In this document: positions 1 through 35,553 of the stretch, piece after piece | Numbering within the stretch: position 1 is the stretch's first letter | How the letters are laid out: every line of letters begins with the position of its first letter | Source: Minisyncoccia bacterium | Lineage (GTDB): Bacteria; Patescibacteriota; Minisyncoccia; Phycocordibacterales; CALRBL01 | DNA: 35,553 nt | Assembly: GCA_038227435.1 (NCBI GenBank) | Contig: JBBRPW010000002.1 | Coordinates: 1 to 35,553, forward strand | Reading direction: 5' to 3' | Notes under the pieces: generated by a model | The model's database searches: none | The model's input: only the letters and a program-made list of their open reading frames with translations | What the model was told of the DNA's origin: nothing | Position numbers and translations under genes: made by a program

Positions 1-770
<770 letters not shown>

Positions 771-935
771 TGAAACTGTTGTAGCCAAAAGCTCAACTTA
801 TCGCGTCGATATTGTGTATCTCGATCGAGTACATAATGAGTGGCCAGCACTCTAACACTGGACGACTGTAGGAAAGACTACAAAAGACAGCCGGATAGAC
901 GGCAGAACGGAACAAAATAAAGTTCAGTACGCAAG

Positions 936-958
936 AAGCACCTTAACCGGTGCTTTTT
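936..958 (+). terminator. Rho-independent terminator closing the 16S transcript
   Basis: AAGCACC-ttaacc-GGTGCTT followed by TTTGTTTTG. Confidence 0.8.
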
Positions 959-1017
959 GTTTTGTCGGGTATGTATGATTCTTTAATTTAAATAAAAAAA
1001 TAAAATATGAAAAAGAA

Positions 1018-1047
1018 AATCCCGCAGCGATTTCTCGCTACGGGATT
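1018..1047 (-). terminator. Rho-independent terminator of the GC-rich orphan gene
   Basis: Minus strand AATCCCGTAGCGA-gaaa-TCGCTGCGGGATT followed by TTCTTTTT. A second hairpin lies at 1051-1079. Confidence 0.8.
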
Positions 1048-1079
1048 GGGATAGAGAGGGCGTTTTCGCCCAACTCTAT

Positions 1080-1945
1080 TTAGGCCACCTTGATAGCGGT
1101 GGCGGGGTAGGGGTTTTTCATCACTCGCTGCTGGCGGCTGGTGATGTTACAGTCCATCTTCTTTTTGAGGTCCTCGAGGACCTTCTCGAGATCCGACTGA
1201 AGGCTGCCCTTCAGGACGTAGAGCTCGAAGATACCAGACCACCGATCGAGGTGGTTGTGGTGACGAGCCACAATGTTCGCACCGACGAAGATAGCGAAGC
1301 GCACCGAGCGCTCCTGGCCCAACTTGCCGTCAACATCGCTTGCGAACGAGCTACGGTCGTCGAGGTTCCAACGATTCCGCATCCAAGCCGACGTCGGCTC
1401 GAGGATGATCCGGGCCGGACGATTCCCGTGACCAGCGAAGTTCTCGATGACCCCGAACACATCGCGGAGCGAGTCGATGACGACCGGTGCCGCAGGCGCC
1501 TTGGGAGCGACAGGCTTCATCGCCACGGGGGCGATGCCGGCGATCTTCGAGAGACCGCCGCGGGTGAACAAATAGATTCCGTTTTCCTTCGGCAAAACGT
1601 GGGTGACGGCGCTAACGCCGCTGCCACCTTCGACCGGCTGAACGTCACGGCGATGCCGTGCTTGTTCAGTTCAGCGCGGAGATATCCGGCCTTGACCTTC
1701 AGGGTCGTAGGCTTGTCCGTCCCGTGAGGGATGATCAGACGGGTTGAGATCTCGTCGGCGCCTTCGCCAGTGAGGATCTCGACACTGCGCGAAAGCGCGA
1801 GGAACTTGACCTTGGCCAGAACGGCCAAGGGCTTGTTCTTCGAGGAGGCCACCTTGTCGGGAGCCGCCATCAAAGTGAGGGCGGGGGTCTGCTGCTCGGG
1901 CGTGGTCTGGACGGCGAGATTGAAGGCAGGGGCGAGGGTGTTCAT
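1080..1945 (-). pseudogene. GC-rich hypothetical protein (~288 aa) split by a single-base frameshift near 1643-1650 (sequencing error or pseudogene)
   Basis: ORFs 1517..1945 and 1080..1595 overlap. GC3-rich codon phase switches at minus-strand gcc gt-gac gtt cag, and restoring one base joins ...KHGIAV to DVQPVEGGSGVSAVTHVLPKENG... Has its own promoter (2027-2056) and terminator. Confidence 0.65.
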
Positions 1946-2026
1946 GGGGTCGGGTCTAATGTCTCTTGTCCAAGGAGACGGATGTGAAGAAAAGCTTACC
2001 GGGACTCGGCAGCTACTAACTAGGTA

Positions 2027-2056
2027 TATATAAGCACATATATATGTTTATGTCAA
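2027..2056 (-). promoter_or_regulatory. sigma70-type promoter for 1080..1945
   Basis: TTGACA (2056-2051), 18-nt spacer, TATATA (imperfect -10). Confidence 0.6.
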
Positions 2057-2106
2057 GTAGTAAACCACCCTCTTAAATCCTTGATTTCATGAATAATTTC
2101 TCATTA

Positions 2107-2134
2107 TTGACATAATAGATATATGTGAGATAAT
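2107..2134 (+). promoter_or_regulatory. sigma70-type promoter for 2171..2733
   Basis: TTGACA (2107-2112), 16-nt spacer ending in TGa, GATAAT (2129-2134). Confidence 0.6.
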
Positions 2135-2170
2135 TCTAAAAACACCCAACCAATCCTTCGGATCTTTGAC

Positions 2171-2323
2171 ATGAAATACATCCCCGGAGCAAAACAAAAA
2201 AAGTGTAATTTCATCGGCGGATTTTTTTTCGCCGTTATCGTTATCGTAATGATCTGGGACTTCAAATCTCGGGCGGTTACGAACTTCTGCAACTTCACCC
2301 TGACGCTGATCACTCAGCGTTAA
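2171..2323 (+). CDS. Small 50-aa single-pass membrane protein (not in ORF track)
   Basis: Hand translation: MKYIPGAKQKKCNFIGGFFFAVIVIVMIWDFKSRAVTNFCNFTLTLITQR*. Basic N-terminus plus hydrophobic segment; C-ending codons like the next gene; ends 14 nt before the next ATG. Confidence 0.6.
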   Translation: MKYIPGAKQKKCNFIGGFFFAVIVIVMIWDFKSRAVTNFCNFTLTLITQR

Positions 2324-2337
2324 CAACCCCTCAAAAC

Positions 2338-2733
2338 ATGAAAATTTTGAAAACACTCAGCGCGATACTTGTCGCGCTCGTAGTATTAGTGGTCGCCCGT
2401 GTCTACTACATCAATGTAGTGAAACCCGGAGATCAGACAGCGACAGTGGTGGTTCATAACTATCCAGGCGGGGCTATCTCCGCACTATATTATGAAGCCG
2501 ACGTTTTAACTCAATCGTCCAACCTCGATGACATCCGCGACGTCCTGCATAATGACGACGTCGCCCGGTATGTCGTTGTTTGGTCCAAGATGGGAGATCG
2601 TCATCAGATGTTTTTCCCACGTGGACAAAATGCATCGGATGCACTCGTCTACCTTCAACCGATCGAAGAAGAGGTCGAAGATGTTATCCCACCACGAAAG
2701 GAGATTAGCGCCCGGAGCGAAAAGGAAGAGTAG
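2338..2733 (+). CDS. Hypothetical N-terminally membrane-anchored protein (GC-rich orphan)
   Basis: 131 aa, N-terminal TM (LSAILVALVVLVVA), followed by a terminator. Confidence 0.75.
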   Translation: MKILKTLSAILVALVVLVVARVYYINVVKPGDQTATVVVHNYPGGAISALYYEADVLTQSSNLDDIRDVLHNDDVARYVVVWSKMGDRHQMFFPRGQNASDALVYLQPIEEEVEDVIPPRKEISARSEKEE

Positions 2734-2748
2734 GTTCAATTCCTACAC

Positions 2749-2792
2749 AAGCCAGCCTTAAGGTTTTCATACCTTATGCGCTGGCTTTTTTG
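2749..2792 (+). terminator. Rho-independent terminator
   Basis: AAGCCAGC...GCTGGCTT stem with inner TAAGG/CCTTA, followed by a T tract. Confidence 0.75.
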
Positions 2793-2824
2793 TTGTTTTA
2801 TGATAATTTTAGGTTCTTATACAT

Positions 2825-2854
2825 GCGCGTGTAGCTGTTTTGGTAGTCTAAACG
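2825..2854 (+). repeat. Degenerate copy of the tRNA-Ile 5' half
   Basis: GCGCGTGTAGCTgttTTGGTAGtctAAACG versus tRNA GCGCGTGTAGCTcagTTGGTAGagcAAACG (24/30 identical), 73 bp upstream of the tRNA. Confidence 0.7.
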
Positions 2855-2897
2855 CGGAGGTAGAAGGAAGGATGGATAAAAGTTAAAATCAAATAAT

Positions 2898-2970
2898 GCG
2901 CGTGTAGCTCAGTTGGTAGAGCAAACGACTGATACTCGTTAGGTCCCAGGTTCGAATCCTGGCACGCGCA
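2898..2970 (+). tRNA. tRNA-Ile (GAT), CCA not encoded
   Basis: Acceptor GCGCGTG/CACGCGC, D arm GCTC/GAGC, anticodon arm AACGA-CTGATAC-TCGTT (GAT at 2931-2933), T arm CCAGG-TTCGAAT-CCTGG. Confidence 0.95.
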
Positions 2971-2995
2971 CACGAAAATACGCTATAATGTAGGC

Positions 2996-3625
2996 ATGAA
3001 TCCTCAAACAAATAGCACTCCTAATATGGGAGGCAACATGGGTAACATGGGTAATATGAATAATGCGGGCAACATGGGAGCAGAGAGCGATCAGTCAGTC
3101 GCAATTAGACGAGTGGTAACCATTGGTGCATTAATGGTTGGTCTCGGAATTATTATTTTAGTCGCTCAAAACTGGGCAAACTTACCAGCTTTTTTTAAGG
3201 TGGTTATTTTAATGGTAAGTATGATAGCAACATACGGAATTGGATATGCACTTCTTCAGTATCCATCGCTTAAAAGTGTAGGACAGGGAGTTGTATTTTT
3301 AGGTGCACTTATATTTGGTGCTAACATTTTTTTAGTAGCTCAAATTTATAATATTCAAGTTGAATGGCCAGACGGCTTTATGATTTGGATGTTTGGCGTA
3401 TTTCTTACTCTGTATGCCGTGCCATTAAAAGCACTTCGAGTACTCGGTGTAATTTTAGCCATCTTAGGATTAGGAGGATATGTATTTGATTTCAGCGGAA
3501 CATTAGTTGGAACTGCATCATATTACACATCAACATTTATTGTGGCTCTCTCAGTAATTACTATGTATGCAGCAGCGCACATTTTCCGAAAGCGATTACC
3601 AGCAGAACCAGTAGATTTCTATTAA
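2996..3625 (+). CDS. DUF2157-domain membrane protein
   Basis: Multi-TM; motifs GIIILVAQNW and GANIFLVAQIYNI...W typical of DUF2157. Confidence 0.8.
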   Translation: MNPQTNSTPNMGGNMGNMGNMNNAGNMGAESDQSVAIRRVVTIGALMVGLGIIILVAQNWANLPAFFKVVILMVSMIATYGIGYALLQYPSLKSVGQGVVFLGALIFGANIFLVAQIYNIQVEWPDGFMIWMFGVFLTLYAVPLKALRVLGVILAILGLGGYVFDFSGTLVGTASYYTSTFIVALSVITMYAAAHIFRKRLPAEPVDFY

Positions 3626-3685
3626 AAGAATTTCATTCTTACTTCTATTTTTACAATTATTTAAACTCTTACTAATTATTATTTT

Positions 3686-4888
3686 ATGAATTTATTTTAC
3701 GGACTTGGATACTTAGGATTTTTATGGCCACTCTTTTTACTAGTCGGTGCCGGTTTTATTGTGGTGCGTTTTGTGATGGCACTTTTTGGTGTTCGAACAA
3801 AAACACAATTTGTTACTGACGAATCGGGAAAAGCAGTTATGGTTGAACCGAAAGTTCGAGGAATTTCAGGACATTTATTTAGATCAAGCAATGATGCTCT
3901 CTATCAAACATATATGTTTTTGGGAACAGCCTTTGTTGGATTATTTCTTTCAACTATTAACCGCTCACTCGGCTACCCACTAGGGTGGGAAACGGTGCAA
4001 CTCTTGCTTACCATTTTTGTTTTAGCTATTGCATATCGATTTAAAGTATTCGTTCTACTTCCTGTTGGAATTGTTGGAATAATTAGTAGCGTATATTGGC
4101 ACATGTACATTTGGACAGGCCAAACTAATACATCAGATATTTTAACTATTGTAAGTCTGGTGCTTCTTTCAGTGCTTATCTATGGAATTGGCCGATTGCA
4201 CGATTCACAATTACTCTGGCGACGATACGGCATGACTTATGTATTTTTTGGATTAATTCCAGTTGGAATATATTTGTTTTTCATGTCATCTGAAACTGGA
4301 ATTGCAAGATTAAATGAAATACTTTCAAATCACCATGTGTTCACATCATTTGGAGCAATGTTTTTAATTGTGCTTATTGCGCTTTTAATTGCCGTTACGT
4401 TTATCTTGGGAGCGATGAAAAAATTAATATCAATATTTGAATTAATTGTTGGATTTCTATTCTCATTTCTTACTCTTCTTTTGCCATTTTTCCCAACACC
4501 ACTTGTAAGTATTGCTGCTCGAAATAATTCTGGATTTACTTCATATATCGTTTCAACACTTAATGCAAATGGATGGATTCTATTTATCATTATGAACATT
4601 CTACTTTTTGGATATTTAGTTGGTTGGATTCTCGTTGGATATTACAAGCGAGAAAGATGGGCTATCAACACAGGTTCAGGACTTTTTGCACTCTTTGTTA
4701 TCATTAAATTCTTTAGCTACGCTCAAAGTTCAGCAGGACAAGCACTTACCTTAATTGTTGCAGGGCTTTTACTAATGATTCTCGGAGTTGGATTAAGCGT
4801 AGGGCGAACAAAATTATTAAAAAAAATGGATGCTGCAACTGGTGGAAATGGAATGGGAACAGCAGGAGGCATTGGAGTAACTCATTAA
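3686..4888 (+). CDS. Polytopic membrane protein (DUF2157/DUF4401-like)
   Basis: 400 aa, about 12 hydrophobic segments; lies between a DUF2157 gene and a GDYXXLXY gene. Confidence 0.7.
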   Translation: MNLFYGLGYLGFLWPLFLLVGAGFIVVRFVMALFGVRTKTQFVTDESGKAVMVEPKVRGISGHLFRSSNDALYQTYMFLGTAFVGLFLSTINRSLGYPLGWETVQLLLTIFVLAIAYRFKVFVLLPVGIVGIISSVYWHMYIWTGQTNTSDILTIVSLVLLSVLIYGIGRLHDSQLLWRRYGMTYVFFGLIPVGIYLFFMSSETGIARLNEILSNHHVFTSFGAMFLIVLIALLIAVTFILGAMKKLISIFELIVGFLFSFLTLLLPFFPTPLVSIAARNNSGFTSYIVSTLNANGWILFIIMNILLFGYLVGWILVGYYKRERWAINTGSGLFALFVIIKFFSYAQSSAGQALTLIVAGLLLMILGVGLSVGRTKLLKKMDAATGGNGMGTAGGIGVTH

Positions 4889-4912
4889 TTATTAATCACT
4901 TTACTAAAATCT

Positions 4913-5578
4913 ATGAATCCAAATAATAATACAAGTATTGGAGAAACGATGTCGAATCAAAGCATGACCGTAAAGTTTTTAATTGCGGTGGTTGCTCAAA
5001 TTATTATTGTTTTTTTGCTCGTTGCATATAACGCGGCAATTGTAACAGGGGGAAAAACACTGTATGTGTCGGTGCTGCCTGTAGATCCAACGGACGTACT
5101 TCGAGGTGACTACGTTGTTACTCGACTTTCAATTTCACAAGCGTACCCTACTCAATTTAATGGAACTCCTCAAAATGGCGAAACCGTATATGTGCCTGTA
5201 AAACAAATTTCATCTGACGAATCATATATTTCTGGAAAAGTGGTGAAATCTGTAAATGATGAGGGAATGGGAATGGATGGATTAGCACACAGTGTGCCAG
5301 ATGGAACAATTTACGTTAAAGGAACGGTGGTTGTTGGCGGAGCGGAGCAAGTTCCAAGTCCGTATGATCAGTATCCAGCATACGACCCATATGGAAGGAA
5401 TGTTCAACCAATTAATTATCAACCCATAACTATTAAATATGGAGTTGAAAATATTTTTGTTGAAAAAGGAAAAGGAAATTTACCTTGGAATAAAAGGGTA
5501 GTTGCTGAACTTAAAGTAGGTAGTGGAGGAGTGGCACGAATTACAAAGTTGTTTGTTGACGGGGTAGAGTGGAAGTAG
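4913..5578 (+). CDS. GDYXXLXY-family membrane-anchored protein
   Basis: N-terminal TM, then PVDPTDVLRGDYVVTRL; C-terminal YGVENIFVEKGKG. Confidence 0.85.
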   Translation: MNPNNNTSIGETMSNQSMTVKFLIAVVAQIIIVFLLVAYNAAIVTGGKTLYVSVLPVDPTDVLRGDYVVTRLSISQAYPTQFNGTPQNGETVYVPVKQISSDESYISGKVVKSVNDEGMGMDGLAHSVPDGTIYVKGTVVVGGAEQVPSPYDQYPAYDPYGRNVQPINYQPITIKYGVENIFVEKGKGNLPWNKRVVAELKVGSGGVARITKLFVDGVEWK

Positions 5579-5602
5579 TTCAGCTTAAAGATTTCATACG
5601 GT

Positions 5603-5630
5603 CAAAAATCTGGCACCCTCCAGATTTTTG
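5603..5630 (+). terminator. Rho-independent terminator (A and T tracts on both sides)
   Basis: CAAAAATCTGG-caccct-CCAGATTTTTG. Confidence 0.7.
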
Positions 5631-5720
5631 TGATACTATCAAAACTCACAAAAAAAGCCGAAAATATTGCATTTTAGGCATGAAATTTTAATAAATAAGT
5701 AATAAATAATCGAGAAATCT

Positions 5721-7142
5721 ATGGAAAATGTTACCGCAAAACGAACGAAGGTAGTGGCTACAATTGGCCCCGCAACATCAAGTGTTGAGGCTCTTTCAAA
5801 ACTACTCAAAGCTGGAATGAATATTATCCGAATGAACTTCTCACACGGAGATTTTGCGGAGCATCAAGAAAAAATTGATAACCTTCGAATTGCTGAAAAG
5901 AAAACAGGTCTAAAAGCGGCAACTCTTCAAGATTTAGCCGGTCCTAAAATTCGAACAGGAGAATTTTCAACTCCAACCGTTGAACTGATTAAAGGATCAA
6001 CAGTTACCATTACAACTGAAACAATTGTAGGAGATGCAACTAAATTCTCAATTAACTACAAACCATTTCCAAAAGAAGTAGAGCTAGGAGGATTTGTGTT
6101 AATTGACGATGGAAAAAAGAAATTACAAATTACTGCCATTAAAGGAAATGAAGTTATCTGTAAAGTTATATTAGGTGGAATTACAAAACCTCGACGAGGA
6201 GTAAACTTGCCTGGTGCTCATCTATCAATTGCATCATTAACAGATAAAGATAAAAAAGATATTGCCTTTGGATTAAAAAATAAAGTTGATTTCTTTGCTT
6301 TCTCATTTGTGCGACGACCATCAGACGTGCTTGAACTTCGAGCCATCCTTGCAAAAGCCAAATCAGATGCAAAAATTATTGCCAAAATTGAAGATCAAGA
6401 AGCGCTTGATAATATTGATGAATTAGTTCGATTAGTAGACGGAGTAATGATTGGACGAGGAGATTTAGCCATTGAAATTGGAGCAGAAAACATGCCTGTT
6501 GCTCAAAAAATGATTATTAAGAAATGTAATAAAGCAGGAAAGCCTGTAATTACCGCAACTCAAATGTTGGAATCAATGATTAAAAATGCGACACCAACAA
6601 GAGCTGAAGTAAGCGATGTAACAAACGCTATTTTTGATGGAACAGATGCAGTGATGCTTTCTGAAGAAACAACACTTGGAGATTATCCTGTTGAATCAGT
6701 TGAATGGATGACACGAATTGCTAATAGTTGTGAAAAAAGTTATCCCGTTAAAACAATTTTCGGAAAAGAGCACACAGATCGAAGTGTAACCGACGCCATC
6801 GGAGCCTCAGCTGTACAAATTGCAAAAGACACCGGAGCAAAATTAATTGTAGCTCTTACATCAGAAGGTCATACCGTAAACATGATTTCAAGACATAAGC
6901 CAAAACATTATGTAATTGGCTTTAGTCAAAGTGCTCGAACGGTAAATCAAATGCAAATTAACTTCGGCGTAATTCCTGCCCTTTCTACAAAATTTTCTTC
7001 AATGACTGACATTATGAAATCAGTTCGAGAATTAGCTAAAAAGCTTAAATTAGGGGTTAAAGGGGATAAGGTGGTGGTGGTTTCTGGGAATGTGTTGGGG
7101 AAGGGAATTCCTTCAAATTCGATCGACATCGAGGTACTTTAG
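5721..7142 (+). CDS. pyk: Pyruvate kinase
   Basis: RTKVVATIGPA, RMNFSHG, DLAGPKIRTG, IAKIE, MIGRGDL, ATQMLESM, PTRAEVSDV, DGTDAVMLSEET. Confidence 0.98.
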   Translation: MENVTAKRTKVVATIGPATSSVEALSKLLKAGMNIIRMNFSHGDFAEHQEKIDNLRIAEKKTGLKAATLQDLAGPKIRTGEFSTPTVELIKGSTVTITTETIVGDATKFSINYKPFPKEVELGGFVLIDDGKKKLQITAIKGNEVICKVILGGITKPRRGVNLPGAHLSIASLTDKDKKDIAFGLKNKVDFFAFSFVRRPSDVLELRAILAKAKSDAKIIAKIEDQEALDNIDELVRLVDGVMIGRGDLAIEIGAENMPVAQKMIIKKCNKAGKPVITATQMLESMIKNATPTRAEVSDVTNAIFDGTDAVMLSEETTLGDYPVESVEWMTRIANSCEKSYPVKTIFGKEHTDRSVTDAIGASAVQIAKDTGAKLIVALTSEGHTVNMISRHKPKHYVIGFSQSARTVNQMQINFGVIPALSTKFSSMTDIMKSVRELAKKLKLGVKGDKVVVVSGNVLGKGIPSNSIDIEVL

Positions 7143-7198
7143 GGAATCTTTATGGTTTCTTAAGGAGAATTTTATCTCTAAGTCGCTATGATATAGTT

Positions 7199-7969
7199 AT
7201 GAATATGACAATAAATACCAAAGGGGTTTATCAAATAAAAGACTCTGATCTATTTTTTGTTGCTAACAATACTGCTCCAGCATCTACTCAAAAGCAATAT
7301 GTTTTAACAATCAAAGATCTTCCAGGAGACGATAAACCGCGTGAAAAACTTTTAGATTCTGGCCCTCATGTATTATCTACTCAAGAACTTCTTGCAATTG
7401 TTTTAACTACAGGAACAAAAAAAGAAGAGTTGTTGAGTATGAGCAAACGTCTCATCAAAGATTATGGCGAAAAAAATATCATGACTGAAACTGATGCAAA
7501 AAAAGTTTCGGTTGAGTACGATATTCCACTAGTAAAAGCTTGCCAAATTGTTGCATGTGCAGAACTTGGAAAACGTTTTTATAAAAAACCCGAAGTAGGC
7601 CTTGCGGTAATTCGAACTCCTAAAGATGTGTTCGATCACGTACGTGATATGAGAGATCTTCCAAAGGAGCATCTCCGAGGTATTTATCTCGATACTCATA
7701 ATAGAGTAATTCACGAAGAGTATATTTCAATTGGAACAATTAATTCAAATATTGTTCATGCACGGGAAGTATTTCGGGCTGCAATTGAATATAATGCGGC
7801 AGCTATTGTATTAGTGCATAATCATCCTTCAGGAATTGTTACTCCAAGTGATGCCGACTTTGCAATTACAAATCAACTCATCGCTGCAGGGCGAATTGTC
7901 GGAATTAATGTACTCGACCACATTATAGTTACTAAAACTGAGTACCAAAGCATCGAGGCAGAATACTAA
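7199..7969 (+). CDS. radC: RadC / UPF0758 JAB-domain protein
   Basis: PREKL...LSTQELLAIVLTTG and JAMM motif HNHPSG...SDAD...LDHIIV. Confidence 0.93.
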   Translation: MNMTINTKGVYQIKDSDLFFVANNTAPASTQKQYVLTIKDLPGDDKPREKLLDSGPHVLSTQELLAIVLTTGTKKEELLSMSKRLIKDYGEKNIMTETDAKKVSVEYDIPLVKACQIVACAELGKRFYKKPEVGLAVIRTPKDVFDHVRDMRDLPKEHLRGIYLDTHNRVIHEEYISIGTINSNIVHAREVFRAAIEYNAAAIVLVHNHPSGIVTPSDADFAITNQLIAAGRIVGINVLDHIIVTKTEYQSIEAEY

Positions 7970-8001
7970 TATCAAAAACTAATCTCTATTTTTATACGTA
8001 T

Positions 8002-8706
8002 ATGGGAAAAATTTCTGTTGTAGCAACACCAATTGGAAACTTAGAAGACATAACACTTCGAGCAATTCGAATTCTTAAAGAGTGTGAAATTATTTTTGCT
8101 GAAGATACACGTCATGCTCGAACACTTTTAAAACATCATGGAATTACAACCGAAGTTCGAAGTTACCACGCTCATACTTCGCTTGAAGGTTTAGAATCTA
8201 TTTTAGAGTTGGTAAAGGGTGGAAAACATATTGCACTTATTACGGATGCAGGAACTCCTGGAATTTCTGATCCGGGAAGTGAATTGGTTCGTGAAGCTCG
8301 AAGACAAATTGAGGGAGTAACAATTGAAGCAATTCCTGGAGCGTCAGCAATTACTGCAGCGCTTTCTGTTGCTGGTTTAATTACAAAAGAGTGGACATTT
8401 TTAGGATTCTTGCCTCATAAAAAAGGACGAATGACATTAATGAATCGAATTGCTGCAGCAGATGATATGGCTATGATTTTTTATGAATCTACGCATCGAA
8501 TTACAAAAGCGTTGCAGGAATTGGAAGAGGCTTTTAATGAACGTGCAAAACAGTTTCCAAATTCAAAACCAAAGCGAGTAATTATAGTTCGTGAAATCTC
8601 TAAAATGTTTGAAGAGGTAATTGATGGAACGGTGGGTGAGGTAAGAGAAGTATTAATGAAGGATGTGAAGAAGCAGAAGGGGGAGTTCGTGGTGATTGTA
8701 GAGTAA
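8002..8706 (+). CDS. rsmI: 16S rRNA (cytidine1402-2'-O)-methyltransferase
   Basis: VATPIGNLEDITLRA, AEDTR, TDAGTPGISDPG, FYESTHR, REISKMFEE, KGEFVV. Confidence 0.97.
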   Translation: MGKISVVATPIGNLEDITLRAIRILKECEIIFAEDTRHARTLLKHHGITTEVRSYHAHTSLEGLESILELVKGGKHIALITDAGTPGISDPGSELVREARRQIEGVTIEAIPGASAITAALSVAGLITKEWTFLGFLPHKKGRMTLMNRIAAADDMAMIFYESTHRITKALQELEEAFNERAKQFPNSKPKRVIIVREISKMFEEVIDGTVGEVREVLMKDVKKQKGEFVVIVE

Positions 8707-8800
8707 TTCGATTTTCCGTTTCAATACCAATATGAGTTAGTTAAAGTACCTAGTTCAATTAGGACGTTTTATACACTCAAGGTTATAACCGTGAATCTTT

Positions 8801-9697
8801 ATGCAAAAGCGTCAACATACAATACCCAAATGTTATCTCGAAAACTTTATTGATAAAAAAGGTTTTTTGTGGGTATTAGATACTAAAAATAATATATTTA
8901 AAATCAAACCAGAGAATATATTAGTTGAGAATCATTTTTATACTATCAAGCTAAAGAACGGTGATAAAAATCTTATAGTGGAGGATACTCTATCAAAGAT
9001 TGAGGGAGCTTATGCAATAATATTCAAGGAAAAAATATCTCAAGATCAGTTTTTAACTGATCAAGAGCGTGCAAAAGTCTCAGTTTTTTATGCCGCTCTT
9101 TTACTAAGGACAAGACCCTATCGGGAAAGCATGAGAAATGCCCTAACTAAACTCAAGACTAATATGGAGGAGTGGAAAAAACAATTTGAGATGATTCCTG
9201 AATCTCAAAAAATAACCTCAACAATTTCTAGTTCTGGAAATACTATTAATATGGAGGAACTTGATTCATACCTCGATAATTTCGACCAAGAACATTCGGC
9301 AAATGTTCTTTTACATCTTCCTGACGTAGCCCAAATTATTTTTAATATGAAATGGTCTATATTAAAGAGCTTGGGAGACGACTTTGTTACTTCAGATGAT
9401 CCATTGGTACTTTTAAGACCAGAGGCACTCAAAAAATATGGATCTAAAGCTATAGGTAGTCAGCCAGGGTTAAGGTACGAAGACGTAGAAGTAACATTAT
9501 CGCTATCAAAGAACCGCTTTTTATTAGCGGGCTGGATTCTTGAAGAGGATTCTTATCTGGAAGTAGATAATGATATGGTCCGGCAGATGAATCACCGGAC
9601 CGTAATCCGATCATCCGAAAGAATAATAACTTCCTCAGAAACTCAAGCTAAAGTCATAAGAGATAGGTATACTGAAACTGTATATGAAAAAAATTAA
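8801..9697 (+). CDS. DUF4238-domain protein
   Basis: N-terminal KRQHTIPKCYLENF, ENHFYT, VEDTLSKIE, and FVTSDDP motifs characteristic of DUF4238. Confidence 0.82.
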   Translation: MQKRQHTIPKCYLENFIDKKGFLWVLDTKNNIFKIKPENILVENHFYTIKLKNGDKNLIVEDTLSKIEGAYAIIFKEKISQDQFLTDQERAKVSVFYAALLLRTRPYRESMRNALTKLKTNMEEWKKQFEMIPESQKITSTISSSGNTINMEELDSYLDNFDQEHSANVLLHLPDVAQIIFNMKWSILKSLGDDFVTSDDPLVLLRPEALKKYGSKAIGSQPGLRYEDVEVTLSLSKNRFLLAGWILEEDSYLEVDNDMVRQMNHRTVIRSSERIITSSETQAKVIRDRYTETVYEKN

Positions 9698-10199
9698 TCT
9701 CGAAGAACTGAATAATGAAGACCTATGGCTCGGATATGCCGATATTCAACAAGAACTTAAAAAGAGAGGTCTGGTTAGAACAAACAACATAGTTGGTGAA
9801 CGTGGTGAGTTTTTAGCTATTGAAACTTATAACTCAATAAGCGGATTACCAAACCTACAAGCTGCTCCAGAAGGAACTCAAAATGTAGATGCTCTAAGTA
9901 GAAAAGGAGAAAGATATAGTATTAAGACTATAAGTGAACCTGGGAGTACAACAGGTGTGTTTTATGGTATTGGAGAAAAAGATGATGGGAATATTCCTGA
10001 AAAGAAATTCGAGTACGTGATTATTGTTCAACTGTATAAAAATTACAGACCTAAGAGAATATTAGAGGTAACATGGGAACAGTTTTTAAAACATAAGAAA
10101 TGGCATAGTACTATGAGAGCTTGGAACCTCAGTGTTACCAAAGCAGTGCTTTCAGATGTAAAGATTATTATGAATTCGGAGTCGATCAGAGAAGAATAA
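9684..10199 (+). CDS. Putative PD-(D/E)XK nuclease-fold protein (DUF6998-like)
   Basis: VGERGEFLA helix, then VDA...YSIKT (E...D...SxK catalytic layout). Overlaps the upstream gene by 14 nt. Confidence 0.6.
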   Translation: MKKINLEELNNEDLWLGYADIQQELKKRGLVRTNNIVGERGEFLAIETYNSISGLPNLQAAPEGTQNVDALSRKGERYSIKTISEPGSTTGVFYGIGEKDDGNIPEKKFEYVIIVQLYKNYRPKRILEVTWEQFLKHKKWHSTMRAWNLSVTKAVLSDVKIIMNSESIREE

Positions 10200-10202
10200 A
10201 GA

Positions 10203-10232
10203 TTGACAAGTAAACGTACGTTCACCTATACT
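10203..10232 (+). promoter_or_regulatory. lexA operon promoter containing a palindromic operator
   Basis: TTGACA (10203-10208), 18-nt spacer, TATACT (10227-10232). The spacer contains near-palindrome GTAAACGTACGTTCAC (10210-10225). Confidence 0.8.
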
Positions 10233-10238
10233 ATAGAT

Positions 10239-10823
10239 ATGAAAAAGGGAGATCAATATGGAGAGTATAAAAATAACATAGGTCGCTTCTACAGTCGTAA
10301 CCGACGTGTACCTACGTACAGTGAAATTATGGACCTTTGTGGCTTTGCATCTAAAAATGCTGCATCTAAATTGGTGCACAAATTAATTGATGATGGATTC
10401 CTCGATAAAGATGTAACTGGAAAAATTATTCCATCTCAAATTGATTCTCCAATAAAAGTGCTCGGTGTTGTTGAAGCTGGATTCGGCGCTCCTGCTGAAG
10501 AAGAAGTGTTGGATACGTTATCGCTCGACGAATATTTAATTGATAATCGGGAAGCTACGTACATGCTCGAAGTAAAAGGAGATTCAATGATTGATGCGGG
10601 AATTATTGAAGGCGACATGGTCTTGGTTGAGCGAACACAAGATTATCATTTAGGTGATATTGTCATTGCAGAAATTGATGGACGATTTACCATGAAATAT
10701 ATTCGAAAAACAGGAAGTGTAATCTGGCTCGAACCCGCCAACAAAGCCTACAAGCCTTTGTATCCAACTGAAGATTTAAAAGTAGTGGCAGTGGTGAAAG
10801 CGGTCATCCGTAAGTATTCATAA
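10239..10823 (+). CDS. lexA: LexA/UmuD-family S24 self-cleaving repressor (wHTH + peptidase)
   Basis: wHTH PTYSEIMDLCGFAS, Ala80-Gly81 site (VLGVVEAGF), Ser116 (GDSM), Lys153 (TMK). Start reassigned to ATG 10239 because TTG 10203 is the -35 box. Confidence 0.88.
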   Translation: MKKGDQYGEYKNNIGRFYSRNRRVPTYSEIMDLCGFASKNAASKLVHKLIDDGFLDKDVTGKIIPSQIDSPIKVLGVVEAGFGAPAEEEVLDTLSLDEYLIDNREATYMLEVKGDSMIDAGIIEGDMVLVERTQDYHLGDIVIAEIDGRFTMKYIRKTGSVIWLEPANKAYKPLYPTEDLKVVAVVKAVIRKYS

Positions 10824-10830
10824 AATAATA

Positions 10831-12153
10831 ATGGAATTAAAATCCAACCAACAACTGTTGAATGAACAGACGCCTTTAGCTGTGCATTCATATCGAAAAT
10901 GTATTCTCCATGTTGATGGCGATTCTTTTTTTGCATCATGCGAGATTGCTCACAATCCTCAGCTACGAGGGAAGCCTGTGGTGACCGGATGGGAAAGAGG
11001 AATTGCTACCTCACTTACCTACGAAGCAAAAAAATTAGGAGTAGTTAGAGGAATGAAAGTATCAGACATCAAAAAGTTTTTTCCTCAAGTAATTGTCATG
11101 GCCTCTCACTACGAACTTTACTCTCTGTATTCACTTCGAATGTACAGCATTGTTCGTCGGTACACTCCTGATATTGAAGAATTTAGTGTCGATGAATGCT
11201 ATGCAGATTTAACTGGACTTCGTATTGTCCACCACTCTACATACGAAGAAATTGCTTTAAAAATTAAACACGATTTAGAAACCGAACTCGGTATGACATT
11301 TTCAATGGGAATTGGTCCTAATAAAACAATTGCAAAATTAGCCTCGAAATATAAAAAACCATCGGGTTTTACTCCGGTTCCCGCAAAGCGCGTCCATATC
11401 TTTTTAGATGGCATGCCTGTTGAAAAAATTTGTGGAGTAGGTCCAAGCACCACTGCTCAATTTAATAAGTTGGGAATTAAAACAGCTCTTGATTTAGCTA
11501 AAAAAAATATGGCGTGGGTCGATGACAATTTAAGTAAACCCTTTAGAGAAATTTGGGCGGAACTCCACGGTGAATTTATTTTTAAATTAAAAACAGGAAG
11601 TGTGCCCGACTACCAATCGATTATGAAGGCTCATACCTTTATTCCAACTCAAGACAAGGAAGTTGTATTTAGTGAAATATCCCGCCATATTGAATCGTTA
11701 TGTATTCGATTAAGGAAATATAAGTTAGGAACGAGTGTTGTTTGCTTATCAATTAAAACTCAGTCGTTTAGTTACAAAAATGTTGATTTATTATTGCCGC
11801 GTCCTACTGCAGTACCTGAAGAGATTTTGCCTCACTTAAGATTAAAGTTTGATTCCTTGTGGAAAAGTTCAATTCAAGGGAAACATATTATTCGAGCGTC
11901 GAGTATTACCCTGGGACATTTGGTAGACATTACAGCCAGACACGAAGATTTGTTTGGAGCATCAAGTAAAGCGGAAAAATTGTATGACGTGTATTCTGCA
12001 ATTGACTCTTTAGCGGGAAAGTTTGGAAGAGGAACAGTGTTTTTAGGATCGAGCTTTAATGCATCTGAGGCCGCAGTAAAAGATTCAAAAAAGATGGGAA
12101 CGTATCACAAGAAAAGGAATTTAGATATTCCGATATTGGGGTGGGTGAGTTAA
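10831..12153 (+). CDS. Y-family translesion DNA polymerase (DinB/UmuC-like)
   Basis: LHVDGDSFFASCE, YEAKKLGV, SVDECYAD, AKLASKYKKPSG, GVGPST; clamp-binding-like HEDLF; IDSLAGKFG. Confidence 0.93.
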   Translation: MELKSNQQLLNEQTPLAVHSYRKCILHVDGDSFFASCEIAHNPQLRGKPVVTGWERGIATSLTYEAKKLGVVRGMKVSDIKKFFPQVIVMASHYELYSLYSLRMYSIVRRYTPDIEEFSVDECYADLTGLRIVHHSTYEEIALKIKHDLETELGMTFSMGIGPNKTIAKLASKYKKPSGFTPVPAKRVHIFLDGMPVEKICGVGPSTTAQFNKLGIKTALDLAKKNMAWVDDNLSKPFREIWAELHGEFIFKLKTGSVPDYQSIMKAHTFIPTQDKEVVFSEISRHIESLCIRLRKYKLGTSVVCLSIKTQSFSYKNVDLLLPRPTAVPEEILPHLRLKFDSLWKSSIQGKHIIRASSITLGHLVDITARHEDLFGASSKAEKLYDVYSAIDSLAGKFGRGTVFLGSSFNASEAAVKDSKKMGTYHKKRNLDIPILGWVS

Positions 12154-13550
12154 TTGCTAAGATTTTTTTTATTTAAAGTTAAAATAAAAGTAACTCCCGT
12201 GTCTTTGATTGAGTTTGTGAAATTAATAGTTCCATTGAATCGATTTTCAATAATCGATTTAGCACCATACAAACCAATACCTAAACCCCCGGTATTTTTC
12301 TTTGTAGTAAAAAACGGATCAAAAATCTTTTCACAAATAGTTAGAGGTATCTTCGGGCCATTATTAAATATTTCTATAAAAACCTCGGTATCATTTTCAT
12401 ATGTCTTAACACGAATAGTTTTATTCTTTGAAATATCATGCAAGGCATCAATACTGTTGCATATGATATTTTTAATGATTTGGTAAAAACAAAGTTCATT
12501 TCCAAAAATGGTCGAATTACTTTTTTCAGTAAACATAATTTCAATATTTAAATTATCAGTTCTGTATTTTTCAAATCTAATCAATTGTTCAATAGAATGG
12601 TCTATATTTAAGTCTATTTTTTCCTCTTCTTGTTTTACACTATTACTAAAGGCACTAAAGAAACTAGTAATCCTTTGTAGTGCAATTCCTACTTCAGATA
12701 AATGATTTTTAATACTAGGTACATTACTTTCCTCGATTTTTTCAACATAAAATTTAAGAGAAGTAAAAGGACTTGCTATATCGTGTAATATTTGAGAAGC
12801 TTTTTTACCGTATGAAATAATTTGCTCATCCCTTCTCAATCTTTCTTGTTCGGAAACCTTAAGCTCTAAAGTTCTTCTTTCTACAATAAATTCTAGATTA
12901 TCCCGCTCTTCCTTTATATTGTCTTCTGAAATGATCAACTTTTTAAGTATCTTGTCTTTCTCTTTGTTAACTAACCAGGAGAGACTCATAACGCCACAAA
13001 AGATAATACTGTAGGTGATAGTGTCTATTATTTCAGGATTTTCTAATCTCCAGTTATTATCTATAGGACCAGCTTTAATTTGATAGTAACCAAGTGTAAT
13101 GATAAAAAGAGTTAGAAAAGCTGTCATTAATAAACCTGATCTTGTTCCCAAGAGAACACTAGTGATTATAATCACCAGAACATATGAAAGGGTAACTGTG
13201 GGGACATCGAACCCCCAATAAATAGCGGTTGTTAAGCTACCAATTAAATATGTCCCTATTAATAACATAGAAGATAAAACAACCAACTTCTTCTTGGTTA
13301 GATAAATACAAAAAAGAAATAACAGTAGGAGAGTTGAAAAAATTTGTATCGTCACTCCATGGTAGGCATAACCAGCAACTATTTTTTTATAAATTACTAG
13401 AAAAAATAATCCTCCGACTATATAGGTTGATATCTTTAGAACAATCAACATCACATGCTCTTTGGAATCTAGAACCTCGGTAGTATAAGTAGGGAAACGA
13501 AAACACTTATTCCAAACATTCCTCACGAGTGTTGCAACAAGCGTTTTCAT
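12150..13550 (-). CDS. Membrane sensor histidine kinase
   Basis: About 6 TM segments, H-box ILHDIASP, N-box NIICNSIDA, NNGPKI, IFDPFFTTK, GLGIGL. Confidence 0.92.
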   Translation of the reverse strand: MKTLVATLVRNVWNKCFRFPTYTTEVLDSKEHVMLIVLKISTYIVGGLFFLVIYKKIVAGYAYHGVTIQIFSTLLLLFLFCIYLTKKKLVVLSSMLLIGTYLIGSLTTAIYWGFDVPTVTLSYVLVIIITSVLLGTRSGLLMTAFLTLFIITLGYYQIKAGPIDNNWRLENPEIIDTITYSIIFCGVMSLSWLVNKEKDKILKKLIISEDNIKEERDNLEFIVERRTLELKVSEQERLRRDEQIISYGKKASQILHDIASPFTSLKFYVEKIEESNVPSIKNHLSEVGIALQRITSFFSAFSNSVKQEEEKIDLNIDHSIEQLIRFEKYRTDNLNIEIMFTEKSNSTIFGNELCFYQIIKNIICNSIDALHDISKNKTIRVKTYENDTEVFIEIFNNGPKIPLTICEKIFDPFFTTKKNTGGLGIGLYGAKSIIENRFNGTINFTNSIKDTGVTFILTLNKKNLSN

Positions 13551-13706
13551 TTGATGTTAGATTTTGTTTAAATTTAACTTTCTAAGTTTTTCGTCCATAA
13601 TTTTTATTTCGCACACCCACTAATAATTGTACTCCGACCGAGTACTTTCTAATATTACTTTTTATTACATTAAATTTATTAAAAAAATAGGTAGAGTTTT
13701 GATAAA

Positions 13707-14369
13707 TTAATTTTCAATCATATATCCATGACCTTGAACAGTTTTAATTACTTTTTGTTTTGAATCTCTGATTTTAAGTCTTAAGTTTCTAATATGGGTC
13801 TCTACTGTGTTTGAAAATGGATCAAGTGTCGAGTTCCAAACTTTTTCCATAATTTGAGTCCTCGTAACTAAACTCCCTTTTTGTCTTCCCAAACACTCAA
13901 AAATTCCGAACTCTTTTCGTGTTAGTCTAATTACTTTTTCTCCTTTCATAACTTTATGCTTCGTAACGTCTATAGTGTAATCTTCAACATGTAATATGTT
14001 CGGTGTTATTTCATAAGGTCTGCGAAGTATTGCTTTAATGCGTGCAAAAAGTTCCGAAAAAGTAAAAGGTTTTACAATGTAGTCGTCAGTTAATTCTAAC
14101 AGATCAACCTTATGATCAACCTCAGATCTTATCGACATTAATATTATTTTGGTATTTTTCTTACTATTTCGAATATCCTCTGCCACCTGCTTACCGGTTT
14201 TTGTAGGTAGACCACTATCAAGTAATATTAGGTCATAATCTTGAGTTCGAGCAGCATATGATCCTTTGGCTCCATCATCAGTATCATCGACATTGTACCC
14301 TTCACTTCCCAAGGCAACTCGCAACATGTTTCTAAGTGAACTATCGTCTTCAATTATTAAAATTCTCAT
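13707..14369 (-). CDS. OmpR/PhoB-family response regulator
   Basis: ILIIEDD, LILLD, DDYIVKPF, LTRKEF, NTVETHIRNLRLK, TVQGHGY. Confidence 0.95.
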   Translation of the reverse strand: MRILIIEDDSSLRNMLRVALGSEGYNVDDTDDGAKGSYAARTQDYDLILLDSGLPTKTGKQVAEDIRNSKKNTKIILMSIRSEVDHKVDLLELTDDYIVKPFTFSELFARIKAILRRPYEITPNILHVEDYTIDVTKHKVMKGEKVIRLTRKEFGIFECLGRQKGSLVTRTQIMEKVWNSTLDPFSNTVETHIRNLRLKIRDSKQKVIKTVQGHGYMIEN

Positions 14370-14836
14370 CTTAGTATAAGTTAATTTTTAATTCCTCTTA
14401 TATTTTAAAGGACACCCCATCAAACAACAATCATAATCTTTAACAAATCTTTATCTGTGTTGAGGAGAGGGAAATATTTATTGGAAAAGGCAAGTTTTCA
14501 CTCTAAAAATTCGTAAACAAATTTTTTGGAGGGGACTAAAAAGCTATACACATCCTTACCAATTTTGAGGGCTATTGCATCCATTTCATTTTTATTTCCT
14601 CATACTAAATTTGGTCGCTTTTTCTTTTTTACTTTGGTGGTCAATGCTAAAATTCGTAAGATTATTTTTTAATATATTGTCGTCGAAGTCTCACTCTTGA
14701 ATTGCTCTAAATCTGGGAGTTCCAGGTACATTTAAGGGAGGCACTATAGTAAAAAAGATCAATTCATCATTATTAACAGCGAATTAGTACAAATAGACAT
14801 AGTACAAATTAGTTATTTCATCAAAATATAGAGCAT

Positions 14837-17686
14837 ATGAACATAAACATCACCAAGGCAGACGGGTCTAAAATGCCCTTTAATGCCGATCTGATCAACC
14901 GATCAATCGAGAGAGCTTGTTTCGGCTTACCCGACCCTATTTCAATGGTTACTCAAATTGCCACTGAAACCTCTCTTACCTTGTATGATGGAATAACTAC
15001 TGATGAAATTGATCAAGCTACCATTGGCGCTGCCATTCAAAACGTTCGTGAAGACATTAAATACGATAAGGTAGCTACACGAATTCTGCTTAAAACCATA
15101 TACCGCTCGGTAGTGGGTGATTACGACAAAGACAGCCGACAAGATTTAAAGGAAAAGCATAAATTGTCCTTTATAAATTTTGTAAAGGACAATGTGTCCC
15201 TTAAGCGCCTCGATACTCGGATGGAAGAAAAGTTTAATTTGGAAGAATTAGCAAATGCCCTCGACATTGAACGAGATGAATTATTTCAATATGCCGGCCT
15301 CTCAGGTTTCCTAAACAGGTATTCATTAAAGGATCCACATACTCAATCTACAAAAGAAACTCCTCAGTATTTTTTCATGCGCGTAGCCATGGGACTTTCA
15401 TACAACGAAGAAAACCCAACACGGCAAGCCAAACTGTTCTACGACAAAATGAGTAGGTTTGAATATATTGCGGGAGGTTCAACTAACTTAGGCGCCGGAA
15501 CTCCAAAGCCACCACTTTCAAATTGTTTCCTTCTTGAAATTCACGATGACATGGGGCACATTGCAAAATCTGTTTCAGATGTTCTCATGCTTTCAAAAGC
15601 ATCAGGTGGAATTGGTGCATCAATTACAAAACTTCGAGCGGCAGGATCGCCTTTAATGAGTAATAACGGAGTGTCTACTGGGCCTACACCATTTGCAAAA
15701 ATTATTGACACTGCAATTCGAGCCGTACAACGAGGAGGAAAGAAAAAAGGAGCACTGTGTTTTTACATGGAAAACTGGCACGTTGATTTTCCTGAATATA
15801 TTGATTGGCGTCATAATGCGGGCGACGACTACATGCGAATGCGAACAGCAAACACAGCGTGCTTCCTTTCAGATGAATTCATGAACCGCGTACAGAATAA
15901 ACAAATGTGGTACATGTTTGATCCAAAAGAAACTCCTGATTTAAATGAATTATACGGACAAGCTTTTAGTACACGGTACGCTGAATATATTGAAATGTCA
16001 GAAGCGGGAAAACTGCGAACATTTAAAAAAGTTCCCGCTGAAGAACAATACCGAGCTATTTTAAGTTCTCTTCAATCAACATCGCATCCATGGCTTGTAT
16101 GGAAAGACAGTATTAACGTTCGAGCAATCAACAATAATACGGGAACAATTCACATGTCGAACTTGTGTACAGAAATTTGTTTGCCACAAGACATTAACAA
16201 CATTGCAGTATGTAACTTAGGGTCTATTAATGTTTCAGCACACATTCTTAAAAAAGAAGTGAATTGGTCACGACTTGAAGAATCAGTTCGATTAGCGGTA
16301 AGGCAACTCGATAACTTAATTGATATCAACACCCTTCCTGTAATTGAGGCACAACGATCAGATCAAGAAAACCGTGCGGTAGGACTTGGAATTATGGGAT
16401 TGGCCGACACTTTTGAACAATTAGGAATTGCATATGACACCGAGCATGCCTACGACTTTACCGACCGTCTCTGTGAATTTATTAGCTACATGGCCATCGA
16501 TGAAAGTGCAAACTTGGCTCAAATACGAGGATCATATAAAAACTTTGAAGGGTCACGATGGTCAAAAGGAATGGTTCCGGTAGACACAATTGCAGAACTT
16601 GAAAAGGAGCGAGGAATGCCTGTAACCGTAGATAAATCAAGTAAACATAAAGGACTAAACTGGGATTTGCTCCGAGCTAAAGTGAAAAAGGGAATGCGAA
16701 ATGCAACTCTTATGGCGATTGCACCGAATGCAAACATCGGTTTGCTCGTTGGAACAACTCCTGGAATTGATCCACGATTCGCTCAAGTATTTTCACGAAG
16801 TAAATTCTCTGGAAAATATTTAGACGTAAATCATAACTTAGTAAAAGATTTAAAAAATATGGGATTGTGGGAAAAAGTTAAAGAATTAATTATTGAAAAA
16901 CAAGGAGACATTTCAGACATTGCTGGAATTCCTGAACACCTTAAAGCAATTTATAAAACATCGTTTAATACATCTCCATACGGATTCATCGAAGTAGCGG
17001 CACGTGCACAAAAGTGGATTGATCAAGCCATCTCACGAAATATGTATTTAGATACACGTGACATGGACGATATCATGAAGATTTATTTATCTGCATGGCA
17101 AAAAGGATTGAAGTCTACGTATTACTTGCACATGAAGCCACGTCACACCGCAGAGCAGAGTACAACAAGTGTAAACAAAGCCGAGCAATTTGGTAAAAAG
17201 GGAATTGGAGCATTTGCATCAACAAGAACAACAATGCCTCCGGCCGAAGTTTCAGTGCCCTCATCAATTCAACAACAAGATTTACCACAGCCGGTAATGG
17301 TGCCAGTACAGAAACCTCTAGAAGAGCAAGCGTACGATCAGCCTAAAAGTGTTGGAAAAGGTGCAGGATTTGGAGCCGTAATGACAGCTCCACAATCAAG
17401 CGTTGTTGAACCAAGTATGCCGGTTACAAATGCAAGTGTTGTGGCAGGTGCTGGGCCATTTGCTCAGGTACAAGGGGCAACAACTGAAACATTATTTACT
17501 CAGCCCGAACCCATTGCCCCTGTAATGCAATCAGTGGCGAATGCTGGCTCAGCTCAACCAATTCAATCTGTTCCAGTTGCAGTAGCTCAATCACAAACAA
17601 ATTCAGGCGCAGTAAATAAACCGAAATACAATTTACTTCCGCAAACCGATCCTGCCCTCGAAAACCAGTGCGATAGTTGTCAATAA
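14837..17686 (+). CDS. nrdA: Class I ribonucleotide reductase alpha subunit with N-terminal ATP-cone
   Basis: ITKADG cone, SNCFL, SNLCTEI, AVCNLGS, AIAPNANI, GLKSTYY, C-terminal CDSCQ. Confidence 0.96.
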   Translation: MNINITKADGSKMPFNADLINRSIERACFGLPDPISMVTQIATETSLTLYDGITTDEIDQATIGAAIQNVREDIKYDKVATRILLKTIYRSVVGDYDKDSRQDLKEKHKLSFINFVKDNVSLKRLDTRMEEKFNLEELANALDIERDELFQYAGLSGFLNRYSLKDPHTQSTKETPQYFFMRVAMGLSYNEENPTRQAKLFYDKMSRFEYIAGGSTNLGAGTPKPPLSNCFLLEIHDDMGHIAKSVSDVLMLSKASGGIGASITKLRAAGSPLMSNNGVSTGPTPFAKIIDTAIRAVQRGGKKKGALCFYMENWHVDFPEYIDWRHNAGDDYMRMRTANTACFLSDEFMNRVQNKQMWYMFDPKETPDLNELYGQAFSTRYAEYIEMSEAGKLRTFKKVPAEEQYRAILSSLQSTSHPWLVWKDSINVRAINNNTGTIHMSNLCTEICLPQDINNIAVCNLGSINVSAHILKKEVNWSRLEESVRLAVRQLDNLIDINTLPVIEAQRSDQENRAVGLGIMGLADTFEQLGIAYDTEHAYDFTDRLCEFISYMAIDESANLAQIRGSYKNFEGSRWSKGMVPVDTIAELEKERGMPVTVDKSSKHKGLNWDLLRAKVKKGMRNATLMAIAPNANIGLLVGTTPGIDPRFAQVFSRSKFSGKYLDVNHNLVKDLKNMGLWEKVKELIIEKQGDISDIAGIPEHLKAIYKTSFNTSPYGFIEVAARAQKWIDQAISRNMYLDTRDMDDIMKIYLSAWQKGLKSTYYLHMKPRHTAEQSTTSVNKAEQFGKKGIGAFASTRTTMPPAEVSVPSSIQQQDLPQPVMVPVQKPLEEQAYDQPKSVGKGAGFGAVMTAPQSSVVEPSMPVTNASVVAGAGPFAQVQGATTETLFTQPEPIAPVMQSVANAGSAQPIQSVPVAVAQSQTNSGAVNKPKYNLLPQTDPALENQCDSCQ

Positions 17687-17811
17687 AGAAAGACAATTCT
17701 GTCCTTTATAAAAGCTTTATTTTTAAAGCTAATTAAAGGGGATAAATAAAAAAACTTTATTTATTTTAGGTGTATAGTATTGATACTAATTATTAATTAA
17801 CTTTTACATAT

Positions 17812-18819
17812 ATGTTGTTAGGAAAAGCCACACCAGATGATATGAATTTGCACCCATTAAGATACCCATGGGCGTATGATTTATATAACCAAGCAGTTCG
17901 AAATTCATGGTTTCCACATGAAATTGCTTTGGGAGAAGACTTGCGAGATTTTCAGGCAATGTCTCCTGATGAACAGCAAGCAGTTAAGTTTTTGATGGCT
18001 TTTTTCAATCCAGCAGAACTGATTGTAAACCGATCACTTGCTCTTGGTGTGTATCCATATGTAAAAGCACCCGAAGCGCACTTGTACCTAGCAAGGCAAA
18101 TGTTTGAAGAAGCAAACCACTGTGTGAGCTTCGAATATGTACTTCAAACATTCAACTTCGATCGAAATTCTATTTTCAATTTACACCTCGACACTCCTTC
18201 AATGAAAGCCAAAGAAGATTTCATTGCAAAATACGTTACTCGAATGACAGAACAGTCACTCGACATTGAATCAATCTCTGGAAAACAAGATTTTATTCGA
18301 AACTTGATTGCTACAAACTTGGTGATGGAAGGAATTTGGTTCTACAGTGGATTCATGGTGGCACTTTCATTCCGACAACGAAATCAACTTCGAAACTTCG
18401 CCTCAATGATTAACTGGGTACTTCGAGATGAAAGCTTACATCTTAAATTCGGTATTAACTTAATTACAGAAATTCTTTCAGAAAATGCTGATGTGGTAAC
18501 TCCAGCTTTCGCCGATGAAATTCGAAGCATTATTATCCAAGGAGTAGAACTTGAAGCAGCCTATAACCGAGATTTATTCCCACGAGGAATTTTGGGATTA
18601 AACGCTGATTACGTTAACCAGTACGTGCAATATGTTGCCGATAGACGATTAGAGGAACTTGGATTTGAAAAACATTTTAATGTATCAAACCCAGCAAAAT
18701 GGATGACTGTAACTGACACGTATGAACTTGTAAACTTCTTTGAAATGCAAAATACAAGTTACGAAGTAAACTCAACCGCATCAAGTGCGGCAGTAGCAAC
18801 TCCAGCTCCAACTGTGTAA
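17812..18819 (+). CDS. nrdB: Ribonucleotide reductase beta subunit, class Ic (R2c)-type signature
   Basis: WFPHEI, FFNPAE (E69), EEANHCVSF (E100, H103, F107), EGIWFYSGF, RDESLH, NFFE...Y. Confidence 0.93.
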   Translation: MLLGKATPDDMNLHPLRYPWAYDLYNQAVRNSWFPHEIALGEDLRDFQAMSPDEQQAVKFLMAFFNPAELIVNRSLALGVYPYVKAPEAHLYLARQMFEEANHCVSFEYVLQTFNFDRNSIFNLHLDTPSMKAKEDFIAKYVTRMTEQSLDIESISGKQDFIRNLIATNLVMEGIWFYSGFMVALSFRQRNQLRNFASMINWVLRDESLHLKFGINLITEILSENADVVTPAFADEIRSIIIQGVELEAAYNRDLFPRGILGLNADYVNQYVQYVADRRLEELGFEKHFNVSNPAKWMTVTDTYELVNFFEMQNTSYEVNSTASSAAVATPAPTV

Positions 18820-18870
18820 TACATTTAGCTCAAAACTAATTTCTCGGCACTCAATTCCTCACTTTAATTT

Positions 18871-19425
18871 ATGACACTCGGAACTCATGCAATTGTAGGA
18901 GCAACATTAGGCGCCATTGCGGGAAATCCTGCGGGCGCTTTTGTTATTGGCTTCCTCAGTCATTTTTTACTTGATGCAATTCCACACTGGGATTACAAGC
19001 TCGGTTCATTTGAAGAACCGGCCGTGGGAGTAAGTAAGTTAGAAACAAAAGTTCATTTTAATAAGACCTTTATCAAAGATTTATTCAAAATTAGCCTCGA
19101 TGTGCTTATTGGAATTATCGGTGCGAGCATAATTGCATATTTTGCTACAAAAAATATTGGAGGATTATTTGCGGCTGCAAATATAACACTTCTTTTTTCA
19201 GTTGCATTTGGTGCAATCGGGGGGATGTTACCCGACCCACTTCAGTTGGCTTACTATGTAATGAAAAGGGAACCACTTACTTCACTTCAAAAGTTCCACA
19301 TATGGATTCATACAGACATTAGATTAAAGGGAAGCACACAAAAGGAGATTTTGGGAGTTATTTCTCAAATAGTACTCGTTCTTATTGTTTCTTCTTTATT
19401 TCTTCTTTATTTAGTCTCTATTTAA
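18871..19425 (+). CDS. Membrane protein, possible membrane-bound metal-dependent hydrolase
   Basis: THAIVGA, SHFLLDAIPH, LPD, FHIWIH His/Asp motifs within TM helices. Confidence 0.65.
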   Translation: MTLGTHAIVGATLGAIAGNPAGAFVIGFLSHFLLDAIPHWDYKLGSFEEPAVGVSKLETKVHFNKTFIKDLFKISLDVLIGIIGASIIAYFATKNIGGLFAAANITLLFSVAFGAIGGMLPDPLQLAYYVMKREPLTSLQKFHIWIHTDIRLKGSTQKEILGVISQIVLVLIVSSLFLLYLVSI

Positions 19426-19481
19426 AATTTAGATCAATTTTATCTGACTTTGTTTTTTAAAAATTTCTGGTACGGTTAAAT

Positions 19482-20015
19482 ATGGCTAAAATATCTTTAT
19501 TTGGATGGGCAGGAACGGGTACCTCGAGTTTGGCAAAATCATTAAGTTCTCAACTCGGAATCACCTCGCTTTCAGCGGGAAATTTTTTTAGATCAATTGC
19601 TGATAAGCAAGGAATTAATCTACTTGATTTAGAGGAGCATGCAAAACTCGACACAACAATTGACGTCAGGGTTGAAGAAATGATTAAGGAATTCTCAAAA
19701 AATAATACAGACTTTGTAATCGAAGGACGTCTTTGTTGGTTTTCAGTACCCGACTCATTTAAAATTAAATTAACTTGTAATGATGAAGAACGGATTCGAA
19801 GAGTGTCAGTACGAGAAGGAAAAACCAAGGAATTAGTAGAACACGAAACAAAAACAAGAGAAAAATTGGCTATTTCGCGCTATTTTGAAATTTTTGGCAT
19901 CGAAAAAGTTGATGATGATATTCATTTTGATGCAATCTTAGATACTACCTCAATGAATGTACATGAAATGACCGAGCGGGTGATCGATATATTGAAACAT
20001 AAAAGAGTGATATAA
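19482..20015 (+). CDS. Cytidylate kinase-like protein (short, archaeal-type)
   Basis: P-loop GWAGTGTSS, SAGNFFR, VIEGRL, RIRRVSVRE, RYFEIFGI, LDTT. Confidence 0.78.
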   Translation: MAKISLFGWAGTGTSSLAKSLSSQLGITSLSAGNFFRSIADKQGINLLDLEEHAKLDTTIDVRVEEMIKEFSKNNTDFVIEGRLCWFSVPDSFKIKLTCNDEERIRRVSVREGKTKELVEHETKTREKLAISRYFEIFGIEKVDDDIHFDAILDTTSMNVHEMTERVIDILKHKRVI

Positions 20016-20025
20016 TTTCCTCATA

Positions 20026-21153
20026 ATGCGTGGTGATCTCTCATACAATCAAAAAAATAAAAGGCCAAAATCTGCCTTGTTTAAGAATGCTCGAAAATCG
20101 TTTCAAAAATATTTTATTCCACACGAAGGGAATAATCATCACCCTCATATTTTAAGGCAAGCGGCTTTTTCAGGCTTCGCTTTTTTAATTATGCTTGTGT
20201 TTGCATTTAGTACCTTTCAAGTTTTAATTTTCAAAAAAACTAATTTAACTGCTTTTATTTTTCCTGAGGTCTTAACTCAAATGTTAAATCAAGACCGGTC
20301 TCAAAATAATTTAAATACACTTACGGTAAATCAAACGCTTGTTCGCGTAGCTCAGGCCAAAGCAAATGACATGGCCAAGTATGGATATTTTGCCCACGTA
20401 AGCCCTGAGGGAAAAGAGCCGTGGTATTGGTTTGATCAAGAGGGATATAGTTATAAATATGCTGGGGAAAACTTAGCGGTAGATTTTACCGATTCAATTG
20501 ATGTAAACCAAGCATGGCTCAATTCGCCAACCCATCGAGCTAACTTACTTAATACTAAATTTACTGAAGTGGGGGTAGCAATGGCTAAAGGAATATATAA
20601 TGGTAGAGAAACTATTTTTATTGCGCAAGAATTTGGTGCACCAAAAAATGTTGATATAACTACTGCGGCACCAGTAGCTGAATCAGCAACAACGCAACCT
20701 ACCGAACCTGTACAAGACGCTGCATATATACCTCAGCCACAAAAAACAGTAGTAGCCACAGCACCAAATCAAAATTCAGTTAATTCAAGTGGAAACAAGA
20801 TAAACCCAGCTGTTAAAGGAGTCGAAGTTAACAATCAAGTGGTGACCAATAAAACAAACACTAAGCCGGTTGTATATACAGAAAACAAAACTGCTACTTC
20901 TTCACAAATAGAAGAAAGTGGAATAATTACAAAAGCAGAGCGAATCGCTACCAACCCAAAACGAATGATGGCGCTCGCCTACAGTTTAATAGGGGGCTTA
21001 ATTCTATTTGCCCTCATATTATTATTCGGAGTTGAGCGACACCGACACCATCACTCAATGTATGTGTACGGATTAATGCTTCTCCTTCTAATGTTTTCAC
21101 TTCTTATTTTCTTCCAATCATTTATCGCTACTTCAGGAAGTATTGCCGGATAA
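20026..21153 (+). CDS. CAP (SCP) domain membrane protein
   Basis: KANDMAKYGYFAHVSP, AGENLA, WLNSPTHRANLL; N- and C-terminal TM segments. Confidence 0.9.
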   Translation: MRGDLSYNQKNKRPKSALFKNARKSFQKYFIPHEGNNHHPHILRQAAFSGFAFLIMLVFAFSTFQVLIFKKTNLTAFIFPEVLTQMLNQDRSQNNLNTLTVNQTLVRVAQAKANDMAKYGYFAHVSPEGKEPWYWFDQEGYSYKYAGENLAVDFTDSIDVNQAWLNSPTHRANLLNTKFTEVGVAMAKGIYNGRETIFIAQEFGAPKNVDITTAAPVAESATTQPTEPVQDAAYIPQPQKTVVATAPNQNSVNSSGNKINPAVKGVEVNNQVVTNKTNTKPVVYTENKTATSSQIEESGIITKAERIATNPKRMMALAYSLIGGLILFALILLFGVERHRHHHSMYVYGLMLLLLMFSLLIFFQSFIATSGSIAG

Positions 21154-21189
21154 TTTAGCGCTCGTAGGCTTTACTGCTATAATTTATAT

Positions 21190-21525
21190 ATGAATAATTT
21201 AATCCACGCCGATTTGTTTTTTTTCGTTACAACTATTGTGGTAATTGTTGTCGGTCTATTAATCGCTGTTCTTATTGTGTATGTTCTCATTATTCTTAAT
21301 AATCTGAAAAAACTTTCAGAGCGCCTTAAGAAAGAGGGAATTGAAATTGTGGATGAATTTAGTGAATGGCGTGAACGAGTATCAGAGGTTGGAAGAAATG
21401 GCTTTGGAATCGGATCTGCCATCGCTTTCTTTTCAAACTTATTCAAAGGAAAAGTAAGGCCAAAACCACTTCATAAAAAGAATAAAGTAGTTATTGAAGA
21501 TGAAGACAACAGCGGTAATGAATAG
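21190..21525 (+). CDS. Hypothetical membrane protein
   Basis: Long N-terminal TM plus coiled-coil-like segment; -10 box directly upstream. Confidence 0.75.
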   Translation: MNNLIHADLFFFVTTIVVIVVGLLIAVLIVYVLIILNNLKKLSERLKKEGIEIVDEFSEWRERVSEVGRNGFGIGSAIAFFSNLFKGKVRPKPLHKKNKVVIEDEDNSGNE

Positions 21526-21617
21526 TAGAATAAATATAGGTCAGTAACTTTGCAGGTATACTTTTTTAAAAAGTTCGGTTATCTTCATTTATAATTAATT
21601 AAAATTTAAACAAAAAC

Positions 21618-22058
21618 ATGTCAAGCAAAAAAACTACAAATAGTAAGGGAGGCGTTGCAGCTCCAATTGGAATTGCAGTAGCAGCACTTGCTGGAATTGC
21701 CGGAGCTTACTTTTTATACGGATCAAAAGACGCTAAACATAATCGAAAGCAAGTAAAAGGATGGGTAGTGAAAGCTAAAGGAGAAGTAATTGAGCGATTA
21801 GAAAAATTAAAAGATGTAACCGAAGAGGACTATCATATGGTAGTTGATACGGTAGTCTCAAAATACCAAGCTCTTAAAAAAGGAGAGCCTGATCAAATTG
21901 TACAGCTCGTAAAAGAATTAAAAGGATATTGGAATAATATTCGAAAAGATGTTGCCTCAAAAACAAAAGGAAGTGGAAAGGCAGTTACTAAAGCCACAAA
22001 AACAATTAAAGCTGCAGCAAAAAAAGCAGTTGCTGAAGTAAAGAAGGCAGCTAAATAA
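21618..22058 (+). CDS. Hypothetical protein (YtxH-like TM anchor, Lys/Ala-rich tail)
   Basis: AVAALAGIAGAYFLYG segment; C-terminal KAAAKKAVAEVKKAAK. Confidence 0.75.
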   Translation: MSSKKTTNSKGGVAAPIGIAVAALAGIAGAYFLYGSKDAKHNRKQVKGWVVKAKGEVIERLEKLKDVTEEDYHMVVDTVVSKYQALKKGEPDQIVQLVKELKGYWNNIRKDVASKTKGSGKAVTKATKTIKAAAKKAVAEVKKAAK

Positions 22059-22145
22059 TTTTTCAAATATTTATATAATCTTTTGGCTTTCTTAATGCCT
22101 GTCATGGTATTTTGAGAGTGTCCTAAGTTGTGATAAGAATGGTGT

Positions 22146-22973
22146 ATGAAAGACTCTATTAAAGGTTCAAATAAAGATTCCAATAAAGACACCTCTTGGG
22201 AAGCTGTTTCTGCCTGGTACGACACCCTACTCTCAGGTGAAAATACATTTCAAAATAAAGTAATACTTCCTCACGTATTACGCCTTCTAGAGCCAGTAGC
22301 GGGTAAAAAAGTGCTCGACATTGCTTGTGGTCAGGGTTATTTTTCATTTGTGCTACATCAAGAGGGAGCTGAGATAGTTGGTATTGATGCATCTCCAAGC
22401 TTAATTAAATTAGCAAATGAAGAGCGCGATACTAATGACAAGGTAAAAAACAAAAAAACAATTTCATTTGAGATTCGAAAAGGAGATGATCTACACGGAA
22501 TCGATACCGAAAGTTTTGATGCGGCGATTATTATTTTAGCCATTCAAAATATTAAAAATGTTGGTGGGGTATTTGCTGAAGCAAAACGAGTCTTAAAAAA
22601 AGATGGATCAATGATTATGGTGCTCAATCATCCATCATTTAGAATTCCACAGCATTCAGATTGGATATATCGCGAAGCAAGAGGGAATATGGAAGCAAAA
22701 CAATCAAGAGTAATTGATACTTATATTTCTGAAAAAGAATTAGAAATTATTATGAACCCCGGCGCACTTATTAAAGATCAGAAAACAACGGTTTCATTTC
22801 ACCGCCCCCTTCAATATTTTACAAAAATGCTTGCTAAACACGGTCTCGGTATTTCTCGCTTAGAAGAATGGAATTCTCATAGAGAAAGTGAGCAAGGTCC
22901 ACGAAAAGAAGCAGAAGATAAAGCTCGAAAAGAAATTCCAATGTTTATGATGATTGAGGTGAAGAAGTGGTAA
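22146..22973 (+). CDS. Class I SAM-dependent methyltransferase
   Basis: VLDIACGQG motif I, GIDAS, FDAA, LKKDG, FHRPL. Confidence 0.9.
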   Translation: MKDSIKGSNKDSNKDTSWEAVSAWYDTLLSGENTFQNKVILPHVLRLLEPVAGKKVLDIACGQGYFSFVLHQEGAEIVGIDASPSLIKLANEERDTNDKVKNKKTISFEIRKGDDLHGIDTESFDAAIIILAIQNIKNVGGVFAEAKRVLKKDGSMIMVLNHPSFRIPQHSDWIYREARGNMEAKQSRVIDTYISEKELEIIMNPGALIKDQKTTVSFHRPLQYFTKMLAKHGLGISRLEEWNSHRESEQGPRKEAEDKARKEIPMFMMIEVKKW

Positions 22974-23215
22974 TTATTATACGATTGAGTTGTGGTAGTG
23001 ATCTATATAAATGAAAAGAGACAACCATTTAAGCTTGTCTCATTTTTCTTTCTATGAAAGTGTAATAAAAAATATTTTTGTAACATGACATATATTGTCT
23101 TTTTTGTACAAATCAATTTTTCAATAAAATTATTTATCCAGTATTTTGGACAAAAACCCAAACCAATCGAAACAAATTTGTTTCGAACCAATTCTAGCTT
23201 TACCGACCAATAATC

Positions 23216-23662
23216 CTAGTCCTTCCGAAGAAGTTTGTGGTTAAGTGGTGAGTACACTGAGATCCAGTTCAGCTTTCCGTTTTGATTCATAACGTAAAGC
23301 ATGCGTCCTCCCAAAATATTGAAAACAACATTAACGTGAGTTTTTGTCGCAACAAGTATTCGAAGGCCGTTCTCGTGAGTCTTTGAAGGAGACCATTCCT
23401 GGGTGAGCGGACGAAGGCTCATACCAAATCGATTGATGTCCTCATCTTTCACTTTGGTAAGGTACTGCGGAGGCTTAAAGAAAAAGCCAGGCACAGCATT
23501 CCAGTGAAGGTAGAGGCCATCATGGGTGGCATATAGACCTATGCACGGTCGGCATTCATTCTCTCTCCACCAATGGCGGAGAAAATCACGATTAGCAATA
23601 TGATCATAGTGCTCAGGATCCAGCTCGATAGGTCCGGGATGGACGTTCAAGGTTACTTTCAT
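23216..23662 (-). CDS. Hypothetical protein (compositionally atypical orphan)
   Basis: 148 aa, visibly more GC-rich than flanks; own TTGACA promoter (23772-23767) and a leader hairpin GGCC-gaaa-GGCC (23681-23692). Confidence 0.7.
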   Translation of the reverse strand: MKVTLNVHPGPIELDPEHYDHIANRDFLRHWWRENECRPCIGLYATHDGLYLHWNAVPGFFFKPPQYLTKVKDEDINRFGMSLRPLTQEWSPSKTHENGLRILVATKTHVNVVFNILGGRMLYVMNQNGKLNWISVYSPLNHKLLRKD

Positions 23663-23820
23663 TATTTACTGTTCTATTGTGGCCTTTCGGCCGGGTTTTT
23701 GAGGTACAGAAGTGTGGGTACTTGGATTCGCCACGCCGAATAAAACAATACAATATATTGTTATTTTGTCAATAATAGCGAAACTGAGAACTTTTTTAGT
23801 GATTTTTAATTAACTTCGAC

Positions 23821-24999
23821 CTAACAAACGTTTGAAGTATTTGAATACACAATATTCTTAGCCAAAATAATTCCACTAATTAATAGCGCTGCCGCTACAA
23901 AAAATAAATATGGAAGTGTGGTGTAGCTTAATATAATTGCACCAAGGAGTGGTCCGATTACAAACGCAAACGGATGAGAGAGACGCCAAAACTCAATTAC
24001 CTGACTATTGGTGTCGTCAATCTGTTTGAAAAAATAACTTTCAGTTCCAACTTCAACAAAACTTGCTCCCATTCGTAATACAAATAATGTGACTGCCCAA
24101 AGTAGAATTGTGGGCGCCGTAACAAAAGGAATTGCTAAAAAAGAGAAAAACATAATCCAAAGCCCTCCTCGAATAATATTTTTTTCGGCATTAAACATAT
24201 CGGCAAATTTTCCAAGTGGTGATTGAAAAAGGATAAATGAAACTAGAGAAAAGGCGATTGCAATTGATGCATCTTTAATAGTCATACCAAGGACTGAGCT
24301 CAAATAGAGTGGAACGTACACAATCATAAATGTGTATGAAAGTTGTAGTAAAAATGATGCAACAAACACTGATCGTATCTTTTTATTGTGAATAAGTTCA
24401 CGAGCAAGTACACCTGTTTTAACTTGCTTATATACACTGTCTTTGAATCCTCTAAAAAAGACTACATTAACAATTACTAAAGAAAGCATAAAGGCTGCCG
24501 AAAGTAGGTAGGGCGCCATATACACCTGTTGTGCGTTCACAGATACAACAATGAGAGACCCTGATGCCAGTGCAGCAACAGGGGCACATGCATTAAAGAT
24601 CATTAAAAAGAGACCTCGAATAGAACCTGTTTTTGCTCGCTCACTCCAATGCTCTAAATAAATATCGAATGATAGAAAGAAAAGAGGAATGAGTGCGTGA
24701 CGAATAATGAATACCGCGCCAATGAGATATGGATTAGAAGACAATGCCATTACAATTAATGTGAAAAACTCTAAAATTGCACACCACAAAAATAACTTAT
24801 TGTTTCCAACTTTTTGAAGTAGAGGATTGATCGTTAGGAATGCAATAATAGTGAGGATCGATCCGACCGAATAGAGTAAGCTAATTGTAGTATTGCTGAA
24901 GTATTGAAGAAGAAAACTAGAACTAATATATGTAGTGAGGAAGTAGTGTAGGGAAAAAAGAATTGTCGCGCCGTATACGATCGAAAGATTTTTATTCAT
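23821..24999 (-). CDS. MFS transporter
   Basis: About 12 TM segments; GKFADMF motif-A-like; 392 aa. Confidence 0.88.
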   Translation of the reverse strand: MNKNLSIVYGATILFSLHYFLTTYISSSFLLQYFSNTTISLLYSVGSILTIIAFLTINPLLQKVGNNKLFLWCAILEFFTLIVMALSSNPYLIGAVFIIRHALIPLFFLSFDIYLEHWSERAKTGSIRGLFLMIFNACAPVAALASGSLIVVSVNAQQVYMAPYLLSAAFMLSLVIVNVVFFRGFKDSVYKQVKTGVLARELIHNKKIRSVFVASFLLQLSYTFMIVYVPLYLSSVLGMTIKDASIAIAFSLVSFILFQSPLGKFADMFNAEKNIIRGGLWIMFFSFLAIPFVTAPTILLWAVTLFVLRMGASFVEVGTESYFFKQIDDTNSQVIEFWRLSHPFAFVIGPLLGAIILSYTTLPYLFFVAAALLISGIILAKNIVYSNTSNVC

Positions 25000-25020
25000 T
25001 CAACCAGTATAACGTAAAAT

Positions 25021-27123
25021 CTATACAGTTCTAATAACCGTAATAATAATCGGCTTCTTTGCAGTTTCTTGGAATAGGAATCGTCCAACTTCATCGTTTA
25101 CAATATTTTTTACGTAGTCGAAATTAATGTTGTTTCCATCATTGTCAGTTCGCACTTGTGCGCCTGGGCGGGGAGCGGCATTAAGATTAATATTTCGTTC
25201 AATTGATCGTTTAATAATAAATCGAACTTCTCGCAAAATGTCTTGTGATTCTTGTAAGTACACAGATCCTCTTGAAATAATGTCAGGCGATTGTCGAATC
25301 TTTCCAGTTTTCTGATCAAGCAAAGCAAAGATTACAAAGATTCCGTCTTGGCTCAAAATTTGTCGATCTCGCATCACTACTTCTTGAATGTCTCCCACAG
25401 TAAAACCGTCTACAGTAACTGCAGCTGATGGAGCCTTTTCTTTAAGCACTACCATCTTCTTTCCTTCATCTTGAATTTCAATAATAGTTCCGTCATCTGG
25501 TACTACAATGTTCTCTTCTTTCATTCCTAAGTCCATTGCAAGTTGAGCATGGAGTTTTAGCATGTAGTGAGATCCGTGAATTGGAATAAAGAATTTAGGT
25601 TTAATTTTTCGGTGGAGCCATTCAATTTCACCTCGGTTTCCGTGACCTGTTGAGTGAATGTATACATCTGACGTTCGATATTCAATAATCTTGGCTCCTT
25701 GGCGCGACAAATTATCTTTCAATTTCTGCACCGCTTTTTCATTTCCAGGAATAATTGATGATGAAAGAAGCACTGTGTCTCGTGGAGTTAGTTGTAAGTA
25801 TTTGTAATTCTTAACTGACATTCGGCTAAGCGCCGCAAATTCATCTCCTTGAGCACCTGTAGCAATAACTACAATTTTATCAGGCGCATATTTATCCATG
25901 TCGCGTGCATCAATAATCGTGTCTTTCTTTACATTCAAAAGACCAGCGAGTGTGGCAATTTCCACATTTGTTTTCATTGTTCGTCCTTCAACCACGACTT
26001 TCTTTCCGTACTTCTCCGCACTCATAATCATATTAATGATTCGCTCAAGTTGTGAAGCAAACAATCCAACAATTAATCGTCCTTTAATTGATTTGATAAT
26101 TTCATCAAGGTTTTCATGTACTAATCGTTCAGGAGTTGAAAATCCAGGGTTGGCAACGTTTGTAGAATCGGAAAGCATACAAAGCACATTCATAGTGTCG
26201 AACACCTTATATTCTTTTTCTTCTCGCTCAGATGGAATTCCATCAGTGTGCTCAAGTTTATAATCTCCAGGAGTTACAACGGCTCCGTATGGAGTTTCAA
26301 TAATAATTCCCATTGAATCTGGAATCGTATGTGTTACTCCAAAAAACGACACAATTAAGTTTCCAATTTTTAGTTTTTCATTTTTCTCTACAATTTTATA
26401 GTCAACAGGGGGAAGATGAGGAAATTCTGTTTGTCGTTTCTTAATCATTAATGCCGAAAGATTTCGAGTGTAGAGTGGTGGGTTTCCAATTCGATCCATA
26501 ATGAAGGGAAGTCCTCCAATGTGGTCGAGGTGGGCGTGCGTAATGATCATAGCTCGAACACGATCTTTTCGATCTTCTAAATATCGAGTGTTAGGTAAAA
26601 TATAATCGATACCCGGTGTCCCTTCTTCTTTAAATTGAAAACCAGCGTCGATTACAATAATGTCATCACCAATTTCAATGGCAGTCATGTTTTTTCCAAT
26701 TTCCTCTACTCCTCCAAGTGGAATGATTCGAATGTTTTGTCCTACGAGTGGAATTTCATTCTCTCGTTTTGTAAGAGGTTGAGATGTTGAAGGTCGAATA
26801 CGTCTGTGTTCCGGGCGCTTCATTCGTGAGATTGGTCGGTTTCGACTCCGTGCGCGTACAGGAGCACCTGTTCCGGGGCCAGCTGGTGCTGCCGTTGGAG
26901 CTCCAGGAGCGGCTGTTGTTGTGGCAGCAGGCATGGCTGGAGCGGCATCTACTGCGGCCACACTTCCACGACTTTGATGTGGATATGAAGATTTTCTAAA
27001 GCTTCCTTCAGTTCCGAGCATGTCGGTTGCGGCATGTACTCCGGTACTTCTCGTATTTTTTGGGTCGGGAGTAAGGGCTGCAACAACTGCTCCTAATGGT
27101 GATTTGTTTTCTGATGTGTTCAT
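25021..27123 (-). CDS. rnj: Ribonuclease J with N-terminal disordered extension
   Basis: IPLGGVEEIGKNM, THAHLDHIGG, HTIPDS, GDYK, ATGAQG, HSTGH, PIHG. Confidence 0.96.
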   Translation of the reverse strand: MNTSENKSPLGAVVAALTPDPKNTRSTGVHAATDMLGTEGSFRKSSYPHQSRGSVAAVDAAPAMPAATTTAAPGAPTAAPAGPGTGAPVRARSRNRPISRMKRPEHRRIRPSTSQPLTKRENEIPLVGQNIRIIPLGGVEEIGKNMTAIEIGDDIIVIDAGFQFKEEGTPGIDYILPNTRYLEDRKDRVRAMIITHAHLDHIGGLPFIMDRIGNPPLYTRNLSALMIKKRQTEFPHLPPVDYKIVEKNEKLKIGNLIVSFFGVTHTIPDSMGIIIETPYGAVVTPGDYKLEHTDGIPSEREEKEYKVFDTMNVLCMLSDSTNVANPGFSTPERLVHENLDEIIKSIKGRLIVGLFASQLERIINMIMSAEKYGKKVVVEGRTMKTNVEIATLAGLLNVKKDTIIDARDMDKYAPDKIVVIATGAQGDEFAALSRMSVKNYKYLQLTPRDTVLLSSSIIPGNEKAVQKLKDNLSRQGAKIIEYRTSDVYIHSTGHGNRGEIEWLHRKIKPKFFIPIHGSHYMLKLHAQLAMDLGMKEENIVVPDDGTIIEIQDEGKKMVVLKEKAPSAAVTVDGFTVGDIQEVVMRDRQILSQDGIFVIFALLDQKTGKIRQSPDIISRGSVYLQESQDILREVRFIIKRSIERNINLNAAPRPGAQVRTDNDGNNINFDYVKNIVNDEVGRFLFQETAKKPIIITVIRTV

Positions 27124-27192
27124 ATATGTATTTGATAATAATGTTAATTAATAATTTTTTATAATTTATATTTGATTTCTAATATGTAAATT

Positions 27193-28992
27193 TTATTGGT
27201 TGAATGTATTGAAGATTGGCCAGATACGCTGTTGTTCGATGGATGATTCGGTAATGTTAGTAAATCGGTTATACGGTTCTAAAATTCCTCCGGTATACAC
27301 TCCTTTCATTTCTTTCGGTATCACGTATACATATGACGGTGAGAATAAGAAGATTGTTGGAAGTTCGGAAGTAATAGAATCGTTAACGATTCTGAAATCA
27401 TTTTGGAGAATAGTTCTATCTGTTGTTGTTGCTTTTCGAATCCGTTCAAGGGCTGCATCAACATTTTTATTACTATATCCACTAATATTTACCCCTGGGT
27501 CTTTTCGTTCCGAAGAATGCCAGAAAGGATAGAGATCGAGACTACGTGGAATTACTAAACCGAAAAGTAATGCGTCGAAATTTCTATTCTTAATTACTTT
27601 TTGATTTAATTCTTCACCTTCGTATGTCTGTAACTTAACGTCGATCCCTAATGCTTTCCATGATTCTTGAATTATTTTTCCTGCTCGTTCAAGTTCGGTA
27701 CCTGAAACAGTGCTTAAGGTAATACTAATTTGTGACGGAACTTTTTCAGAACTTTTCTTTTCAGTTAATTTACCCTCATCATTTAATACGTATCCTGCTT
27801 CAGTTAATAAATTTTTTGCAGCCTCTACATTATATGAACCAAGTGTTGGTGCGGTTGTTGAAGCAGTGGTACTTCCTACAAAACTAGCTATCGGAATAAG
27901 TGGATTAAATGCTGAAGAGAAAGGTCCCGTCTCGATATTTCCAAAACTAAATAATGCATTATCAATTAAATCTTGTCGTCTAATTGATAATGAAAGGGCC
28001 TGTTTAAACTTTACGTTTGAAAGTGCCACTTTAAGCTGAGGAGAGAGTGAGGCGTTTCCTTGTCCAAAGAATACACCAAAAAGGCGCGGTTGTGAAAGGG
28101 GGATAAGCACACCATTTTTCCCCTCAATAATACTCCTATTTTGAAGAGCTATTTCAGGGCTAAGACCTTGCATGCTATCGATTTTACCTTCGGTATATGC
28201 CCGAAGCATTTCATCTTCCGTTTTATAAAATGTAAATACAATTTCACTAATGTATGGTTCTCCGCCAATTGCTTTCTTAAATGCTTTTATATGATATTCC
28301 GATGGAAGCCCATTTGTATCGCGAATAATTGAATCAAATTTATATGGGCCAGAACCGATTGGTTCAAGATTGTAAATACTTAACGTAAATTCATCAGTGT
28401 CGGCATTATTCCAAATATGTTTTGGTAAAATACCAAGCGTTAAGTTGTAGATAAAAGGATAAAAGGGCTCCTTCAGTGTAAACACAACTGTTTGAGGATT
28501 TGGAGTTTGAACATCAACTCCTTGCCACTTCACTCCTTCTGGACTTTTAATGCTATTGTCCTTCGCAGTTAAAATAGTATAAGCCACATCTTCTGAAGTA
28601 ACTGGTTTTCCATCATGGAAGACTGCATTTTTTCGAATTGTCACTGTATATGTTTTTCCATCGGCCGACGTATCAATTTTTTCTGCTAAATCAGGAACAA
28701 TTTTTCCATTTGAATCTATTCGAACCAGTCCTGAATAAATAAGAGCACCTATATCTTTTCCGGTATCTGTTACTGCAAGGAGTGGATTTATAAAACGTGG
28801 GTAGCCAACAACACCTTCACGTAAAATTCCGCCATGCTTTGGTACTTCAACAGTAAATGCCTGAGCGCTGAACCATGTAAGAGTAAGAGCACTAACTGTA
28901 AGCACTACTGCAGCAATCCAAAAAACCGCTTTTTCAAGTGGGCCGAATTTTCGATATAAATTGTTAAATGCATTAGAGAATCGATGCTTCAT
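27193..28992 (-). CDS. ABC transporter substrate-binding protein, family 5 (OppA-like)
   Basis: INPLL, IYSGLV, PDLAE, FHDGKPVTSEDVAYT, PIGSGPYK, DLYPFWHSS. Confidence 0.92.
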   Translation of the reverse strand: MKHRFSNAFNNLYRKFGPLEKAVFWIAAVVLTVSALTLTWFSAQAFTVEVPKHGGILREGVVGYPRFINPLLAVTDTGKDIGALIYSGLVRIDSNGKIVPDLAEKIDTSADGKTYTVTIRKNAVFHDGKPVTSEDVAYTILTAKDNSIKSPEGVKWQGVDVQTPNPQTVVFTLKEPFYPFIYNLTLGILPKHIWNNADTDEFTLSIYNLEPIGSGPYKFDSIIRDTNGLPSEYHIKAFKKAIGGEPYISEIVFTFYKTEDEMLRAYTEGKIDSMQGLSPEIALQNRSIIEGKNGVLIPLSQPRLFGVFFGQGNASLSPQLKVALSNVKFKQALSLSIRRQDLIDNALFSFGNIETGPFSSAFNPLIPIASFVGSTTASTTAPTLGSYNVEAAKNLLTEAGYVLNDEGKLTEKKSSEKVPSQISITLSTVSGTELERAGKIIQESWKALGIDVKLQTYEGEELNQKVIKNRNFDALLFGLVIPRSLDLYPFWHSSERKDPGVNISGYSNKNVDAALERIRKATTTDRTILQNDFRIVNDSITSELPTIFLFSPSYVYVIPKEMKGVYTGGILEPYNRFTNITESSIEQQRIWPIFNTFNQ

Positions 28993-29052
28993 GGTGCGAG
29001 AAGGGCCAAGCCCTCAAAATTAGAATATATTATATATAGAACGAGCTTAGTA

Positions 29053-29292
29053 TTAAGCAACGAGCGTAAGAATGGTAGTAGCGATAAATAAAATCGATAT
29101 AACAATAGTAAAACTGAAGAGGAATTTATCAAACCCTCGACGTGTATTGTAAGTAGATCCTAAATCCGCACCTCCAAAAGTGCTTCCTAAACTGGCTTCA
29201 GAACGCTGTAAAACAACGCCTAAAATCATAAGAACGGCTAAAATAATCTCTATATATGGGAGAAACCTTGATAATGATGTGACGAATGTCAT
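29053..29292 (-). CDS. secG: Preprotein translocase subunit SecG
   Basis: VVLQRSEASLGSTFGG...TRRGFDKFL, two TM segments. Start reassigned to ATG 29292, downstream of TTGACT/TATTAT. Confidence 0.9.
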   Translation of the reverse strand: MTFVTSLSRFLPYIEIILAVLMILGVVLQRSEASLGSTFGGADLGSTYNTRRGFDKFLFSFTIVISILFIATTILTLVA

Positions 29293-29403
29293 TTCCACAA
29301 TAATAGCCAAGATTTCGTGGAAGTCAATCTAACCTTGTAGAAGAATTAATAATGTAAAAAAGCGTTTTATTGTTTTTGTAGCCATTTAATCTATACTACT
29401 CAT

Positions 29404-30033
29404 ATGCAAAAAGGATTAATTATCACATTGGTTATTATTGTTATTTTAGGATTATTCGCTGCAAGTTCATACAATGGACTCTTAGCCAAGAGTCAGGCGG
29501 TAGACGCTTCATGGGGAGCTGTGCAAACTGATTATCAACGTCGATCAGATCTTGTTCCAAACCTTGTAAGTACCGTAAAAGGTGCTGCTGGTTTTGAACA
29601 ACAAACATTAGTGGCAGTTGTTGATGCTCGTGCAAAAGCAACGAGTGTAAACTTTAATGCATCAGATGCGACTCCTGAAAATATTGCTAAGTTTCAAGCA
29701 GCACAAGGGCAATTATCAGGAGCACTTAGTAGATTGTTAGTTGTTTCTGAAAATTACCCACAACTAAGAGCAACAGAGGCGTTTGCTAACTTACAATCTC
29801 AACTTGAAGGAACAGAAAATCGAATTGCAACTTCAAGAAAAGATTTTAACAACACAGTACAACCTTACAACATTGCAGTTAAAGGATTTCCAGGAATAAT
29901 TTTCGCAAAAATATTTGGATTTCAAGAACGAGGATATTTCGCAGCAGACGCAGCCGCACAAACTGTACCTAAAGTAGATTTCGGAACAGGAGTTCAAGGA
30001 GGAACACAACAAAAACCAGTTTTGGTTCAGTAA
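29404..30033 (+). CDS. lemA: LemA family protein
   Basis: YQRRSDLVPNLVSTVKG, ENYPQLRA, LEGTENRI, FPGIIFA. Confidence 0.95.
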   Translation: MQKGLIITLVIIVILGLFAASSYNGLLAKSQAVDASWGAVQTDYQRRSDLVPNLVSTVKGAAGFEQQTLVAVVDARAKATSVNFNASDATPENIAKFQAAQGQLSGALSRLLVVSENYPQLRATEAFANLQSQLEGTENRIATSRKDFNNTVQPYNIAVKGFPGIIFAKIFGFQERGYFAADAAAQTVPKVDFGTGVQGGTQQKPVLVQ

Positions 30034-30049
30034 TTAATTAACGTAAGGA

Positions 30050-31024
30050 ATGAAATATAAAATTCCTCGAATAGTGACTACACTTTTCTCTATTTTTTTG
30101 GGAATTTTGTTATTGCTTTCTGGAATTTTTCCTTCTTTAACTCAAGTTGCGAATGCGGCTGACTTTGTAATTCCGGATTCGGCTCCTAAATATGTAAATG
30201 ATTTTGCCGGAATTATGAGTCCGAGTGGCGTTGAAGACCTCAATATAGAATTACATGATTATGACCTAAAAAATGGTATTCAAATTGTTGTGGCAACATT
30301 TCCTTCACTTAATGGCAATGAAATTTCATCTTTAGCAACAGAAACATTTAGAAAATGGGGAATTGGACATGGGAAAAAACCTGACGGCACTGCATTAAAC
30401 AACGGTGTATTATTTTTAATTGCTCCTAATGAAAGGGTAGCTTTCATTAGTGTTGGATACGGACTAGAAGGAGTATTAACTGACCTCCAATCATCATCTA
30501 TTGTTCGAAATATTTCTATTCCAGAATTTAAAAATAATAATTATGAAGGGGGAATTGTGGCCGGCACGCAAGCAATTGAAAAACTAGTAATAGGTGAAGC
30601 TGTCTCAGGTTTAGAAGATACATCATATAGTTCTAGGAGTGCTAATCGTCTTTTTGGGAGAAATATCCAAATTCTTTTCTTTTTTGGATTGTTCCTGCTT
30701 CAGATTTTGAGTTCAATATTAGGAAGTACAAAATCATGGTGGTTAGGAGGGGTGCTTGGAGGAGTAGCCGGAATAATTGTGGGAATATTTTTCGGTTTTT
30801 TCTTTGTTGGAATTATTTCTATCGTTGGTTTGGCATTGCTCGGTTTATTGTTTGATTACATTGTTTCGAAAAATTATCGAAAAGGAGGCCGAGGTGGAGG
30901 TGGAATGCCTTGGTTTATAGGAGGTGGTGGAGATTCAGGCGGTTCTAACGGAGGAGGATGGGGAGGTGGATTTTCAGGTGGAGGCGGATCATCGGGCGGA
31001 GGTGGTGGAGGTGGAAGTTGGTAA
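30050..31024 (+). CDS. TPM-domain protein (YgcG family)
   Basis: YVNDFAG, WGIG, NNGVLFLIAPNER, VGYGLEGVLTD; Gly-rich tail ending GGGGGGGSW; follows lemA. Confidence 0.92.
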   Translation: MKYKIPRIVTTLFSIFLGILLLLSGIFPSLTQVANAADFVIPDSAPKYVNDFAGIMSPSGVEDLNIELHDYDLKNGIQIVVATFPSLNGNEISSLATETFRKWGIGHGKKPDGTALNNGVLFLIAPNERVAFISVGYGLEGVLTDLQSSSIVRNISIPEFKNNNYEGGIVAGTQAIEKLVIGEAVSGLEDTSYSSRSANRLFGRNIQILFFFGLFLLQILSSILGSTKSWWLGGVLGGVAGIIVGIFFGFFFVGIISIVGLALLGLLFDYIVSKNYRKGGRGGGGMPWFIGGGGDSGGSNGGGWGGGFSGGGGSSGGGGGGGSW

Positions 31025-31099
31025 TTACTATTTCTTAGACACGGAGACTAAGCAAAAACCTGTGGAGATGTTGGGTGTTGTCTGTGGTATAATTTTTAT

Positions 31100-31621
31100 A
31101 TGAATCACGAAGATCCAATGAAAGAAACACGGGCGCACTTTGGAAAACATGAAGGTGCTGGAGAGAACAATGGAAAACTTCTTGATACGCTAGATAAGAT
31201 TCACGACTCCTTAGGATCACCTGAAGCTGAGAAAAAAGACGAAGCTCTAATTGCGTTCTCTAAGGTAATGGTCGAGCAAAAAGATTTTGCTCTTACAATT
31301 ATTTATGCAGATGAACAAACAAGAAAAAGTAAGGAATTTACCGATCTCTTATCTGATCCTGTTTTTAGCCGAATGCTTGACCTATATCCAATAATTAACA
31401 GCTCCGTATTTGACGATCCAATGTTTCATCCTGGTAGAAATATGAGCGATGACGTAGAGCTTGTTGCCGATTTAAATCAATCATCGGGCGCAGAGGCCTT
31501 GGCAAGAATTACTGAACATGAAAATGCATTAAATACATATAGCCGAATGCTTACTGCATATGGCGTGTTCGGAGAAGTGGGATTAGGCGAGGCTTCAGTT
31601 TCTAAACAGGACCTGAAATAG
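31100..31621 (+). CDS. Hypothetical acidic protein
   Basis: 173-aa ORF with an extended -10 box 6 nt before ATG. Confidence 0.7.
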   Translation: MNHEDPMKETRAHFGKHEGAGENNGKLLDTLDKIHDSLGSPEAEKKDEALIAFSKVMVEQKDFALTIIYADEQTRKSKEFTDLLSDPVFSRMLDLYPIINSSVFDDPMFHPGRNMSDDVELVADLNQSSGAEALARITEHENALNTYSRMLTAYGVFGEVGLGEASVSKQDLK

Positions 31622-31741
31622 CAATATTCTCTTTTTTATTTTTCAAATAAAATTGCAATAACAGGAAGGGTGTGAATTTTTGTATTGCTATCACTAAAAT
31701 AATAACCATTGCTTTCTGCGGATAAGTGCTATGCTATTAGT

Positions 31742-32407
31742 ATGAAAAACAAACAACGTGGATCAACGGGCATCATAATTGCCATTATTGTCGCAGTTAT
31801 ATTAATTGGGGCAGGTTTTTACTTCGCAAATCGAAATAGTAGTGAAGTAGGTACAAATGAGTACAACAACACACCAGGTACAACAAGTAATACTAATACA
31901 GGCGGAAATACAGGAGGAACATACAACTCAAATACAGGCGGAAATACTGGATCAACTGGAAATACAAATACTGGTGGAACTATAAAAGGTGGAACAGGAA
32001 GTACAACAGTTGCAGCAACAACAACGATCGACGTATCAGGAACTTGGAAAACATATACCGACCGAAATAATCTATTCACAGTAGATTATCCAGGAGTTTG
32101 GGCTGCACCAAAAACAGTAACATTGGGAGATCAATATGTTGTTGATTTTGGAAATACAGTAAAAGTTTCTACTGGAACATATTACGGACAATCAATTGAT
32201 AAAAACATGACATTGGCGCAGCTTGTAGAAAATGTGAAAGTAAAATCAACTATAACAGTAAGTAATCGGTCAGGATTCCGAGTAGGAAATACCGTATATC
32301 TTCCACTTAAAGTTAATGATCCAACTCAAATCATGAGTATCACACGAGGTAATTTAGACGAAGCAACATTTATTAAGCTTCTAGCAACAGTAAAGATTAA
32401 GCAATAA
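31742..32407 (+). CDS. Surface/exported protein: prepilin-like leader, Gly/Asn/Thr linker, PsbP-like C-terminal domain
   Basis: MKNKQRG-STGIIIAIIVAVILIG, NTGG repeats, WKTYTD...FTVDYP. Start reassigned to ATG 31742. Confidence 0.7.
   Translation: MKNKQRGSTGIIIAIIVAVILIGAGFYFANRNSSEVGTNEYNNTPGTTSNTNTGGNTGGTYNSNTGGNTGSTGNTNTGGTIKGGTGSTTVAATTTIDVSGTWKTYTDRNNLFTVDYPGVWAAPKTVTLGDQYVVDFGNTVKVSTGTYYGQSIDKNMTLAQLVENVKVKSTITVSNRSGFRVGNTVYLPLKVNDPTQIMSITRGNLDEATFIKLLATVKIKQ
31895..31947 (+). repeat. 17-bp direct repeat encoding NTGGNT units
   Basis: AATACAGGCGGAAATAC at 31895-31911 and 31931-31947 (36-bp period). Confidence 0.8.
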
Positions 32408-32460
32408 TAAACTTGCGATAAAGATTACGTAAAGTAATCATTAAGTATTTTTGCAAAATA

Positions 32461-32489
32461 AAAAACTGTCTCACTTGAGGCAGTTTTTT
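32461..32489. terminator. Bidirectional terminator between convergent genes
   Basis: AAAAACTGTCTC-actt-GAGGCAGTTTTT. Confidence 0.8.
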
Positions 32490-32513
32490 GTTTTCAATAA
32501 AATGCTCAGGTCC

Positions 32514-32795
32514 TTAAGACTTAAGGAATTTTTTTCTTTGCTCTGTATATTTCCACCAAGGTTTTGCAGGTGCACCATTCATAAAGTCGATTGCAGCCAA
32601 AAAAGTATCAATCACACATGGATCGTGTATAAAGCCTGTAATTTTGCATAATTTTCTATGAAGACTGTATCCATTTTTATTTTTTAATTGGAGCGGGGTT
32701 TTAATTCCAAGTAATTCAAAATCTTTTACCATGGCTGGGCCTATATTGGGGATATCAGTAAATTTTTTAACTGCATCTGCATGTTTTGCTTTCAT
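32514..32795 (-). CDS. Cdd1-like helix-hairpin-helix protein
   Basis: DIPNIGPAM HhH, HDPCVIDTF, PWWKYT. Confidence 0.82.
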   Translation of the reverse strand: MKAKHADAVKKFTDIPNIGPAMVKDFELLGIKTPLQLKNKNGYSLHRKLCKITGFIHDPCVIDTFLAAIDFMNGAPAKPWWKYTEQRKKFLKS

Positions 32796-32842
32796 CTAAT
32801 AATTATATGACAGATATCACTATGTAGTACAATGGTTTTCTA

Positions 32843-34564
32843 ATGATTCGCGCAACTCATATTGGAAAAACGTACGAGGGGCACATAGTCTTTTTAGACA
32901 TGTCTTTTACCATTGAACAAACCGATAAAATTGCTTTGGTGGGTGAAAACGGAATGGGTAAAACAACATTACTCAAAATGATTGCTGGGTTGGAAGAAAC
33001 TGATACAGGCGAAGTAAGCATTACAAAAGGAAAAATAGTTGTCTATATTCCGCAAGATATTGGAACATTGGGAAATGATGACGAAAATGAAACCGTCCTT
33101 ACCTACATAGAGCGAATGTGTAAAGAATATAATATTGAAATTCATAAAGCAGTTAAGGCACTCGATATATTTGGTTTGTCGAAAGAGATTCAAAATAAAA
33201 CATTAAAAAATATAAGCAGTGGTCAAAAAACAAAAGTGGCTCTTTCAATATTGATGGTACAAAACCCCGATATTATTTTGCTTGATGAGCCAACAAATAA
33301 TTTAGACCTTAATTCTGTATATGTACTTGAAGATTTTTTGAAAAAAACAAATGCGGCTATTTTAGTGATTTCGCATGATCGGCAATTTGTAGACAATATT
33401 ACAAATAAAGTATTTGAGCTCGCATATGAACATGAAAAAGCAAAAGAAGATGAATTACCAAAGCTTACAATTGTTGGAGGGAGCTATACCTCATATATAG
33501 AGCAAAAAGAAAAAGCTCGAATTACCGAGGCGACGTTGTTTAAAAACCAAGAAGCAGAAATTGAGAGACTCGAAGAAAGTGCAAATAAATTAAAAATAAA
33601 AGCGGCAAAAGGTGCTAAATGGGTTGGAACTGATAATGACAAATTTTTGATGGGATATAACCGTGAACACGCTGAAGGCTCGGCACGTAAAGGTAAAAAA
33701 ATTGGAAAACAAATTGAGATGATGGATAAAGTTGATCGACCAGAAAGTCAGAAGGAATTTGTGATCGATGTTGACGTTTCAAAGGAGTCAGGTTCACTCG
33801 ATATTGTAGTGAGAGATTTAATGGTGGGATACGGAGAAGAAAAAATACAGCAAAATTATACCGAAGAAGAAAAACAAAAGAATAACACTAAAGCGTCTGA
33901 GAGTAATCATTTTACAATTGGTCCAATTACTCTCGATATAAGATTCAGGGACCGCATGTTATTTATTGGAGAAAATGGAAGCGGCAAGTCTACTTTTTTA
34001 AAAACAATTACTGGACGAATTCAACCACTCGAAGGCGAACTGTTAATTGGATCAGGAATTCGATTTGGAAATTTAATGCAAGAGCATGAAAATGTACCTA
34101 AAGAAATTACATTACTTGCACACATGCTGAGTCAGGTAAGCATAACAAATAACATGGGCGATACCGGTGTTACAACCGATCAGTCAATTTCTGAAAGCTA
34201 TAACACCCTTCAAAAATTTGGATTTAATGAAATTCAAATTAAACAAAATATTTCCACACTAAGCCCGGGGGAGCGTGCTCGATTAGTACTTGCATCATTT
34301 TCATTTCAAAAAATTAATACACTTGTGCTTGATGAACCCACAAACCATTTAGATTTTGAAGCATTAAGTGCACTTCAAAAAACAATCGATCAGTTTACAG
34401 GAACAATTATTGCGGTGTCTCACGATCGCTTCTTTTTACAAAAACTAGGAGCGACTGGAATTTATGTATTTGAAGTAGGAGATGTTAAAAAAGTTAAAAG
34501 CTTAGACGGCTACCTAAAGGATGCTAAAAGTAAATCGAGAAAGTTACTGAAGTTTTTGATATAA
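32843..34564 (+). CDS. ABC-F family ribosome-associated ATPase
   Basis: Two NBDs (GENGMGKTT / GENGSGKST, LLDEPTNNLD / VLDEPTNHLD, SHDR twice), no TM segments. Confidence 0.93.
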   Translation: MIRATHIGKTYEGHIVFLDMSFTIEQTDKIALVGENGMGKTTLLKMIAGLEETDTGEVSITKGKIVVYIPQDIGTLGNDDENETVLTYIERMCKEYNIEIHKAVKALDIFGLSKEIQNKTLKNISSGQKTKVALSILMVQNPDIILLDEPTNNLDLNSVYVLEDFLKKTNAAILVISHDRQFVDNITNKVFELAYEHEKAKEDELPKLTIVGGSYTSYIEQKEKARITEATLFKNQEAEIERLEESANKLKIKAAKGAKWVGTDNDKFLMGYNREHAEGSARKGKKIGKQIEMMDKVDRPESQKEFVIDVDVSKESGSLDIVVRDLMVGYGEEKIQQNYTEEEKQKNNTKASESNHFTIGPITLDIRFRDRMLFIGENGSGKSTFLKTITGRIQPLEGELLIGSGIRFGNLMQEHENVPKEITLLAHMLSQVSITNNMGDTGVTTDQSISESYNTLQKFGFNEIQIKQNISTLSPGERARLVLASFSFQKINTLVLDEPTNHLDFEALSALQKTIDQFTGTIIAVSHDRFFLQKLGATGIYVFEVGDVKKVKSLDGYLKDAKSKSRKLLKFLI

Positions 34565-34565
34565 A

Positions 34566-35144
34566 TTATTTTAAATCATCAGCAACCTTTTTTTCTCCTA
34601 AAATTGATGCCATTATAAATGCATCTTTGTAGTCTTTGAATGAATCAACATACGAAACAATTTGTTGTAACCTTTTAGGTCGAACAATTTTTGTAATTAG
34701 TATTTGAGCTGCATGAATTGGCACGTGATTTGTACAAACTGGAGCCATTGAAAAATCAGACTTTGAAAATATTTTTTTTATTTGTTTTTGTTGTTTTAGC
34801 CATTTTTTATCAATTGTTTTTATATTTTGGGAATAAATAACATGAATTAATTCATGTAGTAGATTATCAACCATCACTTCAATATTTTCGAGTCGAATTG
34901 AGAGCGGATCTGAAAAGGTTGCTCTACTATTTAACCAACAATCCATTTTTTTATTTTTAAATGTATATCCTGTTATTTTTTCAATTGCATTAAAGATTCT
35001 CTTCTCTTCTTTTTTCCACACAAGTTCAAATCTATCAATAATTTTAAAGGCCTCTTTTCGAGAAAGAGTTTCATCTTTTTTAAAGTAGTTAAAACCCTTT
35101 AGTCTAGATTCATATATTCCGCTGTATTTAAAATTTATATTCAT
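34566..35144 (-). CDS. Hypothetical protein with HExxH motif
   Basis: 192 aa, LLHELIH and downstream NHVPIH. Confidence 0.7.
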   Translation of the reverse strand: MNINFKYSGIYESRLKGFNYFKKDETLSRKEAFKIIDRFELVWKKEEKRIFNAIEKITGYTFKNKKMDCWLNSRATFSDPLSIRLENIEVMVDNLLHELIHVIYSQNIKTIDKKWLKQQKQIKKIFSKSDFSMAPVCTNHVPIHAAQILITKIVRPKRLQQIVSYVDSFKDYKDAFIMASILGEKKVADDLK

Positions 35145-35250
35145 TTTGATTGAAAAGAGGGAAGGGCGCTAACCATAGTAAGCATATAATGCACTTTCAG
35201 TGTGTCAAAATATTTATTCGCATAATTTTTTTGCTACAATTATTCAATAA

Positions 35251-35553
35251 ATGAAACTCCACATATATAAAGTAAAAGAGGGAAAATTACAAAAGCTAAA
35301 AGAATGGTCTACTTATCTTAAATCACAAGAAAAAGAAGTTGTAGAAACTCTTAAGGAAGAGGTAGTTGATTTTGAATTTCTATATTATTTCACCGATAAC
35401 GGATCAACATATGTTTTGGGCGGAATGTCGGGTATTTCAAAACCTTCAAATCAAGAAAAGGAAATAAATGTAAAACATCGCGCCACTCTAAAAGAATGTT
35501 TGGAACACGTAGGTTTCGCGGAGGAGGGATATTTTTTTAAGACGTTTGAGTCG
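35251..35553 (+). CDS. Partial CDS running off the window, possibly DUF6176-like
   Basis: Hand translation MKLHIYKVKEGKLQKLKEWSTYLKSQEKEVVETLKEEVVDFEF...INVKHRATLKECLE...; open to the end; TACAAT at 35235-35240. Confidence 0.65.
   Translation, partial: MKLHIYKVKEGKLQKLKEWSTYLKSQEKEVVETLKEEVVDFEFLYYFTDNGSTYVLGGMSGISKPSNQEKEINVKHRATLKECLEHVGFAEEGYFFKTFES

Follow-up and report, generated by a model that had tools for sequence, protein, structure and literature searches.

A BisI-family restriction endonuclease homolog and a DUF4238 gene between rsmI and lexA in a Minisyncoccia genome: two known types of defence gene, probably stacked by chance

Introduction

Group I of the BisI family of type IIM restriction endonucleases (BisI, BceYI, Bce95I, Rfl17I, and EsaTMI) consists of small proteins of 150–190 residues with the specificity G5mC^NGC (PMC4926085, PMC8281217); EsaTMI cleaves GCNGC bearing 2–3 m5C (PMC8281217). 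BisI-type enzymes are orphans by design, for which no methyltransferase is needed (PMC11347163). BisI itself adjoins an inactive C5 methyltransferase, and the 2016 BisI paper states that a C5 methyltransferase is lacking near most homologs. Two members, Bce1273I and Bth171I, cut unmodified DNA. Structures are available for the N-terminal domain of NhoI and Eco15I (PDB codes 8rpx, 8q5n, 8q5o, and 8q5m; PMC11347163). For the linkage of methyl-specific nucleases to restriction-modification (R-M) genes there is a precedent in McrBC (PMC2614495). DUF4238 proteins are represented by an Escherichia coli protein (TA007 P2 hotspot, pFR101) whose gene by itself confers protection against T7 and whose molecular function is given as unknown (PMC9122126).

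Here, we describe a locus where a DUF4238 gene (gene 1) overlaps a gene for a BisI-family homolog (gene 2). The window, i.e., the whole stretch of DNA analysed, is 35,553 nucleotides long. A preliminary description had interpreted the two genes as a coupled, unnamed defence system, in which gene 2 would encode a PD-(D/E)XK-like nuclease. Our comparison with the known systems leads us to conclude that two known types of defence gene have very probably been stacked by chance and are independent, and do not constitute a new two-part system.

Results

Organization and setting of the locus

Gene 1 (8801..9697, + strand) encodes 298 residues and overlaps by 14 nt (9684..9697, + strand) with gene 2 (9684..10199, + strand), which encodes 171 residues. 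To the left is a host gene, an rsmI-like methyltransferase gene (8002..8706, + strand; Pfam TP_methylase, 3e-32), and to the right are lexA (S24 peptidase) and a gene for a dinB/umuC-like polymerase (10239..12153, + strand; Pfam), both flanks being syntenic in the same-genus genome G001. The arrangement of two overlapping ORFs between rsmI and lexA, as given in the preliminary description, is borne out by the sequence and the ORF calls, and a Pfam scan of the 29 window ORFs found neither a DNA methyltransferase nor an integrase; one class I SAM methyltransferase lies 12 kb away. The genome of origin (G000) comprises 622 kb in 42 contigs and is 90.6% complete. Positions 7200–12200 are covered, with one difference and no joints, by a single 9.8-kb contig from a public run, which may be where this DNA originates.

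Two features elsewhere in the window are recorded here. The 3′ part of the 16S rRNA gene (1–770) contains, as judged by eye, an AT-rich insertion of ~60 nt near 345–410; such insertions occur commonly in the rRNA genes of this bacterial group. Between the 16S gene and tRNA-Ile (2898–2971), an ORF at 1080–1945 (− strand) is GC-rich (57–61% vs 37%), has a codon usage more atypical than that of any other of the 447 ORFs, and is likely a foreign gene.

In G001, the sole same-genus genome, the order pyk-radC-rsmI-lexA-dinB is kept, and the gap between rsmI and lexA (L056:9146-9568) is filled by ~430 nt of unrelated DNA of 50% GC, in which a small ORF on the other strand has no Pfam match. Genes 1 and 2 are absent from the whole of G001, and among 24 relatives no further locus was found where lexA lies within 1.5 kb of rsmI. 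On the evidence of two genomes only, the rsmI–lexA gap appears to be a variable slot. The sequence becomes similar to that of G001 again precisely from the lexA −35 box onwards, 3 nt past the gene 2 stop codon; no direct repeats of at least 7 nt are found at the slot borders, so there is no target-site duplication.

The lexA promoter (10203..10232, + strand; −35 at 10203–10208 and −10 at 10227–10232) agrees with the consensus at 11 of 12 positions, encloses a likely LexA box (10212–10223, + strand), and is conserved in G001. Counting that of the window, six of the nine lexA loci scanned have the AAC-N4-GTTC box, which we take to be a LexA operator by the Firmicutes-type consensus. A second lexA-like gene in the same genome (G000:C34 1063-1662, L184) has the same promoter-plus-box motif at 795–825, ~270 nt upstream, and this motif is common to the lexA loci of four relatives. 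No terminator before lexA had been noted, and none was found in a simple scan of 8600–10400 (+ strand), a type of scan that misses many terminators. Read-through into the SOS cassette, as raised in the preliminary description, is accordingly possible, but lexA has its own promoter and does not depend on it.

Codon usage agrees with the foreign origin proposed for the pair. The arginine codons of gene 2 are, as reported, eight AGA, one CGT, and no CGA, compared with 40% CGA and 23% AGA genome-wide, and its AGA share is the highest among the 337 ORFs that have at least eight Arg codons (binomial P about 6e-5, uncorrected for the post hoc choice). In gene 1, 13 of the 24 Ile codons are ATA, vs 15% genome-wide. 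The whole-gene codon bias is only mildly odd: on a CAI-like scale, the two genes come 40th and 68th from the bottom among 447 ORFs, and lexA and dinB 96th and 100th. Their GC content is 34–35% vs 36.7%. Acquisition of both genes from outside is likely.

Gene 2 compared with BisI-family endonucleases

Four PADLOC models for type II methyl-directed restriction enzymes match gene 2, the best of them (mREase_II) over the full length with E = 1.4e-63. Pfam gave only a sub-threshold match to DUF6998, and NCBIfam matched neither gene 1 nor gene 2. The sole sequence matches in the PDB are Eco15I and NhoI (profile to Eco15I, E = 1.7e-5). The AlphaFold model (pLDDT 93.7) consists of one domain with an N-terminal helix (residues 11–27), and its best Foldseek match is the NhoI–DNA complex (E = 9e-11, TM 0.73, r.m.s.d. 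2.2); the top ten PDB rows are all NhoI or Eco15I, followed by PvuII. HMM, PADLOC, and structure searches had been suggested as checks in the preliminary description, which made its proposal depend on a nuclease fold. Such a fold, of the PD-(D/E)XK type, was found by the structure search with the predicted model, and the assignment to the characterised BisI family by PADLOC, fold, and Group I signature means that gene 2 is not an unnamed nuclease.

As for NhoI/Eco15I, the predicted model of gene 2 displays a PvuII-like PD-(D/E)XK fold and an N-terminal dimerization helix, with the catalytic Glu, Asp, and Lys in register. The predicted catalytic residues E42, D69, and S79-I-K81 (S79-x-K81) align with Eco15I E49, D69, and Q79-x-K81; E42, D69, and K81 are invariant across 78 close relatives, and the Eco15I residues aligned with them were mutated in PMC11347163. 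In size, gene 2 falls within the BisI-family range, and its one-domain model has no separate modification-sensor domain. The differences from NhoI/Eco15I lie in the low identity (~20%), in Ser for Gln in the QxK motif, and in Thr-Met for His-Val in the internal methyl pocket.

These departures are Group I features. The signature given for BisI, Bce95I, and BceYI in the legend to Suppl. Fig. S3 of PMC4926085, which includes the R-Y-S-I-K catalytic strand of the gene 2 type, is present in residues 39–115 of gene 2 and in 67 of the 78 relatives when searched as a regular-expression paraphrase of the legend. For the methyl-pocket dipeptide, (H/R)(V/I/T/M), gene 2 has T143-M144 and fits at the second position alone, but Thr-Met is shared by EsaTMI; as written, the motif therefore fails to take in every active member. 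By a hand count from the supplement text, gene 2 and EsaTMI are about 48% identical (76/158 positions) and have the same catalytic motif. On sequence, EsaTMI, which is methyl-directed, would be the closest characterised homolog met. A reading of S79 (for Gln) and T143 (for His) as marks of a new variant was rejected, both being found in Group I BisI enzymes, including the active EsaTMI. Based on the sequence and the predicted model, we assign gene 2 as a homolog of the Group I BisI-family type IIM (5mC-directed) restriction endonucleases, with activity predicted.

The named close homologs are mostly from Paceibacteria/Parcubacteria, which makes a Patescibacterium the likely host. The Patescibacteria-rich clade to which gene 2 belongs differs from the characterised Group I members in being known from sequence alone. 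Two plasmid homologs (39–41% identity) look like inactive or unmodified-DNA-cutting Group I cases. One is a 169-residue Sinorhizobium meliloti GR4 protein (41% to gene 2), presumably the tested XU-Sme, for which PMC4926085 reports no activity, at a low protein yield; the other is a 164-residue Bacillus protein (39%) in a locus type like that of Bce1273I/Bth171I. No characterised enzyme emerged when the clusters of 10 remote homologs were looked up, and in viral contigs none of 40 candidates for the nuclease was confirmed. Literature searches returned no paper on DUF6998 and, for BisI with Patescibacteria, only unrelated microbiome studies among the matches listed.

No methyltransferase accompanies gene 2, as expected since BisI-type enzymes are orphans by design, and none of the C5, N6/N4, or type I classes (PF00145, PF01555, and PF02384) was found above cut-off in the 90.6% complete G000 assembly. 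A cognate methyltransferase, adjacent or elsewhere in the genome, as in orthodox type II R-M systems, is thus not found in G000. GCNGC is not avoided there (O/E 1.00–1.09).

Gene 1 compared with the E. coli DUF4238 system

The DUF4238 identity of gene 1 stands, with a match to PF14022 over profile positions 1–280 of 281 (residues 4–280 of gene 1; E = 6.3e-39; 134.5 bits vs a cut-off of 27), and 108 homologs were collected at 37–75% identity. As for the E. coli system (PMC9122126), gene 1 belongs to the Pfam family over its whole length, is similar in size, and has motifs that are co-linear by eye. The E. coli gene resides in a P2 prophage, whereas gene 1 occupies a chromosomal slot of a Patescibacteria-like genome and has no PADLOC match. 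By analogy, gene 1 is likely a stand-alone anti-phage gene. The defence role proposed for each gene can also be considered likely by analogy, for gene 1 through the DUF4238 family and for gene 2 through the BisI family.

The gene 1 model is confident (pLDDT 88.5). Foldseek gave no match at E ≤ 0.001, the best VIA hit (Z 5.9) covered a helical hairpin alone, so that no solved structure is matched, and an Atlas search returned DUF4238 clusters only; the lack of a structural match does not make the fold new. No DUF4238 match was obtained in phage records, and a nuclease partner is absent from the titles and abstracts among the literature matches listed for DUF4238. A longer DUF4238 form, with open frames of 416–438 residues and the Pfam match split by an insertion, occurs in several genomes of the order (L077-L080, L084-L088).

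Co-occurrence of the two genes

The two genes were not found together in any set examined. Around 30 loci of nuclease relatives (52–89% identity), with up to 5 kb on each side, no DUF4238 was detected by tblastn, by Pfam in 114 neighbours, or by a six-frame profile search. Conversely, no nuclease lies near the DUF4238 relatives in 80 metagenome loci (the best 80 of 190), 63 of which offer at least 600 nt downstream. A sample of 300 other genomes of the order contains DUF4238 in 21, the nuclease in three (also counted among the 30 nuclease loci), and both in none; for 400 genomes of the phylum, the corresponding numbers are 12, three, and none. Because both genes are rare and chance predicts the same, the genome-level zero is weak alone, and the weight rests on the locus-level counts. 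For an obligate pair, DUF4238 would be expected in all six nuclease genomes sampled; it is absent from each, including those of the two closest nuclease relatives (85% and 89% identity). Nor was a nuclease–DUF4238 fusion present in 20 of the longer nuclease homologs, chosen among the 150 best-ranking representatives. The preliminary description had itself held that genes that never co-occur elsewhere would speak against a coupled pair, and neither conserved adjacency nor fusion was found.

The 14-nt overlap is uninformative in this respect, since genes for this nuclease commonly touch or overlap their upstream neighbour, whichever it is. With automated start choice, no more than 30 nt separate the nuclease start from the preceding same-strand stop in 20 of 29 scorable loci; in eight of the 29 the two genes overlap, and the upstream genes are varied. 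Of 39 homologs scored, 35 have a longer tail than gene 1, and the final codons of gene 1 are supplied by the start of gene 2; this suggests that the two genes were joined end to end with no spacer.

Genomic company of each family

A C5 methyltransferase is encoded within two ORFs of the nuclease in 18 of the 30 loci. Eight of these 18 also have a recognisable type II enzyme (HpaII, HinP1I, Eco47II, or LlaMI families) and six have Vsr. A Vsr-like repair role for gene 2 was dropped, as Vsr itself adjoins the nuclease in these six. No amino methyltransferase was found among the 114 neighbours of the 30 loci; a regular-expression count, a rough cross-check, recovered 15 of the 18 C5 loci and likewise no amino-methyltransferase match in the 30. 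In the remaining 12 loci no C5 methyltransferase is near. Besides the 18, three loci are defence-like, with a Schlafen-type helicase and a MazG-like gene in two and MazF in one. In the first two (L006:2871-4997 and L008:2847-4997), a Schlafen-group-3 helicase fused to an S24 (LexA-type) peptidase follows the MazG-like gene, immediately upstream of the BisI-like gene. In another locus (L018:574-2241), a single ORF with RadC/JAB and C5 methyltransferase domains is followed by an HpaII-family enzyme and then by the BisI-like gene.

For DUF4238, 99 of 126 neighbouring ORFs were scanned from 41 of the best 47 loci, after near-duplicates, short ORFs, and neighbourless loci were dropped. An R-M gene lies within two ORFs in 11 of the 41 loci, eight of them of type I, often in the order hsdS-DUF4238-hsdR, and a C5 domain is near in one. 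In type I R-M operons, the position right behind hsdS or in front of hsdR is repeatedly occupied by a DUF4238 relative (L113, L114, L116, L119-L122). In L094:2078-3940, LexA DNA-binding and S24 domains are fused to an N6/N4 methyltransferase that adjoins an MvaI/BcnI enzyme and DUF4238. Both genes are thus passengers of R-M loci, but of different ones.

As for McrBC, for which PMC2614495 describes modification-dependent nucleases in or beside R-M or methyltransferase genes, the BisI-like genes adjoin such genes. The partners of McrBC are mostly type I/IIG adenine methyltransferases, whereas those of the BisI clade are C5 enzymes. This 18-to-0 bias over amino methyltransferases, which extends over several R-M layouts, is contrary to the statement in the 2016 BisI paper, C5 methyltransferases being adjacent more often than reported there. 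Since the relatives are kin and not independent, the C5 linkage is a lead and not a test.

Discussion

Based on the similarity to Group I enzymes and the predicted model, we expect the gene 2 protein most likely to be a homodimer that would bind and cut a putative GCNGC target with two or more 5-methyl (or hydroxymethyl) cytosines, using a Mg-dependent site formed by E42, D69, and S79-x-K81. Cytosine-modified DNA of phages or plasmids would thereby be destroyed and the host, whose assembly shows no C5 methyltransferase, spared. Neither a partner nor a methyltransferase should be needed. Gene 1 likely acts alone, like the E. coli DUF4238 gene. The overlap likely stems from the spacerless joining of two genes, with shared transcription at most.

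The main alternative is the coupled system of the preliminary description, in which DUF4238 would be the sensor of infection that either activates or restrains the nuclease, the two forming a sensor/effector or toxin/antitoxin pair. The overlap, the shared strand, the foreign character of both genes, and their position in one slot are what such a system would display. The same overlap loses its meaning when the nuclease gene is as a rule tightly coupled to upstream genes of many kinds, and the zero co-occurrence in 30 and 80 loci, the six nuclease genomes without DUF4238, and the 20 longer homologs without the domain are difficult to reconcile with a functional pair. Furthermore, the characterised members of both families act alone. 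We therefore regard coupling as very improbable. Even less can be said for a selected rewiring of the SOS cassette, where read-through from the insertion would raise basal lexA–dinB transcription. The scan without a + strand terminator and the 3 nt between the gene 2 stop and the −35 box would allow it, but terminators are often missed by such scans, the lexA promoter and its box are intact and conserved where both genes are absent, and more LexA should, we infer, tighten repression and not induce; an effect of this kind has scarcely any probability.

A different question is whether gene 2 is methyl-directed at all. It could be relaxed or methylation-blocked, so that it nicks or cuts unmodified DNA as do Bth171I, Bce1273I, and VarFI, or it could be the cognate enzyme of the neighbouring C5 methyltransferases, surviving here as a low-activity orphan. 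Relaxed Group I members exist, and the proximity of C5 methyltransferases in 18 of 30 relatives, six of them also with Vsr, would fit a cognate enzyme. In eight loci, however, the C5 methyltransferase already has a recognisable cognate enzyme of the HpaII, HinP1I, Eco47II, or LlaMI family. In 12 of the 30 loci, as in G000, no C5 methyltransferase lies near, and yet the gene has stayed intact, with conservation of up to 89%. EsaTMI, the closest of the characterised homologs compared, is moreover methyl-directed. On balance, a relaxed or blocked enzyme is improbable, and methyl-directed cleavage by an independent gene 2 remains our preferred reading.

With regard to the C5 linkage, we tentatively consider that the Patescibacteria-rich BisI clade could be a selected accessory of 5mC-type R-M loci, tolerating the marks of its partner and cutting cytosine-modified phage DNA that the partner enzyme cannot. 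Gene 2 would then be a copy that left such a locus, and DUF4238 would have no part in it. We hold this to be rather doubtful. If true, it would amount to a two-layer, cytosine-specific defence of simple layered design that could readily be put to the test.

The locus adds one BisI homolog and one DUF4238 gene to the kinds already known, and gives no special handle on the DUF4238 mechanism. For the organism, retention of a likely methyl-directed nuclease by an ultra-small genome in which no DNA methyltransferase is detectable suggests pressure from cytosine-modified invaders.

What the first reader, a model, noticed from the sequence alone, without database searches (positions are those of the whole stretch)
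10239..12153. Possible two-gene 'self-activating' SOS mutasome: polymerase tail mimics the LexA cleavage-site strand
Seen: the Y-family polymerase ends in ...LDIPILGWVS* (12121-12153). This aligns with the strand just before the scissile Ala-Gly of its operon partner, SPIKVLGVVE-A/G (about 10446-10481), and stops one residue short of the Ala. The partner has a LexA wHTH, but after the cut site it reads AGFGAPAEEEVLDTLSLDEYLI, which is UmuD-like rather than LexA-like. Known: in S24 peptidases this strand lies in the catalytic cleft and leaves with the N-terminal fragment after RecA-stimulated autocleavage; Pol V needs cleaved UmuD' bound to UmuC. Inference: one protein acts first as repressor, then after cleavage as the UmuD'-like subunit, with the polymerase docking by beta-strand complementation into the vacated groove. 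Alternatively the tail inhibits cleavage as feedback. I do not know whether this mimicry has been described.
Basis: partly seen in the sequence, partly recalled or inferred. Interest (0 to 1): 0.85.

Follow-up and report, generated by a model that had tools for sequence, protein, structure and literature searches.

The report
LexA-polymerase operon with cleavage-site-mimic tail
A small two-gene SOS operon encodes a LexA repressor that looks like the UmuD subunit of error-prone polymerase V, next to a UmuC-like polymerase whose conserved last residues copy the strand in front of LexA's self-cleavage site; this suggests that the cut repressor itself becomes the polymerase's subunit.

Summary
The Y-family polymerase (10831-12153) ends in ...LDIPILGWVS. 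Its upstream partner (10239-10823) reads SPIKVLGVVE-A|G at residues 70-81, with Ser116 and Lys153 in place. The tail type [IL]P-x-[LM]-G-x-V-(x)-end is conserved in relatives.

The pair is a LexA-box-controlled operon found in Patescibacteria-like, Nitrospirota and other genomes. The polymerase has the C-terminal layout of UmuC: a clamp motif, a RecA-N-terminus-like motif and a conserved tail. The partner's C-terminal domain is closest to UmuD and starts, after the cut, with a UmuD'-like arm.

Two papers bear on this. A published AlphaFold model of E. coli Pol V places the UmuC C-terminus on the Ser/Lys dyad of UmuD'. Acinetobacter UmuDAb is a precedent for a repressor that also serves as a polymerase subunit.

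A co-fold of the tail with the cleaved dimer gave weak support only (0.46 against 0.00 for controls). My verdict is a Pol V-like mutasome that uses LexA as its UmuD. This is a new variant of a known kind. The mechanism is inferred, not shown.

The parts
10203..10232 (+). Promoter of the operon: -35 TTGACA (10203-10208), 18-nt spacer, -10 TATACT (10227-10232). The ATG at 10239 lies 7 nt after the -10, so the mRNA is leaderless or nearly so.
   Evidence: 11 of 12 consensus matches, the best of the 5 sites in 10050-12450. The sequence was read.
10210..10225 (.). LexA box: the palindrome GTAAACGTACGTTCAC (type GAAC-N4-GTTC, one mismatch) inside the promoter spacer.
   Evidence: The same box type ([TAC]GAAC-N4-GTTC[ATG]) lies upstream of lexA in 56 of 79 related loci. 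The same 16-mer type stands before lexA2 and a uvrB-like ORF of the same genome.
10239..10823 (+). lexA-like gene (194 aa): a diverged LexA-type winged-helix N-domain followed by an S24 peptidase domain.
   Evidence: Peptidase_S24, 1.2e-27. TIGR00498 lexA 113 bits (cut-off 110.95) and UmuD model 107.5 bits (cut-off 110). LexA_DNA_bind is the best hit for residues 1-75 but below cut-off (14.8 against 23.7 bits); alignment to LexA and UmuD structures.
10446..10481 (+). Cleavage-site strand S70-A80 (SPIKVLGVVEA) and the scissile A80|G81.
   Evidence: G76, A80 and G81 are invariant in 79 of 79 partners.
10479..10541 (+). UmuD'-like N-terminal arm exposed by cleavage (GFGAPAEEEVLDTLSLDEYLI; family consensus GFPSPAEEEL).
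   Evidence: the residue after G81 is F in 68, W in 9 and Y in 2 of 79. One search shows the alignment to the UmuD' arm GFPSPAADYVEQ.
10584..10586 (+). Ser116, the predicted nucleophile.
   Evidence: Invariant. It aligns with the GDSM serine of UmuD and LexA.
10695..10697 (+). Lys153, the predicted general base.
   Evidence: Invariant. It aligns with UmuD K97, which is Ala in the chain of entry 8gmt.
10831..12153 (+). Y-family DNA polymerase gene (440 aa). It starts 7 nt after the lexA stop and is the only Y-family polymerase found in the genome.
   Evidence: IMS 7.8e-42, IMS_HHH, IMS_C; one IMS match in G000. D29, D31, D121 and E122 are invariant in 91 sequences.
11941..11958 (+). HEDLFG, a beta-clamp-binding-type motif directly after the little-finger domain. 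It is collinear with QLNLF of E. coli UmuC.
   Evidence: F375 is invariant and L374 nearly so. A DLF-like motif is found in 83 of 96. Global alignment to UmuC. The motif consensus is recalled from the literature.
11968..12045 (+). RecA-N-terminus-like motif (KAEKLYDVYSAIDSLAGKFGRGTVFL).
   Evidence: local alignment to the N-terminus of the genome's own RecA scores 37, and 0 of 1000 shuffles reach that score. It is collinear with the same region of E. coli UmuC. D392 and G399 are invariant. The motif is defined in PMC6511836 (passages).
12121..12153 (+). C-terminal tail LDIPILGWVS and the stop codon: the cleavage-strand mimic.

Best explanation
This is a two-gene, LexA-box-controlled, Pol V-like mutasome operon in which a LexA protein takes the place of UmuD.

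Proposed sequence of events:
1. Intact LexA dimers sit on the GAAC-N4-GTTC box inside the operon's own promoter.
2. After DNA damage, RecA filaments trigger self-cleavage at A80|G81 by Ser116/Lys153. This lifts repression. It also yields a C-terminal fragment that begins with a UmuD'-like arm (GFGAPAEEE...).
3. The polymerase is built like UmuC: catalytic core, a DLF clamp motif, a RecA-N-terminus-like motif, and a conserved tail.
4. The tail ...[IL]P-x-L-G-x-V-x-COOH has the sequence of the strand that lies before the scissile bond. I propose it docks as a beta-strand on the S24 domain, in or next to the substrate cleft. That place is free only once the repressor's own strand has left with the N-terminal fragment. 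The polymerase would therefore prefer the cleaved form.
5. The arm of the second protomer, RecA and the beta clamp complete the complex, as in Pol V.

Shown by sequence: the operon, promoter and operator, the catalytic residues, the motif layout, and the conserved mimicry. Inferred: cleavage, binding, the docking site and the activity.
For: (1) Synteny. In 60 relatives, 17 genomes carry a polymerase of this family, and 16 of those have an S24/LexA gene directly upstream on the same strand. Among 96 polymerases (the window's plus those of 103 loci), a full-length LexA is in the locus for 78, a partial S24 gene for 6, and none for 12. Of those 12, 4 have less than 700 nt of upstream sequence.

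(2) Operator. There is a LexA box in the promoter spacer, and the same box type stands upstream of lexA in 56 of 79 loci.

(3) Mimicry. The tail matrix ranks the cleavage strand first in 69 of 79 partners. The window's strand is among the top 8 of 178,029 genome positions. The HTH-less, UmuD-like partner in L010 shows the same resemblance (ILPFVGSMHA|G against NIPYCGYVK-end).

(4) The tail goes with S24. L012 (genome G011, 99% complete) has a polymerase of this family that ends in DLLFL instead of the tail, and that genome has 0 S24 matches. L100, which has no S24 gene in its locus, ends the same way.

(5) UmuC-like layout: invariant F375 in the DLF motif, a RecA-NT-like motif (0 of 1000 shuffles reach its score), and collinearity with E. 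coli UmuC.

(6) The partner's C-terminal domain is closest to UmuD and UmuD' in the PDB, and its arm consensus is GFPSPAEEEL.

(7) In at least 7 relatives (G001, G012, G021, G047, G049, G051, G054) the linked LexA is the only full-length S24 match in the genome. There, one protein must be the repressor and is the only candidate for a UmuD role.

(8) Literature. In the AlphaFold model of E. coli Pol V, UmuC L418-K422 adds a beta-strand to UmuD' and its carboxylate reaches S36/T71/K73 (PMC11791011, passages). These are S60/T95/K97 in full-length numbering (my check). The same paper cites earlier experiments in which deleting 1-3 C-terminal residues of UmuC abolished mutagenesis. UmuDAb acts both as a repressor and as a pol V subunit (PMC13062779, passages).

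(9) Co-fold of residues 401-440 of the polymerase with two copies of LexA 81-194: weak support. The score was 0.46 (runs 0.50, 0.45, 0.46) and the best of 3 controls was 0.00. The mark was reached by 58 of 80 solved complexes and 2 of 110 mismatched pairs. At 0.60 or under, though, it was reached by only 7 of those 80 solved complexes and by both mismatches that passed. The runs agree in at least 43% of contacts. Partner pLDDT was at least 38. I used my own alignments, and no interface was given.
Against: - No binding, cleavage or activity has been measured. The co-fold is weak, and by the tool's own calibration a pass at this level is more often wrong than right unless the guess was likely beforehand. 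It may also reflect the model's memory of LexA's own strand in the cleft. No contacts were returned, so the docking site is untested.
- The window's genome has a second LexA paralogue with its own LexA-box promoter. Here, the repressor and subunit roles could be split between the two.
- About 8 polymerases with a tail, mostly from Nitrospirota, have no S24 gene within about 2.4 kb upstream. G350 has the tail, but its LexA lies 40 kb away.
- Nitrospirota-type tails (LP-x-L-x-h-K-V-end) lack the Gly and have a different register.
- One linked polymerase (L015) has a different end.
- An aromatic residue after the cut is not specific to polymerase-bearing genomes. Counting by eye, 7 of 19 parsed LexA orthologues from genomes without the polymerase also have F or Y there.
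- In the E. coli-type UmuDC clade the same matrix test is not convincing: the cleavage strand ranks second at 3.9 bits.
- The tail also fits a hexameric clamp-motif pattern (x-L-x-[IL]-P-h).
Confidence: 0.55

Rival explanations
1. LexA is only the regulator that happens to be co-transcribed. The tail is a docking motif for another partner, most plausibly a second beta-clamp-binding motif of the hexamer type, or a RecA contact. On this reading its likeness to the LexA strand comes from both being short hydrophobic beta-strands.
For: - The tail's upstream half (consensus R-L-G-I-P-[FMY]-L) fits the pattern Q-L-x-L-x-[LF] at its hydrophobic positions (the pattern is recalled).
- The two tail-less members end in DLLFL, which looks like a clamp motif at the same place.
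- Several tailed polymerases have no S24 gene nearby.
- lexA is often found next to Y-family polymerase operons simply as a regulator (PMC6511836, passages).
Against: - A clamp-type motif (x-x-D-L-F, with F375 invariant) already stands after the little finger, collinear with QLNLF of UmuC.
- The invariant tail residues in close relatives are P, G and V, plus a fixed distance to the C-terminus. These are not the positions a clamp motif conserves.
- The first position is R, K or H, never Q.
- The matrix finds the cleavage strand first in 69 of 79 partners.
- The tail is missing in the one genome without any S24 protein.
- The partner keeps a UmuD'-like arm.
Confidence: 0.2
2. The tail is a pseudo-substrate that binds intact or newly made LexA and competes with its own cleavage strand. 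It would then slow self-cleavage or trans-cleavage, as a feedback that restores repression.
For: - The tail resembles the substrate strand but lacks the scissile Ala-Gly: it stops 1 residue short of the Ala in 36 of 42 strict tails and 2 residues short in 6 of 42.
- The two proteins are made from one transcript.
Against: - In intact LexA the strand is tethered in cis, so a free tail would compete poorly.
- The conserved UmuC-like modules and the UmuD'-like arm are not explained.
- In Pol V the corresponding tail is needed for mutagenesis and complex stability, not for inhibiting cleavage (PMC11791011, passages).
Confidence: 0.08
3. The resemblance has no function. It would be a conserved C-terminal element, for example one for stability or protection from proteases, that looks like the LexA strand by chance.
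For: - The window pair alone shares only 4 of 10 residues.
- Related tails diverge from the strand, as in the Nitrospirota type.
- Loss of the UmuC C-terminal residue makes UmuC sensitive to Lon (PMC11791011, passage).
Against: The matrix test gives 69 of 79 first ranks, and the window's strand is in the top 8 of 178,029 genome positions. The tail also co-occurs with S24 partners.
Confidence: 0.05

Closest known systems
E. coli DNA polymerase V (UmuD'2C-RecA-ATP), umuDC operon
   Same: - An S24 self-cleaving protein gene sits directly upstream of a Y-family polymerase gene, under a LexA box.
- The polymerase has a clamp motif, a RecA-N-terminus-like motif and a conserved extreme C-terminus.
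- The partner's C-terminal domain and its post-cleavage arm GF(P/G)(S/A)PA are UmuD-like.
- In the published AlphaFold model the UmuC C-terminus pairs as a beta-strand with UmuD' and reaches the Ser/Lys dyad (PMC11791011; numbering checked).
   Different: - The partner here carries an 80-residue LexA-type DNA-binding domain instead of a 24-residue arm, and it passes the LexA model, not the UmuD model.
- The polymerase is far below the UmuC model cut-off (137 against 431 bits), and its tail has a different sequence (no YTTRxSDLLxVK).
- Tail-to-strand mimicry is strong here, but weak in the E. coli clade.
UmuDAb (UmuD1389) of Acinetobacter baumannii
   Same: It is a roughly 200-aa S24 protein that is cleaved at an Ala-Gly around residue 83. 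It represses SOS genes through its N-terminal part and, once cleaved, supports pol V mutagenesis with a UmuC partner (PMC13062779, passages).
   Different: - UmuDAb is encoded apart from its umuC partners and works with the co-repressor DdrR, in a genus that lacks LexA. [quoted passage not shown]
- Here the protein is a LexA by the NCBIfam equivalog model. It binds a GAAC-N4-GTTC-type box by inference, is fused into one operon with the polymerase, and is widespread in Patescibacteria-like, Nitrospirota and other genomes.
- I did not search for DdrR.
lexA-imuB-C-polY operon of Geobacter sulfurreducens and other lexA-linked Y-family operons
   Same: lexA is co-transcribed with an active Y-family polymerase that carries a RecA-NT-like motif (PMC6511836, passages).
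   Different: - There, a third gene (ImuB-C) is the proposed accessory subunit and LexA is treated only as the regulator.
- Here lexA and pol are adjacent, with a gap of 7 nt in the window and mostly 5-30 nt in relatives.
- The genes occasionally inserted between them are heterogeneous (they were not scanned against family libraries).
B. subtilis YqjW-YqjX / UvrX-YolD putative mutasomes
   Same: A UmuC-like polymerase with a RecA-NT motif and a conserved C-terminal tail is paired with a small upstream accessory gene (PMC6511836 and PMC12926913, passages). The best NCBIfam hit of the window's polymerase is model NF002848.0 (PRK03103.1), which NCBIfam describes only as 'DNA polymerase IV' and which stays below its cut-off. 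That this model stands for the Gram-positive group is my recollection.
   Different: The accessory protein there is a YolD-family SH3-like protein, not an S24 peptidase, so no cleavage switch is involved.

Membership tests
LexA repressor (TIGR00498) | Whole-protein score above the curated equivalog cut-off | tested here: met
   113 bits against a cut-off of 110.95, covering residues 19-193.
LexA repressor (TIGR00498) | N-terminal LexA-type winged-helix DNA-binding domain | tested here: inconclusive
   PF01726 is the best Pfam hit for residues 1-75 but is below its cut-off (14.8 against 23.7 bits, E 0.025). PDB LexA chains align from residue 19 on.
LexA repressor (TIGR00498) | Ala-Gly scissile bond and Ser/Lys dyad in an S24 domain | tested here: met
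   A80|G81, S116 and K153 are invariant in 79 of 79 partners. Peptidase_S24 1.2e-27.
LexA repressor (TIGR00498) | Autoregulation through a palindromic LexA box in its own promoter | tested here: met
   By sequence only. The 16-bp palindrome lies between -35 and -10, and the same box type occurs in 56 of 79 related loci. Binding was not measured.
LexA repressor (TIGR00498) | RecA-stimulated self-cleavage | not testable with these tools
   RecA is present in the genome (C16).
UmuD (NF007621, Pol V autoproteolytic subunit) | Score above the curated cut-off | tested here: not met
   107.5 bits against a cut-off of 110, over residues 79-191 only.
UmuD (NF007621, Pol V autoproteolytic subunit) | Short N-terminal arm without a DNA-binding domain | tested here: not met
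   80 residues with a LexA-like helix-turn-helix precede the cut.
UmuD (NF007621, Pol V autoproteolytic subunit) | GFPSPA-type arm after the cut, and a gene directly upstream of a Y-family polymerase gene | tested here: met
   The window reads GFGAPAEEE and the family consensus is GFPSPAEEEL. The best PDB hits are UmuD and UmuD'. The gap to pol is 7 nt.
UmuC (NF002955, Pol V catalytic subunit) | Score above the curated cut-off | tested here: not met
   137 bits against a cut-off of 431. All Pol IV models are also below their cut-offs, the best being 200.5 against 381.
UmuC (NF002955, Pol V catalytic subunit) | C-terminal extension with a clamp motif, a RecA-NT motif and a conserved extreme C-terminus | tested here: met
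   (collinear alignment to E. coli UmuC; 0 of 1000 shuffles reach the RecA-NT score).
UmuC (NF002955, Pol V catalytic subunit) | Binds the cleaved S24 partner through its C-terminus | tested here: inconclusive
   The co-fold gave weak support: 0.46 against a best control of 0.00, with no interface given.
Active Y-family polymerase | Catalytic carboxylates and IMS/HHH/little-finger domains | tested here: met
   Pfam IMS, IMS_HHH and IMS_C. D29, D31, D121 and E122 are invariant in 91 sequences.
UmuDAb-type dual regulator/subunit | DdrR co-repressor, and absence of a separate LexA | not tested
   I did not search for DdrR. The window's genome has a second LexA paralogue, whereas 7 relatives have only the linked one.

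The most novel reading that the evidence does not exclude
The C-terminal tail of Pol V-type polymerases is a product mimic or pseudo-substrate of the partner's own cleavage site. It plugs the S24 peptidase cleft, and this is how the polymerase reads out that RecA-triggered cleavage has happened. In a large, mostly uncultivated part of the bacterial tree (Patescibacteria-like, Nitrospirota and others), LexA itself is the UmuD: one protein is both the SOS switch and the mutasome subunit. UmuD may then have arisen from such a LexA by loss of the DNA-binding domain. Genome G025 shows that state, with an HTH-less partner plus a separate LexA.
Probability: 0.35. Interest if true: 0.8.

Novelty: new variant of a known kind. 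Interest (0 to 1): 0.62.

Why it matters
If true, it gives a simple structural reason why the error-prone polymerase assembles only with the cleaved form of its S24 partner. The groove is blocked by the partner's own strand until RecA-triggered cleavage removes it.

It would also show that the smallest known SOS mutagenesis module is two genes, with LexA serving as both switch and subunit. That would widen a dual role so far described only for Acinetobacter UmuDAb to many lineages. It would suggest how UmuD evolved from LexA.

It also makes the tail-to-cleft contact predicted for E. coli Pol V directly testable, using a system where the sequence signal is much clearer.

Tried and rejected
(a) Extending the mimicry to classical UmuDC. 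E. coli UmuD reads FSDLVQC|G and UmuC ends SSDLLRVK, and 80 close relatives keep [FY]-S-D-L-[LV]-x-V-[KR]. However, a matrix built from 34 distinct tails ranks the cleavage strand only second in UmuD (3.9 bits, behind DGDLLIVD at 4.3 bits). That script then crashed before its background count. Three plasmid pairs at 63-65% identity show only faint likeness. I do not claim the mimicry for that clade.

(b) The residue after the cut as a marker of polymerase partnership.
- A first small sample looked clean: the 6 LexA orthologues from genomes without the polymerase have I or L there, against 79 of 79 aromatic in linked ones.
- An evenly drawn class-level sample weakened this. Of 13 parsed orthologues from genomes without the polymerase, 6 have F, 1 has Y and 6 have I or L; 3 were not parsed.
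- Second LexA copies in genomes that have the polymerase show L in G014 and F in G025. The two LexA genes that lie far from the polymerase gene, in G350 and G174, show F in both.
- I keep this only as a weak trend.

(c) A BLAST of the polymerase C-terminus against the genome's RecA found nothing useful. A local alignment with a shuffle control did.

(d) I looked for a conserved third gene between lexA and pol. In 9 loci with a gap, the inserted ORFs are heterogeneous. They were not scanned against family libraries.

(e) The generic core GAAC-N4-GTTC is not enriched in the genome: 11 exact sites against about 7 expected. Only the extended 16-mer in promoter context is informative.

(f) Literature.
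- No paper was found that states the tail mimics the cleavage site: full-text searches.
- Within PMC11791011, 'cleavage', 'peptidase', 'S60' and 'K97' each occur 0 times.
- Sanchez-Osuna et al. 2017, on the Patescibacteria SOS network, is not held. I saw only its reference entry, and it may describe this operon.
The supplementary figures of PMC6511836, PMC11791011 and PMC12926913 (polymerase groups, tail logos, model details) may already show this family or its tail.


Full report
WHAT IS THERE

The window comes from a 622-kb genome in 42 contigs. Its relatives in public records are labelled Patescibacteria, Parcubacteria, Saccharibacteria and the like.

At 10239-10823 (+) lies a 194-aa ORF with a Peptidase_S24 domain (1.2e-27). 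It passes NCBI's LexA equivalog model (113 bits, cut-off 110.95) and falls just short of the UmuD model (107.5 bits, cut-off 110).

Seven bases after its stop, at 10831-12153 (+), lies a 440-aa Y-family polymerase with the IMS, IMS_HHH and IMS_C domains. It is the only one found in the genome. Its catalytic carboxylates D29, D31, D121 and E122 are invariant in 91 aligned relatives.

The polymerase ends ...KKRNLDIPILGWVS. The partner reads S70-PIKVLGVVE-A80|G81-FGAPAEEEVLDTLSLDEYLI, with Ser116 and Lys153 in the positions of the S24 dyad.

IS THE RESEMBLANCE MORE THAN CHANCE?

The pair alone shares 4 of 10 residues, which is not evidence. I therefore collected relatives:
- 23 loci from 60 related genomes;
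- 80 loci from one-genome-per-species contigs.

In 15 close relatives the tail is the best-conserved part of the last 60 residues, with P434, G437 and V439 invariant.

Among 96 polymerases of the family:
- 42 end in P-x-x-G-x-V plus 0 or 1 residue (36 with one residue after V, 6 with V last);
- 15 have one extra residue before the Gly;
- 14 end in P-x-L-x-h-x-V, and these include the Nitrospirota type LP-x-L-x-h-K-V-end;
- 25 fall outside these three strict patterns. By a looser [ILVM]P core test, 85 of the 96 carry the tail. Of the 11 that fail even that test, 7 are evident variants by eye and 4 lack the tail (L012, L100, L015, L075).

A log-odds matrix built from the 42 strict tails (8 columns) was slid over each partner LexA. 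For the partners of polymerases that were not used to build the matrix, it ranks first in 34 of 39. In the window's own LexA the strand scores 8.5 bits. It is rank 1 within the protein, and only 8 of 178,029 positions in all ORFs of 100 aa or more in the genome score as high.

The consensus tail is G-[IL]-P-[FMY]-L-G-[EK]-V-x-end. The consensus strand is [GE]-[VLI]-[PRK]-[LVM]-L-G-[LT]-V-E-A|G. These loci are related to one another, so the counts overstate independence. Even so, the two motifs are kept over lineages as far apart as Patescibacteria-like and Nitrospirota genomes.

THE OPERON AND ITS CONTROL

The best promoter-like site in 10050-12450 is TTGACA-18 nt-TATACT at 10203-10232 (11 of 12 matches). 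Its spacer holds the palindrome GTAAACGTACGTTCAC (10210-10225). A box of the type [TAC]GAAC-N4-GTTC[ATG] stands upstream of lexA in 56 of 79 related loci.

In the window's genome the same 16-mer type occurs before a second lexA paralogue, again between a TTGACA and a TATACT. It also occurs before a 729-aa ORF that looks like uvrB by eye. The two genes are therefore a damage-inducible, self-repressed unit.

An S24 gene lies directly upstream of the polymerase on the same strand in 16 of the 17 related genomes that have a polymerase of this family. A full-length LexA is in the locus for 78 of 96 polymerases overall.

THE POLYMERASE IS BUILT LIKE UmuC

After the little-finger domain comes x-x-D-L-F, with F375 invariant and L374 nearly so. 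It is collinear with QLNLF of E. coli UmuC.

Next comes KAEKLYDVYSAIDSLAGKFGRGTVFL. This aligns with the N-terminus of the genome's own RecA at a score that 0 of 1000 shuffles reach, and with the same region of UmuC. It is the RecA-NT motif described by Timinskas and Venclovas (PMC6511836, passages).

Then come a linker and the tail. In 69 of 96 relatives, but not in the window, the linker holds an L-F-x-G-E motif.

By curated models the protein is neither a UmuC (137 against 431 bits) nor a Pol IV (best 200.5 against 381 bits). It works like a UmuC by layout but is not a member of that subfamily.

THE PARTNER IS A LexA WITH A UmuD-LIKE BODY

Its N-terminal 75 residues hit LexA_DNA_bind best but below cut-off, and they align with LexA structures from residue 19 on. 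Its C-terminal domain is closest to E. coli UmuD and UmuD' (70.7 and 69.2 bits), ahead of LexA C-domain chains (57.5 and 55.5 bits).

The new N-terminus after the cut has the family consensus GFPSPAEEEL, like GFPSPAADY of UmuD'.

In at least 7 relatives the linked LexA is the only full-length S24 match in the genome. Six of these are 91-100% complete and one (G054) is 68% complete. The window's genome, however, has a second paralogue.

In genome G025 the polymerase's partner is a 138-aa protein without the DNA-binding domain, and a separate LexA exists. Its strand (ILPFVGSMHA|G) and the polymerase tail (NIPYCGYVK-end) still match.

DOES THE TAIL GO WITH THE PARTNER?

L012 (genome G011, 99% complete) has a polymerase of this family that keeps the DLF and RecA-NT motifs but ends in DLLFL. 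That genome has no S24 match at all. L100 ends the same way and has no S24 gene in its locus.

Against a strict link:
- about 8 polymerases, mostly from Nitrospirota, carry a tail but have no S24 gene within about 2.4 kb upstream;
- G350 has the tail but its LexA lies 40 kb away;
- L015 is linked but ends differently.

A partner encoded elsewhere could serve these polymerases. I could not check that for the contig-only records.

WHAT IS KNOWN

- Deleting the C-terminus of UmuC abolishes UmuD' binding and mutagenesis (earlier work cited in PMC11791011).
- The AlphaFold model of Pol V in that paper has UmuC L418-K422 adding a beta-strand to the UmuD' sheet. The terminal carboxylate reaches 'S36, T71, K73', and K422 pairs with 'E69' (passages).
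- I fetched E. coli umuDC and found that these residue identities fit only if 24 is added: S60, T95, K97, E93. This means the catalytic serine and lysine. Lys97 is the residue replaced by Ala in the UmuD chain of PDB entry 8gmt.
- The words cleavage, peptidase, S60 and K97 do not occur in that paper's main text. The link to the cleavage site is my inference, not the authors' statement.
- A 2026 paper shows that the LexA-like UmuDAb of A. baumannii supports pol V mutagenesis after cleavage, and calls this dual role unique to that species (PMC13062779, passages).
- lexA next to Y-family polymerase operons has been noted, with LexA treated as the regulator (PMC6511836).
- The term LexA does not occur in the main text of the 2026 survey of polymerase complexes (PMC12926913).

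CO-FOLD

Residues 401-440 of the polymerase (alignment of 91 rows) were folded with two copies of LexA 81-194 (79 rows). The result was 'weak support': score 0.46 (runs 0.50, 0.45, 0.46), best of 3 controls 0.00.

The tool's calibration is as follows. The mark was reached by 58 of 80 solved complexes and 2 of 110 mismatched pairs. At 0.60 or under, it was reached by only 7 of those 80 solved complexes and by both mismatches that passed. The runs agree in at least 43% of contacts, and the partner's pLDDT is at least 38. No interface was reported.

This moves my odds up a little. It does not show where the tail sits, and it may echo solved LexA structures that hold their own strand in the cleft.

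MECHANISM PROPOSED

Intact LexA represses the operon. RecA filaments trigger cleavage at A80|G81. The N-terminal fragment leaves, taking strand 70-80 with it. The C-terminal dimer, with its UmuD'-like arms, is now free to take the polymerase tail in the place of that strand. RecA binds the RecA-NT motif and the clamp binds DLF. When damage ends, intact LexA accumulates again and both repression and occlusion of the groove return.

Steps shown by sequence:
- the operon, promoter and operator;
- the catalytic residues;
- the motif layout;
- the conserved mimicry.

Steps inferred:
- cleavage;
- binding;
- the docking site;
- the stoichiometry;
- the activity.

RIVALS

- The tail may be a second clamp motif or a contact for another protein, with LexA only the regulator (0.2).
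- It may be a pseudo-substrate that damps cleavage (0.08).
- The likeness may be without function (0.05).

The first rival is the serious one. The tail's upstream half fits a hexamer clamp pattern, and the tail-less members end in a clamp-like DLLFL. Against it stand four points: the internal DLF motif, the conservation pattern (P, G, V and the distance to the end), the matrix result, and the tail's absence from the genome that has no S24 protein.

NOVELTY AND LIMITS

This is a new variant of a known kind: a Pol V-like module with LexA in the role of UmuD, widespread in poorly studied lineages, with an unusually clear sequence mimicry between the polymerase tail and the cleavage strand.

I found no paper that states the mimicry. 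I could not read Sanchez-Osuna et al. 2017 on the Patescibacteria SOS network, nor any supplementary file.

The attempt to extend the mimicry to the E. coli clade failed its test. The arm-residue trend weakened in a wider sample.

Noticed in passing
G000:C34:795-1662 (outside the window): A second LexA paralogue (about 201 aa; it reads ...MLTQPVSA|GYGAEVQDE at the cut). Its promoter has the same build as the window's (TTGACA, box GTGAACTACAGTTCAC, TATACT), and about 200 nt with a short unannotated ORF lie between the promoter and the gene. Copies of this type also occur in G003, G004 and G006.
   Followed up: partly
G000:C5:10131-12362 (outside the window): The 16-mer GTAAACGTCCGTTCAC, nearly identical to the window's LexA box, lies about 30 nt upstream of a 729-aa ORF. 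By its N-terminal sequence the ORF looks like UvrB; this was judged by eye and not scanned against a family library.
   Followed up: partly
window 8801-10199: Two overlapping genes lie directly upstream of the lexA promoter. One is a DUF4238 protein (6.3e-39). The other is a 171-aa protein that matches PADLOC 'mREase_II', a type II methyl-directed restriction enzyme, at 1.4e-63. This looks like a small defence islet.
   Followed up: partly
window 1-770 and 2898-2970: The 3' part of a 16S rRNA gene (model positions 800-1533, cut by the window's start) and one tRNA gene. These explain the high G+C content of the first 2 kb.
   Followed up: yes
window 10227-10241: The lexA ATG lies only 7 nt after the -10 hexamer, and no Shine-Dalgarno sequence is visible in between. 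The transcript may be leaderless.
   Followed up: no
L010 and L135 (genome G025): The polymerase's partner here is a 138-aa S24 protein without a DNA-binding domain. It reads ...MHA|G-KTV-GFPNPSEEE, with three extra residues before the arm. A separate 191-aa LexA lies elsewhere in the genome. This looks like a LexA/UmuD split after duplication.
   Followed up: partly
relatives G016, G025, G026, G031, G032, G046, G053: High-scoring S24 domains (about 66-113 bits) lie inside open frames of about 460-710 aa, which is far longer than LexA. The rest of these proteins was not examined.
   Followed up: no
L005:2804-3196 and L030:1622-2014: In two loci a 131-aa ORF is inserted between lexA and the polymerase gene, and the two ORFs are similar to each other. 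Other loci carry unrelated insertions. None was identified.
   Followed up: no
L080, L086-L092, L095, L096, L098, L101-L104 (Nitrospirota and Thermodesulfovibrionales records): These polymerases end in LGLP-x-L-x-h-K-V without the Gly. One genome (record OY970295.1) has two copies, one lexA-linked (L086) and one not (L091).
   Followed up: partly
L017 (G007) and L018 (G053): These operons look decaying. The S24 gene of G007 has 2 in-frame TAA stops, and the polymerase match of G053 has 1 TAA.
   Followed up: no
window 12150-13550 (-): A 466-aa ORF on the opposite strand overlaps the polymerase stop codon by 4 nt. No terminator-like site was found between the two convergent genes.
   Followed up: no
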